DNA of 64,000 bases from an uncultured Chloroflexia bacterium (GTDB lineage Bacteria > Chloroflexota > Anaerolineae > JAAYZQ01). The DNA is taken from positions 704,001-768,000 of the forward strand of contig CAVOXA010000010.1 in the NCBI GenBank assembly GCA_963700285.1, in the 5' to 3' direction. The stretch's first letter is position 1, and every line of letters starts with the position of its first letter. A program made the position numbers and the translations under genes. Under the pieces are notes generated by a model. It saw only the letters and a list, made by a program, of their open reading frames with translations. It did no database searches and had not been told where the DNA came from. Shown here one piece after another: positions 1 to 64,000 of the stretch.

Positions 1-2578
1 CCACATGCCAGGTTCTTGATCCACCTTGCTGTCCCACGCCGTGGTTGGGTCACCATCGAATGCCAGCGCCGCCTCCTGGGTATTGTGACTCGCCCGGGTT
101 GACCAGGGAACCGAGAGTGACCTCACCCCTTCCACAACTGCCACGGCGACTCCTAGTGGCGCCCCACCCCGGCGGAAGAACCAGGTCTGGCCCTCTTCTA
201 CCAGATCCCAGCGCAGGAGATAGTATCCTGGCACGGCAGGCGTCTTGAAGGGTACGTCGGTCAGGTCTACGGAATCCCCCGAGGGCACATCCTGCGGCAG
301 TTGGGTGCGGAAGGTGTCCCACGGTTCCGAGAGTCTGCCATCTTCGGTAAACCAGTTGTAGGCCAAATGAACAGGAGAGCTTCCACCGGAGGCCCAGAGC
401 TTTGTCCCGACATTGCGCAGTCGCAGGCTGGCACGCAGTTCCTGTCCGGGCAGCATTTGGGCCGACCAAGGCTCCAGCGCATGCCACTCCACCAGGTATT
501 CGGGCGGAAGGATCTGAACGGGATACTGTGCCACAGCGACACCTTGGCTGGAGAGCCAGATGCCAGCCTGATTCAGGTCCCACACCAGCCGGTAGGCGCC
601 GGGTATCTGTGGGGTGACAAAGGCCACATCCGGCAAGGTAGCCACCTCGCCCGAACCGATGGTATTGGGCAGTGGCCAAGTTGGGTCATCGTCCACGGGT
701 ACTTCCCCATCCTGCGTATCTAGCCAACGATAGCCCAGGCGGACCGCCTCGGGGCCAGAGTGGGGCCAAGGCTTGGTACCGACGTTCTTGACCTCGATAT
801 AGGCGCTGCTCAACTGACCAGCGACCAACCGGTCGGGAGTGAGGGCCTTGAGCCACTCGGCCGCATAGTCTGGCAGGGCGGATGCGACCGTCACGTCAAC
901 CTCGTAGACGGGCGAGCCCTTCCACTGGAACCAGACGACGAATTCGTGTACCATGTCCATCTGCAGGATATAATGGCCCGGTTCTGCCGGAAACTGAAGA
1001 TTGGCATTGAGCAAGATCGCCTCGAGGGGTGCCACCTCCTGGCCGATGGGAGTCCGTAGACCGTCAGCCACGACGACGTTGTGATTGATATCTAGCCACT
1101 TGTACGCGAGATTCACCGGGTTGGGTCCGCTTGGAGGCCAGGTCATTGATCCCTCATTACGTACCTGTACAGGAAAGGTCATCGTCTCGCCGGCTCTTCC
1201 CTCTGTAGGTGCATCTACGCTGAGCCAGGCCACCCGGTAGCGGGCCCCGACTCGAACCTCCTTTCTCTTCCAGGTTGGGGAGCCTTGGTCAGCAAACCAA
1301 CCATGCTCGCCTTCGACCAGGTCGACTTCTAGGGTGTAATAGCCAGGAACGGAGGGCGCCCGCACACGCATGCTCGGTACCGTAACAGTTTGCCCTGCGG
1401 CGACCGTCTGGGGCAGGTTGGTACGCATACCCTGGATGATACTGCCATCGGCCGTATACCAGCGATAACCCAAACGGACAGCCTGGGTGCCGGTGTTTGC
1501 CCACGTGTGGCGTCCATCGTTGCGGATCCTGACTTTGAAGCCGACGCTCTTCCCCGGGTTGCATCACGGTAGGTGCGTTCACTTCCAGCCAAGCCACCAG
1601 GTACTCGGGCTCGGTCTCGGGCAATACGACCCGGTACTGATTGTTCATCGCGTCGCGAAAATCGTCTTGCACGCCCGGCTTGTTCTCGATGGCCCAACCA
1701 ACCTGTTGGGGATCATTTGGATTGCCGATGATCCAGCGGAAAAGGATCAAGGCCTGGATGGGTTGTTCCCCAGTACTCTGGTTCCAGTCATTGATCTCCC
1801 GGTAGGCATTGCGCACCCAGCCCGTATTCTGGTTCCGCCAGGATACGTACTGGTCCGTTTCGGTAATATACACAGGACGGTTCCGCAGCGATTCCGGGAT
1901 CGCGCCCATAAAGTCACGATAGGCGCGAAAGTGCCAGTGATGATTGGCAAAAGGGGGATTCATGGTGGCATTACTGAACACATAATTGGGGTCCTGGCCG
2001 TGGGTGTAGGTGTGGATAGATATGCCATCGACCGCGCTACCCAGCAGGTTCAGGATATCGGCGAAATACTTGACCCAGTCACCGTTTTGATTGGTAGGGT
2101 ACGTGGTCTGGGTGTTCCACGGGCCCACAGCGCCGACAACGACCTGGTCATCACTGTGTCCGGGGCGGCGGTGGATCTCGCCCCTGCACTTTCGGAAGCA
2201 CTCGGCGTAGAGGTCCGGTGTGATCACCTGGCCATCGGGTCCGCCAGGCCGCTCCCAGGCCAGATTCATCTCATTGCCAATGATCCAGATGTGGCAGCCA
2301 GGGCTGGCCTGCACAAAATTCCCGCAGCGCCGGGCAAAATCATCATACTGGGCAGAGAAGGGGATGGTGCCACCGGTCCCATAGCCATTGTTCAGACGGG
2401 CCATGACGCCCAACCCCTTGTTGGTCAGATCGGTATAGTTGCTGCCGCTGTGGTTGTTGGGATCGGACCCCAGCGCTTCTGTGACCAGAACCCAGCCACG
2501 CTTGCCCTTCTCCAGCATCAGGTGCTCGCCACCGCGGTCATGCATCCCGAATATGTATGGGGGATAGATTTCAGGCAT
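1..2578 (-). CDS. Large multidomain protein: N-terminal glycoside-hydrolase-like domain, four NBR1-like Ig repeats, then the start of an F5/8C (discoidin)-like domain; one frameshift near 1552-1555; runs off the window
   Basis: ORF 1289-2578 (WIIGNEMN, VYITE acid/base and nucleophile-like motifs). Removing one G from CCCGGGGAAG gives a continuous frame to position 1 (PGKSVGFKVRIRNDGRHTW...VRLGYRW...PGYYTLEVDLV, repeated 4x, then ASHN...AFDGDPTTAWDS). Confidence 0.75.
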
Positions 2579-2699
2579 CCTTCACCTCCTGCACCGTTGG
2601 TATCGGCCCTTCGAATCTCTAGTATTGTCTATTATACCCTCAAACGCACAAAGAGGCAAGGTGTTTTTCTGTCTGCCGGAGGTATGGTATACTGGCGCC

Positions 2700-5612
2700 A
2701 TGCAAGCGCCAGCACGGTGGCGGACGACGCCGACTGACAGGTCACGCAGGTTGAGAGCACAGCACCTTGTTCTGGGGACACTGATCTTGGTGGCCCTGGG
2801 TCTGCGGCTGGCTTATCTCAGGTTTCAACCCCTCTGGTGGGACGAAGGCTGGAGCGTCTACTTTGCCACCACCGACCCGGGGGCGATGCTTGGCCTTACG
2901 GCCGTAGACATCCACCCCCCTTTCTACTATGTTCTTCTCTATCTGTGGATAGCGGTCCTGGGATCCAGCGTCTTTTCTGTCAAACTCCTGTCGGTATTGA
3001 TTGGCACGGTCACTGTCCCCCTCCTGTTTGTCACAGGGCGACGGCTTTCAGGCGGAATCGCCGGGCTGGTAGCCGCAGGCCTGCTGGCCATTTCACCGTT
3101 TCACATCTACTACTCCCAGGAAGTACGGATGTATGTGCTGGTCACACTCCTGAGTCTGGTGGCCTTCGACTCCGCTTTGCGGTGGAGGTTGGCGAGTGGT
3201 GAACGGATAGCGGATCTCAGGTATTGGGGTTCAGGGCTGGGGTATGTGCTGGCCGCGACGTTGGCGCTGTATACGCAGTATTACGCTGCGTTTGTCCTGC
3301 TGGCACTGAACATCAGTATGCTCATCTGCTGGCTTCGAGGCCGGCGTGGGGTTCGCAAGATCCTACCCTGGCTGGGCGCACAGGCTGCTGTGGCGCTGCT
3401 ATACCTGCCGTGGCTGTGGTATGCAGGACCCAAACTGCTCACCTATGTACGCTTCAAAGTCAGCGTCGAGGGGGATCCGTCGCTGGGCTTTCTCAACTAT
3501 GTGAGCAGTCACCTAAGTACCTTCAATTGGGGACACGCCGAAGGCTTCCTGGCAGGTTGGTGGTGGCTGGGTCTGCTGTCCTTGATTGTGCTCCTAGTGA
3601 GCTGCGCTGTTCTTGTGTGGCGGAAGGCACGCCAAGACGGCCTTGGTCATGTGCTGTTGGGGATTTGGGATTGGGTATTGACCGTTGGTCATTGGCCACT
3701 GGTGATAGTCCTGGTTGCTCTCATGTGTGGCTTTCTCGTCAATCGTGTTTTTCCCTTCAATCCTCCTCGGAGCGAGCGGTTGCTGCTGCTGGCCCTGCCT
3801 GCCTACTTGATGCTTGTGGCTTCCGTTCTGCTTGGATTGTGGCGCGAGCGACACTCGCTGGCCATTCTTCCTGCTGTGTCGCTGGTGGCTGTCGCGATTC
3901 TGTCACTTGTCTTCTTCTACACTGTGCTCCGCTATCCCGATGACGACTATCGCCCCCTGGCTGCCCAGGTACGAGCCCAGGCTCGACCCACGGATGCCAT
4001 CATCGCCGTCCACCCCTGGCAGGTGGGCTATTTTCAGGCCTATATCCCTGATGACGATGCCCGTCCCAGTCTCATTCTGACACCCCGTCAGGTACTGCCC
4101 CGTGAGCGCCAGCTCTGGGCCGATGACCCGGCGCTGATGGCCGCTGGCCTGGACGCCCTGCTGGCCGAGAATGACAGGGTCTGGCTGCTGGATCATCAGG
4201 CCATGGCTCGAGTGTTAGAACGCCAGATCGAGGCTTACTTGGTCGAGCAGGCGTATCCTGTCTTGAGCCAGTGGTACGGCGAAAACTCCGTTCTGTCCTT
4301 GTTCACCGCGGGAGAACAGGCCGCACTGCCGGTATCTGCCCGGTTTGGAGAGTGGCTTGCCCTGGAAGAGGCCACTCTGAACGCCGATCCGATCCAGGCC
4401 GGCTGGGGGATCGTCACCACTGATCTGGCCTGGCGGCTGTTAGAGCGTCCTGGAGAGCGGTACCACATAGGTTTGCGTCTGGTCGATGGGATGGGGCGCG
4501 TCTGGGCGCAACGTGATAGTAATCCACGGGGCGGGTTGCAGCACTTTTTCGAGTGGCCGGTGGGGGACGCACGTCTGGACCGCCATGGTCTATTGGTACC
4601 GCCTGGCACACCACCGGGCAATTACCACGTCACGCTGCGGGTCTATCGCAGCAAAGATCTGGAGGTACTGCCGGCCACATTCAAAGGGGGTAGCGGCGGC
4701 GAAGTGGTGCTGGGGACAGTTCGGATCGTCCGGCCCAACCCCTCGCCGCCCGTGGAGGCCCTCGCAGTCGACAGGCCACTTCTTGCTGATTTTGGCGACC
4801 GCCTGAGGCTGCTGGGCTTCTCGATGGATAGTGATGCGGTACTACGGCCCGGTGAGGCCGTGGAAGTTGAACTGTTCTGGCAGGCTCTGGGTGACCCAGG
4901 GGAGGATTTCCTCCCCCAGTTGCGGCTGCTGGACGCCGATGGTACGAGCGTAGCTGAGCTGACGGAAAAACCTGTAGCGGGCACCTATCCTACGGCGTGG
5001 TGGCGGGATGGAGAGATGGTGCGTGATCCCCATGCTCTCCCTGTTCCGGCTCTGGTACCGGCGGGTGGCTATCGCCTGGCGCTTGGCCTGATCCGCGCCG
5101 CCGGTGACGTGCCGGTGGAAATGCAGGATGGGGCAACAACCGTAGATTTGGGCAACGTAGAGATCCAAGACCGTGAGCACCTCTATTGGCCATCATTTCC
5201 AGCTCACTTCCAGCAAGCACAGTTTGGTCCGTCTGTTGAGTTGATGGGCTACGATGTTCGCGAAGCCATACGCGCCCCCGGCTCGCCTCTAGAGGTGACG
5301 CTGCATTGGCACGCGCTGGAAACGCCCGACAAAGGCTACTATAGCTTTGTCCATCTGTTGGACGAGGAAGAGGAGATCGTCGCCCAGCACGATGGACCTC
5401 CAGGTGAGAGTGAGTTGCCAACTTTGGGCTGGCTGCCGTCCGAGTACCTGACCGATACCCACTTGCTTCAGCTTCCCTTTGACCTGGATGACGGGATCTA
5501 TCGGCTGGCTGTGGGGCTCTATGATCCGATCACTGGTCAGCGCCTCGGGGAACGACTCTTGCTCGACAAGCCTGTACCGGTGAAAGCCAATGGGGGCTGC
5601 AACTGCCGATGA
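2700..5612 (+). CDS. GT-C (GT39/PMT-like) membrane glycosyltransferase with C-terminal extracytoplasmic Ig-like repeats
   Basis: LWWDEGWS, DIHPPFYY and YYSQEVRMY motifs; many transmembrane segments; three repeated LxW...PGxYxL domains. Confidence 0.85.
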   Translation: MQAPARWRTTPTDRSRRLRAQHLVLGTLILVALGLRLAYLRFQPLWWDEGWSVYFATTDPGAMLGLTAVDIHPPFYYVLLYLWIAVLGSSVFSVKLLSVLIGTVTVPLLFVTGRRLSGGIAGLVAAGLLAISPFHIYYSQEVRMYVLVTLLSLVAFDSALRWRLASGERIADLRYWGSGLGYVLAATLALYTQYYAAFVLLALNISMLICWLRGRRGVRKILPWLGAQAAVALLYLPWLWYAGPKLLTYVRFKVSVEGDPSLGFLNYVSSHLSTFNWGHAEGFLAGWWWLGLLSLIVLLVSCAVLVWRKARQDGLGHVLLGIWDWVLTVGHWPLVIVLVALMCGFLVNRVFPFNPPRSERLLLLALPAYLMLVASVLLGLWRERHSLAILPAVSLVAVAILSLVFFYTVLRYPDDDYRPLAAQVRAQARPTDAIIAVHPWQVGYFQAYIPDDDARPSLILTPRQVLPRERQLWADDPALMAAGLDALLAENDRVWLLDHQAMARVLERQIEAYLVEQAYPVLSQWYGENSVLSLFTAGEQAALPVSARFGEWLALEEATLNADPIQAGWGIVTTDLAWRLLERPGERYHIGLRLVDGMGRVWAQRDSNPRGGLQHFFEWPVGDARLDRHGLLVPPGTPPGNYHVTLRVYRSKDLEVLPATFKGGSGGEVVLGTVRIVRPNPSPPVEALAVDRPLLADFGDRLRLLGFSMDSDAVLRPGEAVEVELFWQALGDPGEDFLPQLRLLDADGTSVAELTEKPVAGTYPTAWWRDGEMVRDPHALPVPALVPAGGYRLALGLIRAAGDVPVEMQDGATTVDLGNVEIQDREHLYWPSFPAHFQQAQFGPSVELMGYDVREAIRAPGSPLEVTLHWHALETPDKGYYSFVHLLDEEEEIVAQHDGPPGESELPTLGWLPSEYLTDTHLLQLPFDLDDGIYRLAVGLYDPITGQRLGERLLLDKPVPVKANGGCNCR

Positions 5613-5686
5613 TTAGATCTGGATTGGCCAGCCTTTGTGGGGCCAACTACCAGACTCTGAATGGTGTCGATCGAAAGGATGGAGAA

Positions 5687-7150
5687 ATGAAAAAAGATGG
5701 TCGCCTTGAAATTCAGAATGTGAGAGGGCAGATCGTGGGGGTGGATGTCCAGGTGCCGCTGTTGGATGGGTCGCACCGGCAGTATGTGAACTTTGACAAT
5801 GCTGCCAGCACGCCTGCGCTTCGGCCAGTTTATGACAAAGTGAACGAGTTCCTGGCCTGGTACTCTAGCGTCCATCGGGGAACCGGTTTCAAGAGCCAAA
5901 TTGCTACCGAAGCTTATGAGCTTGCACACGAGTGTGTAGCCTGTTTTGTTGGCGTCGAGCCTGAAACCAATACGGTCATCTTTGGCAAGAATACTACGGA
6001 GGCGATCAACAAGCTGGCCCGCCGCTTCCCCTTGAAAACACAGGATGTAGTGCTCTGTTCCCTTCTGGAGCATCATTCCAACGATCTGCCCTGGCGCCAA
6101 CGGGCTCAGCTTGTCCACGTGGCGGTCGACGATGAAGGGCGGCTGGACGAAGAAGACTATGATCGCCTATTGCGCTTGTATGCTGGCAGGGTCAAGCTGG
6201 TCGCAATCAGCGGCGCGTCGAACGTGACCGGCTATCTGCCACCTGTCCACCACCTGGCAGAGAAAGCACATGCCGCGGGGGCCAAGATCCTGGTGGACGC
6301 GGCCCAAATGGCTCCACACCGGGTGGTGCGCATGCTCCCTGACGACGATCCGGGGCACCTCGATTTCGTGGCCCTGTCAGCACACAAGATGTACGCACCC
6401 TATGGCACAGGGGCGTTGATCGGCCCGATATCGGTCTTTGAGAAGGGTACGCCGGACCAGGTAGGTGGGGGTACGGTAGATATTGTGACCGTGGATGACG
6501 TCTGGTGGACCAGCCCGCCGGACCGAGACGAAGCGGGCAGTCCCAACGTCGTTGGCGCGGTGGCCCTGGCCCAGGCGATTCTCAGCCTGGAGGAAATCGG
6601 CATGGAGGCCCTGGCCACACATGAGGCAAAGCTGACCGCCCACGCGCTTCGCCGCCTGCAAAAGATCGAAGGCGTGGAGGTTTATGGTTTGACTGATCCC
6701 GAGCACGCCAGTGAGCGGCTGGGCGTCATTCCCTTCAATGTGAAGGGAGTGGACCACTACAAAGTGGCAGCGGTGCTCAGCTTTGAGGGGGGCATCGGCG
6801 TGCGGAATGGTTGCTTCTGCGCCCATCCCTACATTTTGAGACTAATGAACGTGTCTGCAAAAGAAGCACTGCGCCACCAGCAGGACATCGTGGACGGCAC
6901 GCGGGTGGGTCTGCCCGGGTTGGTACGCATCAGCTTTGGCTGCTACAATACCATCGAGGAAGTCGACCACGTGATAGAGGTCCTGGCCCGGATCGCGGCT
7001 GGCGAGATCCACGGCGATTATGAGCAAGATCTGATTTCGGGTGCCTGCTGGCCACGGGGCTTTGAGCCCGATTACGAGCAGTACTTTGCCTTTCAATGCG
7101 GCTTGCGAGCGCGGCCTCGAGCACAGCGCCAGCCTCATTGTGGTGTATAG
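5687..7150 (+). CDS. Class V PLP aminotransferase, cysteine desulfurase/selenocysteine lyase (SufS/CsdA-like)
   Basis: NFDNAAST, EHHSNDLPW, SAHKMYAP (PLP lysine) and RNGCFCAHPY; GGAG SD before ATG 5687. Confidence 0.85.
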   Translation: MKKDGRLEIQNVRGQIVGVDVQVPLLDGSHRQYVNFDNAASTPALRPVYDKVNEFLAWYSSVHRGTGFKSQIATEAYELAHECVACFVGVEPETNTVIFGKNTTEAINKLARRFPLKTQDVVLCSLLEHHSNDLPWRQRAQLVHVAVDDEGRLDEEDYDRLLRLYAGRVKLVAISGASNVTGYLPPVHHLAEKAHAAGAKILVDAAQMAPHRVVRMLPDDDPGHLDFVALSAHKMYAPYGTGALIGPISVFEKGTPDQVGGGTVDIVTVDDVWWTSPPDRDEAGSPNVVGAVALAQAILSLEEIGMEALATHEAKLTAHALRRLQKIEGVEVYGLTDPEHASERLGVIPFNVKGVDHYKVAAVLSFEGGIGVRNGCFCAHPYILRLMNVSAKEALRHQQDIVDGTRVGLPGLVRISFGCYNTIEEVDHVIEVLARIAAGEIHGDYEQDLISGACWPRGFEPDYEQYFAFQCGLRARPRAQRQPHCGV

Positions 7151-7190
7151 CAGTCTTTCTCAGGCTGTCGTGCAATGAGTCCTGACGCAA

Positions 7191-7217
7191 GAGACCTCAC
7201 CACTGCGGTGAGGTCTC
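7191..7217. terminator. Hairpin between convergent genes, probably a bidirectional terminator
   Basis: GAGACCTCACC-ACTGC-GGTGAGGTCTC perfect inverted repeat. Confidence 0.6.
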
Positions 7218-7253
7218 CTCTCTGTCTGCATGGGTAGGGTGAGAGCGGACTGG

Positions 7254-8654
7254 CTACTTTTGGATTCCCCCCTCTGTCATTCTACGGGCATCGAGGATGC
7301 GATCCGCCTCAGCCGCAGTCAAGTAGCCCTTTTCCACGACGACCTCTTTGATGGTCCGGCCTGTGGCCATGGCTTCCTTGGCCACCTCAGCACCCTTGAG
7401 ATAGCCAATGACGGGATTGAGGGCGGTGACCAGGATGGCGTTCTTGGCCAGCCAGCCTTCCGCTTTGTCTCGGTTGGCCGTGATTCCGACCACACATTTG
7501 TCGGTAAAGGCTCGCATGGCGCCGATGAGTACCTGCATCATCTCAAAGAGGTCGTGGGCGATAATAGGCATCATCACGTTCAGTTCAAGCTGGCCCGCCT
7601 GCCCGGCCATCATGACCGTCAGGTCATTGCCCAAGACGTGGAAACAGGCCATGTTGAGCATCTCGGCCAACACAGGGTTCACCTTGCCGGGCATAATGCT
7701 GCTGCCCGGCTGCACAGCAGGCAGGTGGATCTCGTCCAGGCCCGTGGACGGTCCGCTGGACAACAGGCGAAAGTCGTTGGCGATGCGGTTCAGGGTGACA
7801 GCCAGGGTGCGCATCGAGGCCGAGAAATCCACGGCATCGGCCAGGCTCTGCATCGACTCAAAGTGGTTGTCTGACTCGTAGAGTTCCAAGCCGCTGATTT
7901 CCGAAAGCTTGACCACCATGCGGGCGTGGTACTCGGGATGGGCGTTCAGGCCGGAGCCAGTCGCCGTCCCGCCGATACCCAGGCGCCGGAGTCCCTCGGC
8001 TCCTCGCCTCAGGCGTACGGCGTCACGCTCAACGGCGCGGGCATAGGCCCCAAACTCTTGCCCCAATCGCACCGGGACGGCGTCCTGCAAATGGGTACGC
8101 CCCGACTTGACGACGTCGTCAAACTCGGCGGCCTTGTTGAACAATTCGCCAGCCAACCGGTCGGCCTCGCCAGTCAGCTCGTCCAATCGCCATAGGCAGC
8201 CCAGGCGAATGGCCGTGGGGATGGTGTCGTTGGTGCTCTGGGCCATGTTCACGTGATCGTTGGGGTGCACCGGCTTTTGGGAGTCATCAACCTGGTAACC
8301 CAGGATCTGGTTGGCACGGTTGGCGATCACCTCGTTGATGTTCATGTTGTGGCTGGTACCCGCACCGGCTTGGAAGGGATCCACCACAAACTGCTTGTCC
8401 CAACGGCCTTGGACGACCTCTTGCGCTGCTTGAACGATGGCCTGCCCATGCTCGTTGTCCAGCAGGCCCAGGTCCATGTGGACCATGGCCGCGGCCTGTT
8501 TGATGGCGGCCATGCCCCAGATAAAGGCACGATAGGGCTTCATGCCGGAAACGGGAAAGTTGTGGACAGCACGCATGGTCTGAGCACCATAAAGGGCATC
8601 GGCTGGTACTTGGATTTCGCCCAAAGAGTCTTTTTCGATTCTGATATCGCTCAT
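7254..8654 (-). CDS. aspA: Aspartate ammonia-lyase (fumarase/aspartase superfamily)
   Basis: GSSIMPGKVNP, KSGRTHLQDA and AGAGTSHNMN (closer to AspA than to FumC GSGT). Confidence 0.8.
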   Translation of the reverse strand: MSDIRIEKDSLGEIQVPADALYGAQTMRAVHNFPVSGMKPYRAFIWGMAAIKQAAAMVHMDLGLLDNEHGQAIVQAAQEVVQGRWDKQFVVDPFQAGAGTSHNMNINEVIANRANQILGYQVDDSQKPVHPNDHVNMAQSTNDTIPTAIRLGCLWRLDELTGEADRLAGELFNKAAEFDDVVKSGRTHLQDAVPVRLGQEFGAYARAVERDAVRLRRGAEGLRRLGIGGTATGSGLNAHPEYHARMVVKLSEISGLELYESDNHFESMQSLADAVDFSASMRTLAVTLNRIANDFRLLSSGPSTGLDEIHLPAVQPGSSIMPGKVNPVLAEMLNMACFHVLGNDLTVMMAGQAGQLELNVMMPIIAHDLFEMMQVLIGAMRAFTDKCVVGITANRDKAEGWLAKNAILVTALNPVIGYLKGAEVAKEAMATGRTIKEVVVEKGYLTAAEADRILDARRMTEGGIQK

Positions 8655-8738
8655 CACTCCTCCGCGAATGCTGCCAGCTATCAGCTTTTAGAGTGCCCCA
8701 AGGAGGATAGCTGACAGTTGTAGGTCGAGAGCCTCTGC

Positions 8739-9656
8739 TCAGGCATTCAGATAGGAATCGGCATAGATGACCTGGTTGGTGAGTACCTGCACGGTCCTGT
8801 AAAGATTGACATGTTCGGGATCCGACTGATCAACCGAGGCGCTATCCAGCTCTATGTCGGACTTGGTCACGTCGTACAGGCGCAGAAGCAGCCGGTCGTA
8901 GGAGGTAGTTGCATCGCGCTCTCGTACCAGCCGGATGACCTCCATCAACTCAGGATCCAGGGGGTTGGCCACCAGAACATCTACGCCGGCTGCCAGGAGC
9001 ATGGTCGCGTAGGCCTGGGTGATGTAGGCCTTGGCTGCGTCGGCGGCGCCATCGGCCACGTCATCGAGGTGGATCAGGGTGTTAGGCGCAGGATCGGCAG
9101 CCACCTTGAGCAAGCGTAGTGTCTCAACCGTGGCTGGGATCATGGGCTGGTCACAAGATAAGGAAGCGACCAACGGATCTATGTAAACGTCGGCTTGGGT
9201 GAGGCCGGAACCAAGCGCCTGGGGCAAGAGCGTTTCGCTGGTCAACGTCAGTCGCTCCTCCGTCGTTGTCGGCAGCCCGCCTGGACAGGCAGAGATGACC
9301 AGCTTGGCCCCATAGCGCCTTGCCAGCGTGACATAGGGGGCCAGGTCGACGATCCCGGGCAAGGTGGCATCTATCATACTCTTTACCCTGGCTGCCTGGA
9401 GGCCCGCCTCCAGTGCGACCGGGTCATCGCTGCGCAGGACCAAGGGGATGGATACCTCGTCGTGAATGGCCTCCACCAACCAGGCTAACTCCTGCGCGGC
9501 GTTCTTGCGTTGGGGTCCAAAGTCCACCAACAGCCAGTTGGCACCAGCCTCCACCTGCTGGCGAGCCAAGGTCTTGAACAGCGACTCACGTCGCTGCGTG
9601 ATGGCAGCCGCCAATATCAGCCGCCCTACTCGAATCTGATTTCCAATCAATATCAT
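8739..9656 (-). CDS. Pterin-binding TIM-barrel protein, AcsE/MeTr-like but divergent
   Basis: MILIG...ARQQVEAGANWL, YIDPLV and AAGVD...NPLD layout matches methyltetrahydrofolate:corrinoid methyltransferases. Confidence 0.65.
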   Translation of the reverse strand: MILIGNQIRVGRLILAAAITQRRESLFKTLARQQVEAGANWLLVDFGPQRKNAAQELAWLVEAIHDEVSIPLVLRSDDPVALEAGLQAARVKSMIDATLPGIVDLAPYVTLARRYGAKLVISACPGGLPTTTEERLTLTSETLLPQALGSGLTQADVYIDPLVASLSCDQPMIPATVETLRLLKVAADPAPNTLIHLDDVADGAADAAKAYITQAYATMLLAAGVDVLVANPLDPELMEVIRLVRERDATTSYDRLLLRLYDVTKSDIELDSASVDQSDPEHVNLYRTVQVLTNQVIYADSYLNA

Positions 9657-9824
9657 GGTTGTCCTCCAGGATCAAGATCTCGGTTGGGTCTCGACCTCGA
9701 GAGGACGACCGCGGTGTCGCAACAGTGAAACGTAAAATGTGAACCGGGCGAGAGGCATTGCACAGCGCAATGCCTCTCTTTCCTTATCGATCAGAAAGGG
9801 GAAAAGCCCATAGCGGCATCTACT

Positions 9825-12134
9825 TCAGTCACTTTTTTGCTCCAGGATCAGCTCCTCTTCGCCTTCCGCGCGCAGGTCAAGCAGCCAATTGTCAAGAGTA
9901 CTGCCGGCCAGACCATCGTCGATCTTGGCTTGGATGTGCTCGTGGCCTTTGGCGCGCAGGATCTCTTGCAATTCAGTGCGACCTGCCTCGGTACTCAGAT
10001 CCAGCTCGGGCCAGCGAGCTCCGACTGCCTCTTTTGAGGTCCAGACACAGTAGCGGAAGATGCGTTCATCGCCCTTGAGCACCCGGAAAAAGTACTGGAA
10101 CCTGTCGCGGGGCTCCGGTTTGAAACCCTCGTCCGTCGTGTAGCCTTTGTACTCCCATGCCCTGCTGCGCCCTTTGCGTTCATGCCCGACCATCGCTTGG
10201 GCCTGAGCCAGGACTTCTTCAGGGTCAGCCGTCGGGCGGGCACAGAGGTTGCCCAGACAGACATAGGCAACAGGCGCCGGTTCGGCTGGATAGCCCAACC
10301 TCGCCAGCCGGCTTGGTTCCCACACCGGATCCACCGCCTGTACGGTTTTGTTGGGGGCGTAGGCGCGCTGACCCGCCCGCAGCAGCTCGGCGCGGGCTGG
10401 ATCCTCGTTCTCGCCCACTACGGTGACAAGGAGAGGGCGCCTCAGAAAACGATCCACGGCCAAAGCAAATCGCGCAGCCTCAAAGCCCATCCCGGCCCGA
10501 TAAGGTACCAGTGCTTCCAGGGTCTGCCGCGCCGACTGGCGATACTCTTCGCGGCCGGTCAGGCGGAAAAGGCGCAGATTGGCCTCGGCGGCCGAGACGT
10601 TCTCGTTGAAGGGTTTTTCCCGGCGGCGGAGCCTGCCGACTGCCTCTGGGGCGGCGATGGTGTCATAGTAACGGCCATCGTCGTCGCGAAGGGCATTGTG
10701 AATGAAGCGCACCAGAGTCTCAGCGCGCTGGAGATAGACTTCGCGCCCAAAGTGCTCGTATGCATCGAGCCAAGCTTGGGCCATTCCGACCTGATCAACC
10801 AGCAACCCGGGCACATGGGGTCGGTTATCAAAGTAGTGATACATTCCCAGGCCTTCCTGGTAGCTCCTCTGCCAGACGAACTCAAGGGCACGGATTGCCA
10901 GGTCGGCGTAGCGTGGTTCGTTGAGTACAGCGCTGGTCAGCATATAGGCTGAGGCAACAACAGCGTTGCGTTCAGTAAAGGCTGTCTTGTCCACATAGGG
11001 AGTTTTGTGTCCCGGCCTCCCCTGGGCATCCAGGGCATAGTAGCCGGAGTCGGCTTCCTGGCTGCTGTAAAAGTACCCCCTGTCACGATCCCAAAGGACG
11101 CTGTCAATGTAGCCCAGGATCCCTCGAGCCGTTTCCAGGTATGTCTGCTGGCCCGTTGCCTGGTAGGCATGCAGATAGAGGCCGAGCAGCAGGGCCTGGT
11201 CGCCGCTCATCTTTTCATAGTGGGGCACGCTCCAATCGGAAGTTGTCGAGTAACGGAAGAATCCACCATCCACCCGATCGTAGAGCTTGCCCTGGACCAT
11301 GGCGGACAGTGACTTGTATACCACATCAAGGAGTGCCTCGTCACCGGTACGATGTGCCATGGCCAGCACAAACTCCAGTACGTCTGCATGGTGGAATTTG
11401 GGGGTCGAGCCGAGGCCGCCGTGCTCTCGGTCATAGGCTTCCAGCACGGCCTGGGCGGTCGACTCGGGCAGTTCAGGGGCCAAAGCGCCAACAGGCTCAG
11501 GGCGTTTCTCCATTTCGGCGAACTGCCCGCCTGGTCTAACTGCAATGGTTGGAGCGAGAGGCTCCTCCTGACCCTCGTACCGCGCGTTGATCCTGCCCAA
11601 GGCCAACAACATCTGCTCCGTAGTCAGAAAGTTGTGTCCTTCCAGGACCTCGCCTTCGGCATTGAGAAAAGCGGCGGTTGGCCATCCACCCTTGTTGTAG
11701 CGGCTGTCAACATCGGGTCGCTTGTCAGCATCGACAAGGATGGGGATGAAGCTACCGTTGATGATCTCCACCACTTGCGGGTCGGCCAACGTGGTCTCCT
11801 CCATCAGGTGGCAGGGCTCGCACCAAGGAGCAGTGATATAGAGCAACACTGGAAGCTCCAGAGTACCAGCCAATTCAAACGATTCTTCGTCCCACTCGTA
11901 CCAGGTGATGGGCAAACGTTCCCTGGCCAGTTCCAGGTCGGGCTCAAAAAGCCGGCGATACTCAGCCTCCAGGATGGCAAAATGCTGTTGCTCCTGCTTG
12001 ACCAACATTTCGAACAGGGACCGGGTACCCTCATCAACAGCCGCCTGGGCCATACGTGTGTAGAATTCCTCCGCCTCTTTCTCCTTCTGCATCGCCAGTC
12101 GCCAGGATTCGGGAATCTCGTTCAAGGCTTTCAC
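9825..12134 (-). CDS. Fusion of a half rubrerythrin/ferritin module, a DUF255 thioredoxin-like domain and a YyaL/SPATA20-like (alpha/alpha)6 domain, plus a C-terminal extension
   Basis: EKEAEEFY...EQQH N-terminus; WCEPCHLME, DKRPDVD..Y..GGWP, GGFFRYS..DWSVPHYEKM, AYVCLGNLC. Confidence 0.85.
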   Translation of the reverse strand: MKALNEIPESWRLAMQKEKEAEEFYTRMAQAAVDEGTRSLFEMLVKQEQQHFAILEAEYRRLFEPDLELARERLPITWYEWDEESFELAGTLELPVLLYITAPWCEPCHLMEETTLADPQVVEIINGSFIPILVDADKRPDVDSRYNKGGWPTAAFLNAEGEVLEGHNFLTTEQMLLALGRINARYEGQEEPLAPTIAVRPGGQFAEMEKRPEPVGALAPELPESTAQAVLEAYDREHGGLGSTPKFHHADVLEFVLAMAHRTGDEALLDVVYKSLSAMVQGKLYDRVDGGFFRYSTTSDWSVPHYEKMSGDQALLLGLYLHAYQATGQQTYLETARGILGYIDSVLWDRDRGYFYSSQEADSGYYALDAQGRPGHKTPYVDKTAFTERNAVVASAYMLTSAVLNEPRYADLAIRALEFVWQRSYQEGLGMYHYFDNRPHVPGLLVDQVGMAQAWLDAYEHFGREVYLQRAETLVRFIHNALRDDDGRYYDTIAAPEAVGRLRRREKPFNENVSAAEANLRLFRLTGREEYRQSARQTLEALVPYRAGMGFEAARFALAVDRFLRRPLLVTVVGENEDPARAELLRAGQRAYAPNKTVQAVDPVWEPSRLARLGYPAEPAPVAYVCLGNLCARPTADPEEVLAQAQAMVGHERKGRSRAWEYKGYTTDEGFKPEPRDRFQYFFRVLKGDERIFRYCVWTSKEAVGARWPELDLSTEAGRTELQEILRAKGHEHIQAKIDDGLAGSTLDNWLLDLRAEGEEELILEQKSD

Positions 12135-12258
12135 AGGCTACTCCTTTCTACTTCCACATTGTCATCGCCCTAGGTTCTTACCAATGCGAAATGGCTCCCT
12201 TCCCTTCCTCGGGAGCTTGAGCGAGCTTTGCACCGCAACCTAGATCTCGCATCTGGAG

Positions 12259-12810
12259 TCACGGAGCACTACTGCTTTCTATCCCTTCGAAGATTCTGCC
12301 GGCCAGCTTCTCCCATTGGGTTCGCAGTTCGTCATAGTGCCGGGTCTCTTCCTGAACCAGTACTTGGTAAGCATCCCGGCCAGCAGGCTCTTTTGTTATT
12401 TGGGCTTGCAGGCCATACAGTCCGATGGCTTCTTGCTCCATCTTGATGCCGAAGGCCAAAGCCATCAGATCATCGGCGCGGCGGTCTATGATTTCTCCTA
12501 CAGATTTTTGCACAGGAAAAAGGGTTACTTTGGGTCCGCTGTCTGGGAAACTGATTGCCGTGATATCTACCTCTGTAGTGCTTGCCCGTGCTGTCTCAAG
12601 ATCGATCCAACGGCCTCGAGTCTTCAGGGCTTCGTATTCTATCAGCAACAGGCGGGTGTGCTCCTCTTCCTCCCGGGCCAGAGTTGCAAAGATGTCCTTG
12701 GCCCACAGGTCAACGCAGTAGTAGGCCGCATCGTCGTAAAACTGCTGACCGACGACTTCGTTGTAGATGGCACGTTGGAGCGCGACCAGAGCCCCCTCCA
12801 TGTCCTGCAT
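12259..12810 (-). CDS. Rubrerythrin/ferritin-family protein
   Basis: Two E...ExxH halves (NEVVGQQFY...EEEH; MEQEAIGLY...EETRH). Confidence 0.8.
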   Translation of the reverse strand: MQDMEGALVALQRAIYNEVVGQQFYDDAAYYCVDLWAKDIFATLAREEEEHTRLLLIEYEALKTRGRWIDLETARASTTEVDITAISFPDSGPKVTLFPVQKSVGEIIDRRADDLMALAFGIKMEQEAIGLYGLQAQITKEPAGRDAYQVLVQEETRHYDELRTQWEKLAGRIFEGIESSSAP

Positions 12811-12993
12811 AACTTCAACCCTCCTTGCCCTCGTCTCCCAAGCTTACTGGCCTCATCACAATAGTACCAGTGCCATTGTTTAATACCAGGCTTGGAACGC
12901 TCTTCTTCTCGATCGGGCATGGTCCGTGATATGGCCAATTCCTGCGCAGCAGGATGCGGCGGCCTTCTGGAGGGTGAGTCCTGATCTAGAACA

Positions 12994-13025
12994 AGCAGGG
13001 AGCAGGTCCTGATGTGCTCCCTGCT
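12994..13025 (-). terminator. Stem-loop downstream of the crp-like gene
   Basis: AGCAGGGAGCA-N10-TGCTCCCTGCT inverted repeat. Confidence 0.45.
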
Positions 13026-13115
13026 CCCTTCTGTCACCAAGTCGGATTGCTCGCTTGCACGATCTCCACCCTCTGCAGAGTATAGCACAGAATCGCTACG
13101 CGAGGAAGAACAGAA

Positions 13116-13778
13116 TTACAGGATCCCTCCAGCCTCTAACTGCAAACCCTCTCGGTCCAGCAATGTCAACTGCCTGCGGCCGGAGGCAACCAATCCCCGT
13201 CGCCTAAAGTCTTGAAGCGTCTTGCTGATCGTCTCGCGCCAGGTACCAAGCATGTCAGCCAACTCCTGGTGAGTGACGCGGACGATGCCTAGGCTATCAT
13301 CTTCTCCTAGCTCCAACAGAAGCGCCGCAAGGCGCGAGGCAATGGTGCTGTACGCCATCTGCTCCAGCCGGTTCTCAGCCTCCACAACCCGCTGGCCAAT
13401 GGCCTGCATCAAACCGAATCCAAACATGGCTTCGGTGGACGACAACTCCATGGCCTGTTGGGCAGGCATGACCCACACTGTCCCTGATTCCAGGGCGACC
13501 GCGCGGGTGTCAGGCCCCTGCCCGCCCAGCAGTGATGCCTCGCCGAACATGGAACCAGGTCCCAGCGTGGCAATCACGAAACGGCGGCCATCCTGCGAGG
13601 TACGGTAGAGCTGCACACGTCCACTGGCTACCAGAAACAGGGAACCGACCATTTCATCGCCCTCACACACGGTCTCTCCCGCCCGGAAAGAGCGAACCAT
13701 GAACGAGTCACCCACGGTCTCGTTCTGTTGGGCCAATTGGTCGAATATCGTTGTTGCGTTTCTATCTTCAAGATCCAT
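13116..13778 (-). CDS. Crp/Fnr family transcriptional regulator
   Basis: LGPGSMFGE beta-barrel motif; HTH THQELADMLGTWRETISK. Confidence 0.9.
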   Translation of the reverse strand: MDLEDRNATTIFDQLAQQNETVGDSFMVRSFRAGETVCEGDEMVGSLFLVASGRVQLYRTSQDGRRFVIATLGPGSMFGEASLLGGQGPDTRAVALESGTVWVMPAQQAMELSSTEAMFGFGLMQAIGQRVVEAENRLEQMAYSTIASRLAALLLELGEDDSLGIVRVTHQELADMLGTWRETISKTLQDFRRRGLVASGRRQLTLLDREGLQLEAGGIL

Positions 13779-13875
13779 TTAACACTCCCCCAGTACATAC
13801 TATCGCGGCCGGCCGGGGGACTTCTTTGTCACCGCACTTTTACCGACTCGATGTTCGAGATGGCACGCTACACCT

Positions 13876-14076
13876 TCAGTTTGATGCCTCCAGTTTCTTT
13901 TCTAGCTTTTCGTATTCGCCTTCCAAGAACTGGGCATGGAAAGCCTCTTCGTCCCTCAACCTCTCGAAAAACTTTTTCAGATCCTTGTCCTCGGCCAAAT
14001 CCATGGCCAATTGGTACTTGGCCCGTGCTGCGTGTTCCTCCATAGCCATGATCTTTAGAAAGCTGAGCCAGTCCAT
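13876..14076 (-). CDS. Small (66 aa) half-ferritin/rubrerythrin-like protein
   Basis: MEEHAARAKY...DEEAFH single helix pair; GGAGGG SD upstream. Confidence 0.8.
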   Translation of the reverse strand: MDWLSFLKIMAMEEHAARAKYQLAMDLAEDKDLKKFFERLRDEEAFHAQFLEGEYEKLEKKLEASN

Positions 14077-14139
14077 TCTTACCCTCCCTGTGATTGAGTT
14101 GCCGTGCCTGTTCCATGCTCTTTGTGATTTGTATGCCCT

Positions 14140-14550
14140 CTAGTCTGCCACACGAATGGGAATACGCCTGGGCTTGACCTCTTCGATCTTGGGCATGGTC
14201 ACCATCAAAACTCCATTGGTAATGGCGGCCTCGATCCGGTTGCGGTCGATCATCTCTGGCAGTCCAAAATGACGATGATAGTGACCCACATCGTACTCTC
14301 TATAGAGGACATAATCGTCCTCGTCCTCGCCATGGCCGACGTGTCCCGTTACTACGAGTTCGCCTTCGACGATATTCACGTGGACGCAGTCGAGACGCAC
14401 CCCAGGCATGTCCATTACAAGCAGTACCTTCTCCGGTGTTTCGTAGACGTCGGTTGCCGGTACGAACCAATTACCGCTGCGCAACTCCTGGTGAACGCTA
14501 GTGTCCACTTTATGCTTTTCTGTGATTTCAAGTTCCTTGCTCTCCGCCAT
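14140..14550 (-). CDS. Hsp20/alpha-crystallin small heat-shock protein
   Basis: PATDVYET...DMPGV...NGVLMVTMPK...PRRIPI. Confidence 0.9.
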   Translation of the reverse strand: MAESKELEITEKHKVDTSVHQELRSGNWFVPATDVYETPEKVLLVMDMPGVRLDCVHVNIVEGELVVTGHVGHGEDEDDYVLYREYDVGHYHRHFGLPEMIDRNRIEAAITNGVLMVTMPKIEEVKPRRIPIRVAD

Positions 14551-14571
14551 GTTGTGTCTCTCCCCCGTCTG

Positions 14572-15024
14572 TTAGCCTTCAGATACCTTGACGCGGATTT
14601 CTTTTGGCTTGGCTACTCCCTTGAGGGGCAATGACACTGCCAATACCCCGGCGATATAGGTAGCCTCGGCTTGGTTTCCATCCACCTCAGCCGGGAGCCG
14701 GATAGCTCGGCTAAAGCTCCCGCTTTCCCGCTCTCGCCGGTGATACCATCCGTTTTCCAACCCTTCGCCCGTTGAGCGTGTGCCCTGTACTGTGAGCGTA
14801 TCGCCAGATACGCTGATATTAAAATCCTCCAAGTCCATACCTGGTACCTCAGCCCGCACGATCAATTTGCCTTCGGTAGTCGAGATGATGACACTGGGGA
14901 AAATGCGTGCTCCCCGTCGTGCAACCGGGCGGCGGACTCTTTGCCTCAAGTGGTCCATCTCTCTCTGAAGCCGGACCAGATCCTGTCCGGGATCCCAGTC
15001 TCCTTGACTGACAACATTGGCCAT
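14572..15024 (-). CDS. Hsp20/alpha-crystallin small heat-shock protein
   Basis: AEVPGM...RRERESGSFSRAIRLP...GVLAVSLP...PKEIRV. Confidence 0.9.
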   Translation of the reverse strand: MANVVSQGDWDPGQDLVRLQREMDHLRQRVRRPVARRGARIFPSVIISTTEGKLIVRAEVPGMDLEDFNISVSGDTLTVQGTRSTGEGLENGWYHRRERESGSFSRAIRLPAEVDGNQAEATYIAGVLAVSLPLKGVAKPKEIRVKVSEG

Positions 15025-15093
15025 TGTTCAGCCCTTCCTCCTTGTGCAATCTCTGCGCGGCCCAATCTGCCGACCAGAATAGAATCAGCCCTA

Positions 15094-15148
15094 ATTATAC
15101 CCTAGTTTTGTTAGAATAACCTTAAGAAAGCCTAAACAGAACGTTAAA
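15094..15148 (-). promoter_or_regulatory. hsp20 promoter (-10 TATAAT) with ~11-bp-periodic TTAA-like direct repeats upstream
   Basis: ATTATA at 15094-15099 on +; TTAG/TTAA/CTAA/TTAA at 15111, 15122, 15132 and 15144. Confidence 0.45.
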
Positions 15149-15154
15149 AATCCA

Positions 15155-16396
15155 TTAGGGTTTTGTAATATCCATCACTGTAGAGCGCGGCGCTTGGAAT
15201 GTTGATGGTTTTGTGATCTCGTTCAAAAGAACCGTGGCATAACAACCCGGCAGCAGCCAGAATCGGAGCATCAAACCATCGTCATACCACAGCTCCGGAT
15301 CGTGGATCTTGAAACGCAGCGCTCTGCGCTGGCCCTTGACCTTGATGCCACCGTCAGCTCGGAAATCCTCTAGCGTCAACCCCTCGGCAGCCAAGATATC
15401 CGCCTCGAGGTCTCCCTGCTGCCCAAGCGGTTGGATCATTTTATAGCCAAAGATTGGGCCAGTCGGGCTGATCTCAAAGCGCGCTGCGCGGGGCTGCTCA
15501 GCGATCTCATCCTCTACCCGAAAGACTGACCGCCCGGGGTGCTTTATGGCCAGATCACCAGCATGGACACGATCCAAAGTTTGCAGTCGGGAATCGAGGA
15601 CTTGGTTGAACAATGCTGATTGATAGGCAGACAGCAAAAAGACCTTGAACCGCTTGGGCACCGCTGCATAGGCCCGATCATAGTCGCCTCGAGTGCGGAT
15701 CAATGCGCACAGCGTTCTGCGCTCGTCTGCCATGCTATAAGGCAGCAGGCGCAGTGCCTCCTCCCACTGATCCGCATCGAATCGGGACCGCGCGGCCTGC
15801 ACCGCCTCGCTCTCGCCGCGGTGAGGGACGCCCAAGAAGCTCTTAACAAAGCCCCGAGCGTCGCGCCTGACCACTGCCTTTCCAAGCTGGGCTGAATTGC
15901 CCCGTTGCCCGAAGCGCTGTGAACCGTAGCGATTGGGTACTCCCCGCTGGACCAGTACATCCAAGATGGCCTGGCATGGAACCAGCGCTGATCGGGCTAC
16001 CCCACGAATGCGAATGGTGAAATGGTTTCCACGCAGGTGCCCGATCTTGAGTTTGCTGTTGTGTCGCTTCGCCCACACTACGTCGATATTCGACAGGTCC
16101 AGCGCTGTCACAACTTCGGGAGGCACGCCGTGTACCGACAAGACCTGGTAGGTAGTGGCCCGCGCATCTTTGAGCCCAGCGTAGCCGATGTGGTTTGGTG
16201 GCACACCTAATGCCTGGGCAATCACCCGGAGTGCCTGGAAGGTGGAGACGCCGGTCTTTCTGATCTCAAAGAAGGTATGTTCCCCCTTGCCGCTTGGCGG
16301 ATACAGGGGCAGCTCTTCCACCCGAAAGTCTTCCACTTGTTCCTTGATTGTCCCGCCAATACCAGGCAGATCGTCAGTCACGTATCGCTCTGTCAA
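15155..16396 (-). CDS. truD: tRNA pseudouridine(13) synthase TruD
   Basis: EDFRVEE, GYAGLKDARA, GHLRGNHF, PNRYGSQRFG, SAYQSALFN; probable TTG start at 16396. Confidence 0.92.
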   Translation of the reverse strand: MTERYVTDDLPGIGGTIKEQVEDFRVEELPLYPPSGKGEHTFFEIRKTGVSTFQALRVIAQALGVPPNHIGYAGLKDARATTYQVLSVHGVPPEVVTALDLSNIDVVWAKRHNSKLKIGHLRGNHFTIRIRGVARSALVPCQAILDVLVQRGVPNRYGSQRFGQRGNSAQLGKAVVRRDARGFVKSFLGVPHRGESEAVQAARSRFDADQWEEALRLLPYSMADERRTLCALIRTRGDYDRAYAAVPKRFKVFLLSAYQSALFNQVLDSRLQTLDRVHAGDLAIKHPGRSVFRVEDEIAEQPRAARFEISPTGPIFGYKMIQPLGQQGDLEADILAAEGLTLEDFRADGGIKVKGQRRALRFKIHDPELWYDDGLMLRFWLLPGCYATVLLNEITKPSTFQAPRSTVMDITKP

Positions 16397-16536
16397 GTGC
16401 GCCCCGCCAATTCCTGACCAGGTAACCGCTATGGCCGCCTCCCAGATTTCATTGCCTATTCGATTATACAGCAGGAGTTCGAAAAAGGGAAAGGCCATGT
16501 GCCAATTTGCTAGACCTTCCCATAAGCAGGGTCCGT

Positions 16537-16565
16537 TTGCTGTTTGACCCTTTTTGCGGTATAAT
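16537..16565 (+). promoter_or_regulatory. Probable recA sigma70 promoter
   Basis: TTGCTG-17 nt-TATAAT. Confidence 0.5.
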
Positions 16566-16697
16566 GTGCGAGTATAGGTCGCTTACGGAAAGTTGCGCTG
16601 TATCGCGATGGATCTACTGCCGTGCTTTACCATAGCCCTTGGGCCAGAGTTGGCTCTTTGGAACTGAGCGTTGACAATCGACTTTTGGAGAACATGA

Positions 16698-17738
16698 ATG
16701 GCTGGAACCGGAAAGACCAAAGCGCTGGAGACTACATTAGCTACCATTCAGAAGCGATATGGCGAAGGCGCGATCATGCGGCTGGGGCAAGCCACACACC
16801 TGCAAATAGAGACCATCCCCACCGGATCCCTGGCACTGGACCTGGCCTTGGGTGTGGGTGGCGTCCCGCGGGGCCGCGTCACCGAGATCTATGGTCCTGA
16901 AGGTTCGGGCAAGACTACGGTCTGCCAGCACATTGTGGCGGAAGCGCAGCGTATGGGGGGCGTGGCGGCATTCATCGACATGGAACATGCGCTGGACCCA
17001 CTGTATGCGGCCAAGTGCGGTGTGGATGTGGATGAGCTGTACATCTCGCAGCCAGACACAGGCGAGCAAGCCCTGGAGATAGCGGAAGCTCTGGTACGAA
17101 GCGGGGCCGTGGACGTCATAATCGTGGACTCGGTTGCAGCCCTGGTACCTCGAGCCGAGATCGAAGGGGACATGGGGGACAGCCACCCCGGGTTGCAAGC
17201 ACGGTTGATGAGCCAGGCGCTGCGAAAGCTGAGCGGGGCGATCAAGGCCAGCAATACGGCAATGGTGTTCACCAACCAGCTTCGGCACAAGATTGGCGTG
17301 ATGTTTGGCAGTCCGGAGACGACGTCGGGCGGGATGGCGCTCAAGTTCTACGCATCGGTACGGTTGGACATCCGTCGGGTCCAGGCCATCAAGGAAGGTG
17401 GAGAGGTGACGGGCAATCGGACGCGGGTGCGTGTCAAGAAGAACAAGGTAGCGCCGCCATTCCGAGAGTGCGAGTTTGACATCATGTACGCTGAGGGGAT
17501 CAGCAAAGAAGGGGATGTGCTAGACCTGGGGGTGGAACTGGATCTGATAGAGAAACGGGGTTCGTTCTACTCGTACAAAGAGGAGAGGCTGGCGCAGGGG
17601 CGAGAGAATGCCAAGCAGGTACTGCGGGAGAATCCGCGCCAGTGCATTGAGATTGAGAACGCCATCCGCCGCGAGTCAGGTTTGAAAGAAGTCCCTGTCC
17701 CCATTGGTACGGGCGACATGGAGGAGGAACAGGAATAG
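16698..17738 (+). CDS. recA: Recombinase RecA
   Basis: [46 protein letters not shown]; acidic C-terminal tail. Confidence 0.99.
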
Positions 17739-18294
17739 GCTCTCTGGCTCCAGATGAAGCCAGAGAAGGGAATTGTTGCGGTTCTTCAGGCCGGGGTTGT
17801 TCACAAGTGAATAGCAAGCTGAGATGCTTGATAGTCGCTAGCATTGGACTGCATCACAGCCGTAGAGTAAGCCAGAAAAGGTACGCCGAAAGAGAGTCCG
17901 GGTTCTGGGACCTGCTTGTCCGAGTTCTGGTGGTACTCCAACGCTCTCAATGGGGGTGCGCAGCGCGCACCCAAACAGCACAGGGCGAGGCCACAAGAGC
18001 TTTGATTCTCTTCATGTACATGAGTGCCAGTTGAAACGGAGTTTAGTGATAAAGTGGAGACAGGGTCAAAGAAGCTGGCAGCTATACAATGTGGTGTTTC
18101 ATGTGCTCCACCGAAACTCCATGGTTATGGCAGAAAGCCAGAGAACCCCTGGGTTGAGTTTAGGGAGAATGTCTGCAGCGTCTAGTTAGTAAAGGGGATG
18201 GCTAGCACCTACTTGTCTAATTCCACTCTCCGCTTGATAACTGGTTAGCACTCCAAATCGGCTTGGGCCGGGAGTTACTCGGCTACTCTATTCC
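17732..18294 (+). ncRNA. Putative large (~560 nt) highly structured non-coding RNA of unassigned family
   Basis: No credible ORF; six nested long-range helices, a pseudoknot-capable domain and several local hairpins found by hand; downstream terminator whose G-U pairs work on the + strand. Confidence 0.6.
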
Positions 18295-18321
18295 GCGGGA
18301 TAACATCCCTGATGGGCATTT

Positions 18322-18362
18322 GCGGCTGTGGTGAAAGCGTTCACCATGGCCGTTTTGTGTTT
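18322..18362 (+). terminator. Intrinsic terminator just upstream of recX
   Basis: GCGGCTGTGGTGAA-AGCG-TTCACCATGGCCGT (14 bp including G-U) followed by TTTGTGTTT. Confidence 0.65.
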
Positions 18363-18382
18363 CCCGAGTATTGTGTGGTGAC

Positions 18383-19012
18383 ATGGCAGGCAAGATTACG
18401 GCGCTCAAATATCAAAAGAAGAACCGGGATCGGGTAAGTGTTTTTGTAGACGGTCGTTTTGCCTTCGGCATACCAGCCATCGTGGCCGCTAGCCTGAGGA
18501 AAGAGCAGTTTCTGTCTGATGCCGAGATCGAGTCACTGCAGGAGCAGGGAAGTACCGAATCAGCCTACGGCAGAACCTTGAACTATCTGTCCTATCGGCC
18601 TCGCAGCCGGGCCGAGACTGTTGAATACTTGGAAAAGTATGGGTTATCCGGAGCCCAGGTTGAAGCCATTGTTGGCAGGCTGGAGAGAGCCGGATTGCTG
18701 GATGACGAGGCATTTGCACTGTACTGGGTCGAAAACCGAGAGCGATTCCGGCCACGTGGAGCCCGCGCCTTGCGTTACGAGTTGAGGGCCAAGGGTATCG
18801 TGGATGCCCAGATCGATCAAGCTCTGGCCTCGATCGACGTTTCAGCAAGCGCCCACCGTGCAGCCTGCAGGAAGGCCCAGCAGTTGAGTCACCTGGATCA
18901 GCCAACATTCAAGCGGACGCTAGTTGAGTATCTGGCACGACGGGGGTTTGACTATGGAGTGGCGCAGGAAACTGCAGAACGTCACTGGGAAGCCTTGATG
19001 ACGGACGACTGA
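18383..19012 (+). CDS. recX: RecX regulatory protein
   Basis: LNYLSYRPRS, LLDDEAFA, LRYELRAKGI, YLARRGF; downstream of recA. Confidence 0.93.
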   Translation: MAGKITALKYQKKNRDRVSVFVDGRFAFGIPAIVAASLRKEQFLSDAEIESLQEQGSTESAYGRTLNYLSYRPRSRAETVEYLEKYGLSGAQVEAIVGRLERAGLLDDEAFALYWVENRERFRPRGARALRYELRAKGIVDAQIDQALASIDVSASAHRAACRKAQQLSHLDQPTFKRTLVEYLARRGFDYGVAQETAERHWEALMTDD

Positions 19013-19099
19013 AGGTCCGTCTGAAATCAGTGGCCCGAATGCCCCAAGAGGCAATCGGTTGAAATAGTGAAACGAAATGTGGAAAGGATAAAAAAGGAT

Positions 19100-20641
19100 A
19101 TGACTACAGCGAGCGTTGCGATCCTGGTAGCTTTGGTAGCTTTGGCCGCATTGGCTCTGGGCGCGGTTGGTGGGTATTCCTACCATCGGCACAGAAGCCA
19201 ACAACAGGTCGACGGCGCCGAGCGCCAGGTAGAGCGTATCCTGGCGGACGCGGAAACGCAGGCCAAGGAGCAGGTGGTCCAAGCCCGGGATGAAGCTCAC
19301 AGAATGCGAAGTGCGGCCGAAAAAGAGATCAAGTCCAGGGAACAGGAACTCCGGCGGGAAGAAGACCGTATTCAAAAGAGGCGGGCGTCTCTTGACGAGC
19401 GATTTGAACGCATGGACAAGCAGGAGCGTAGCCTGAGTCAACGCCAGAGTGCGCTGGACAAAAGACAGAACCAGCTGGAGCAGTTGGAGCACGAACGGAT
19501 GGTCGAGCTGGAACGGGTGGCCAATATGACACAGGACGAGGCCAGGAGCCTACTTCTTGACACCGTCAAGCAGGATGCACGACAGGACATGGCCCGGGTC
19601 ATTCGCGAAGTCGAGGCCGAAGCAAGAGAGGAAGGCGAACGCCGGGCGCGAAAAATCGTGACTCTGGCGGTTCAACGCATCGCTTCGGATCAGGTGTCTG
19701 AAATCTCGGTTTCGACCGTGCCCCTGACGAGTGACGATATGAAGGGGAGAATCATCGGCAGACAGGGCCGCAACATCCGCGCCCTGGAGAAGGCGACCGG
19801 GGTAGATCTCGTGGTGGATGATACCCCCGAGGCTGTCCTTTTGTCTTGCTTTGACCCTGTACGGCGTGAGGTGGCCCGGCTAGCGCTCACGAGGCTTATC
19901 GTCGATGGGCGCATCCACCCAGCGCGCATCGAAAGTGTGGTGGCTGCTGCAAAGACGGAGGTCGATCAGATCATCCGAGAGGCGGGTGAGCAAGCTGCCA
20001 TTGAGGCGGGTGTACCTGGTTTGCGTCCCGAGATCCTCAGGCTCATGGGCCGGCTGAAATACCGGACCAGCTATGGGCAGAACCAGTTGGATCACGCTGT
20101 CGAAACCACCCACTTGGCAGGTATCTTGGCCTCGGAATTGGGCGCCAACGTGCGAGTGGCCAAGGCGGGCGCGTTCCTCCACGATCTGGGCAAGGCGGTG
20201 GACCACGAGGTGGAGGGCCCACATGCACTCATTGGGGCTGACCTGGCCAAGCGCTATGGTGTCTCAACGGCCGTCATCAACTGCATTGCAGCGCACCACG
20301 GCGAGGCCGATACCGAATCTCTGGAGGCTGTCATTGTCGAGGCAGCGGATGCTATTTCGGGAGCGCGTCCGGGAGCAAGACGAGAATCACTCGAAGCCTA
20401 CGTCAAGCGCATCAAGGCGCTGGAAGAGGTGGCTAACTCTTTTGACGGCGTGGCTGAAACGTACGCCATCCAGGCCGGTAGGGAAATCCGCATTATCGTC
20501 AAGCCTGAGCAGATCGATGATCTAGCTTCTATCCAGCTCTCAAAGAATGTAGCCAAAGCCGTGGAGGAGAATCTGCAGTATCCTGGACAGATCAAGGTTA
20601 CCGTCATTCGCGAAACGAGGGCCGTGGATTTCGCAAAATAG
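19100..20641 (+). CDS. rny: Ribonuclease Y
   Basis: N-terminal TM and coiled coil; KH motif [14 protein letters not shown]; HD motif LHDLGK; [12 protein letters not shown]. Confidence 0.98.
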
Positions 20642-20848
20642 GCATTCGCCTCCTGTTGGCACAGATCACAAATATCGAACCGAATTGGGGGTTGTGTTTT
20701 GGGGGAGGATCGTGTAGAATAATAGAGACCAATGACCTAGTCTCCTCGGTGTGTCATCTAGGCCAGTGTATCGGTTCAGTCGCATTGGACACAGTCAAGG
20801 GCCGTTTGAACAAGGCCTTCCCCGCAAAGAGGTCCAGGAGGCATCGAG

Positions 20849-21112
20849 ATGGCAGAGATAGTCCGGGTTTCAGCAAAGTCCAGGGCACCTGCAGTTGCCG
20901 GAGCCATTGCCGGAGTTGTCCGTGAGAACAGCCGGGCGGATGTCCAGGCAATCGGCGCCGGGGCGGTCAATCAGGCTGTGAAAGCCATAGCCATCGCCAG
21001 AGGGTTCCTACTTCTCGACGGCCTGGACGTGGTATGCACCCCCTCTTTCGTAGATGTGGAGATTGACGGGCTAGAGCGAACAGCGATCCGATTCGCAATC
21101 GAGGCCCGCTAG
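20849..21112 (+). CDS. spoVS: Stage V sporulation protein S family
   Basis: VAGAIAG...QAIGAGAVNQAVKAIAIARG. Confidence 0.93.
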   Translation: MAEIVRVSAKSRAPAVAGAIAGVVRENSRADVQAIGAGAVNQAVKAIAIARGFLLLDGLDVVCTPSFVDVEIDGLERTAIRFAIEAR

Positions 21113-21152
21113 CCGGCCCACACCGGCGCAGCCAAACCGGACAGAGAAGTGA

Positions 21153-22019
21153 CTAACGGGGTCTGGATCGCCGCCTGCGCCGTCCTCGCTTGAGAGACGG
21201 GAGTTCAGGCTGCGGCTGGCTCATCTCGATCAGTTCCTGCTGTGTTACCTCAACCCGAACCTGGTTCTCTAACTCGACCTGGACCGCCTCCTGCATGACG
21301 TTGACCTGAATGACCTTGCCACGGCCATGAGGCGTGTTGATGATGCTTCCCCGTCGGGGCAGGTTGCTTCTGATCGCCGTGTACTGGTCGTTCTCGTAGG
21401 CTAGACAGCAAAGCAACCGCCCACACACGCCCGAGATCTCCATCGGGCTGAGAGGCAGCTCTTGTTGCTTGGCCATTTTGATCGAGACTGGATTAAACTC
21501 TGTGAGCCAGGTAGCACAACAGAGATTGCGGCCGCACTTGCCCATGCCCCCTATGAGCTTGGCCTCATCGCGTACTCCGATCTGGCGCAGCTCAATGCGA
21601 GCCCTGAACGAGCGGGCCAAATCCTGGACCAATCTGCGAAAATCCACTCTTTTCTCTGCAGTAAAGAAAAAGACCAATCGACTGCCATCATAGTTGTACT
21701 CGGCCCGAACGAACTTCATCGGCAGGTTATGCTCTTGGGCTCTATCCTGGCAGCGGGCCAGGGCGTCCCGCTCCTTGTACTGAAAGTAGGCCATTTGGGC
21801 AAGGTCCAGAGCGGATGCGCGGCGCCTGGCCTTTTTGAGTTGTCCTACTATCTCCTTGTCACTCACCTCACGAGGAGAGAAAAGAACTTTTCCGACTTCT
21901 TCGCCACGAGACGTTTCTACGACGACATATTCCCCGGCCATCAGATCCTCTAGGGTACCAGGATCAAAGTAGTACACTTTGGTCGCCGGGTTGAATCGAA
22001 CTCCAATTACCAAGGCCAT
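21153..22019 (-). CDS. ricT: PSP1-domain Fe-S protein RicT/YaaT
   Basis: RVDFRRLV, RIELRQIGVRDEAK, CGRNLCC, SGVCGRLLCCL; downstream of holB as in Bacillus. Confidence 0.9.
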   Translation of the reverse strand: MALVIGVRFNPATKVYYFDPGTLEDLMAGEYVVVETSRGEEVGKVLFSPREVSDKEIVGQLKKARRRASALDLAQMAYFQYKERDALARCQDRAQEHNLPMKFVRAEYNYDGSRLVFFFTAEKRVDFRRLVQDLARSFRARIELRQIGVRDEAKLIGGMGKCGRNLCCATWLTEFNPVSIKMAKQQELPLSPMEISGVCGRLLCCLAYENDQYTAIRSNLPRRGSIINTPHGRGKVIQVNVMQEAVQVELENQVRVEVTQQELIEMSQPQPELPSLKRGRRRRRSRPR

Positions 22020-22139
22020 CTTGATCCTTTCCAGGAAAACCTGATCTCATAGGGTGCTGCGGTCTGCAGTCTGTCGCTGTACCGCGCACTCGTAGATTGG
22101 TTCTCAAAGAGCCGCTGTCCTGCCTTCAAGCTCTTTGGG

Positions 22140-23132
22140 CTAGCTCTGAGGTAGCAGATTGCTCTGCGGCAACTGGAGGAGCAGTCCTTCAACGGCCAGT
22201 CTGGCATTCACATTTGACTCCACCTGGTCGGCTGTTGCCTGCAAGGATTGCAGCCCAGCCACTGCCTGTGCCAAGGTTAGCTGCGCTGATAGTTGGCGGA
22301 TCTCGTCCAGTCGGTCTACATTCACGATCCCGGTCTCATTTCGACTGCATAGCAGGAGCAGGTCACGCCACCAAGAGATCCACAACTCGATGTACTGACG
22401 AACCATTGCCGGCTCACGGCTGGCCCTGGAAGCATACTCAAGCCGCCCCAACCGATCCTCCTGCAAGAGTCCAATCAGGGTATCCAGACCCTGTTGGCGG
22501 AAGCGCAGTATGGCATCGTCCTCACTGGCACGTAATGCCCATCCCACTCTTCCACCCGAGAGCTTGGACAGGAGTTTTGCTCTAGGTGATGGGACTCCCT
22601 TTTCGCGCAATGCGAGTTCAACGATATCATGGGCAGTTGGCCTCAGGTCCAGACGTTGGCAGCGCGATACCACCGTTGCGGGCAGCGCCTCGGGATCCAA
22701 CGCTGTCAGGACCAGTACTATGTGACCTGGCGGTTCCTCCAGAGTCTTGAGCAGGCTGTTGGCCGCCTCCACGCTGGCTCGGTCCATCTGCCGTAGGACA
22801 AAGACCCGATATCGTCCCTCGTAGGGCGCCAACATCGCTTCCCGCTGAAGTGCCCGGATCTGCTCGATTTTGATGCTGTCCTTCACACCCTCCCCCTGGA
22901 CCAGCTGAACATCTGGGTGAACACCCCTCGCGATCCGGAGACACGAAGGGCACTGGCCACAGGGTGGATCGGCTTGTGTGCAGTTCAGGGCCTGAGCCAG
23001 GGCCAGCGCCAGGGTAGTCTTGCCAACCTGGGACGGGCCAGAGAAAAGATAGGCATGCGCCACCCGGCCTACTGTCAAGCTGCGGCGCAGCAAGTCCACT
23101 GCCCAGTCGTGTCCGATGATCTGCCAACCCAT
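22140..23132 (-). CDS. holB: DNA polymerase III delta' subunit
   Basis: HAYLFSGP..VGK, CGQCPSC, ANSLLKTLEEPP, SRCQ. Confidence 0.95.
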   Translation of the reverse strand: MGWQIIGHDWAVDLLRRSLTVGRVAHAYLFSGPSQVGKTTLALALAQALNCTQADPPCGQCPSCLRIARGVHPDVQLVQGEGVKDSIKIEQIRALQREAMLAPYEGRYRVFVLRQMDRASVEAANSLLKTLEEPPGHIVLVLTALDPEALPATVVSRCQRLDLRPTAHDIVELALREKGVPSPRAKLLSKLSGGRVGWALRASEDDAILRFRQQGLDTLIGLLQEDRLGRLEYASRASREPAMVRQYIELWISWWRDLLLLCSRNETGIVNVDRLDEIRQLSAQLTLAQAVAGLQSLQATADQVESNVNARLAVEGLLLQLPQSNLLPQS

Positions 23133-23307
23133 TCCAGTTGCCTATGCCTCTCAGGCCTTTCGTCCCAGGGCAAAACCAGACATAATGAATCTACGAATTT
23201 CATTGACGCATTGCATTGTACTCGAAAAGCCCATGGCTGGCAAGCAAGGCTGGAACAGGGATAACGAACCAGACAGGATCCCGGGTTCGGGGTACAGCCG
23301 ACTTGGA

Positions 23308-24378
23308 TCACATGCCGGGGGGGACTGCTCCCAGCACTGCGGCCCAGTCACTAGGTGATACGCCCGGCGACTCGATATTATGGATCCGGTAGAATTCCTC
23401 AACGACACCCAGGATCTCGTCTGAATTGGCGCCGAGAAGGTCCTTCTCCAGCTCGGCTAGCTGATTGGCTGGGTAGAAGAAAAAGTCGCCTGACAATGCG
23501 ACAGTAGCAATCTGCCCTTGGTACATCTCGACCGTGGCCCGCATCAGACCCCCGGGGGCCTTGTGCATTCGCTGCGTCACCTCCACGCCCTCGGCGATCT
23601 TGACTGTCCGATCTGTATTCTTACGTTCGGGGAAGCGTTTGCCCGATTTGAGCAGCCAATCGTCTGAGGTGTGTGTCTGGGTCAATTCGGCTACCTGGGC
23701 TCCCAAACCCTCTGGTAGTGGTACTGGGGTCAAGTCTCCCAATGCCACCGCAAAGTTCCGGATCAAGGTAGATGTCATCGTATTCCACGCCGGCATTTGA
23801 TCCAGTTCACGACGCAGGGTGGTCAAGTTCTCGCGCATGCTCTTGAACACCTTGTCACGGAATTTGGCATCTGGCACAAGGAGCACACGAACCATCGTCT
23901 CATAGTCAAAATCGGCAATGAGGTTGCCCACCAGGATCAAATAGTTGCCTATCTCAGCCGCACCATTTCCCGAGATCTTGCGGCCTGCTGTGGTAATGAT
24001 GTCATTGACAGGCCGGTAGCGTACCTCAACGCCCAGATCTCGATAGGTCTGTACCACTGGGGCCAGAAATCTGCGATAAAACTCGTCCTTATCCCTGGAG
24101 GCTAGCGGGTTATCGCGATGGATTACCAACTGGTAAAAGATCTGTTGCCCGTCCAGGTAGACCGCGCCGCCTCCCACTTCCCGACGGAAGACAGGGATGC
24201 CCTGCTCCCGGCAATAGGCCAGGTCAACCTCACTTTCGGCGTCCTGGTGATAGCCAATACATACGTATGGTTCAGCCGGCGCCAGCAGGATCAATCCTTC
24301 CATCTCCAGGCGGGGAAGGGCGTGATAGATCAACTGTGAATCGAGCCAGGGTACGTGACCTAGATCGTATAGATTCAT
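23308..24378 (-). CDS. lplA: Lipoate-protein ligase A family
   Basis: RREVGGGAVYLD, NDI...RKISGNG, C-terminal GDFF domain; GGAGG SD before ATG 24378. Confidence 0.88.
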   Translation of the reverse strand: MNLYDLGHVPWLDSQLIYHALPRLEMEGLILLAPAEPYVCIGYHQDAESEVDLAYCREQGIPVFRREVGGGAVYLDGQQIFYQLVIHRDNPLASRDKDEFYRRFLAPVVQTYRDLGVEVRYRPVNDIITTAGRKISGNGAAEIGNYLILVGNLIADFDYETMVRVLLVPDAKFRDKVFKSMRENLTTLRRELDQMPAWNTMTSTLIRNFAVALGDLTPVPLPEGLGAQVAELTQTHTSDDWLLKSGKRFPERKNTDRTVKIAEGVEVTQRMHKAPGGLMRATVEMYQGQIATVALSGDFFFYPANQLAELEKDLLGANSDEILGVVEEFYRIHNIESPGVSPSDWAAVLGAVPPGM

Positions 24379-24743
24379 CTGTATTCGCAACCTCCTTCGG
24401 GCTCCTCTAGTCCTGACCACGGCCTTGACCTCAGGCCTGCCGTTGACCTTTTGCCTCACTCATCGGAAAGCTACTGTGTTGCGACGAAAGCTCTGCGCCC
24501 AAAGCCATAACAGAGCGGAAACGATGGCCCAGAATCTCGAACTCAGCAGGAATACCAGTCAAGAACTAACATAGATCACGTCTGCGCTCTGACCAATGAC
24601 CAGTACCAGAATAGGCAGGACGTGATGGGCCCGTGAGACGACACGCTTCAGGGCCCCACCAGCAGGGATTATACCACACTCAAGCCGTTGGCCAAGCTGG
24701 TCGACTTCAGAAGTGTGGGCAAGGGGCCAGGAGAAGATGCGAT

Positions 24744-24772
24744 TTGACACTCGGGGAGGGCTAGCGTATAAT
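24744..24772 (+). promoter_or_regulatory. Consensus sigma70 promoter upstream of the ABC-F leader
   Basis: TTGACA-17 nt-TATAAT. Confidence 0.8.
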
Positions 24773-24916
24773 CCTCTCGCTCTCCAAAGGAATGCAGGAA
24801 TGTGATATACCTACTCGCAGGTCAAGCACAAAGAATCCTGCCCAATTGCATGGGCTACCGCAATGGATATCCTGTTGGGAGTAGTGCGTCCTAATTCTGG
24901 ATTTTATGTCATTTTC

Positions 24917-24949
24917 AAGCCGTGGGCGCACTTGCATCCGCGGCTTTTT
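24917..24949 (+). terminator. Leader terminator/attenuator of the ABC-F gene
   Basis: AAGCCGTGGG...TCCGCGGCTT stem followed by a T-run, ~160 nt before the start codon. Confidence 0.65.
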
Positions 24950-25106
24950 CTTCTTAGACTTACCTTGCCTTTCAGTTCGTGGGTGTAGAATTCTCACGGT
25001 TTGTGAACCTGTGGAACAGTGCAACGAATGGGGAATCAAACCCGTGGCCGGGTGAGGGAGAAATCGATGCTTTCCCAATCCGCTGCGGAGCTGGGGAGGA
25101 GATGCC

Positions 25107-26774
25107 GTGATTGTCATCAATCTGGACAACATTGGGCAGAGCTTCGGTACCCAGACGGTATTGGATGGAGCAAGCTGGGAGATCCAGGCCGGACAGAAGG
25201 TCGGTCTGGTGGGGCCAAACGGTGCGGGCAAGTCTACCCTGCTGCGAATCATCGCAGCGGAGATCAAACCGGACAGTGGTTTTGTCTATCGCCACAAGGA
25301 AGCGCGCATCGGTTACCTGGCCCAGGAGCCTGTCCTGGACGCCCACCAGACCGTTTGGCAAGAAGTGCTCAGTGCGGCGGAAGAGCTGTCCTGCGTAGAA
25401 ACTGAGTTGCGCCGGTTGGAGGCGCGCATGGGAGCCCCAGAGGTTTATGGCGACGAGCCTGCGCTGGCCCGGGTGTTGAGCGCTCACAGCCGGGTTCAGG
25501 CTGAGTTCGAGCGGCTGGATGGCTACCGTTACCAAAGCAGGGCGCGGGAGGCGCTGCGGACCCTGGGTCTGGAGGATACCGATTTTGATCTGCCCGTGGG
25601 CGCCTTGTCCGGCGGACAGAAGAAACTGGTGGGCCTGGCCAAACTGCTGGCCGTTGGCGCCGATCTGCTCCTCCTCGATGAGCCGGACAATCATCTGGAT
25701 CTGGCGGGCAAGGCTTACTTGGAACGCTTTATTGTGAACTTTTCTGGAACGGTGGTCATTGTCTCCCACGATCGTTACCTGCTGGATGGAACTGTGAACC
25801 TCATTGCCGAGGTGGAGGATCATCGCCTGACGGTTTATAAGGGCAACTATTCGGCCTATACCGTGGAGAAGCAGTTGCGCCTACTGCGCCAACAGCAGCG
25901 GTACGAGGCCCAACAAAAAGAGATCGCACGCATCGAGGCGGCTATTGCCCGTTTTGAGCTGTGGGCGAGCCTCGTCGTGGATGAGCGGCACGCCCGCCAG
26001 GCCCGCAGCCGGCACAAGATGCTGGAGCGAATGGAAAAGATCGACAAACCGGTGCTGGAGCGGCGACAGATGGGGCTGGCTCTCAACGGCTGGCGCGGGT
26101 CGCGCAAGGTACTCGAGATCGCGGATCTGGACAAAGCCTTTCCCTCTGTCGTGGGTGATGACAAGGGGGAGAATATCATTCTCGCCGGGCTGAACCTGTT
26201 GATGTGGCACGGCGAGCGGGTGGGACTGTTGGGGCCCAACGGCGCGGGCAAGAGCGTGCTGTTCCGCTGCATCCTGGGTTTGGAAGAGCCGACGGGCGGC
26301 AGCGTCAAGATCGGTCCCAGTGTACGAACTGGTTACTATGCTCAAGAGCACGAAACCCTGGATCTGAACAAGACCCTCATCGAGGAAGTACGAGGAACCC
26401 GGCCCATGTATGAACAACAGGCGGTGAGTTTTCTGGGACGGTTTTTGTTTCCCTACGAGATGGCCCGCAATCAGGTGAGCCACCTGTCGGGCGGGGAGCG
26501 GAGCCGGCTGCAACTGGCCAAGCTGATGCTATCAGGCGCCAATTTCCTGCTGCTGGACGAGCCAACAAATAATCTGGACCTGCCCTCCTGCGAAGTGCTG
26601 GAGAATGCCCTGGACGAGTTCGAGGGTACGGTGCTGGTCATCTCTCACGACCGCTATTTCCTGGATCGCATTGTGGACCGCATCGTGGAATTAGAGGATG
26701 GCGCACTGAGTGAGTACCCCGGCAGCTATAGTTACTATGTGGAGGAGAGGGCGCGGCGAAAGGGTGAAGCCTAG
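25107..26774 (+). CDS. ABC-F family ribosome-associated ATPase
   Basis: Two ABC domains (GPNGAGKS, LSGG, LLLDEP), an inter-domain linker, no TM segments. Confidence 0.93.
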   Translation: MIVINLDNIGQSFGTQTVLDGASWEIQAGQKVGLVGPNGAGKSTLLRIIAAEIKPDSGFVYRHKEARIGYLAQEPVLDAHQTVWQEVLSAAEELSCVETELRRLEARMGAPEVYGDEPALARVLSAHSRVQAEFERLDGYRYQSRAREALRTLGLEDTDFDLPVGALSGGQKKLVGLAKLLAVGADLLLLDEPDNHLDLAGKAYLERFIVNFSGTVVIVSHDRYLLDGTVNLIAEVEDHRLTVYKGNYSAYTVEKQLRLLRQQQRYEAQQKEIARIEAAIARFELWASLVVDERHARQARSRHKMLERMEKIDKPVLERRQMGLALNGWRGSRKVLEIADLDKAFPSVVGDDKGENIILAGLNLLMWHGERVGLLGPNGAGKSVLFRCILGLEEPTGGSVKIGPSVRTGYYAQEHETLDLNKTLIEEVRGTRPMYEQQAVSFLGRFLFPYEMARNQVSHLSGGERSRLQLAKLMLSGANFLLLDEPTNNLDLPSCEVLENALDEFEGTVLVISHDRYFLDRIVDRIVELEDGALSEYPGSYSYYVEERARRKGEA

Positions 26775-26865
26775 CACCCTGGAGGATGCCGCCGTGACCG
26801 AAAAAGGGACGCACGGCGATGCGCCCCTTTCCAGTCAGGAGTATGGCAGGCCACCACCCTCAATG

Positions 26866-27972
26866 TCAGCGATGGACGCAGGCTCCAAGGTCGGAAGTCC
26901 TGGGATCGCCCCCCAGTTGAACGATCATTTCGTCCGCGAATCCGCTGTCGCGAAGCGGGACCACGATATCCTGAAACAAGTCCGGTACCCAGGCCTTGAT
27001 GGCCACGAAAGGCATGTCTCCAGCCTGTAGCTGGTACTGCTGGATGGCAGCGGGTACCAGCACCGAATCCCCCTGAGCCAAGTTTACCTCCTGTGTCAGG
27101 GAGGGACCGTAGCGTACAGATCCCGAGCCCCCCAACACGGTCAGAACGTGAAAGCACTCGCCGTCAGGCATCTCCAGAACCTGCGATTCTACCTGGAGCC
27201 TCTCGGCGGCAAAGTACCGGCAGGCGACCAGCAGGGTCCGGGTACATCCGGGCTCCAGCAGTACCACAGGATCTACCTTGTGTTGGTCCAGCGGCACCAG
27301 ATCCGCGACGTCCAACGATTTCTCGATGTGCAGTGGCCGGTTGGGGTCGTTGCGATCCCAATCGTAGAGCCGGTACGTCAGATCCGAGGATTGCTGGATC
27401 TCGTACAGCAGGAGCCCTTCGAGCAGGGCGTGGATGGTGCCTGCGGGATTCATGTACACGTCTCCCGCGGTGACCCCTACATCATGCATCAGGTCCCGCA
27501 GCGTGCCGGTCTGGATGGCCTGGGTTGCCTCTGACCGGCTCAGGGGCGTCTTGACCCCATGGATCAGCCGGGCACTTGGTTCAGCGTCGAGGATGTACCA
27601 TGCCTCGGCCTTGCCGAAAGGCTCCCCTTCGTACGCCTGGGCATAGCCGTCATCGGGATGGACCTGAACCGACAGAGTATCCTGTGTATCCAGGAGCTTG
27701 ACCAGCAGCGGAAATACGGGAGGTAGCCCAGCGAATCTCCCGCCCAGGAGCTGTTGGGAATGGGCGCGAACCAGACTGGCCAGCTTCTGACCGCGGAGAG
27801 GGCCGTTTTCGACAAGGAGTTGGTCCCAAACGGCCCAGACTTCACCTATCAAGCGGCCGGCAGGCGCCTCCAGGTGGAGCATCCGGGACAGTTTGTGTCC
27901 ACCCCACACCTTTTCCACTGCCAGGGCAGAGAATCTGAGAGGATACAAGTCGATGTCGTTTTGATCTGGCAT
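26866..27972 (-). CDS. manA: Class I mannose-6-phosphate isomerase
   Basis: KVWGG, FPLLVKLLD...LSVQVHP, EIQQSSDLTYRLYDW. Confidence 0.9.
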   Translation of the reverse strand: MPDQNDIDLYPLRFSALAVEKVWGGHKLSRMLHLEAPAGRLIGEVWAVWDQLLVENGPLRGQKLASLVRAHSQQLLGGRFAGLPPVFPLLVKLLDTQDTLSVQVHPDDGYAQAYEGEPFGKAEAWYILDAEPSARLIHGVKTPLSRSEATQAIQTGTLRDLMHDVGVTAGDVYMNPAGTIHALLEGLLLYEIQQSSDLTYRLYDWDRNDPNRPLHIEKSLDVADLVPLDQHKVDPVVLLEPGCTRTLLVACRYFAAERLQVESQVLEMPDGECFHVLTVLGGSGSVRYGPSLTQEVNLAQGDSVLVPAAIQQYQLQAGDMPFVAIKAWVPDLFQDIVVPLRDSGFADEMIVQLGGDPRTSDLGACVHR

Positions 27973-28053
27973 GAGGGCTTTTTCCCCTTTCTCTTCAGAG
28001 AGGTGGCGAACCAGTTTTTGGGTACCGGCAGACTGGTTTCGTTCCCTCCACAG

Positions 28054-28887
28054 TCACACGTCGGTAGGACGCCGTCCTGCTTTCACCGCCAGACGATAGA
28101 TTTCGCGCCGGGGCCAGCCAGACTCAGCAGCCAGTTGGCGGCTGGTCTCCTTGGCCCCTAGACCTTGCTCCAGGCGGGTCTGAATCGCGGCATGTAGGCG
28201 CATCCCATCCCAGGGTTGGGCGTTTTCTCGGGCGCCGCCGATGACCAGAACAACCGGAGCCTCCGCTGGCCGGTCAGACACGTACTGCGATGCCCCAGCA
28301 ATGGTACCCCGCCAGGTTCCGGTTGGGTGCTGGTCAGATGATGTCACTGCCAGAGGGCGGTCCCCCAGCGTTTCGTTCAAATCAGACAGAAGACCAAGGA
28401 TATGCTCCGGCGATTCTGTGACAACGAGGGTACGGCGTTGGGTGGCTATGGAACTCAGGAGTTCCCTGCGTACAGCCGGTTGCCGAGGCAATTGGCCAAG
28501 GTAAACAAAGCTATCGGCCGGCAACCCAGAAACGACAAGCGCCGTGAGCGATAGTGTGGGGCCAGGTACGGGTACGACGGGAAAGTTGCGCTCAAGGGCG
28601 GCGCGGATGGCTACCTGGCTTGAGCTGGTGGGACCAATGAAAGCGCCCGCGCATAGAATCGCTACATCCGCCTTTGCCAGCAAGCCCAAGATACGGCTGA
28701 TAGCGGCTGGTTGGGCCGGATCGGAGAGGGCAACGTGGGGTACGGCGATCGCGTGGTAGGCCAGCAACTGCTGTACGCCAGAGCGGTTGCCGACGACGAG
28801 GGCTGCCTCTCCCAGGATGCGCTTGGCCCGGAGGGTGAGGTCGTCTGGATCGCCGGTTGGCGCGCCAACAATATACAGGGTCCCCAC
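28054..28887 (-). CDS. rsmI: 16S rRNA C1402 2'-O-methyltransferase, divergent
   Basis: GTLYIV..PTGD..DLTLRA, VPVPGP..ALVVSGLP, ESP. Confidence 0.75.
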   Translation of the reverse strand: MGTLYIVGAPTGDPDDLTLRAKRILGEAALVVGNRSGVQQLLAYHAIAVPHVALSDPAQPAAISRILGLLAKADVAILCAGAFIGPTSSSQVAIRAALERNFPVVPVPGPTLSLTALVVSGLPADSFVYLGQLPRQPAVRRELLSSIATQRRTLVVTESPEHILGLLSDLNETLGDRPLAVTSSDQHPTGTWRGTIAGASQYVSDRPAEAPVVLVIGGARENAQPWDGMRLHAAIQTRLEQGLGAKETSRQLAAESGWPRREIYRLAVKAGRRPTDV

Positions 28888-28967
28888 AGTTGGAATGGCT
28901 TCCTTGCCGGGTAGGATACCCGGCCTATCAGGCTAAATCGTCAAGTGGCTGTAAGATAGTGGACAAG

Positions 28968-29040
28968 TACCCCTGGCAGGAATCGAACCTGCGACACATG
29001 GTTTAGGAAACCACTGCTCTATCCTCTGAGCTACAGGGGC
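28968..29040 (-). tRNA. tRNA-Arg(CCT)
   Basis: Reverse complement GCCCCTGTAGCTCAGAGGATAGAGCAGTGGTTTCCTAAACCATGTGTCGCAGGTTCGATTCCTGCCAGGGGTA; cloverleaf with anticodon CCT. Confidence 0.96.
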
Positions 29041-29209
29041 AGACCGCCGCCAGTATAACACAGGACTGGCTGGCTGACAAACCGCCTGGCTGTTGACGAA
29101 GGTCCGTGGCTATGCTCTGTAACACATCGACACTTTGATCGGTTGCTCGGTAAGGCCGAATTCTTACAGATCAAGGCCCTGGCTTTTCCGATCTGGCATA
29201 AGGGCCGAC

Positions 29210-29594
29210 CCGGAATCGCAATTCAAGACGATGAAGTATCGTGCCGATTTCCCGGAGAGATTTGGCTGCATCGAAGATGCCCGCGCCTGGGCTCGTCCCT
29301 TCTTCCAGTGGTACAACCACAACCATCATCACAGCGCCTTGGGGCTGATGACCCCCGCCACAGTTGACTTTGGTCAAGCACAACGAATAACGAACCAGTG
29401 CCAACAGGTCCTCCAGGTAGCCTATGCAGCACATCCAGAACGCTTTGTGGTGGCGAACCCAAACCGCCATCCTTACCGGAGGAAGTCTGGATCAACGGGC
29501 CGCAGTCGTCGGAGTGGCCGTGGGCGCAATCAAGACCCAGCGATTGCGCCCTAAATTCTGAAGCGAGTTGTCTCACATTGATTGACACATTCCG
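29210..29594 (+). mobile_element. IS3-family transposase C-terminal remnant with right end
   Basis: ESQFKTMKY...FFQWYN..HHHSALGLMTP...AYAAHPERFV, then frameshifted PKPPSLPEEVWIN; end TGTCTCACATTGATTGACACATTCCG. Confidence 0.8.
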
Positions 29595-29697
29595 ATGCGC
29601 GTCGCTACTACGCGGCCAATCTGCCAGATGCGGTAGCCTTGGTTCTACGGTCACCGGGTTGACTTTGCAACAGCCGTAGGACGCGTACTATCGAAAC

Positions 29698-29726
29698 TTG
29701 ACATGGTCTGGGGGACCGCTTATAAT
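29698..29726 (+). promoter_or_regulatory. Consensus sigma70 promoter ahead of the glycosylation locus
   Basis: TTGACA-17 nt-TATAAT. Confidence 0.7.
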
Positions 29727-30157
29727 TGTAAGCTAGAATGTGGGATGCTTTGAACCTGAATACCTTCGGATACAAGGAGTGAATGCTTTCCAGTTGCTTG
29801 GGATGATGCCGAGGAGTGAAGAGGATCCACATCGCCGTAGCTCTGTTGTACCCATTCCTGTCTTCCCAACACCAGTGTCAGAGTTGGCCAGAGAGGCCAC
29901 AATAGCGTTCTGCCTGGCAGAGTCGAGGGTAGGCCAAAGATCAAAAAGCGTTCGTATGGAATAGCATCCCAAAGTACTCCATTGCCGATCTTGCGCAACG
30001 ATCACATGCCCCTTCTCTATTGCCAGATTGGTTCTTCAGGCTAGCAGCCTTCCATTAGGCGATACTCGTTTCCCAGGAGCAGTAATAAGTACTGGATCCG
30101 GGCAGCTGCACAGCGGCTGGCACATTGCATTGATTGGTCCAGGAAGGAATTGGATGG

Positions 30158-31552
30158 ATGTTCTCGAGCAACGATTCGCTCGACGAAACGAGCAGCAGCT
30201 TCCGTGATGTGGATCCAGTCCCTCTGGCACAGCCGACTGCGGAGAGAGCAAACAATCCAGTAGTCAATCTCAGTCTGCTGCAGGTAGAGTTGGATCTACT
30301 AGATGAAGCTGAGAAGTCAGCGCTGCAGGATCCGGACTTGCCCCTGCGCGAGCGACTTGAGCTTGTGGATTTTGTTCGAGAGCGGCGAACCGGGTTGGCG
30401 AAACAAGTTGGCAGCTTGAGGGCCACGGCAGCCGAGCGTGCGGCAGATGCAGACCTGTTGCCTACTGCACTGCCTGACCAAGATACCCTATCCAGGTTGC
30501 AGCGGGAGATGCAACGACAGGAGAAGGACTTGGCGAGCATCGAGGCGCGGATGCAGGCGATGGAATCTCAGAGGAACTCAGGCCCTTGGGCACTGCTGGA
30601 TCTAGTGCCGACCTTGCTTGTACTGTTGGTTCTAGCGGTTGTGGGCTTGGCCGGGGTTCTACTGCCCAGCCAAGCAGGTCTCAGCACGGATGCTCTTGTC
30701 GACAAGGGATTGCTTTATCAGGCCGCCGGCAAGAGAGAGAAGGCTATCGAGGTACTGGAGCGAGCAGTGCAGGCTGGCATTGATGACACTGAAACCCTAG
30801 CAGACGTAGGCGAGGCGTTTCGTCTGTCGGGGGTGCCAAGACAAGCCATTGAGGTGCTCGAGCGAGCAGTAGAGCAAGCAGAAGGCGTGGAGTCCTACCG
30901 TCTGAGTCTGGCAAGGAGTTATGCAGATGCAGGACAGAATTCCAAAGCCGTTGGACAGTACAAGACTTTGATTGAAGATGACCCGACCAACGTCTGGTAC
31001 TATGCAGAGCTAGGTCATCAGTTCAGAAACCTGGAAGACTATGGCAAAGCCTTGGCACAGTATCGAAAGATGGAGGAACTCAACCCCAGCGCTTGGGAAG
31101 CATACCATTATCAAGGCGAGGTGTATCTGCGAGATCTCGAACAATGTGCCCGGGCATTGCCGCTGCTCCAACAAGCCCTCGAGATCAACCGCAGCAGCTA
31201 CTGGACCCATCTACGGCTAGGCGAAGCTTACGCCTGTGAGAACCAGTACGTCGATGCCTTTCGCGAGTTTGCAGTCGCAAGAGAGATCAATCCGGGTGCA
31301 CCAGAGACCTATTACTATATGGGTGAGGCTTACGCGGCACAGGGACACTGGACTCAGGCAACAAGGTCTTATGAACAGGCACTGATGAGGAACGGCAGCT
31401 ACGCCGATGCGTATGTCGGTCTGGGAGACGCACATGCTGCTCAAGGCGATTGCTCAGAAGCAGTTATCCAGTTTGCCAGAGCACTCCGGCTCGATCCCGA
31501 CCATTCTGAGGCTCAGGAGGGTCTTGAGTCGTGTGCAAGGAGTAACAGGTGA
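30158..31552 (+). CDS. Membrane-anchored tetratricopeptide repeat protein (coiled coil, one TM, ~8 TPRs)
   Basis: Hydrophobic LVPTLLVLLVLAVVGLAGVLL followed by repeated LG..Y...G....A......AL...P units. Confidence 0.85.
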   Translation: MFSSNDSLDETSSSFRDVDPVPLAQPTAERANNPVVNLSLLQVELDLLDEAEKSALQDPDLPLRERLELVDFVRERRTGLAKQVGSLRATAAERAADADLLPTALPDQDTLSRLQREMQRQEKDLASIEARMQAMESQRNSGPWALLDLVPTLLVLLVLAVVGLAGVLLPSQAGLSTDALVDKGLLYQAAGKREKAIEVLERAVQAGIDDTETLADVGEAFRLSGVPRQAIEVLERAVEQAEGVESYRLSLARSYADAGQNSKAVGQYKTLIEDDPTNVWYYAELGHQFRNLEDYGKALAQYRKMEELNPSAWEAYHYQGEVYLRDLEQCARALPLLQQALEINRSSYWTHLRLGEAYACENQYVDAFREFAVAREINPGAPETYYYMGEAYAAQGHWTQATRSYEQALMRNGSYADAYVGLGDAHAAQGDCSEAVIQFARALRLDPDHSEAQEGLESCARSNR

Positions 31553-31670
31553 ACCGAAAGCGGCTCAGGACAGGCGCCCCGGTCCTACTGCTTCTCACGG
31601 ATGAGCCGCGGATGCGGGATTCAGGCGCCTGTCGGTATCTTGTTCGTGAGGATGGCCATCATCCGAACCT

Positions 31671-32981
31671 GTGGCCGTTGAACAGTCACAGATGGTAAGT
31701 ACAGAAGCAACGAGACTGCTGATAGAGCACGGATTGGGACTCTGGCGCAGGCGCGCTGTGCGCCAGGCAGGCTGGCTGGTGGCTGCAACCATACTCAGTG
31801 GCGGGTTGAACTACCTGACGAATGCAGCGTTCGGACGCATACTGGGTCCTGCCGAGTATGGTGTCTATGCCGCGGTGTTATCATTGTACACAACTTGCAT
31901 AGCCCTGACAGGTGTGGTCCAGATCGTTGTAACCAACTACGCAGCCAGACTGGCCGCAGCCAATGACTGGCCCGCAATGCTCGGTATGGCACTGAGCATT
32001 GGCCGTGTCCTTGTTTTGACAGGGTTGGTTGCTGGCACCTTGATGATATTTGGATCTGGGATCATGGCCAAGGCGCTGCACTTTGCTGAGAGACAGCCGT
32101 TGTGGGTGCTGGCGGCAGCAATGCTGCCACTTGCTTTGATTCCTCTGGTGCTGGGTTTGCTGGCTGGCCAGCAGCGTTTTGGGTCTTTGGGCATGGTACA
32201 GGTTTGGGGGTCCGCGATACGCTTGCTGAGCGGACTTGTACTGCTGCGACTTGGTACTGGAGCAACTGGCGCGGTGGCTTCGCTCGCGTGTGCAGCTTGG
32301 GCTACGGCGACGATCGGCGGGCTGTCGCTGTCGAATGTGTGGCGGTACTGGCAAGAGCGCCACCAGCCAAAGCTGGAGGCATTGGGCAGTTTTGTGCTGT
32401 ACGCAGCCCTGGGAACGATGGGTTTTGCACTGCTCACGGGCATGGACGTTCTGATTGTGAAGGGTCGCTTTCTCCCAATGGAAGCAGGACTCTATGCCTC
32501 TGTCAGTACTGTCGGCAAGATCACTCTTTGGATTACCGGAGCACTGGGCATGTTCCTGTTGCCCAAGGCAGCCAGCCGTCACGCACGTGAGCAGGAAACT
32601 TCCGGCTTGCTCCGCGGCACGCAGGCATGCGTACTGTTGCTGGGCCTCGGGATGGCCATCCTCTTCTACGGATTATCAGTTCCCCTGATGCACCTAGTCT
32701 TCGGCGCAGGGTTCTTGGCCGAAGCAAACTTATTGGGTCCCTATGGCTTGGCGATGGCGGTGTACTCAGTGGTGGGCATCTGGTTCAACTACTTCCTGGC
32801 AGTGCGGTATATGCAGTACACATGGATCCTACTGGCCGGGGTCGCCACCCAAGTAGTTGTTCTGGTGCGGTTCTGCAGTACGCTGTCTGAGATTGTTTGG
32901 GCGATGTTGGGGGTGGGCTTGGTCCTGGTGGTCTGTGGAGAGGCTTCATACCGGCACTCTTTGCACAGGCGTAGTGTTTGA
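31671..32981 (+). CDS. Oligosaccharide flippase (Wzx/MOP family)
   Basis: RILGPAEYG, DVLIVK...EAGLYA, LLPKA; ~12 TM segments. Confidence 0.85.
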   Translation: MAVEQSQMVSTEATRLLIEHGLGLWRRRAVRQAGWLVAATILSGGLNYLTNAAFGRILGPAEYGVYAAVLSLYTTCIALTGVVQIVVTNYAARLAAANDWPAMLGMALSIGRVLVLTGLVAGTLMIFGSGIMAKALHFAERQPLWVLAAAMLPLALIPLVLGLLAGQQRFGSLGMVQVWGSAIRLLSGLVLLRLGTGATGAVASLACAAWATATIGGLSLSNVWRYWQERHQPKLEALGSFVLYAALGTMGFALLTGMDVLIVKGRFLPMEAGLYASVSTVGKITLWITGALGMFLLPKAASRHAREQETSGLLRGTQACVLLLGLGMAILFYGLSVPLMHLVFGAGFLAEANLLGPYGLAMAVYSVVGIWFNYFLAVRYMQYTWILLAGVATQVVVLVRFCSTLSEIVWAMLGVGLVLVVCGEASYRHSLHRRSV

Positions 32982-33718
32982 ACACCATGTGCACGAGGGA
33001 GCCATGCATGGTTGTTGTCTTGCCGACCTACAACGAGGCGGAAAACCTTCCAGCCCTCGTGCCCCGGCTACTGGACATCGCGCCTGTGCGTGTGCTGATT
33101 GTTGACGATGACTCACCCGATGGGACCGGGCAGGTTGCAGATGAACTGAGAGAAGAGTTTCCTTCAAGGGTGGGTGTCCTTCATCGGCGCGGGGTGCCTC
33201 GAGGGCTGGGCTTGGCCTATTCAGATGGGTTCGCATCAGCGTTGGAACAGGGTGCAGACATAGTCATAGGAATGGATGCCGATCAGTCTCACTCTCCAGA
33301 GCATATTCCGACGATGCTGAATATAATGGTTCAGGAAGGCCATGATATCGTGGTCGGTTCTCGATACATCCCAGGCGGCGGGGTTGATGGTGGTTGGGGC
33401 TGGCAACGCCGGTTGCTCAGCCGGGCAGCACAACTGTGGGCCAGAGGACTGTTGGGCCTAGCGACTCACGACGTGACCGGGGCCTTTCGCTGCTATAGCC
33501 GCCGTGCATTGCAGACTCTGGACCTCGAGCAGATGCATCTTGACGGCTTCGGTTTCCTAATCGAGATCGTTCATCAAGCCGAGCGCAAACAGTTGCGAAT
33601 TGCAGAGATACCCATTAGATTCCGCGATAGGGAGTATGGTATGAGCAAAGTTTCGCCTCGCATTGTGGTTGCTGCGGTTGCGCAGGTACTCGGCTTGCGC
33701 CTGAGAGGTGGGAGCTGA
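32978..33718 (+). CDS. Polyprenol-monophosphomannose synthase-like GT2
   Basis: LPTYNEAENL, VDDDSPDGTG, MDADQSH, GSRY, DVTGAFR. Confidence 0.88.
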   Translation: MNTMCTREPCMVVVLPTYNEAENLPALVPRLLDIAPVRVLIVDDDSPDGTGQVADELREEFPSRVGVLHRRGVPRGLGLAYSDGFASALEQGADIVIGMDADQSHSPEHIPTMLNIMVQEGHDIVVGSRYIPGGGVDGGWGWQRRLLSRAAQLWARGLLGLATHDVTGAFRCYSRRALQTLDLEQMHLDGFGFLIEIVHQAERKQLRIAEIPIRFRDREYGMSKVSPRIVVAAVAQVLGLRLRGGS

Positions 33719-34715
33719 GGTGTTGCCTCTGATCAGCGTGATAATTCCAGTACGACCTGGCGGTGTGGCTCAGGCTGTACTGGAGAGCCTAGCTGGGGTT
33801 GACTATCCCAAAGAGCAGATTGAAGTTCTGATAGCGGAAGGGACGCAGCCCTCCAAGCAGCGCAACGAAGCCGCAAAACAGGCAAGAGGGGATCTGTTGT
33901 ATTTCCTGGATGATGACTCGGCCATCTATGCCAACCTCTTTCGAGACGTACTGAGGTGGTTCTGTGACGACCGCATCGCAGCCGTGGGTGGGCCGGCCGT
34001 TACCAGGCAGACAGACACTTTTGTACAGAAGTGCTTTGGTCATGCTCTCGGAGCCTACTTCGGGTCGCTAGGCATGAGCTACAAGTTCAAGGCGAACGGT
34101 TGGGTGAAAGAAGCGACGGAGCGAGATCTCATTCTGGCGAACCTGGCCATACGCCGTGAGGTCTTTCTGGCTGCTGGGGGTTTCAACGAGAACCTGTATC
34201 CCAACGAGGAGAACGAGTTGCTGAATCGCCTGAGCGGCAAAGGATACCGTTTCATCTACAATGCCGAGGCCGTTGTGTACCGTAGCCAGAGGGAAAACCT
34301 CGCCAAGTTCATGGCCCAGAACTTTAACTATGGCCGAGGGCGCATGGAGCATTTCTTTGTCAATCCAGGTTTCTTTGCACCGATGTTTTTGCTGCCACTA
34401 GTCTTCGTCTTGTACCTGTGTACCGTGCCGTTTGTGGTCAGGTGGTGGTACTTGATCCCCCTGGGGCTGTACGTGTGTCTTGATCTCCTGCAGGCGATTC
34501 AGATAGCCCTGGAGCAGCGCCAAGGCCGTGTGTTGTTGGTTGTTCCGTTTCTGTTTCCACTGATGCATATCTCCTACGGATGTGGCCTGGCCTGGGCGCT
34601 TTCCCGCAGACTCCTGCGCCGCCCCTTGACTTCCTCTGAAGGCGATGTTCTGCAAATCACCCGTGTGCAGCTCGACAGCAATCCAGACCATGCACCAGTA
34701 GGAGGAGATGGGTGA
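33708..34715 (+). CDS. GT2 glycosyltransferase with C-terminal TM segments
   Basis: ISVIIP, RNEAA..ARGD.LYFLDDDS, GGFNE. Confidence 0.88.
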   Translation: MGAEVLPLISVIIPVRPGGVAQAVLESLAGVDYPKEQIEVLIAEGTQPSKQRNEAAKQARGDLLYFLDDDSAIYANLFRDVLRWFCDDRIAAVGGPAVTRQTDTFVQKCFGHALGAYFGSLGMSYKFKANGWVKEATERDLILANLAIRREVFLAAGGFNENLYPNEENELLNRLSGKGYRFIYNAEAVVYRSQRENLAKFMAQNFNYGRGRMEHFFVNPGFFAPMFLLPLVFVLYLCTVPFVVRWWYLIPLGLYVCLDLLQAIQIALEQRQGRVLLVVPFLFPLMHISYGCGLAWALSRRLLRRPLTSSEGDVLQITRVQLDSNPDHAPVGGDG

Positions 34716-36205
34716 AAGTTGCCATCGTGTATCCCCCGCTGGGGCAAGACCAAGGACACCCCCACTTGGGCCAGAACCGCCAGTTCCGCTATACTCATTC
34801 ACGGGCGGTCAAGATCTACCCAATTGTACCGGCTACGGCTGCAACGTTGCTGAAACAAAATGGCATTGACGTCCTTTACCTCGACGGCATCAACCTGGAG
34901 CTTTCGGATCGGGAGTACGAGCAGCGCCTGGAGCAGTTTGGTCCGGACCTTGTGATGTTGGAGACAAAAGCACCAGTGATCGACCTGCATTGGCAATACA
35001 TGGACAAGTACAAAGCCCAGCATCCAGACACGATTTTGGTATTGGTCGGTGACCACGTCACGGCGTTCCCAGACGAGTCGTTGGAGCGTTGTCAGGTGGA
35101 CTATGTCTTACTCGGAGGGGACTATGATGTCAGCTTGCTGCAACTGGTCCGTCACATTGAAGACGCAGCCCCATTGCCCGGTGGAGCGCACTATCGGCAA
35201 GATGACGGGATACTGAACACCGGACCGTTTGAAATGCTCGATGATCTGGATCAACTGCCATTCATCGACCGTGATCTGACAATGTGGCAGAACTATGGCG
35301 AAGCATACCTATACAAACCGTGTACCTATATCATGAGTGGCCGGGGCTGTGGTCGGTCCGACGGAGGGGGTGGCGTATGCACGTTCTGTATTTGGCAGCA
35401 GAACCTGTGGCAGCGGATCCCGAGGCTGCGTTCTCCGGAGAATGTCGTCGCCGAAATCGACCATCTGGTGAACAGCTACGGGGTTGCCGAGATCTTTGAC
35501 GACAATGACGGCGGGGCCGTCTGGAGCTTGGACTGGCTGCGAGGGTTCCACCGCGAGATGAAACGCCGTGGGCTGATCGGGCGCGTACATTTCTCCTGCA
35601 ATGCCCGCGCCGATTCACTCACGCCCGAGGCGTGCGACTTGATGAAGAGGACTGGATTCCGGCTGCTCAAGGTCGGACTGGAGTCGGGCAACGATGAAAC
35701 GCTGAGGCGTCTCAACAAGCGGGAGAGCGTGGAGGAAATAAAACGGGGAATCAAGACAGCCAAGGACGCCGGGCTCAGGATCTTGATCACCACGATGGTG
35801 GGCTACCCCTGGGAGACAGAAGAGCAAGCTCATCAGACCTACCAGGTGGCCAAAGAGCTGATGACCTACAAAGCACGGGCTGGCGATTCCTTACAGTCGA
35901 GCGTGATTGTTCCATATCCAGGCACACCGCTCTATCATGAGGCAATGAAGAACGGGTGGTTGCTCTATGGGCCCGAGGAGTATGCCAAGTATGATATGTC
36001 TGGACCCGTTCTCAAGACTGAGGTCGACACCGACCATTGGTGCGCCAGGATGTGGCGGGTACACTATGAACCCTTGTTCTTGGCGGGTTCGTTCTTTTCC
36101 ATTCGCTCCTTTGACGACATCCGCCTGCTTTTGGGAGGGGTAAGCTCGTTGTGGGGACACATAAGCGACTATCAAAGTCGGTCCACAGAGGCTGGGCTGG
36201 AATGA
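34712..36205 (+). CDS. B12-binding-domain radical SAM enzyme (HpnJ-like) with CX9CX2C motif
   Basis: GRGCGRSDGGGGVCTFC, RSPENVVAEI, VGLESGN, MVGYPWET, PYPGTPLY. Confidence 0.88.
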   Translation: MKVAIVYPPLGQDQGHPHLGQNRQFRYTHSRAVKIYPIVPATAATLLKQNGIDVLYLDGINLELSDREYEQRLEQFGPDLVMLETKAPVIDLHWQYMDKYKAQHPDTILVLVGDHVTAFPDESLERCQVDYVLLGGDYDVSLLQLVRHIEDAAPLPGGAHYRQDDGILNTGPFEMLDDLDQLPFIDRDLTMWQNYGEAYLYKPCTYIMSGRGCGRSDGGGGVCTFCIWQQNLWQRIPRLRSPENVVAEIDHLVNSYGVAEIFDDNDGGAVWSLDWLRGFHREMKRRGLIGRVHFSCNARADSLTPEACDLMKRTGFRLLKVGLESGNDETLRRLNKRESVEEIKRGIKTAKDAGLRILITTMVGYPWETEEQAHQTYQVAKELMTYKARAGDSLQSSVIVPYPGTPLYHEAMKNGWLLYGPEEYAKYDMSGPVLKTEVDTDHWCARMWRVHYEPLFLAGSFFSIRSFDDIRLLLGGVSSLWGHISDYQSRSTEAGLE

Positions 36206-37170
36206 GGCTCTCATGCTTCGAGTCACTTTTCTACATGCCCGAGTACAAAGATAGGAACCTTCTCTTCGATCTTTTCCTACGTGTCTTTGGGTACCCGATC
36301 TATATTCGCCGGTTGGAGGCCCGGTCGATCTTTCGGATGGTGGGCAACATCGATGGCCAGATGGTTCTTGATCTGGGCTGTGGGGATGGGTTCCTGAGTA
36401 TTCCGATGAGCAAGAGGGGGGCCAACGTGGTGGGGGTGGACATCGATGGCGAAAAGTTTGAACTTGCGAAGGAGCGGTTGGCAAAGCTAGATCTGCCGTC
36501 AGAGCCGATATTGGTGGTGGCTGACGCGACTAGCCTGCCATTCAAGGACGAGGTTTTTGATGCCACAGTCAGTAACTGTGTCATTGAGCACATCCCAGAT
36601 GACGATGCCGTATTCCGAGAAGTCTACCGAACCATCCGACAGAACAAACCCTTTGTGGCAACAATGCCGAGCGAAGAAGGAAAAAGCATCATTCCCTTTA
36701 CCGCTCTGTGGATCAAGAGTCCCAGGTGGTTACGCAGCCTGTTTGCACCCAGGTATCTTGCGGCCAACGAGTTTGGGTCGGTCAGAGAAGCCCGCAAGTT
36801 TCTCAAGCGCCAGGTGCTGGCTGAACACCAAAACTACACGCGACCCGGATTGTTTGCCCAGTTGGCAGCCTCCGGGTTTGAGATTGAAGAGTTCGAGTAT
36901 TTGATCCAGTTTTTTGGGGCCATTGTGCAGGATGTCGTTTTTGGGTTGCGAGCGATTTTCCTGAACATGGGCACGGCCTTATTGTTTCCAATCTTTTATC
37001 CGATCTGCCTGCTGGACACAAGATTCGTCCCTGAGGATGTTGTAGGTGAAGAGTTTGCCTTTCTGGCCTACAAACCTAGAATCAGACAAGCACCTCGCTG
37101 CGGGTCGCCAGTCTGGGCCATGAGGCGGACAAACGCGGCTCAGATCGACCACAGCCAACGAGGCCAGTGA
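36202..37170 (+). CDS. Class I SAM-dependent methyltransferase
   Basis: VLDLGCGDG, ADATSLPF..EVFD, VIEHI; ATGA overlap with the radical SAM stop. Confidence 0.88.
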   Translation: MRLSCFESLFYMPEYKDRNLLFDLFLRVFGYPIYIRRLEARSIFRMVGNIDGQMVLDLGCGDGFLSIPMSKRGANVVGVDIDGEKFELAKERLAKLDLPSEPILVVADATSLPFKDEVFDATVSNCVIEHIPDDDAVFREVYRTIRQNKPFVATMPSEEGKSIIPFTALWIKSPRWLRSLFAPRYLAANEFGSVREARKFLKRQVLAEHQNYTRPGLFAQLAASGFEIEEFEYLIQFFGAIVQDVVFGLRAIFLNMGTALLFPIFYPICLLDTRFVPEDVVGEEFAFLAYKPRIRQAPRCGSPVWAMRRTNAAQIDHSQRGQ

Positions 37171-38337
37171 ATGCAGATACTGATGGTCGCTGCGGGTATG
37201 AGCTTGCTATCCGGCGAGGACCGAAGGCTCATCGAGCTGGGTAAGCGATGGATTGAGAAAGGTCACAGGATTGACTGCCTGATCCCTGCATCCTCGCTCG
37301 AGGTGTGCCAGCAGGAGGGTCTGAAGGCCAACTTTATCACCTTTCCCCCTGTACTCTCGGATGCAACCTGGCTAAACATCGGTGTGGTATGGACTGTCAG
37401 AGCGTTGGCCGCGTCCGTTTCTCTGCCCAGAAGCTGGCGTGGTGATGTTGTCTATTCGCGATCTAGGCTTTATCCTGATTTGATTCCTGCCTGGCTCCTG
37501 AAGAGACGACACCGCGACGCCAAATGGATCGTGAGTATTGCTCACTGGATCCAATCGCCCTCGAAGCGTCCCAGGGGAGACATTCTGGACTGGGTCGTCC
37601 AACTATGGCGCTTACCTGCTCGAACAGGCAGGCCTAGTCATGGCAACTCGCTACGCAGATATGATCACAACCCACAACGCAGCAGCGTCGGAGGAGATCG
37701 CTTCGGAGGACCAGGGCGAGCGTCGCATTGACCGGTGATGGGATCGACAGAAGGCTGATTGATTCGGTTACAGTACGTCAGCTTAGAATATGACGCCTCA
37801 TTTGTGGGCCGTATCCATCCTACAAAGGGGATCTCGGATCTGATTCAGGCCTGGCGATTGGTGTGTGACAAGCGGCCGGATGCCAAGCTGGCGATTGTGG
37901 GCGGCACACTACCGGGAAAGGCCGCCTACGAACAGTCGCTGCATGACAAGGTCCGGGAATCCGACTTGGAGCAAGAACGTCACCTTTCTGGGTTTTTGGA
38001 GACAGAGGAGGTGTTCCGAACGATCAAGTCGAGCAGGGTGTTCGTGTTTCCAAGCTACGAGGAGGGGTGGGGATTGGCCATCCTTGAGGCCATGGCTTGC
38101 AAGGTCCCGGTCGTTGCTTACGATCTTCCAGTTTACCGTGACATCTTTGGGGATAGCCTTTGTACGGTGCCAGTTGGAGACATTGACTTGCTGGCACGCC
38201 AAATCAATGACCTCTTGGAGAACAGGAACTTGCAGCATCTCAAGTCAGAGGCAGGCTATTCGCTCGCCACTCAGCACGATTGGGATGCCGTCGCAGCGCA
38301 AGAGTTGGTCAGCATCGAAGGGATCGTGAGGTCATGA
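37171..38337 (+). pseudogene. GT4 glycosyltransferase broken by several frameshifts (~37570-37790)
   Basis: N-terminal GT4 part in one frame, the middle (YADMITT) in a second, the C-terminal part (FVGRI..KG, PSYEEGWGLAILEAMA) in a third. Confidence 0.7.
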
Positions 38338-38356
38338 GAATTGGGATGCGCCCCGG

Positions 38357-39490
38357 ATGACAGGACGAACTACGAAAGTGGGAAAACGAGTCCTTGTGGT
38401 CTCGATGTTTCCCATGTCCACACCGACTCTGCTCTCCAGGCTCTTGCCTCTGGCTCGCAGACTGGTCGACCGCGGCTACCGGTTCACCTTTCTGGTTAGC
38501 GACCCTGCCGGCGTTGACCCGGGACACCCGGCCATCAAAGTCACTCCGTTCCGCAGTATGCCGGACCTTGTCCAGCGGATCATGAAGGTGTCATCTGGCC
38601 AGTACGACATTGTCCATGCGCACAAGCCGTTCAGCGTGACGGGCTTTGCCTGCTACGTTGGCTGCATGCTCAAGAGGGACGTCGCTTTCGTCCTGGAGGC
38701 AGATGACCTGGAACAGGCAGCCCACCAAGTACGGACGCGCCAGGTGCAAGAGATCTTTTTCGAAAAGTTCTTGATGCGAGCGGCACAACACGTCACAACG
38801 AATTCCTGGAATCTGCTTGCCTATTGGAAACAGGCGACGTATATCCCCGTGAGCGCCGAACTGGATGTCTTTGACGGCTCGCGAATCAGCGAGGCCGAGC
38901 GCGGACGAGTGCGCGACAGGTATGGCATACAGGGGAAAATGATGCTGTGGGTAGCCAGGCTTGCAGGAGACATCGATCAAGAATACATCTTTCAGATCTT
39001 CCATGAAATTGCGGCCAAGCAGGCCGACCTGAGCCTGCTGGTCATAGGCGATGGGGAGTACCATTCCGCCATGCAGGCACGGGTTAGGGAGATTGGCCTC
39101 GACGAGCATGTCGTATTTACGGGCCGGATCCCCTTTTCGGATCTACCACAGTACTATGCGGCTGCAGATCTGTCCTTTCTTCCCTTGCGAAACCAGCCCT
39201 TCGATCAATGCAAGGCGCCTACCAAACTCCCGGAGGCGATGGCCATGGAACTGCCCATTGTCTCGACAGATATCGGAGAGCCCAAGCACGTCATCGAGGA
39301 GGCCAACTGTGGTCTTCTAATCCCCTTCGATGACGCATCTTCGGCTGCGGCACGAGTTCTGGACCTGATGGCCGACGGGGAACGGTGCAGGATGCTGGGC
39401 AAGAATGGGCGGAGATACCTGGAGCGCTATCGGAACTATGATCTGTTGGCCGAGGAACTGCACAGGGTATATGAAAAAGCTGCGAGCTAG
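38357..39490 (+). CDS. GT4 glycosyltransferase
   Basis: LLVIGDG, VFTGRI, PTKLPEAMAMELPIVSTDIG. Confidence 0.9.
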   Translation: MTGRTTKVGKRVLVVSMFPMSTPTLLSRLLPLARRLVDRGYRFTFLVSDPAGVDPGHPAIKVTPFRSMPDLVQRIMKVSSGQYDIVHAHKPFSVTGFACYVGCMLKRDVAFVLEADDLEQAAHQVRTRQVQEIFFEKFLMRAAQHVTTNSWNLLAYWKQATYIPVSAELDVFDGSRISEAERGRVRDRYGIQGKMMLWVARLAGDIDQEYIFQIFHEIAAKQADLSLLVIGDGEYHSAMQARVREIGLDEHVVFTGRIPFSDLPQYYAAADLSFLPLRNQPFDQCKAPTKLPEAMAMELPIVSTDIGEPKHVIEEANCGLLIPFDDASSAAARVLDLMADGERCRMLGKNGRRYLERYRNYDLLAEELHRVYEKAAS

Positions 39491-42400
39491 GTGGCAGTTC
39501 TTCCTCGTACCGGCAGGGTATCTGGCTGTCGCTGCATTGGTTTACCGCAGGCTACTGCTTGCACCAGGATATGTGGGCTTTCGCCACGACTGGGGGCCGC
39601 TGCCTTTTCTGGCTGAACAGTACAACCAGCTTCCAGTCAAGGACCTTTATATTTGGGTACGGACATACACCGCCTTGGGGCAACCTTCGCTTTTTCCCAC
39701 CGAGTACCCTGAGAGAATCCTGCTCAGTTTCCTGGGGTCGTGGGTGGGAGGGGAAGTGATAACCAAGGGATACCTAATAGGGACCGCTGTCTTGGCGGGC
39801 TCGCTGCTCTACGGCCTGTGTCGTCATCTGAGACTGTCAAGGTCGACAGCGTTTGTAGCCGGTCTCTTTTATATGTTGACGCCCTATGTGTTCGATTCGG
39901 CTGTGGCTGGCCATACGCCGCTCATGCTGGGCTACAGCTTGTTGCCCCTGGTACTGCTCAGCTACATGAAGCTGACAGAGTCTGAACGGCTGAATTGGCC
40001 ACTCATCGGTGCCACCAGCCTTCTCATTGTGCTGGCGAGTACGGCGATTCAATTCCTTGTGCTCTCCTTCGCAACCTGCTTTCTGTACTGCCTCTTTGCA
40101 CCTGGCCTCCGCAAGTTCTGGCACTCATTCAAAGTCCTTCTCATCCTGCTCAGCCTGGTCCTGCTGATGGAGTCGACTTCACTCGCCGGCGTTGGGTTCC
40201 AACTCCAGAATGCCCTGTCCATGGCGGGCGGTGGTGGAGAGGCAAGCACTGGCTTCCTGCGATTTGCCAGCGTCCCCCTGGTGCGAAGGTTCGCCCTGAC
40301 GGGTCTATGGACTTCGGCAGACTATTTCCTTGATGCCCTGCCTGGGGGGCTCGTGCCCGCGGATTGGGGCGTTGCTCTCCTCTATTTGTCGCCTTTGCTG
40401 GCGTTCACAGCCCTGGTCCTGCGCCCGAGAGATCGGGTGGTTCTGTTCTTTGGTGCCCTGACCTTGCTCAGCCTGTTCCTGAGTAAGGGCGTCGCCCCGC
40501 CATTTGGGGAGTTCTTTCTATGGATCTACCAGCGTTTCCCGCCGATCAGGATGTTCCGACACGTTTCTCGTATTCTGCCGCCGGCTGCACTGGGCCTGGC
40601 CATGTTGCTTGGCTTTGGCCTTGATGCGCTGCGAGAGCGGCTCAAGTGGCGCGACCAGAAGGTGAGCGTTGCCTTTTCCGGCCTGGCCATTGCCGTTGTC
40701 GTACTCGGGCTGCAGCCCTGGTTCATAGGGGGAGACCTATCCGGGCAGTTGCAGCAGGTGAAACCTGTCGCTGAGTATCAGGTGGCATATCGAAGCCTGG
40801 CGCGGGAGGCCGGCGATTTCCGCATTCTGTGGGTGCCGATGTCCCAGCCCTTTTCCTATGCGTACAGCGAGTTTGCGGGCATGGACCCATTAATACTTTA
40901 TCCTCCCAAACCGACCGTCGGCAACGTAACTCAGGGCAAGCTTCCCTCGTTTCTTGACTATGGCATGCGACTGGCGCGTACTGACATTAAAAGGCTTCTG
41001 GATCTGGCAAACATCGGGTACGTGATCTATCGGGATGACTACCGGTCGAAACTCACCGAGTTCACCACCGTTGGCTACGACCCATCGGTGTCAAAGGCGC
41101 TGTGGACGAACTGGAGACTGATGCAAGTTCTGGGGGACGATGAGGAACTGAAACTGGTACACAGCCTGGGACCCCTACAGGTCTATGAGAACCAGCACTT
41201 TCTGCCGCACATCTTTGCATCAGGCAACATGGCTCTCGTCTCTGGCGGAGCTCTGACGCTGCTAACAGACAAGGCCAATGTCCTGGAGGGCGATCTCGGA
41301 AGAGGCGGAGACGTAGTGTTCGCGCCCCAACTCAGTTCTGCGGACAGCCCCTACACGGACCGGATCGAATCTGTCGTGGTTGTGGACGGCGAGTACCTCG
41401 ACCTTCAGTCCGCCTTTGTTCCGGACCAGTACAGGCTTGATCCCGCCGCCGTCACGAAGGAAGTGCAAGACGCCAACGAGGGGTGGGTGGACATCGATCG
41501 CGACTGGGGCTCCTGGTGGTACTACAACGTCAACTATCTGGCGGCTCCCGAAAGCGCAGCACTCAGCAAGACTGCGGCCACCCTGCCTATGTCCTTTTCC
41601 CTTGAAGAGCCAGGGGACTATGAGGTCTGGGCCAAGGTATACAAGGGGACAAAAGGTTCAGGCCTGGTATTTGAGCTTGATGGGGAACGTCTTGGCCAGG
41701 TAGAGACCAAGAGTCCTATCGACGAGGGCTTTCGTTGGATCCACCTGGGCTCAGTTGACCTTTTGCCCGGATCACACCAGCTCGAGGTTGTCAGCCACGG
41801 CGGTGAGAATGTTTTGGCCAGAGCACTGGTGGTGCCGGCCGCCGAGTGGCAGGCGGCCTCGGCCAAGGCTCAGTCGCTGCTCGATACCAAAGAGCTGATT
41901 CTAATCCATCGCCCGCAGGGACAGAGCGATGATGGACTCAATCCTGGTAGGGTAGAGATAAACCAGCCGGGTCCTTACCTGATACCAAGAACTGCTGGCT
42001 ACGAGATCAAGGTCGGATTCGTCGACGTGCCAGGAGTCCGGGAAAAGATGCCGCCATCGATCACACTGCGGGTGGATGGCGAACGATTGATTGCTCACCA
42101 GCAGCCAGGGCAACCGGCTCAAGAGGTCGACTGGTATGCAGTCCCCAACGTCACGCTCAGCGCTGGCGAGCACGCGATTGAGGTGGTAGCACCCCCGGAG
42201 GGACCCTATCCTTCTGTGATCAAGATGGCCACCCATTCTGAGTTGGCAGAACAGGAGGCTGTGTCCCCCGGCCTCGTGCATGAGGAGGTCAATCCAACTC
42301 GCTATCGCGTCCAGGTCACCGACGCACGAGCGCCCTATCATCTGGTGTTCAGCGAGTCCTTCGCCCCAGGGTGGGAGGCGTATGTGCGAGAGTCGCCCGA

Positions 42401-42674
42401 GGACACTCGGGATGAATTTGCATGGTCGGCGCTCCTCAGCCAACTGTGGCGCCACTGGAAAGGCGTGCGCAGGAGCAAGCTGGACGACCACCTGCAGGTG
42501 AATGGCTACGCCAACGGGTGGTACGTTGACCGAGAGGGAAGCTACACCATCGATGTGGAGTACCGTTTTCAGCCTGCCTACGAGATCGCGCTGTTGGTCA
42601 CCGGCGCGACGCTGGCAGTCTGTGCCATACTCGCGCTCGGAGTTGTGACCAGAAGGCTGGCACGGAGCACTTGA
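39471..42674 (+). CDS. Large GT-C-like membrane protein (AftD/YfhO-like) with extracytoplasmic carbohydrate-binding-like domains
   Basis: Many N-terminal TMs (AGLFYMLTP, LSKG..PPFG, MFR); C-terminal LVFSESFAPGW and VNGYANGW with a final TM. Confidence 0.75.
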   Translation: MKKLRARWQFFLVPAGYLAVAALVYRRLLLAPGYVGFRHDWGPLPFLAEQYNQLPVKDLYIWVRTYTALGQPSLFPTEYPERILLSFLGSWVGGEVITKGYLIGTAVLAGSLLYGLCRHLRLSRSTAFVAGLFYMLTPYVFDSAVAGHTPLMLGYSLLPLVLLSYMKLTESERLNWPLIGATSLLIVLASTAIQFLVLSFATCFLYCLFAPGLRKFWHSFKVLLILLSLVLLMESTSLAGVGFQLQNALSMAGGGGEASTGFLRFASVPLVRRFALTGLWTSADYFLDALPGGLVPADWGVALLYLSPLLAFTALVLRPRDRVVLFFGALTLLSLFLSKGVAPPFGEFFLWIYQRFPPIRMFRHVSRILPPAALGLAMLLGFGLDALRERLKWRDQKVSVAFSGLAIAVVVLGLQPWFIGGDLSGQLQQVKPVAEYQVAYRSLAREAGDFRILWVPMSQPFSYAYSEFAGMDPLILYPPKPTVGNVTQGKLPSFLDYGMRLARTDIKRLLDLANIGYVIYRDDYRSKLTEFTTVGYDPSVSKALWTNWRLMQVLGDDEELKLVHSLGPLQVYENQHFLPHIFASGNMALVSGGALTLLTDKANVLEGDLGRGGDVVFAPQLSSADSPYTDRIESVVVVDGEYLDLQSAFVPDQYRLDPAAVTKEVQDANEGWVDIDRDWGSWWYYNVNYLAAPESAALSKTAATLPMSFSLEEPGDYEVWAKVYKGTKGSGLVFELDGERLGQVETKSPIDEGFRWIHLGSVDLLPGSHQLEVVSHGGENVLARALVVPAAEWQAASAKAQSLLDTKELILIHRPQGQSDDGLNPGRVEINQPGPYLIPRTAGYEIKVGFVDVPGVREKMPPSITLRVDGERLIAHQQPGQPAQEVDWYAVPNVTLSAGEHAIEVVAPPEGPYPSVIKMATHSELAEQEAVSPGLVHEEVNPTRYRVQVTDARAPYHLVFSESFAPGWEAYVRESPEDTRDEFAWSALLSQLWRHWKGVRRSKLDDHLQVNGYANGWYVDREGSYTIDVEYRFQPAYEIALLVTGATLAVCAILALGVVTRRLARST

Positions 42675-42735
42675 GGCCGGTCGGGCGTGTCAGTCCGCCT
42701 GACCACTAGCAAAACCAGAAACCGGATACCAGGTC

Positions 42736-44034
42736 GTGGAATCTCAAACGAACAGACGCTTCTACATCGTCACAGGATTGGCAGGTCTACTGCTGCGGCT
42801 GGTGGTTATGCCGTTCGCACTGCACGTCGACCCCAACTTTGGCGGCGATCTGCTTACCCTGAACTGGGAAGCCCATTCGCTGCTACAGGATCCACGTTTT
42901 GGGACCCCCTATCCTCCCCTGGCGCTGTATACCATCGGCGCTTTCCAGACCCTCTGGCGATTGCCGTTGTCCCTGCCCGTGCCGGTTGAGCCTACGCTGG
43001 ATGTCCAGACTTTCCTGGCGCCCCACTTTTTCTACCAGCTCTTTGCTACCAAGGCTCTGTATCTGCTGTTCGATCTGCTATGCCTGCTCTTCCTCGTGCG
43101 GCTCTACCGAGACAACCCGCGGCAGCATCGTATGGTCTGGCTGTTCTGGGTCTTTAACCCATTGGTGATCTATGATGCCTACGTGCACGGGCAGTATGAT
43201 CTGATCCCTGTGTTCTTTGTGATACTGGGCCTGTACGCCGCCAACCTGGACAAGCCCCGCTGGGCGGCACTGGCGCTGGGGATTGGAGCCTGCTATAAGG
43301 TTTTCCCGCTGTTCTTCCTGCTGCCCCTGGTCATCGTCTGCGCCAAGTCCTGGCGCGACAGGCTGGTGTTGCTGCTCCTTGGCGCTGCGCCATATCTCCT
43401 TCTTTCGATCCCCTTCCTGGCACAATGGAGCGGCAGTCTGGGCAGCTACCCGGATTGGTACCTCAGGGGCAGCTACGATCTGGGCTTCGGTTCGGAGGTC
43501 TATATCTTCCTGGTCTTTTATGGCGCTCTGCTGTGGTATCTCTACGACTGCCGGGCCAGCACCTTCCAGGACCTGTGGCGCGCCTCCTTTGCCGTGCTGC
43601 TGGTCTACTACCAGTTCAGCTACTTTGACCTGCACTATTGGGTCTGGATTGTGCCCTTTGCGGCCATCTATTGGGCTGAGCACCGGTCCCAGGCCCGACC
43701 CTTTTACATCGTCGTTCTGCTCTGCCTGCTTGTGCTCACTGCGCCCACACCGCTGGCGCGCTTCCTGGCTCCCATCAGCCCCCGGTTCTTCCTGCGCCTT
43801 CCCAGCCTGATGGAAGCGCTCAATCCCTACCTGCCGGTGCTGCTGATCACCAATATCGTGCGCAGCGTCCTGGCGGGCACCTGCTTCTATCTCGCCTGGC
43901 GGCTGCCGCGCGATGTGCCGGCCTCGCGCAACCGGGCAAGCCTGGCGACACCCTCCGCGGCGACAGGGCCTGTCGAACCCGGGCCTGGCCCGACAGGGCC
44001 TGTCGAACCCGGGCCTGGTCCGACAGGGGGGTGA
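42736..44034 (+). CDS. GT-C (GT87/PIG-M-like) membrane glycosyltransferase
   Basis: PYPPLA, FNPLVI, HGQYDLIP, ACYKVFP; polytopic. Confidence 0.75.
   Translation: MESQTNRRFYIVTGLAGLLLRLVVMPFALHVDPNFGGDLLTLNWEAHSLLQDPRFGTPYPPLALYTIGAFQTLWRLPLSLPVPVEPTLDVQTFLAPHFFYQLFATKALYLLFDLLCLLFLVRLYRDNPRQHRMVWLFWVFNPLVIYDAYVHGQYDLIPVFFVILGLYAANLDKPRWAALALGIGACYKVFPLFFLLPLVIVCAKSWRDRLVLLLLGAAPYLLLSIPFLAQWSGSLGSYPDWYLRGSYDLGFGSEVYIFLVFYGALLWYLYDCRASTFQDLWRASFAVLLVYYQFSYFDLHYWVWIVPFAAIYWAEHRSQARPFYIVVLLCLLVLTAPTPLARFLAPISPRFFLRLPSLMEALNPYLPVLLITNIVRSVLAGTCFYLAWRLPRDVPASRNRASLATPSAATGPVEPGPGPTGPVEPGPGPTGG
43961..44027. repeat. 30-bp tandem repeat (2 copies plus a partial) with internal palindrome CGACAGG-G-CCTGTCG
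   Basis: CGACAGGGCCTGTCGAACCCGGGCCTGG(C/T)C x2 + CGACAGG; encodes TGPVEPGPGP x2. Confidence 0.9.
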
Positions 44035-44035
44035 A

Positions 44036-44758
44036 ATGGCTGGGACTTTTGCAAGGTCTGTGCTCTTGACCCTGATCGTGGCCCTGCTTGCGGGCTGTAC
44101 CATCGGCGGCGTGGACGTCGAGCAGGAGCAGGCTTCTGGCCTGGCAGGCGAGCTCCTGGACGGCCATAGCCTGGGCCAAACATTGACACTGGAGTTCGAC
44201 GGCCTGTACCGGATCGACCTGTATACGGCTACCTACGCCCGGGAGAACACGCACCCTATCATCTTTCGGCTTAGGACGGTGTCGGGCATAGATAAAGACC
44301 TCGTACGAGTGGAGCTGCCGGCGGCGCAGATCAGTAACAGCGGCCCGACGGCCATTGTCTTTCCGCCGCTGGCCGGCACCGCCGGCCAGACGCTCTATTT
44401 CTCTCTCGAATCGCCGGGCGCGGTACCTGGCGACGCTGTCACAGTCTACCGCCACGAGGAGAACATCTACGCAGGCGGGGAGATGCACGTCGACGGCCGG
44501 CCGGCCGGGGGCGACCTGGCCTTCATCGCCTACACCCAGGAACGCTTTTCCCTGGCCGAGATCTGGCGCGACTTTTATACCCGCGCCCGTCGGGACGGGG
44601 CCCTCTCTGTCCTCTATTGTTCCTTTTTGGCCTTGCTCCTGGTAGCACTGGCCGTCGTCCCCGCCTGGCCCCGGCAAAAGCCAGCGGCAGATGAGGGAGG
44701 AGAGGCGAAAGATAACCCACCTGCGAGGACCAATCCGGTCCCAAAGGAAGACAGATGA
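44036..44758 (+). CDS. Putative lipoprotein with a C-terminal TM segment
   Basis: Signal peptide ending LLAG-C; beta-rich domain; C-terminal hydrophobic helix. Confidence 0.65.
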   Translation: MAGTFARSVLLTLIVALLAGCTIGGVDVEQEQASGLAGELLDGHSLGQTLTLEFDGLYRIDLYTATYARENTHPIIFRLRTVSGIDKDLVRVELPAAQISNSGPTAIVFPPLAGTAGQTLYFSLESPGAVPGDAVTVYRHEENIYAGGEMHVDGRPAGGDLAFIAYTQERFSLAEIWRDFYTRARRDGALSVLYCSFLALLLVALAVVPAWPRQKPAADEGGEAKDNPPARTNPVPKEDR

Positions 44759-45996
44759 CCGAGCAAGAATCGATTACACAACCTACACCACGAACCACGC
44801 ACCACGCACCGCGCATCACGCGTCCCCAACACCGCCGCCTCTTCCTGTTCCTCACCCTCCTGTTGCTTGCGATTCTCCTGCAGGTCATCGTCCTCGGCTG
44901 GCGGGCCGAGACCGTCTTTTTCGTTACCTGGCTCCTGGCGGCACTCACCGTGCAGCACGACGGCCGCCTGTCGGCTGGTGTGGGCCTGGGATTTCTGGCC
45001 ACGGTCCCCCTGCTCTTGCTTGCGGACCAGAAGGGCGCTGCCGAGCAGACGGCTATCTATGCCTTCTATTTCCTGGCCATCGGCGTCGTGGTCCAGATCG
45101 AGGAGGTGGTTCTGGCGCGCTTTGGCTGGCTGGACCGCAAGCTGGACCTCGCCTACCTTTGGCGGCCTGTGGATCAAGCCTTGCAGCGTGCCTGGTCAGC
45201 CGCGATAGGCGCCGTGGGACGCCTTCAAGCTGCCGCCGATAGAAGGGAGTTGGTGCGCTTGGTCCAGATCCTGGGCGCAGCCGGGCTGGCCACCGTGTTC
45301 CTCTGGGCGGTGCTCAGCGGTGCGCCGGCCTCGGTGGTGGCGCCTTTGCTGGGCGGGGCCATCCTGTTTCCCTTCTTGGTGTGGGGCGTGTGGCTGATCC
45401 TGCGGGCAATGGGGCCGGCCTGGGTGCTGCGGGTGCTGCTGGCGCTGGCGCTCCTGGTCGTGATGACGTTCACATTGGCCTGGCTCTATGATCTGGGCAC
45501 GGCCGACCGGCTGGCGCGCATGGAGACCGCCTACGATTTTGTGGAGAATCTGGACAGGGCCCAACATGCCTCGCCCCCCGCGGAGGGCGAGGCCATCGAG
45601 GCCCGGGCATGGGCCGTCGAGGGAGAGGCGCGCCGGGTCCTGTACCAGCACCCGGCTTTCGCCGGTAGCAGCCGGGTAGCCTATACGGTCCCCATCGGCG
45701 AAGGGTACCTCCTGGCCTTTGAGCTGAGCACCAACCCCGATAGTTGGCTGCTGCCGGGCGACGGCGTCACCTTTACCGTGTATGTCGAGTCGGACCAAGG
45801 CACGGACCAGGTCTTTTCCACCTACATCAACCCCAAGGAGGAGGAGGCCGATCGGCGCTGGCATCCCGCGGCCATCGACCTGGGCGCCTATGCCGGCCAG
45901 ACGGTCACAATCATCTTTGAGACGGGTACGGGCCCGGCAGGGGACTATCGCTACGACTGGGCCGGCTGGGGTACGCCCCGGTTGCTGGAGCCGTAG
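44755..45996 (+). CDS. Membrane protein with a C-terminal beta-sandwich (NPCBM-like) domain
   Basis: N-terminal TMs; GDGVTF...WHPAAIDLGAYAGQ...DWAGWG. Confidence 0.7.
   Translation: MTEQESITQPTPRTTHHAPRITRPQHRRLFLFLTLLLLAILLQVIVLGWRAETVFFVTWLLAALTVQHDGRLSAGVGLGFLATVPLLLLADQKGAAEQTAIYAFYFLAIGVVVQIEEVVLARFGWLDRKLDLAYLWRPVDQALQRAWSAAIGAVGRLQAAADRRELVRLVQILGAAGLATVFLWAVLSGAPASVVAPLLGGAILFPFLVWGVWLILRAMGPAWVLRVLLALALLVVMTFTLAWLYDLGTADRLARMETAYDFVENLDRAQHASPPAEGEAIEARAWAVEGEARRVLYQHPAFAGSSRVAYTVPIGEGYLLAFELSTNPDSWLLPGDGVTFTVYVESDQGTDQVFSTYINPKEEEADRRWHPAAIDLGAYAGQTVTIIFETGTGPAGDYRYDWAGWGTPRLLEP
44789..44823. repeat. Degenerate heptamer tandem repeat (CACGCAC-like x5)
   Basis: CACGAAC CACGCAC CACGCAC CGCGCAT CACGCGT. 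Confidence 0.7.
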
Positions 45997-46123
45997 GAGT
46001 CTGCGGCGCCATAGCATGGGTGCCACAAATTGGGCCAAGGCCCAGTATGCGCCTTGGAGGAGCAAGATGGGGTCCTTTTGTGCCAAAAGGTAGGGTTAGG
46101 GCAAACGCATTTATCTTTTAACC

Positions 46124-46650
46124 GTAACTACTCAGGCTATGTGCGCCTGAGAGATTTGTAACTGAACTCTGAAGAAAATCAAACGGAAAACTAACACTTT
46201 CATGGTATTTTGTGTCTATTATGACGCCACCATCGGATTTAGATAGGAACCAGCTTGCAGAGTTAGACAAAGAAACCCTGATCGCCATCATCCAGGCATT
46301 GCAGCAGCAGGTGCGCGTCCTGGAAAAACAGGTGGCTGAGCAAGCGGTCATGATCCAATCCTTGCAGGACCAACTGGCCAAGAATAGCCGGAACAGCGGC
46401 AAGCCACCGAGTAGCGATGGCTTGAAGAAACCGCGCACACAGAGTCTGCGTCAGAAGACAGGTCGTCGTAGCGGCGGCCAAGAAGGCCATAAGGGACATA
46501 CCCTCAAGCAGGTTGAGGAACCGGATCATGTCCAGGTTCACGAAATTGCTACTGGACATCAAGGCTGAGGTGGAAGAAGCGGGTCCCCACCAAATGTCTC
46601 TGTCCCCAGAACGGATCACTCCAAACGGCGCTACGATGAACTGATTGCCT
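46124..46650 (+). mobile_element. IS66-family transposase remnant with left end and an internal deletion
   Basis: Starts GTAACTACTCAG; ORF 46221-46568 has KNSRNSGKPPSSDG...GGQEGHKGHTL, then jumps to a later LLDIKAEVE...RYDELI fragment. Confidence 0.8.
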
Positions 46651-46653
46651 CCG

Positions 46654-47053
46654 CTATACGAGGCGCTTCGACACGCCATTGGGGCGCGGCGCGAGTTCTT
46701 CAACCATGTGCGCGCCCTGACCTGCTACCTCTATTTTCCGAGTTGGGACGACATGCTGGACTCTATGGACATCAAGCAGGAAGTAGGGCCTGTCTGATCT
46801 AGCTCTACGTCGCCATTGCTTAGCCCCGTCGGTGTTGCTCCTGACGTAGGCCACGACTTGAGGGCCGTTACCCCTTGCCTACAGAACTCCCATTACCTCG
46901 TTCATTGTCGATGCTCGGCTTTCTCGCTCCCTTAGGTCACTTTCATCGTTCCGCTTTGCCAGCTTGCAGCAAAATGATCTGCCGTTGCGAGTGCGCGGAC
47001 GACGCCTCTGTTCGACCGGGGAACTCTCCGCTCCTCATAATCAGAATTGCTGG
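46654..47053 (+). mobile_element. C-terminal remnant of a second transposase (ISNCY-like) with a probable right end
   Basis: 46654-46797 encodes LYEALRHAIGARREFFNHVRALTCYLYFPSWDDML; AGAATTGCTG at ~47043-47052 resembles the terminus of such elements (recalled, not verified). Confidence 0.5.
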
Positions 47054-47070
47054 GTTCAAGTGACTCTGCT

Positions 47071-47099
47071 TTGCAGGAAAAGGGATTCTCAGGTATAAT
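47071..47099 (+). promoter_or_regulatory. Probable sigma70 promoter
   Basis: TTGCAG-17 nt-TATAAT. Confidence 0.5.
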
Positions 47100-47267
47100 T
47101 GGCGCAGGGTACCTCGTTTGTGGTTCCAACATCTGCATGTCCTTGGATGCTGAGGCATGTCTTCAGCGCTGCGAAAGGGCCACGCTACGAGCCTGTATTG
47201 CGGACCGATGGACCTGTGGCATAGCCTAGTTCTCAGCCCCATGCAGCTTTAGAACATAAGGAGGAGT

Positions 47268-47795
47268 GTGATGAATCAAGAAGGTGATATCGCCAGCCAG
47301 GGTGGTCAAACCGTTGCCGAAGTGGATCGCATTCGGGACATTATCTTTGGCCCGCAGATGCGCAATTACGAGCAACAGTTCAAGCGGTTGGCGGCTCAAG
47401 TTGATCGGCTGGGCAAGCAATTGGAGGACCTGAGTGCTGCTCTTGAACAGCAAAAAGAGGACCAGGAAGCGCGCACACGCCGGGCTGAGGAGGATCTGCG
47501 CCAGAGCCAGGCCGAGTTGGAGCGTGCCCTATCAACGCGACACGAGCAACTGGAGGCCAGCCTGGACCAACAGGTAACGGGGCTCAAAGGCGATAACCGC
47601 AAACTGGTTGCGGATATGAAAAAGCAGGCTAAGGATCTGCAAGGCGAGTTCTCTCAGGCCGTGGCCGCTTTGGAGGATGACAAGGCCAACCGGCATGACC
47701 TGAGCGATCTCCTGATCGAAATGGGTACCCGCCTTAAACAGCAAGTTGGCATCGCCGACCTCTTGGGGCAGTTGGAGGACGTGGCCAAAGACTAG
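47268..47795 (+). CDS. Coiled-coil hypothetical protein
   Basis: AAGGAGGAG SD; VDRIRDIIFG followed by heptad-rich E/Q/L/K sequence. Confidence 0.8.
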   Translation: MMNQEGDIASQGGQTVAEVDRIRDIIFGPQMRNYEQQFKRLAAQVDRLGKQLEDLSAALEQQKEDQEARTRRAEEDLRQSQAELERALSTRHEQLEASLDQQVTGLKGDNRKLVADMKKQAKDLQGEFSQAVAALEDDKANRHDLSDLLIEMGTRLKQQVGIADLLGQLEDVAKD

Positions 47796-47805
47796 AGCCA
47801 ATCGT

Positions 47806-49095
47806 ATGAAGAAATTTGTGTTTCCCGACACGACCGTATTCCTCTATTTCCAATCCCTGGACCAGTTCGACCTGGCTGCGGCTCTCGAGTGCGATGCCGT
47901 GGAACTGGTTGTTGCGCCAGCCGTGATTGAGGACCTCGAACGGCAGGGCTGGGATCATCCCCGATTAAGTACACGCAAGCGTTCTGAGAACAGTCTGCGA
48001 ACGATCCGCACCTGGACGGAGATGAATGACGGGCTCGTCCGCCCTGGCGTGGAAGTAACACTCTGCTACAGCCCGAAGCAAACTACGTTCCAGGAGTATC
48101 GGTTGGATGCCCACAATCGGGACGATGTCATCATTGCCAGCGTCCTTGAATACAGCCAGATCCATAGTACTGACACCGTTCTACTCTTGACCGATGACGT
48201 GCGTCGCCGGTTAAAGGCCCATCGGCTCAACCTTCAGAGCATCAGCCTGCCGCCGGGTACCCGGCTTCCACCAGCCGAGGGAGCGTCGCAGGCTGCTGGA
48301 ACGGAATCTCTATGGGAACCTTCCCGACAACAACGCCGCGCACCACAGGTTGAGCTACGCTTCGACAGCGGTTCGCACCTGTTAGAAGTCCGGCCAAAAG
48401 ATAAAGTGTTCGACAGCGCTGACATGGTAGCCGCCCAGTTGGCTGAACTGAAAGATCAATTCCAGGAACCACTACGGTTGAGAGAGAGCAAGACAATGCC
48501 TGGGATAGATGACAGAGAAGCCGCATCCATGCTGACCAACGCGATCCTCTATCCCCAGGAAGAGTTCGAGAGATACCGGCAGGAGGTTCAGATATTCCTT
48601 GGAACTTGTGAGGAGTGGCTACAACATAGGTCGGAGGCGTTGAGCCCCACGCGTCGCAGCGTCAAGCTTGAGTTTGGACTGGTGAATTCGGGGGCTGCCG
48701 CTGCAGAAGGAGTGGTCCTTACCCTGTCCCTACCCAAAAGGCTGCGATGGCTTGAAGGTGTCGGTGACAAAGTGCCGCAACCACCAAAGCCGCCACGAAC
48801 ACACATGGAGATGATGAACGAGGCCATTTCGGATCTCTACAAAACGACGGTATTGCCTTGGTCGGCTGGTTTTGAATCCGTTGATGTTTCCAAGGCGGAT
48901 AGCTGGTTGGTAGAGGGGCGGGAGCTTCGAGGGCTGGTTGATGTCTGCCTGCCACACCGTACTGTGGGGCTGCCGCCCGCCTACGCCGCATTTGTCGATA
49001 CCGAAGCCATCTCAACCTTTGCCATCTCTTACGTCATCAACGAGAGAAACACGCCCGAGCCCATTGACGGTAAGCTCTTGGTTCGCGTCCTCTAG
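47806..49095 (+). CDS. PIN-domain protein with a C-terminal Ig-like domain
   Basis: FPDTTVFL, VIEDLE, RDDVII and LLTDD..RRLKA supply the PIN acidic residues. Confidence 0.75.
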   Translation: MKKFVFPDTTVFLYFQSLDQFDLAAALECDAVELVVAPAVIEDLERQGWDHPRLSTRKRSENSLRTIRTWTEMNDGLVRPGVEVTLCYSPKQTTFQEYRLDAHNRDDVIIASVLEYSQIHSTDTVLLLTDDVRRRLKAHRLNLQSISLPPGTRLPPAEGASQAAGTESLWEPSRQQRRAPQVELRFDSGSHLLEVRPKDKVFDSADMVAAQLAELKDQFQEPLRLRESKTMPGIDDREAASMLTNAILYPQEEFERYRQEVQIFLGTCEEWLQHRSEALSPTRRSVKLEFGLVNSGAAAAEGVVLTLSLPKRLRWLEGVGDKVPQPPKPPRTHMEMMNEAISDLYKTTVLPWSAGFESVDVSKADSWLVEGRELRGLVDVCLPHRTVGLPPAYAAFVDTEAISTFAISYVINERNTPEPIDGKLLVRVL

Positions 49096-49246
49096 GCCCC
49101 AAAGGCAGCACGCCCTGGCCGCGCCAGAGCCCCCCACAATGACCGCCGGTCTCTAGATCTTGCCGGCACTTCGTTGCAGTTTCCGGCCAATTGAGGTATA
49201 CTAGGGTCTGGCCCCAAAACGTATATTACCAATGGAGGTATGACAC

Positions 49247-50923
49247 GTGTACGACGTTTGGAGCAGGAACATGCGCGACAACGTGGGCTTGGTGCAGCAA
49301 AATGCAGGGCCAAGCACAGCCATCGTCGTATCTGGTAGCGAATCGGACCAAGCTTACTGGGGAGAACATTTTTGCCGAACTTCCAGCGACGTCTTTTGCC
49401 AGGATGGCAGCACGTACGTGGCTTCGGTTTACGAAAGGTTTCTGAGGGGCAACTTTCTGGGCACGTTCAACGCCTGGGCAGAAGCCATGCCAGGCATTGC
49501 CGCCAGCGGGATACCGCTTCCGGATGTTGGACTCATGAGCATGGTTTTTGGAAAAGGCAAGCGACTGAGTCCTTTTACGCAGGCACTCGGCAACCGCAAG
49601 CCGGCTTTTCCTACGCCCATGAAGGCACCGCAATCCGGCGTTTTTCTCCGTACTGTCGATCTTGCCAATCTATCTGCCAATTCCTGGGTACGCCACCTGA
49701 CCAGGAGTGGGTTCAGGGGCATGATCGTCAAATGGGGTGATGAAGCGGTCATTCCCGGGGTAGAATGGGATGCGAGGGCGCGTGATCTCAAGAAAGTAGA
49801 CGCAGTTCGTTTTGTGTGGCAGACAGAGATCACCAAGGACCTTGCCCGGGAAAAGGAATGGGTCGTGACTGACTCGGCTAGCGGTCTCATGAGATTCCAG
49901 TTCTCCAGGCAGGATCAGGATACGTTGCGGGGTAGAATAGCCGCGCTTGGAGACGATGTACAGGTTGGCGTCAACCTGGGCAGCCTGGCCATAAGCTATC
50001 CTTTCTTGGACACAGCTCTTGAGGTTCTTGGCGACGATGTTGTCGATCAAAAGAAATGGGCCAATTGGGACCCCTATGCCTGGATTGCCCTCTGCTGCCA
50101 GGATGAGAACCAGTGGCGGGCGGAAGCAGTGCACGAGGAACAACTGGGTAGAACAGGGATACGAGAGCTAGAGGCACATTATCCAGACTTCTATCCAAAA
50201 CTTGCCAGACTGCGCCGGGCGCTTGAGTCAAGAACCGGGCGGCCTCTGGCAGTTGGGGTATTGGATTTTGGGGAGACCTTTTGGGCAGATCTGGGGCTGC
50301 ATCTGACCCTGCGGGAAACGATGGATGCCCTGACAACCGAGTCGGATCGGGGCAGGGCAACCCGGGAACTCTTTGGTATCCCCCACGACCGGGACAAGAA
50401 TGGCAATATCATTGTTCGCAGCAACATTCCCCCCTCGGCCGATATCCGAGATTCCGTGCTCGTCGATTCGATAATCGTAGACCAGGATTCTGTCCTACGC
50501 AGAGGCGTGGTTGTTGGCGGCCGGCACGATTGGCTATCCATGCCCCAGGGGGGGTGCGCGCTCTTTTGCGCTGCGGATCGCCTGGAGTTCCAGGGGCCGC
50601 ATGGCGTTGCATTCCGCTCCCTTGGCTCCAAGATCATCATCGCTGAAGGTGGAAGGCACACCAGCCTGCTACTCCCAGATGGTCCAGCGGATATGGTTTC
50701 GAACGAATCAGTACTGGATTATAGCGGCGACAACTATGCCCAGCCAATTCTGGGCAACGAACTGTCTTTTGAGGATGCGGGCACCATCATGTCTGGCATA
50801 GATGGCCGCAACCTGGAGGACCGCTGGCTGCGAGCCTGGCAGGGGAAATGGAAGCCCCAGCAGACAGCAGCCACCCTCGGTCAGGGTGCGACCAAGTGTA
50901 CGGTCTCGGGCAGGACGAGATGA
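49247..50923 (+). CDS. Hypothetical protein resembling a sugar-1-phosphate nucleotidyltransferase
   Basis: GGAGGT SD + GTG; FGKGKRLSPFT...RKP resembles GxGxRLxPxT...KP; short IRDSVLVDSII beta-helix-like stretch. Confidence 0.6.
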   Translation: MYDVWSRNMRDNVGLVQQNAGPSTAIVVSGSESDQAYWGEHFCRTSSDVFCQDGSTYVASVYERFLRGNFLGTFNAWAEAMPGIAASGIPLPDVGLMSMVFGKGKRLSPFTQALGNRKPAFPTPMKAPQSGVFLRTVDLANLSANSWVRHLTRSGFRGMIVKWGDEAVIPGVEWDARARDLKKVDAVRFVWQTEITKDLAREKEWVVTDSASGLMRFQFSRQDQDTLRGRIAALGDDVQVGVNLGSLAISYPFLDTALEVLGDDVVDQKKWANWDPYAWIALCCQDENQWRAEAVHEEQLGRTGIRELEAHYPDFYPKLARLRRALESRTGRPLAVGVLDFGETFWADLGLHLTLRETMDALTTESDRGRATRELFGIPHDRDKNGNIIVRSNIPPSADIRDSVLVDSIIVDQDSVLRRGVVVGGRHDWLSMPQGGCALFCAADRLEFQGPHGVAFRSLGSKIIIAEGGRHTSLLLPDGPADMVSNESVLDYSGDNYAQPILGNELSFEDAGTIMSGIDGRNLEDRWLRAWQGKWKPQQTAATLGQGATKCTVSGRTR

Positions 50924-52737
50924 TCCCCCACTGGGGAGCCATCGGACCCCATGGCCGACAGCCAGGTTGAATCGCCAAAGGCATGTAGACCAATTGTTAA
51001 GGAGTAATCGCCCGGCTGGCCATACTCGGGTATGGGCAGCAAGTGAAGTGAGGCAAGCGGTATCCCTGGTAGCCAGCGATCGGTGGTGTCACGACCGGCC
51101 GTTGGCGAGCCGTCAGCGTACATCAGGAACTTGCCCTCTTTGTCCACCAGTTGAACGAGTGCCATCAGGTCCTCTTCCACTGGTTGGAGGCCTTGCCAGT
51201 AGAGGTACAGGACCAACTTGCCGCCAGGCTGTACCTGGTTGCTTTCCAGGCGATAGCCCAACAGCCGGAGCTCACCCCAATCCACGTTGAGGGACGTTGC
51301 CCCGGCGAGTTCCACCTCGGTGGCTACCGGCGCCGGTGCGTGAACAGGCCCGATGAAGCGAATGGGCGTGACGATCGCCAAGAGAAGCATCCCGGCTGCC
51401 AAGCCCCCCAGCAGCCACTTTTCCGCCCTCCCCTCCGCCCACCAGGCCCAGCCCACGACCAGGACAAGCATGATGGTGGGCATAACGGGATAGATGAGGC
51501 GGCCCTGGTCAGTACCCAGGACGGTGGCCGTCCACTGCAGTAGCGAGCCCAGGGTGATGACCGCATGCAAGCCCAATAGGCCCAGGCTCCATTTCGTAGC
51601 GCCCTCGAGTACGCTCCAACGGTGTGCCAGCCACGTGACGAAACCGGCCGCACCCGCCAGGCAGGCCACGCCGATGACCCAGTAGATCGCTTCATCAAAG
51701 GCAATACCGATCCAACCCAACCAGAAGGAGCGGAATACCCCCTTGAACAGCCAGGCCAGCACATCGAGACTCAGTGGTCCTTCGCGGCGGGCATTGATCT
51801 CGAGCAGGAATGACCAGCCCATGGGGTCGCCGTGCAGGAGCCAATTGCGGACAAAATACCAACCTGACAGGACTGCTACCAGGCCAAAGGCTAGCAACAA
51901 CCTGCCAGCGGCAGGCAGAACCCAAGCCCAACGCCCTGCCTCCCGCTCGCCATCTCCGGCGAATTGAGACCGGTAGCTGGCAACCAGCACAGCCAGACCC
52001 ACCACGGGCACCAACCCGATCAAATTCGCCTTGCTCAGCAGTCCCAGACCCAACAGAAGTCCCAACAGAGCGCAGCGCCGCCAGATAGGCTGAGACCCGG
52101 TGTCATGAAGCAAGGCGACCACCTGCCACAGGATCAAGGCCGAAAAGGTGAGGGCTGCATTGTCATTGTTCGCCACCGCAGACATGAAGATGAACTGGGG
52201 GGTAAAGGCAGTCAGGGCAGCCATCGTCAACGGGATGGCGGGTTGGGTAGGAAATAGTACGCGCCCAAGGCGGTAGACAGCCCAGACTGTAACCCCTCCG
52301 AGCACGACCGATAGGAGGCGAACCAGATGCCATGCCAGCGCCCAGCCGCGATAGGGCCATGCCTCATCTCTCGAGTGCAAGAGCAGGTTCTTTGGCGCAC
52401 GAGCGTCGGCGACGTCAAAGTGGGCGTTGGCCCGGATGGCAAAAGCCGCGTCCGTCTCATCTTCCACCCAGAATGTGAGCGCTGCACCTAGGACATAATA
52501 GAGCGGCGGCTGGAAAGCCTCGTGCTCCTCCTGTGTAGTTGGCAGCCGGCCATGTTGCGCCAGATAGCGGACGTAGGTAAAGTGTGGCACCTCGTCCGGC
52601 GCCTCACCCAGAGGGATGGTCACGCTGTACCAGACCGCGAGAACGAGGTAGAGAAGCAGCACGACGCCGAGCAAGATCCCAGACCTATCCTGCTTATCCC
52701 TGGCAAAGTCCTGGGGGCGATCCTGTTGCTGGCTCAC
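50881..52737 (-). CDS. GT-C (GT39/DUF2142-like) membrane glycosyltransferase
   Basis: APDEVPH, QPPLYY, NNDN, LLSK, QGRLIYP; C-terminal Ig-like domain. Confidence 0.82.
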   Translation of the reverse strand: MSQQQDRPQDFARDKQDRSGILLGVVLLLYLVLAVWYSVTIPLGEAPDEVPHFTYVRYLAQHGRLPTTQEEHEAFQPPLYYVLGAALTFWVEDETDAAFAIRANAHFDVADARAPKNLLLHSRDEAWPYRGWALAWHLVRLLSVVLGGVTVWAVYRLGRVLFPTQPAIPLTMAALTAFTPQFIFMSAVANNDNAALTFSALILWQVVALLHDTGSQPIWRRCALLGLLLGLGLLSKANLIGLVPVVGLAVLVASYRSQFAGDGEREAGRWAWVLPAAGRLLLAFGLVAVLSGWYFVRNWLLHGDPMGWSFLLEINARREGPLSLDVLAWLFKGVFRSFWLGWIGIAFDEAIYWVIGVACLAGAAGFVTWLAHRWSVLEGATKWSLGLLGLHAVITLGSLLQWTATVLGTDQGRLIYPVMPTIMLVLVVGWAWWAEGRAEKWLLGGLAAGMLLLAIVTPIRFIGPVHAPAPVATEVELAGATSLNVDWGELRLLGYRLESNQVQPGGKLVLYLYWQGLQPVEEDLMALVQLVDKEGKFLMYADGSPTAGRDTTDRWLPGIPLASLHLLPIPEYGQPGDYSLTIGLHAFGDSTWLSAMGSDGSPVGDHLVLPETVHLVAP

Positions 52738-54974
52738 GGCGCCACTACCTCGATCTCGCCCAGGAAGATACGGCCGCCGCCACGGGCAGTGGTACTCGCC
52801 GCGGCCACAATGCCAAGGTTACGGACCGTATCGTACTCGTACATGCCTGCCCACAGGAGGTAGCGGCCGGGTGTTAGATCGGCAGGCAGCACCAGGTGGT
52901 GGGCGTCCGGTACCAGCTCCCCGGCCAGCCATCGCGTCGTGGGGCTAAACCCACCGCCAGGATCGCCGTCGTGCTGGGCTGGCTGACGGGTTACTGCCGC
53001 GTCAGTCATGTGTACGAAGGTCTTGTATCCCTGATCCAGGCTGCGCAGTGCCCGCCAGTAAAGTGTGACATCTAGGGTATCACCAGGGCGATAGCTCGTC
53101 TCGCCAGTCGTGAAAGCCAAAAGCTCAACCGTGTCCTCCAGGTTGGCGTTTACCAGCTGGGTAGCCCGCAGCGCGCCGTTGGGCCAGATCAAGCTAGAGA
53201 ACAAGACCACAGCCAACAACACGTAGCAAGCGGCGAGCAGTAGAGGACCGGGTCTGGACCTGGCCCCAGCCGACCGGCCAAGGGCGAACAGGCCAGCACT
53301 CGTAGCCAGAGCTGCGACCAGGGATATCAGGGTACCCCAGCGCTGCGAGGGCGTGGCACTCAATCGCAATGCGAATGAGCCGCCCCCCGCTGGCAAGTCA
53401 AAGGCAGCCAGACCCAGAACGCCTTCTGGATGACCGGCGTACGATTGCCTGCTGGCGCGCTCCGCAGCCGCCCAACCCGGATAGTAGAACTGGTGTAGGG
53501 ACACTGTAGTCTCCTGATCCGTGGTCAAGGTGAGATCATAGAGGGCATGGCCTACACCCGCGAGTATGACCTGGCCTGCGGCCAGAGGCCCCCTGTCTTG
53601 CGCTGGTTCTGCAGCAGCATGGGACAGAGCCCAACGCTGCTCCGTCACCCAGACAGGCAAATACTCCCCGGTCCAGGTCGTACCCACCTGGCCGTGGTCC
53701 CGGTCCGTCTGCCACATTGCTTCGACTGAAGAATCAGGGTACGAGGGTGTGATGGACAGTTGCCCCAGGGACCAGACCGCGGTGGCTACAACCATCGTAG
53801 CTCCCAGTACAATCCTGCCCCAATGGGACGGGCGCGTCAGGCCCTGTACCACTGCGCCGGCCAAAAAGGCAGTGGCCAGCACTGTGAGGGTCTGGAAACG
53901 CCAAGGATACTGGAGGAAAGCCAGCCCCCACTCCAGCATCCGCCAGATCGGCAGCGAGGTCACGGTCAGCATAAGGGTGGACAACAGAGCGACAGCTAGG
54001 AACAGAAGGGTCACCCAGCGTCGCGGGCCAGGACGAAAGGCTACGACAAAGGAAGCGACAATGAACAGGACCTGAAGCAATCCCAGAGGAAAAACCCGGG
54101 CCACAGTGGGGTCAGATGAGTAAGGGTAGATGGGGGACCAAGCAAGCAGGCTGGACCACGATAGGAGATGGTCTTGGTAGCCCTGGGAGGCGCCATGGCC
54201 CAGACCCACGTAGCGCGACTCGGTCAGGACCGGCAACCAGTAAAAAGCACTCACAGCCGCGGCCAGAGCCAGGGCTGCGAGCACGTGACCAATCGCTCGC
54301 CGCTCGCCCACCCTGATGATCAGGATAAGAAGATACACTGCCAGGACCGGGGCAAAGATCAAGGCCGACAGGCTGTGCGTGGTCACCAGAGCGGCCAGGG
54401 TCAGTGCAGCCAGTCCCAACCTGTAGAGTCGTGCTTCATCCCGGTTTTCGACCAGCCCGTGAAAGGCCCACAGTACCAGCGGGAACCACACAAAAGCCAG
54501 GAACTCGGCGACGGCCCCTCGTACGTAAAAGTCCGCCAGGTGGTAGGGCATGTAGGCATAGACTGCGGCAGCGACCAGCGCCGGGCCGCGGTCCAGGTGC
54601 AGCCGGGCAAAGAGAAGCATGGCCAGCGCCGAGGCTACCAAACCTGTGGCAAAGACTAGCTGCAAAGCCAGCGCAGCGTTGGCGCCCAGGAGCATGAAGG
54701 GCAGGCCCCAATAGTAACTCAATGGCCCGTAAAAGTTCAGCACAGGATGGCCATAACCGAAGGCCAGATCTGGGAACCAGCGGGGGTAGAGAACCCCGGC
54801 ACGTACAGCCCGATCCAGCGCAGCCAGCCGGTAAACATGAAAGATGCCATCATCGGAGGCAAAGAACCCGGGCCGCGCCAGGGGAATGAGCGCAGGCAGG
54901 GTCAAGGGGACAACCCACCAACCGGTTGGGACACGACCAGGTGTTTGGATTAGGGCCCTGATCCGCAGGTTCAC
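52734..54974 (-). CDS. GT-C-like membrane protein (PTPS-related/YfhO-like)
   Basis: YPRWFPDLAFGYGHP..NFYGPL, RGAVAE, LQYPWRF, FYYPGW. Confidence 0.82.
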   Translation of the reverse strand: MNLRIRALIQTPGRVPTGWWVVPLTLPALIPLARPGFFASDDGIFHVYRLAALDRAVRAGVLYPRWFPDLAFGYGHPVLNFYGPLSYYWGLPFMLLGANAALALQLVFATGLVASALAMLLFARLHLDRGPALVAAAVYAYMPYHLADFYVRGAVAEFLAFVWFPLVLWAFHGLVENRDEARLYRLGLAALTLAALVTTHSLSALIFAPVLAVYLLILIIRVGERRAIGHVLAALALAAAVSAFYWLPVLTESRYVGLGHGASQGYQDHLLSWSSLLAWSPIYPYSSDPTVARVFPLGLLQVLFIVASFVVAFRPGPRRWVTLLFLAVALLSTLMLTVTSLPIWRMLEWGLAFLQYPWRFQTLTVLATAFLAGAVVQGLTRPSHWGRIVLGATMVVATAVWSLGQLSITPSYPDSSVEAMWQTDRDHGQVGTTWTGEYLPVWVTEQRWALSHAAAEPAQDRGPLAAGQVILAGVGHALYDLTLTTDQETTVSLHQFYYPGWAAAERASRQSYAGHPEGVLGLAAFDLPAGGGSFALRLSATPSQRWGTLISLVAALATSAGLFALGRSAGARSRPGPLLLAACYVLLAVVLFSSLIWPNGALRATQLVNANLEDTVELLAFTTGETSYRPGDTLDVTLYWRALRSLDQGYKTFVHMTDAAVTRQPAQHDGDPGGGFSPTTRWLAGELVPDAHHLVLPADLTPGRYLLWAGMYEYDTVRNLGIVAAASTTARGGGRIFLGEIEVVAP

Positions 54975-55189
54975 GCGGGGATTATAGCACGGCCGTCACG
55001 TTGCGGCAAGTGCGCTGCTGGTACCTGTCAGTTGACCGAAAGGCGAGATTCGGGTATACTCCCAATAGCTCACGGGGCCGCCTCGTCCGGCTGGTGGGTA
55101 AGGGCCACCACGGTGCTGGTTGCACCTCTTTGGTCCGCTCGTTGCAGTTGCGAGGTTCGTAGCTACTACATTTTCCAAACACACGGATT

Positions 55190-56263
55190 ATGACGCTGAT
55201 CCTGGGCATTGAAACGTCGTGCGACGAAACGGCCGCGTCTGTGGTAAAAGACGGGCAGTTCATCCTCAGCAACGTCGTTGCTTCGCAAGTCGATATCCAT
55301 CGCCGCTACGGCGGCATCTTTCCCGAGGTGGCTTCTCGCCAGCACATCTTGAGTATCCTGCCAGTCATTGAAGAGGCTCTCTTTGGAGCTGACGTTGACT
55401 GGGACGACCTGGCAGCCGTAGCGGTGACCCACGGGCCGGGGCTGGCCGGCTCGCTACTCGTGGGCGTCAACGCGGCCAAGGGACTGGCCTGGGGACGTGG
55501 GTTGCCCCTCGTCGGCATCAATCACATTGAAGCACACATCTATGCCAATTGGCTCATCCGGGATGCCCCACCACCAGAATTTCCGCTGATCTGCCTGATC
55601 GTCTCCGGGGGGCACAGTGAGCTGGTCCTGATGACGGGCCATGGACAGTACCGGCGGTTGGGCGGTACACTGGACGACGCCGCTGGCGAAGCATTCGACA
55701 AGGTTGGGCGATTGCTTGAACTGCCCTATCCTGGTGGACCGGCAATCCAGAAGGCAGCTCGTGACGGCACACCATCGGCCTTCAAACTGCCCCGCGCCTG
55801 GCTGCCAGGCACCTACGACTTTAGCTTCTCAGGGCTCAAGACGGCGGTCCTGCGCATCGCGCAACAGCATCAGGCAAAATCCAGCGACCAGGCGAGCTTT
55901 AAGCCACGGGCAAGGAGTTCGCAGCATCCACCGCTCACGCGGCTGATCTCCGTCGCCAACTTGGCCGCCAGTTTCCAGGCAGCTGTGGTAGAGGTCTTGG
56001 TGGAGAAAACCCGCCATGCGGCGGAAGAATTCGAAGCCAAGGCGGTATTGATGGCTGGCGGGGTGGCAGCGAATGAGCTGTTGCGGGAAGAAATGTCAAA
56101 GCGCAACTCAATACCTGTACGCTATCCCCCCATTGGGCTATGTACCGACAATGCGGCCATGATCGCCAGCAGTGGTTTTTTCCGTTTCAAGGCAGGTGAG
56201 CGGGCGGGGTGGGAATTGGACGTGATACCCAGCCTGCACTTGATCGAGAAGGAACCCGCGTAA
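55190..56263 (+). CDS. tsaD: tRNA t6A biosynthesis protein TsaD
   Basis: [41 protein letters not shown]. Confidence 0.98.
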
Positions 56264-56409
56264 GCCTACGTACCACAAAGCCTAGATTCTGAGCAATTTC
56301 GCAACGAGCATGGGCGGTGCGTGTTTTCGGTGGTGTGGCACATGCTTGATCTCTCCACTGTGAGAGCGGATTTCTCTCAATCTTCTGTGTTCGGTAGGAG
56401 AAATACAAC

Positions 56410-57918
56410 ATGAACTCTGTTGTCCTCGAATCTGCAGCGGGCAAACCTAGACACTCATGGTTGCACCCCATTAACATCGCCTTCGTCCCTGGCTCAATGA
56501 CGGCCTTGTCGGAGGAAGTTGTAGAGGGACTGCTCCAGCATGCTCGTCTCCAGGGGCATCAGGTCCAGGCTATGCCCGACGACAGCACAGATATCGTTCT
56601 GACCACCGCTGCTTTTGGTAAACCGTTGAACTGGCGCCAGGCTCTGATGCTCTCCAGCCGTCGACGCTTCAAGCTGCAGCGTACGCCAGTCGTCTACACG
56701 ATGCTACACACTGGTCCCATAGAGTTTCAGCAGTTGCTGGACCATTTCCAGGTTGCACTCTCCAAGGAGCCGCCCGACCCGTCGGACTTTGATTACCCCG
56801 GCCTTGCCCCCACGGCCTACCTGACGCTGGTTGAGCAAGGTCGTCGTGGCGGGCCGATTCTTTCTCTAGAGCGGCTACTTCAAGCTCAAGCCAAATGTAT
56901 TCGCATCCTCCTTCTGGTCGGAGATGAGCGCCCCCAGGCCGTCTACCACTTTGACCTTGTTGGCGCGTATCCTTGCAGTGAGGCAAACGACGACCTATCT
57001 GCCTTCTACGACGACATTGTCCTGCGGATCGCGACTACCGTCTCCACGGACGAGGTGACGCAACACCAGGTAGTGGGCAAGCCCATCCCTCACTCTGTCT
57101 GGCAGAGTCTTAGGACGCCTCGGGCCATGACCACGGCGGCCCGGCAGTTGGGCAAGCGCAACTTTTTCACCGAGATGGTGCGCATCGCGGACCTGGTACA
57201 TGTGCCGTCTGTCGGCGATGCAGTGGCGGAGCAGTACAGCGAGGGCTGTTTTTCTACGTGGGACTCGGATCTGGGAGCGCTTGTTGCCACGATCACGGGT
57301 AGTGCCCGCCCCGTGAAAAAGAGCGATATCACCGAAGACGATTTGGCTGTGATCGTGGGGGTTCGCCCTGATGAAAAGGGCGCCCTCGTCCGCGAGGTAG
57401 AGGGAAAACAGAATTCGCCCCCTTCTTCGGAAGCGCTGGAGATGATAGACATGGATACCGCGCTCCCAACCATCCTTCTGAAGGAGGATTGGGACTTGGC
57501 AGGTGAGGCATCCGCTGCCAAGGTACCAGTGGCCCGCTCCAAACTGCACGGCCACCGGGGCATTCGGGCCTATCGCCCGGAGTATGTTGAATTTGTGCCA
57601 CTGTATCCCCAGTATTATCACTACATTGTCTCTTGTGCGACGGGGGCGCAGGCACGGGGGATCAAAGAGGCCTTTGCCCGCTCAGCGGCTCTGCAAGATC
57701 CGGATGACCCGCGCCAGGTCGTCTTTACCGTCCTCCCCGGTCACGGCACGGTGATTGCCGAGAAATGGGCGCCAGGCAAGGCCCCATTTGAGATCATCTG
57801 GGAGTACATGGATGCTGGCTACCTTCAAGTAGACAATCGTATTCCCCAGGGTCCCATGGCCTATGATCCCGATCCTGATGGGCTCATGGTTTTCGAGCCA
57901 GCGCCAGCCAGAACGTAG
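56410..57918 (+). CDS. Hypothetical protein with a C-terminal class II aldolase/adducin-like domain
   Basis: SEGCFS, ITGS, PSSE, LHGH and LPGHG echo class II aldolase motifs. Confidence 0.6.
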   Translation: MNSVVLESAAGKPRHSWLHPINIAFVPGSMTALSEEVVEGLLQHARLQGHQVQAMPDDSTDIVLTTAAFGKPLNWRQALMLSSRRRFKLQRTPVVYTMLHTGPIEFQQLLDHFQVALSKEPPDPSDFDYPGLAPTAYLTLVEQGRRGGPILSLERLLQAQAKCIRILLLVGDERPQAVYHFDLVGAYPCSEANDDLSAFYDDIVLRIATTVSTDEVTQHQVVGKPIPHSVWQSLRTPRAMTTAARQLGKRNFFTEMVRIADLVHVPSVGDAVAEQYSEGCFSTWDSDLGALVATITGSARPVKKSDITEDDLAVIVGVRPDEKGALVREVEGKQNSPPSSEALEMIDMDTALPTILLKEDWDLAGEASAAKVPVARSKLHGHRGIRAYRPEYVEFVPLYPQYYHYIVSCATGAQARGIKEAFARSAALQDPDDPRQVVFTVLPGHGTVIAEKWAPGKAPFEIIWEYMDAGYLQVDNRIPQGPMAYDPDPDGLMVFEPAPART

Positions 57919-57935
57919 ATCAGAGAAGCAATGGG

Positions 57936-57987
57936 TTGACAAAAGAGACGAAACAAGATAAGATGGGGCGCGTACCCGACGGGGGTA
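57936..57987 (+). promoter_or_regulatory. sigma70 promoter plus CsoR-family operator
   Basis: TTGACA(57936)-17 nt-TAAGAT; TACCC-GACGG-GGGTA inverted repeat at 57973-57987. Confidence 0.7.
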
Positions 57988-58007
57988 TCCACAACAGGGA
58001 CGCGGCC

Positions 58008-58319
58008 ATGAGCACAGAAGAGATCACAAATCGCCTCAAGCGGGTTGAAGGCCAGATCCGCGGTCTGCAGCGGATGGTTGATGATGGGCGGGATTGCGAG
58101 GCCATTCTCACCCAACTAATGGCCGCCCGAGCGGCCCTCGACCAAGTAGGATTGATTGTGGCCGATAATTTTGTGCAAGAGTGTGTACTTGCGGCCGATG
58201 CTGACATAGCTCGAGAGCGGGCGGGACGCGTGTTGTCGATGGTCTTTGCCCGATTCTCTATCCCTCTTGGAGAGGGGTATTACATCGCAGAGGAAGCCAC
58301 GTTACCGGACCAAGCGTGA
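58008..58319 (+). CDS. CsoR/RcnR/CstR-family transcriptional repressor
   Basis: RLKRVEGQIRGLQRM...C..IL.Q..A.RAAL...C. Confidence 0.9.
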   Translation: MSTEEITNRLKRVEGQIRGLQRMVDDGRDCEAILTQLMAARAALDQVGLIVADNFVQECVLAADADIARERAGRVLSMVFARFSIPLGEGYYIAEEATLPDQA

Positions 58320-58373
58320 CATGAAGACCTCGAGTTGTGAGACTTGGCAAAGCTTCCAAGGAGGAACGACACT

Positions 58374-58697
58374 ATGGCAAAACCGGTTGTCGTCACGGAC
58401 GACACATTTGAAGAAGCTGTACTGAAAGCAGATCTGCCCACCATCGTGGACTTTTGGGCTGTGTGGTGCGGACCCTGCAAGATGATCGCGCCAGTGCTTG
58501 AGGAGATCGCTGAAGAGTATGATGGCCAGGTCGTGATCGCCAAGCTGGACGTTGATCATAATGGCCAATCAGCCATGCAGTATGGGGTCATGAGCATCCC
58601 GACTCTCATCATCTTCAAGGATGGACAGGCCGTGGAGCGGATCGTGGGTTTCATGCCCAAGGCCAAACTACTGGCCAAGATTACGCCCCATCTTTAA
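58374..58697 (+). CDS. trxA: Thioredoxin
   Basis: [15 protein letters not shown]; AAGGAGG SD. Confidence 0.97.
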
Positions 58698-58788
58698 TCA
58701 AGTCGTTCGGGATTCTCGAGGTCAGGCATGTCACCTGGCCTGACGTCTCGATCACCAGGGTATCCGCGCACCGTATTGGCATTCAGTT

Positions 58789-58825
58789 CCGCCCTGGGAC
58801 ACCCTGCTCCAGGGACGGGGTTTTT
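58789..58825 (+). terminator. Terminator after trxA
   Basis: CCG-CCCTGG...CCAGGG-A-CGG stem followed by TTTTT. Confidence 0.55.
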
Positions 58826-58863
58826 GGATGTTCGTCGCACAATCGTGCAGCACCATGCACCAT

Positions 58864-58892
58864 TTGACAAATGCCAGGGGCTGTGCTAAGAT
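58864..58892 (+). promoter_or_regulatory. Promoter of the T-box/trpS leader
   Basis: TTGACA-17 nt-(TG-n-)TAAGAT. Confidence 0.7.
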
Positions 58893-58914
58893 TTGCTTGA
58901 GAAGTTAAAAACGC

Positions 58915-59274
58915 AAAGGCTGAGATCAGGAGTAGTAGCTGTCAAAGCGGGGTTCAGAGAGTCGGGGTAAGGTGAGAGCCCGATACCAGCGCAGACAGTG
59001 AATGGGCCTGGGAGCTGCCCGCCGAACGCCAGCAGGTTGCGCAGTTTGAGCCGCAGGGGCAAGTAGTCGGAGCCGGAGTCGCCACCGTTATCAGGGCCGA
59101 GGGTATCGTCTGCCGTTGCTTGGTGGGCTGTGCCCGCAGAGTGAGGCTGGCATGCCTGTTTGCTATCCGCTTTCACCGGCGGATTTTTTGTTGGGCTGTA
59201 CTGGCCTAAGAGAGGTGGTACCACGGGTGTCTTTGAAAAAGGCGCTCGCCCTCAATTGAGGGCGAGCGCCTTTT
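58915..59274 (+). ncRNA. Tryptophan T-box riboswitch
   Basis: Stem I with AGTA, AGAGA and GGTGAGA boxes; specifier GAA-TGG (59003-59005); T-box AGAGGTGGTACCACG (59211-59225); terminator 59237-59274; upstream of trpS. Confidence 0.92.
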
Positions 59275-59328
59275 ACTGTGGGATTCAAGCTTCTCTGCAA
59301 GAGGACAAGCGTACGATGGAGGGCTCGA

Positions 59329-60393
59329 ATGGAACGCAAGAGGATATTGACTGGCGACCGGCCAACTGGCAAGCTGCATCTAGGGCACTATGTGGGCAGT
59401 CTGCAGAACCGGGTGCAGTTGCAGGAAGAGTACGACTGTTTCTTTATCATCGCGGACTTGCACATGCTGACCACCCAGCCAGACAAGGCCAGCGTAGCAC
59501 AGGTCGCGCAAAATGTCCGGTACATCGTCTTGGACTATCTGGCCGCGGGCGTTGATCCCGACCGCAGTACGATCTTTGTCCAATCAGCAGTACCGGAAAC
59601 CTTCGAACTAAATTTGCTCTTTGAGATGCTGGTAACTGTTCCTCGTCTGGAACGGATTCCCAGCTTGAAAGACATGGCACGAGACGCCAACCTGGAGGCA
59701 ATGCCTCTGGGCCTGTTAGGCTACCCGGTGCTGCAGGCAGCCGATATCCTCCTGCCAAGGGCGCACCTGGTGCCGGTGGGCAGAGATAATGAGGCTCACG
59801 TCGAAGTGACGCGCGAGATAGCCCGGCGATTCAACCGGCTGTATGGTGAGGTATTTCCAGAGCCTGACGTGCTTCTGGGCGACGTTCCGGCGCTGGTGGG
59901 TACCGATGGTCAGGCCAAGATGAGTAAGAGCCGGGGCAACGCCATCAGCCTATCCGACGATGCGGATACTGTGAACAACCTGGTAATGGGCATGTACACA
60001 GATCCCCAGCGGATCCGGGCCGACATTCCTGGGCGTGTGGAGGGCAACCCCGTGTTTGTCTATCACGACGCCTTTAACGCTGACATCGACGAGGTGGCCG
60101 ATCTCAAGGAACGATATCGACAGGGCAAGGTGGGCGACGTTGAGGTCAAGCAAAAGCTAGCCCGCGCCATCAACGATTTCTTGGAGCCGTTGCGCGAGCG
60201 CCGCGCCAGCTATGAGGCCCAGTCATGGCTCGTGGATGATATCCTGGTCGACGGTGTACGGCGCACGCGGCGGATTGCCCAGGAGACGATGGGCATGGTC
60301 TATGATGCTATGGGTCTGTACGGCCCGTACCTGCTCAAAACCTACTCCATGCCAGTGCGTGGCCTGGACGTGCCTCCGCTGGCTTATTGCTAA
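59329..60393 (+). CDS. trpS: Tryptophan--tRNA ligase
   Basis: [28 protein letters not shown]. Confidence 0.98.
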
Positions 60394-60429
60394 CAGATCA
60401 AGCTTTCCCAGGGTTGTGAGGAGTTGGAC

Positions 60430-61146
60430 ATGTATCTACGTCAAGTCAGGATCGACAGCTTGGAGTTTCCCACAAGCCGCAACTATCCGTTCAACATCCC
60501 TGTTATCCGGGAATCGGCGGCATTGGCTTTTCGAACTCCGGTCACGTTTTTTGTGGGCGAAAACGGCTCTGGAAAATCGACGTTGTTGGACGCCATCGCC
60601 AGAAAGTGCAGCGTCCACATCTGGGACAAGCCCAGGCGTCACCTGGCCCACAACAACCCCTTCGAGACCAAGCTGGCCAACTATGTCGACGTTGACTGGG
60701 CCAACGGCAGGGTCGCAGGCTCTCTGTTCAGGGCCGAGACATTCCATGATCTTGCCGATTTTCTCGACGATGTGGCCCTCTGTGACCCTGGCCGGCTCGA
60801 GTTCCACGGCGGCCGGATCCTGAATACACTGTCGCACGGTGAAGGGATCCTGAGCTATTTTGGCGGGCGTTTTCATGTGAAAGGACTCTACTTCCTCGAC
60901 GAACCAGAGGCCGCCCTCTCGCCTGCAAGCCAGATCAAATTCCTCGATCTATTGCAAAAGCTAGAGGCCGCCGGCCAGACCCAATTCATCATCGCTACCC
61001 ACTCGCCGCTCTTGCTGTCCTATCCCGGGGCGCAGATCTACAGCTTTGACGGGGATCGGATCGAGGAGGTCAAGCTCCACGATACCGCACACTATCAGAT
61101 CTATGCGCAGTTCTTCTCAGGCCAGGCAACGGCCCAACGCGCTTAG
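60430..61146 (+). CDS. ABC/AAA-type ATPase (no TM segments)
   Basis: GENGSGKST, SHGE, LDEPEAALSP, IIATHSP. Confidence 0.9.
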   Translation: MYLRQVRIDSLEFPTSRNYPFNIPVIRESAALAFRTPVTFFVGENGSGKSTLLDAIARKCSVHIWDKPRRHLAHNNPFETKLANYVDVDWANGRVAGSLFRAETFHDLADFLDDVALCDPGRLEFHGGRILNTLSHGEGILSYFGGRFHVKGLYFLDEPEAALSPASQIKFLDLLQKLEAAGQTQFIIATHSPLLLSYPGAQIYSFDGDRIEEVKLHDTAHYQIYAQFFSGQATAQRA

Positions 61147-61232
61147 AAAGGAGGATTTCATCTATACTAGGATCGCTGTGACGTTGACTCTATGCTCTCA
61201 ATCATACCATCCATAATCAAAGGAGGAAAACG

Positions 61233-62600
61233 ATGTCTCAGTACAAGTATGTTCTAGACGAGAAGGATCTGCCGACGCAGTGGTACAACATTCTTGCTGA
61301 CATGGATCCAGGCCCGGTGCCGTACCGGCATCCAGCCACATTGGAACCCATGGTAGAACCGCCGCTTCCACCTCCGGTCTTCCCCATGGCTCTGATCGAG
61401 CAGGAGTTCAGCCGGGAACGGTACATCGATATTCCGGAGCAGGTCCAGGATGTGCTCAAGATGTGGCGCCCCAGCCCTCTCCACCGTGCGTCCCGCTGGG
61501 AGAAAGCTCTGGACACGCCGGCCAAGATCTATTTCAAGTGGGAGGGAGTTAGCCCCGCTGGCAGTCACAAGCCCAATACGGCTGTGGCCCAGGCCTACTA
61601 TGCCAAGGAGGAAGGACTGAAGGGTCTTGCTACCGAGACCGGAGCCGGCCAATGGGGCAGCGCCCTGTCCTTCGCTGCTCAACTGTTTGGGCTCGAGTGC
61701 AAGGTCTTTATGGTTACCATCAGCTATCACCAGAAGCCCTATCGCCGCATCCTGATGGAGACCTGGGGCGGCCGGGTTGTGCCCAGTCCCAGTACCGAGA
61801 CCAATGCCGGACGCGCTATTCTGGAAGCCGATCCAGAAAGCACAGGCAGCCTGGGCATCGCCATCAGCGAGGCGCTCGAATACGCCATGACCCACGACGG
61901 ATACAAGTACTCCCTGGGCAGCGTGGTCAACTTTGTCCTGCTGCACCAGACAGTTATCGGCCAGGAGGCCCGGGTACAGATGGAGATGGCCGGGGACTAT
62001 CCCGACATTGTCATCGGCTGTGCCGGTGGTGGCAGCAACGCCGCGGGCATCATCTTCCCCTTCATGAAGGACAAACTGCAGGGGACCAAGCCTGACTTGC
62101 GCGCCATCTTTGTCGAGTCTACTGCCTGTCCCAGCATGACCCGCGGCGTCTACGCCTACGACTGGGGGGACACAGCCAAGACCGGACCGGTGGCCCTGAT
62201 GCACACCGTCGGACATGGATTCATCCCCGCCCCGGTGCACGCCGGCGGCCTGCGCTACCACGGCATGGCGCCTATTATCTGTGCCTTGCTGGATCAGGGA
62301 AAGGCAGAAGCCCGTGCCTATCACCAGAATGCTTGCTTCGACGCAGTCATGAGTTTCACCGGGGCAGAGGGCTATGTCCTGGCCCCCGAGACAGCCCATG
62401 CGGTGAAGGCGGTATACGACGAGGCGATGGCCTGCAAAGAGTCGGGTGAATCCAAAGTCATCCTCTTCAACGCCAGCGGTCACGGCCACTTTGACCTGGC
62501 CGCCTACGATGCCTACTTTAGGGAGGAATTGCCTGACTACCAGCTTGAGCAAGCACGCATCGAAGAGTCCCTCGCCGATCTACCCGAGATCTCGGACTAG
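61233..62600 (+). CDS. trpB: TrpB2-type tryptophan synthase beta chain
   Basis: PTQWYNI, SPAGSHKPNTA, TETGAGQWG, HAGGLRYHG, SGHGHFD. Confidence 0.95.
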   Translation: MSQYKYVLDEKDLPTQWYNILADMDPGPVPYRHPATLEPMVEPPLPPPVFPMALIEQEFSRERYIDIPEQVQDVLKMWRPSPLHRASRWEKALDTPAKIYFKWEGVSPAGSHKPNTAVAQAYYAKEEGLKGLATETGAGQWGSALSFAAQLFGLECKVFMVTISYHQKPYRRILMETWGGRVVPSPSTETNAGRAILEADPESTGSLGIAISEALEYAMTHDGYKYSLGSVVNFVLLHQTVIGQEARVQMEMAGDYPDIVIGCAGGGSNAAGIIFPFMKDKLQGTKPDLRAIFVESTACPSMTRGVYAYDWGDTAKTGPVALMHTVGHGFIPAPVHAGGLRYHGMAPIICALLDQGKAEARAYHQNACFDAVMSFTGAEGYVLAPETAHAVKAVYDEAMACKESGESKVILFNASGHGHFDLAAYDAYFREELPDYQLEQARIEESLADLPEISD

Positions 62601-62630
62601 AATGGGTAGAAACTAGAACGGCTAGAACAA

Positions 62631-62666
62631 AGGCACGAGGGGGCAATGGTCAACCCCTCGTGCCTA
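62631..62666. terminator. Hairpin between convergent trpB2 and ybaK
   Basis: AGGCACGAGGGG...CCCCTCGTGCCT. Confidence 0.6.
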
Positions 62667-63146
62667 GTCCCCATTCTCTGCCAAATCCACGACCTCGCCG
62701 CCGGTGATCGCTACCAATTGCTCGTAGGCTATGGGAAACACGGCATGGGCATTGCCGGCGGCTGCCCAGACCGTATCAAAGCGGCTCAGCGTCCCATCGA
62801 CAAGGGTGCGCACGGACTCGCTGTGGCCGACGGGGGGCACTCCCCCAACCTCAAATCCGGTACTCTCAAGCACCTGATCTGGGCGGGCGATGCGCAGCCG
62901 CCGCTTGCTCAGTCCCGTGTAGGTCCGTAGTTGTTGGACATCAGCCCGCTGGTCGCCCGCTACGAGCACAAGCAACGGCTTGCCATCAGCCAAAAAGATA
63001 AGCGATTTGACGATACTGCCGATCGGGGCGCCTACTGCACGGGCAGCAGCTTCCGCAGTACTGGTATCCGCTGGCAACTCTTGCACCAATCCGGCATCCA
63101 GGCCTGCGGATGTCAATGCATGTTTCACTCGCTCGACCGGATTCAT
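62664..63146 (-). CDS. YbaK/EbsC family aminoacyl-tRNA deacylase-like protein
   Basis: TAEAAA, IVKSLIF, TGFEVGGVPPVGH, WAAAG. Confidence 0.9.
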   Translation of the reverse strand: MNPVERVKHALTSAGLDAGLVQELPADTSTAEAAARAVGAPIGSIVKSLIFLADGKPLLVLVAGDQRADVQQLRTYTGLSKRRLRIARPDQVLESTGFEVGGVPPVGHSESVRTLVDGTLSRFDTVWAAAGNAHAVFPIAYEQLVAITGGEVVDLAENGD

Positions 63147-63217
63147 GCTTGACCTCCTAAAAAGAAAGCCGAGGAGGCGCTATCGCTCCCCTCAGCCCTT
63201 CATCGCCATCGATCTGG

Positions 63218-64000
63218 CTAGTGGACGCGTTCCACGCGCACGGTGCCAGGGCTCACCAACGTCCGCAGCTTTTCCTCCAACTCTGGACAATGGCCCGTAT
63301 TGTCGTTGGGAAAGCTAATCTGGATCCGGCCCTGGCCTCCGTTCTCTACGTACAGGCTGAAACGATCCTTGCCCGGATACTGCTGCAACAGATCATGAAC
63401 CTGCCCTAACCGCTGGATGACCTGCTCCATGTTCCTGCTGCGAGGCACCAGCACATGCACGTGAACTGATCGTGCAGATTGGGGCTGGCCTGATTCACCG
63501 GCTGGGTACCCAGTAACCTCCAGCTCTGGTGGCGCCGGACCTGGCTCGTCGATGGGGTGAACTGTGGTGACCTCGTTGGTCACCGAGTCGACGATGATGC
63601 TGGGCTCTCTGCCGCGCAAGTTAACTTTGCCCCGAACCACCAGGATCCGGTCTGGCTCCCAAAGATCCTTCGTCTCTTCCCACACCCGGGGAAAGATGAC
63701 CAACTCGACGCTGCCTTGCAGATCCTCAATCTGGGCGAAAGCCATCGGATCGCCCTTCTTTGTGACGATCGGCCGCACATAGTTGACCATACCCGCGACT
63801 GTTACGTTCTTTTCGGCCATGGTCTCGTCGATCTCGCCGAGGAGTGCGGTAATGGTATTCTCCAGGTCTGCCCACACGCGGGACAGCGGATGATCAGAGA
63901 TATAGGCCCCCACCAGCTCTTTCTCCCAGCCCAAAAGCTCTTTTTGCGGCACCTCAGGCAGGAGGGGCAAGTCGGCAGCCAATCGGGTGGTGACTGCAAA
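63218..64000 (-). CDS. dnaE: DNA polymerase III alpha subunit, C-terminal part (gene starts beyond the window)
   Basis: EKELVGAYISDHP; OB fold TKKGDPMAFAQIEDLQG...VIFP. Confidence 0.93.
   Translation of the reverse strand, partial: FAVTTRLAADLPLLPEVPQKELLGWEKELVGAYISDHPLSRVWADLENTITALLGEIDETMAEKNVTVAGMVNYVRPIVTKKGDPMAFAQIEDLQGSVELVIFPRVWEETKDLWEPDRILVVRGKVNLRGREPSIIVDSVTNEVTTVHPIDEPGPAPPELEVTGYPAGESGQPQSARSVHVHVLVPRSRNMEQVIQRLGQVHDLLQQYPGKDRFSLYVENGGQGRIQISFPNDNTGHCPELEEKLRTLVSPGTVRVERVH

Follow-up and report, generated by a model that had tools for sequence, protein, structure and literature searches.

The window analysed here is a 64,000-nucleotide stretch of Chloroflexota DNA in which recA (16698..17738; Pfam RecA, 444 bits) and recX (18383..19012; Pfam RecX_HTH1-3) lie on the + strand, with a 644-nt gap between the recA end at 17738 and the recX start at 18383. 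The same strand carries rny, encoding RNase Y (19067..20641; Pfam RNase_Y_N, KH and HD), which has no evident promoter of its own and probably starts at ATG 19100 behind a GAAAGGA ribosome site, and spoVS (20849..21112; Pfam SpoVS), which possibly shares the recX–rny transcript. The gap holds no gene, as the first-pass annotation had stated, and its view that no credible open reading frame is present was borne out by inspection by eye, in which no ORF of 25 or more codons was common to the genera represented among 18 leaders of the family. The leader is single copy in the genome, was never found away from recX and had no shared ORF, and it is not a decayed gene or insertion sequence. A promoter scan of the + strand from 16400 to 21200 returned no sigma-70-like promoter, and a perfect TATAAT is found at 16560-16565, upstream of recA; as had been suggested earlier, the leader is therefore probably made as part of the recA transcript here.

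An Rfam scan of the gap yielded only a chance match (ftsZ-DE, 20.4 bits against a cut-off of 72.2, E 1.8), and 20 related loci gave none, in keeping with the earlier proposal of an undescribed structured RNA. The likeness to OLE RNA that had been put forward found no backing, because a search of the region with RF01071 came back empty at E<=10 and its best match in the genome, located elsewhere, scored 14.3 bits against a cut-off of 50. In known systems oapA lies directly downstream of OLE RNA; the genes 3' of the present leader are recX and rny, and the remark that oapA does not adjoin was correct. ROOL, GOLLD, raiA, riboswitches, T-boxes and introns were likewise discarded for want of an Rfam match. 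RNase P, already judged absent from the gap, gave no hit there and a full-length rnpB-like match elsewhere in the genome (G000:C1:600312-600786; 72.8 bits, E 9.6e-22, under the cut-off of 100). RNase P and 6S RNA had come into view through loosely similar motifs and 6S–rny synteny; 6S RNA too was rejected, with no hit in the gap and a canonical copy elsewhere, over the cut-off (G000:C1:933069-933248; 82.7 bits). A mobile or repeated element was dismissed on the single copy and on the lack of leader matches in phages or plasmids, and the LexA box known from Gram-positive bacteria was present in 0 of 73 leaders. The leader is thus uncatalogued by Rfam; the supplements of surveys of RNA motifs and attenuators, those of PMC2965389 and PMC13401043 among them, could list it already.

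Evidence from RNA libraries is weak. Exactly matching contigs tiled 17768-18327 in one run, and two further runs covered the leader in part; these are contigs, DNA in the libraries is not excluded, and no run contains half of the words of 17300-18800. One run has a piece spanning the predicted terminator (18267-18417), and no recX piece was seen among those listed for three runs, which carries no weight with 20 pieces unlisted.

The first-pass annotation had drawn a large branched RNA held by six nested long-range helices. All 45 base pairs of these helices are present in the window, but they neither exceed chance nor make up the fold. Nested stems of 6 or more bp numbered 15 in the real sequence, and chains of 13-15 arose in 15/15 mononucleotide shuffles; the pairing probability of helices H2-H6 was 0.0, helix H1 takes in the last codons of recA, and a fold with the helices forced reached -198.6 kcal/mol versus -228.2 kcal/mol for the terminator state. 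Of 90 helix cells in the two relatives nearest to the window, 10 were broken, each helix at least once, and zero pairs were changed on both sides, contrary to the compensatory change that the helices called for; only two helices could be mapped onto the 14 family members further away, and these were 50% and 45% paired. Other parts of the earlier description were recovered: the local hairpins at 17741-67 and 17954-72 both occur in the minimum free energy (MFE) structure, and the 14-bp terminator was located at 18322-18353 with its U tract. Folding z-scores for the whole region were modest (-2.15 for the + strand, -3.26 for the - strand, 20 shuffles each) and do not favour the + strand that it chose; the U tract does, as does the variation in strand B described below.

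The predicted intrinsic terminator (18322..18363, + strand, -22.0 kcal/mol) comprises the hairpin 18322-18353, 29 nt before recX, and its U tract, and is formed by strands C (18319..18335) and D (18340-18353). A first automatic terminator finder gave 26/81 at p<=0.05, often on wrong hairpins, and an anchored search was used instead. By this method a terminator was found upstream of recX in 73 of 84 loci (11 were without one), and 53 of the 73 carried the exact 7-mer GCUGUGG at the core of strand C. Strand C, and not any interior core, is the most conserved sequence of the leader. Among 17 family members 98.2% of C:D cells were paired and 6 of 13 pairs were changed on both sides. The terminator was kept at 13 loci where recA is not upstream. 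The pattern alone is not diagnostic, since 74 of the 80 genome records listed for it belong to other taxa.

Strand C is also the 3' half of a second predicted helix. Strand B (17852..17866, + strand), the putative antiterminator strand, would pair with it across some 470 nt over 15 bp (duplex -25.5 kcal/mol). In an unbiased stem scan of the 17 family leaders (median identity 46%), C:D ranked first, with 13 bp and 98% pairing, and B:C second, with 12 bp and 92%. For B:C, 91.7% of family cells were paired and double-sided changes were few (2 of 12 pairs); variation in strand B was mostly C/U opposite G, which fits an RNA read from the + strand. The helix spans 12-17 bp. Over all named structures 84.3% of cells were paired versus 81.2% after shuffling (0/500 shuffles reached it) and 35-45% when slid, a control that overstates the support, as the structure was drawn from the same sequences. 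The RNAalifold consensus retained P6 and the terminator only, not B:C.

The long-range pairing was then followed in 55 leaders of at least 150 nt with recA upstream, drawn from the family and from the class (Anaerolineae, the class being inferred). The best complement of strand C beat dinucleotide shuffles (p<=0.05) in 29/55, compared with 4/52 for recA coding DNA and 4/55 for the reverse strand; it was not significant in 26/55, related loci are not independent of one another, and the 60 class loci were chosen by hand from the recX ranking. In 43/55 leaders that complement fell within the first third of their length. Where the same terminator pattern occurred in records of other taxa, a long-range partner was present in 4/70; records titled Anaerolineae or Anaerolineales had one in 4/6, and 6/6 of these lay before recX. 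The distance from the recA stop to a significant strand B ranged from 1 to 240 nt. Ribosome coupling at the recA stop was ruled out on this unconserved distance and on the retention of the terminator without recA. Family f37 has a hairpin of reversed polarity with a weak U tract, and its leader starts behind a promoter-like TATAAT of its own that lies about 300 nt ahead of recX; the 5' strand of the hairpin again pairs, in 7/8, with a strand 36-50 nt past the -10 box. The architecture thus outlasted a change of sequence.

Strand A (17818..17827, + strand) is a predicted anti-antiterminator that forms a weak hairpin with strand B (17851-17860) in the terminator-state MFE structure, with a pairing probability of 0.73. 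A:B reached p<=0.05 in 5 of 18 family leaders and p<=0.1 in 9 of 18. The corresponding class-wide counts were 2/28 and 4/28, and a class-wide anti-antiterminator was dropped.

The two states of the window were computed at -228.2 (terminator) and -222.6 kcal/mol (antiterminator). The probability of B:C was 0.95-0.97 before strand D was complete and 0.00 afterwards. Over 37 loci the median terminator–antiterminator difference was -4.3 kcal/mol, with the terminator lower in 31, and the probability of B:C exceeded 0.5 before D in 32; as these loci were picked on B:C, the set is partly circular. Because the terminator beats B:C on the full-length RNA, B:C would have its main effect while the RNA is being transcribed and D is still missing.

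Two + strand hairpins precede strand B. The first, directly behind the recA stop (17741..17766; MFE, -14.9 kcal/mol), keeps 9 bp in both close relatives at the genus level and may serve as an insulator; the second is small, lies upstream of strand A (17796..17815) and occurs in the MFE and centroid structures. Between B and C, the structured multi-branched interior (17867..18318, + strand) shows conservation within the family alone. Helix P2 (17885-17890 with 18278-18283; 86% of cells paired) lies directly inside B:C, followed by the P4 domain (~17914-18003, including hairpin 17954-17972; 69%) and P6 (18054-18060 with 18227-18233; 91-94%). A GA/GA internal loop (18048-18053 and 18234-18237) flanks P6 and is k-turn-like in register in 6 of 17 rows, or in 8 if two rows are shifted by one column. 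A genus-specific insert (~18070-18215) and a 3' hairpin (~18292-18316) complete the interior, all on the + strand. Median interior z-scores were -1.8 for the 17 family leaders, -2.3 for 22 class leaders and -0.05 for 12 recA coding controls; the interiors of the two closest relatives hardly rose above shuffles (-0.3 and -0.7). Outside the family, nothing similar in sequence to these interiors was found, the best match reaching 33 bits. Leader length varies from 150 to 700 nt and the element is missing in some genomes; three recA–recX gaps in the class measure only 9, 21 and 97 nt.

With a covariance model of the 3' part, 20 of 23 family genomes gave a single strong match, immediately upstream of recX, and none of the 23 contained another. 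Class-wide, 37 of 49 pattern matches lay just before recX; a metagenome scan contributed only 4 loci. The rny gene followed recX in 38/38 loci, and only 1/38 had a promoter-like site in the space separating the two. In 60 further loci of the phylum, 58 of them from other classes, a promoter-like site of its own preceded rny in 31, and a terminator did so in 1. Placement of the leader straight before rny in other Chloroflexota classes was rejected on that count (1/60). In these further loci recX had a plain terminator in 8/11, and a significant long-range partner was confined to one locus of the same class. At three loci of other classes the recX terminator was kept even though rny has its own promoter-like site, and recX may therefore be the main target.

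Judged from the sequences, B:C and C:D are mutually exclusive, both are conserved, and the element is single copy and in cis to recX–rny. On this comparative and folding evidence we consider that the leader is probably a zipper-like transcription attenuator of recX–rny. The interior would close on itself, with P2 directly inside B:C, bringing B beside C so that the two pair ahead of the synthesis of D. The default would then be read-through, and once D is present the terminator would be lower by only a few kcal/mol. Whatever traps, cuts or removes strand B would free C and stop transcription; in this family, the weak A:B hairpin would trap B. The signal that we favour, giving it about a third of the weight within the model, is a feedback in which the leader is the substrate of RNase Y or of a partner nuclease, because the long antiterminator occurs in the class where rny lacks an evident promoter and is reached only through the terminator. 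A protein binding at A:B or at the GA/GA loop, or a signal-free valve set by polymerase speed, make up the rest. A specific version, in which the folded interior is bait for RNase Y and a cut nascent RNA loses B, so that the terminator forms and shuts off rny itself together with recX, is put forward tentatively and is on balance doubtful. RNase Y is membrane-bound, and its hydrophobic N-terminus together with this location would make cutting during transcription harder; no such nuclease-feedback loop was found in the literature searched.

The nearest parallel is cATT of plasmid pLS20 of B. subtilis, a zipper-type attenuator shown by experiment (PMC13401043). As far as the available part of that report describes it, cATT has, in the same order, the three parts predicted here: a weak upstream hairpin with the antiterminator strand as its 3' arm, a folded interior by which that strand is brought close, and an intrinsic terminator with the pairing partner in its 5' stem. 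The modelled leader resembles it further in the similar energies of both states and in an antiterminator predicted as the default. An upstream strand complementary to the 5' stem of the terminator, and excluding it, is present here, and the predicted intrinsic terminator stands right before the first regulated gene. Against that partial description, the present leader is chromosomal and precedes recX–rny, not the conAn1 of a conjugation operon on a plasmid; its interior is multi-branched and of ~150-700 nt (470 here), closed by P2 just inside B:C, not one long imperfect stem of ~90 nt prolonged by the antiterminator; and its A:B hairpin is backed in this family only.

Several features could instead point to a free-standing or dual-role RNA of ~480-620 nt, in which the terminator would do no more than end the gene of that RNA, B:C would act as a closing helix P1 after 3' trimming, the product would act in trans and leaky read-through would reach recX–rny. 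The multi-junction interior with helices conserved within the family, the k-turn-like loop beside P6, the promoter-like TATAAT of f37 and the tiling RNA-library contigs all agree with it. In size, multi-junction fold and ends able to pair, the leader is like OLE, ROOL, GOLLD and the raiA motif, as far as the available parts of the sources describe them (PMC12286853, PMC10861870). Unlike them, on those same parts, it has no Rfam match, an interior without deep conservation, a fixed cis position, a built-in switchable terminator and no occurrence in phages; terminator platforms mark cis elements and are absent from raiA RNAs in the available part of PMC10861870. The conservation of structure and sequence across distant taxa seen in ROOL, GOLLD and raiA was not found (0 hits in 20 loci). 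With a terminator that belongs to the conserved structure and whose 5' strand has a second conserved partner, the interior unrecognisable beyond the family, the variable length, the absence from some genomes and the invariable single copy beside recX, the free-standing ornate RNA of the OLE/ROOL/GOLLD kind first proposed is not supported, and the broader free-standing or dual-role reading is unlikely, if still a serious candidate. A stable RNA with a trimmed 3' end would likewise be compatible with a closing 5'-3' helix in competition with a terminator.

Alternatively, the terminator could be leaky, and B:C with the interior, once transcribed into the longer mRNA, could govern its processing or stability and so the lifetime of the recX–rny message, whether as a stem of the RNase III type or as an RNase Y target like those in the leaders of rne, pnp and rny. 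Decay nucleases regulate themselves through 5' UTRs, according to the available parts of reports on B. subtilis rny (PMC10303841) and on Caulobacter and E. coli rne (PMC11321048), and the leader resembles these in preceding the gene of a main mRNA-decay endonuclease, with possible feedback. It differs in that those UTRs, as described there, act by cleavage and decay of finished mRNA; here a terminator/antiterminator pair is present and recX stands between it and rny. A 12-17-bp B:C helix would suit such processing, and a protein might bind the duplex containing GGCUGUG, which is retained whichever polarity the hairpin has; nevertheless the terminator outcompetes B:C on full-length RNA (31/37 loci), and we regard this post-transcriptional role as decidedly unlikely. 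A riboswitch, or a leader-peptide attenuator sensing a ligand or a ribosome stall, is very improbable: the expression platform has a fitting form and the interior sits within the antiterminator helix like an ON-switch aptamer, but no Rfam riboswitch or T-box matched the window or the 20 related loci, no class-wide core is conserved, no ORF of 25 or more codons was seen to be common to the 18 family leaders, and the recA stop-to-B distance varies. A plain terminator after recA, accompanied by DNA that is neutral or has decayed or else by a small inverted-repeat element, with B:C arising by chance, is barely credible and already largely refuted, for although the whole-region z is modest, the interior evolves fast and the terminator pattern is common in unrelated bacteria, B:C stands above three controls, position is conserved class-wide and the element is single copy without phage or plasmid matches.

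A hairpin also occupies the recA–recX intergenic region of E. coli. In Streptomyces, at recAX of S. lividans, transcription continues past recA into recX only under certain conditions, according to the available part of the report (PMC2175336). The leader is like other bacteria, and like the plain terminators of other Chloroflexota classes, in having a terminator-like element between recA and recX that limits recX. It differs from other recA–recX control in a gap of hundreds of bases, in a conserved long-range antiterminator, in also gating rny, as the attenuator reading predicts, and in persisting without recA.

If the attenuator reading is correct, a whole class of abundant environmental bacteria would use a single uncatalogued RNA switch to gate both its RecA inhibitor and the main nuclease of its mRNA decay, the antiterminator would span 200-700 nt, and zipper-type attenuation would reach from conjugative plasmids to core chromosomal genes. 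The leader would represent a switch whose architecture outlasts changes of interior and of hairpin polarity, and it would provide a handle on RNase Y level and on recA-to-recX read-through outside Bacillus and E. coli. Should the nuclease-sensing version also be true, mRNA-decay capacity would be tied to termination and to the control of RecA.

The 644-nt gap between recA (16698–17738) and recX (18383–19012), both on the + strand, is followed beyond recX by rny and spoVS in the same orientation. On the – strand, convergent with spoVS, 21153–23132 contains a holB-like gene and then a PSP1-domain gene; we take the latter to be RicT/YaaT-like, RicT/YaaT being a Bacillus partner of RNase Y. The gap sequence is single-copy in the genome and had no match in phage and plasmid collections, and no ORF common to several genera was seen among the family leaders. 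The first-pass annotation had proposed an undescribed large RNA here; a search of 15000–21000 against Rfam (E ≤ 10) agreed insofar as no known family was found, the sole match being a chance hairpin, and 20 related loci gave 0 matches at gathering score. The suggested likeness to OLE was not supported, there being no OLE match above cut-off anywhere in the genome. OLE, ROOL, GOLLD and raiA RNAs were rejected for want of an Rfam match, and RNase P RNA and 6S RNA were ruled out, the genome's own copies of each lying elsewhere. The RNase P RNA match (L042, G000:C1:600312-600786; 475 nt versus a 367-position model) scored 72.8 bits, below the cut-off, and is possibly an expanded type. The literature searched, mainly texts outside subscription journals and supplements, yielded no description of a recA–recX non-coding RNA of Chloroflexota or of a recX/RNase Y leader in Chloroflex-type bacteria. 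The main text of an attenuator survey (PMC2965389) mentions neither recX, recA, Chloroflex nor RNase Y, and the available portions of PMC11077062, PMC3062782, PMC10861870 and PMC12286853 contain no description of a recX leader.

The six nested long-range helices (H1–H6) of the annotation exist insofar as all 45 pairs are present in the sequence, but they show no excess over chance and are not the favored fold. Nested chains of stems of 6 bp or more reached 13–15 in 15/15 mononucleotide shuffles and 15 in the real gap; H2–H6 had a pairing probability of 0.0, and forcing them costs ~30 kcal/mol. Compensatory change was absent from H1–H6 in the two closest relatives, where 10 of 90 cells were broken and none was compensated on both sides, and the two helices mappable in 14 more distant family members were 50% and 45% paired. 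The annotated terminator and two local hairpins were borne out as predictions. Folding z-scores for the whole gap were −2.15 on the + strand versus −3.26 on the – strand, so that stability alone proves no structure and picks no strand.

recX was located in 22 of the 23 genomes of the window's family, and all 17 genomes with recA and recX at one locus have a gap of 420–793 nt. For structural comparison, 17 leaders were aligned (16 family genomes and one metagenome locus, the 793-nt leader excluded; median identity 46%). The top two stems of an unbiased column-pair scan were C:D, the predicted terminator formed by strands C (18319–18335) and D (18340–18353), and B:C, a predicted antiterminator helix joining C to strand B (17852–17866) over ~470 nt. 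C:D (13 bp, 98% paired) and B:C (12 bp, 92% paired) have strand C in common and are mutually exclusive. Three helices lie within B:C: P2 (86% paired), P6 (91–94%) and the looser P4 (69%). The named structures were 84.3% paired versus 81.2% in shuffles (0/500) and 35–45% when slid, shuffle counts that overstate support because the structures were read from the same 17 sequences and kin are not independent. Two-sided changes occur in 6/13 pairs of C:D and in only 2/12 of B:C, where a further six show one-sided variation, chiefly C/U facing G; this variation points to RNA on the + strand, as annotated. With one structure permitted, RNAalifold retained P6 and the terminator. A GA/GA internal loop adjoining P6, in register in 6/17 rows (8 with two rows shifted), resembles the k-turn motif. 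Tandem duplication of the P2 5′ strand (17871–17890; L016, L018, L038), seen in the window's genus and one neighbor, and a second register for the P6 3′ strand give rise to alternative folds. Internal duplications are apparent in the longest family leader (L025, 793 nt), which also shows a compensated change in P6. Complementarity of B, C and D, its conservation, the mutual exclusion and the linkage in cis are observed directly, and the leader is a real, conserved and uncatalogued RNA.

A model of the 3′ part found one strong copy, immediately 5′ of recX, in 20/23 family genomes, the misses being a genome with no recX match, a contig beginning inside recX and a degenerate hairpin; outside the family it scored ≤33 bits. 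Terminator-pattern matches across the class lay just 5′ of recX by coordinates in 37/49 cases, 8 being confirmed by tblastn. The class itself was inferred to be Anaerolineae because six records titled Anaerolineae or Anaerolineales have the same terminator immediately 5′ of recX. To survey it, 60 class genomes hand-picked among 150 recX matches listed (40 near the top, 20 lower) were pooled with 21 loci from the family and 3 from metagenomes, one locus lacking upstream DNA and one duplicate being dropped. In 73 of these 84 loci a terminator matches GCUGUGG with at most two mismatches (exact in 53), the anchored terminator being missing in 11; it was retained in 13 loci without recA upstream. 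Where recA lies upstream and the leader measures at least 150 nt (55 loci), strand C's best complement beat dinucleotide shuffles (p ≤ 0.05) in 29 and was not significant in 26, while controls gave 4/52 (recA coding DNA) and 4/55 (reverse strand). In 43/55 this partner fell in the leader's initial third, and in other taxa with the same terminator pattern such a significant partner was found in 4/70 (80/124 matches examined, 4 too short). Three class recA–recX gaps are <100 nt. Class interiors have no detectable sequence similarity to those of the window's family; interiors folded more stably than shuffled sequence, with a median z of −1.8 for the 17 leaders of the family and −2.3 for 22 from the class, versus −0.05 in 12 coding controls, among which the last 330 nt of recA in L031 were an outlier (z −10.6, 8 shuffles).

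In 38/38 loci the gene 3′ of recX is rny; 1 of them has a promoter-like site in the recX–rny interval. A set of 60 additional phylum loci, 58 of which belong to other classes, showed a promoter-like site belonging to rny in 31 and a terminator 5′ of rny in 1. Eleven of the 60 had a full-length match: a plain recX terminator was present in 8, and a significant long-range partner in the same-class locus only. From these counts, a simple terminator between recA and recX seems to be an old feature of the phylum, and the long antiterminator goes with the class where rny appears to depend on read-through. Three loci from small genomes, in which the gap is short and rny has no evident promoter, depart from this pattern; three others kept the recX terminator although rny has its own promoter-like site. 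L191 and L182 have recA immediately 5′ of rny with no recX match between; the query used detected no recX in the class family to which L191 belongs, and L182 has a short hairpin and U tract, seen by eye and missed by the terminator scan. Two loci of other classes (L143, L153) have long recX leaders with promoter-like sites and opposite-polarity terminators, rny having its own promoter-like site.

In another family, f37, hairpin polarity is reversed, the leader begins after its own TATAAT, and in 7/8 a segment close to the leader start is the pairing partner of the hairpin's 5′ strand. Its recX loci (L105, L106, L108, L112, L113, L116, L117, L124) have a hairpin with a weak U tract that often directly adjoins the start of recX, a clear ribosome site being absent. 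Elsewhere in f37 (L318–L321), a promoter-like site and strong ribosome site ~170 nt 5′ of the pattern match precede a short ORF (~25–30 codons) whose 3′ end is conserved; a GCUGUGG terminator follows, and beyond it lies an ABC transporter gene (in L318, Pfam ABC_membrane and ABC_tran). The arrangement looks to be a leader-peptide attenuator in its own right, capable of alternative pairings. L327 and L328, of one family, have a second GCUGUGG terminator with common upstream sequence, distant from recX. In Pseudanabaena-type records (L200, L203, L207, L208, L211, L219 and others) the pattern recurs many times in each genome, on either strand, and is likely a repetitive palindromic element.

The leader is probably a transcription attenuator of recX–rny. 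Its interior would fold during synthesis, closed by P2; strand B would then zip onto C, the terminator could not nucleate, and polymerase would run into recX–rny. Were B instead trapped by strand A (17818–17827) in a weak upstream hairpin, or cut off, C would pair with D and transcription would stop. Folds and energies are predicted; termination, switching and any signal we infer. For the window, calculated energies were −228.2 kcal/mol with A:B and C:D formed (terminator state) and −222.6 kcal/mol in the antiterminator state, with P(B:C) modeled as 0.95–0.97 before D is complete and 0.00 after, A:B then reaching 0.73. Among 37 loci selected because they have B, which makes the comparison partly circular, the median difference was −4.3 kcal/mol and B:C dominated before D in 32. 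A:B was supported in 5/18 family leaders at p ≤ 0.05 and 9/18 at p ≤ 0.1, suggesting its presence in the window's family; class-wide it was unsupported (2/28 and 4/28, respectively). The leader would work like cATT, the zipper-type attenuator of Bacillus subtilis plasmid pLS20, in which the same three parts occur and the default antiterminator was demonstrated by experiment (PMC13401043). Compared with cATT, the recX leader has a multi-branched, several-fold longer interior and a chromosomal context; with its upstream hairpin equivocal as well, it was not classed as a cATT member.

Eleven metatranscriptome runs contain part of 17300–18800. Of four examined in detail, contigs with ≤1 substitution cover 17768–18327 (X1), 17712–17862 and 18057–18298 (X2), two leader pieces (X3), and one piece spanning the terminator plus one in recX (X4). 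Since the contigs lack ends, strand and level and DNA may contribute, the evidence goes no further than presence in RNA libraries. A stand-alone or dual-role RNA is an unlikely reading of the leader, and a post-transcriptional element slightly less likely again. A ligand or ribosome sensor is improbable, and neutral sequence more improbable still.

If the leader is an attenuator, feedback through RNase Y is the signal we tentatively favor, by analogy with the autoregulation of rny and rne (PMC10303841, PMC11321048). RecX dosage would be an equally good reason for such a valve, because RecX is a potent RecA inhibitor (PMC6590174) and recA–recX read-through in S. lividans depends on damage (PMC2175336).
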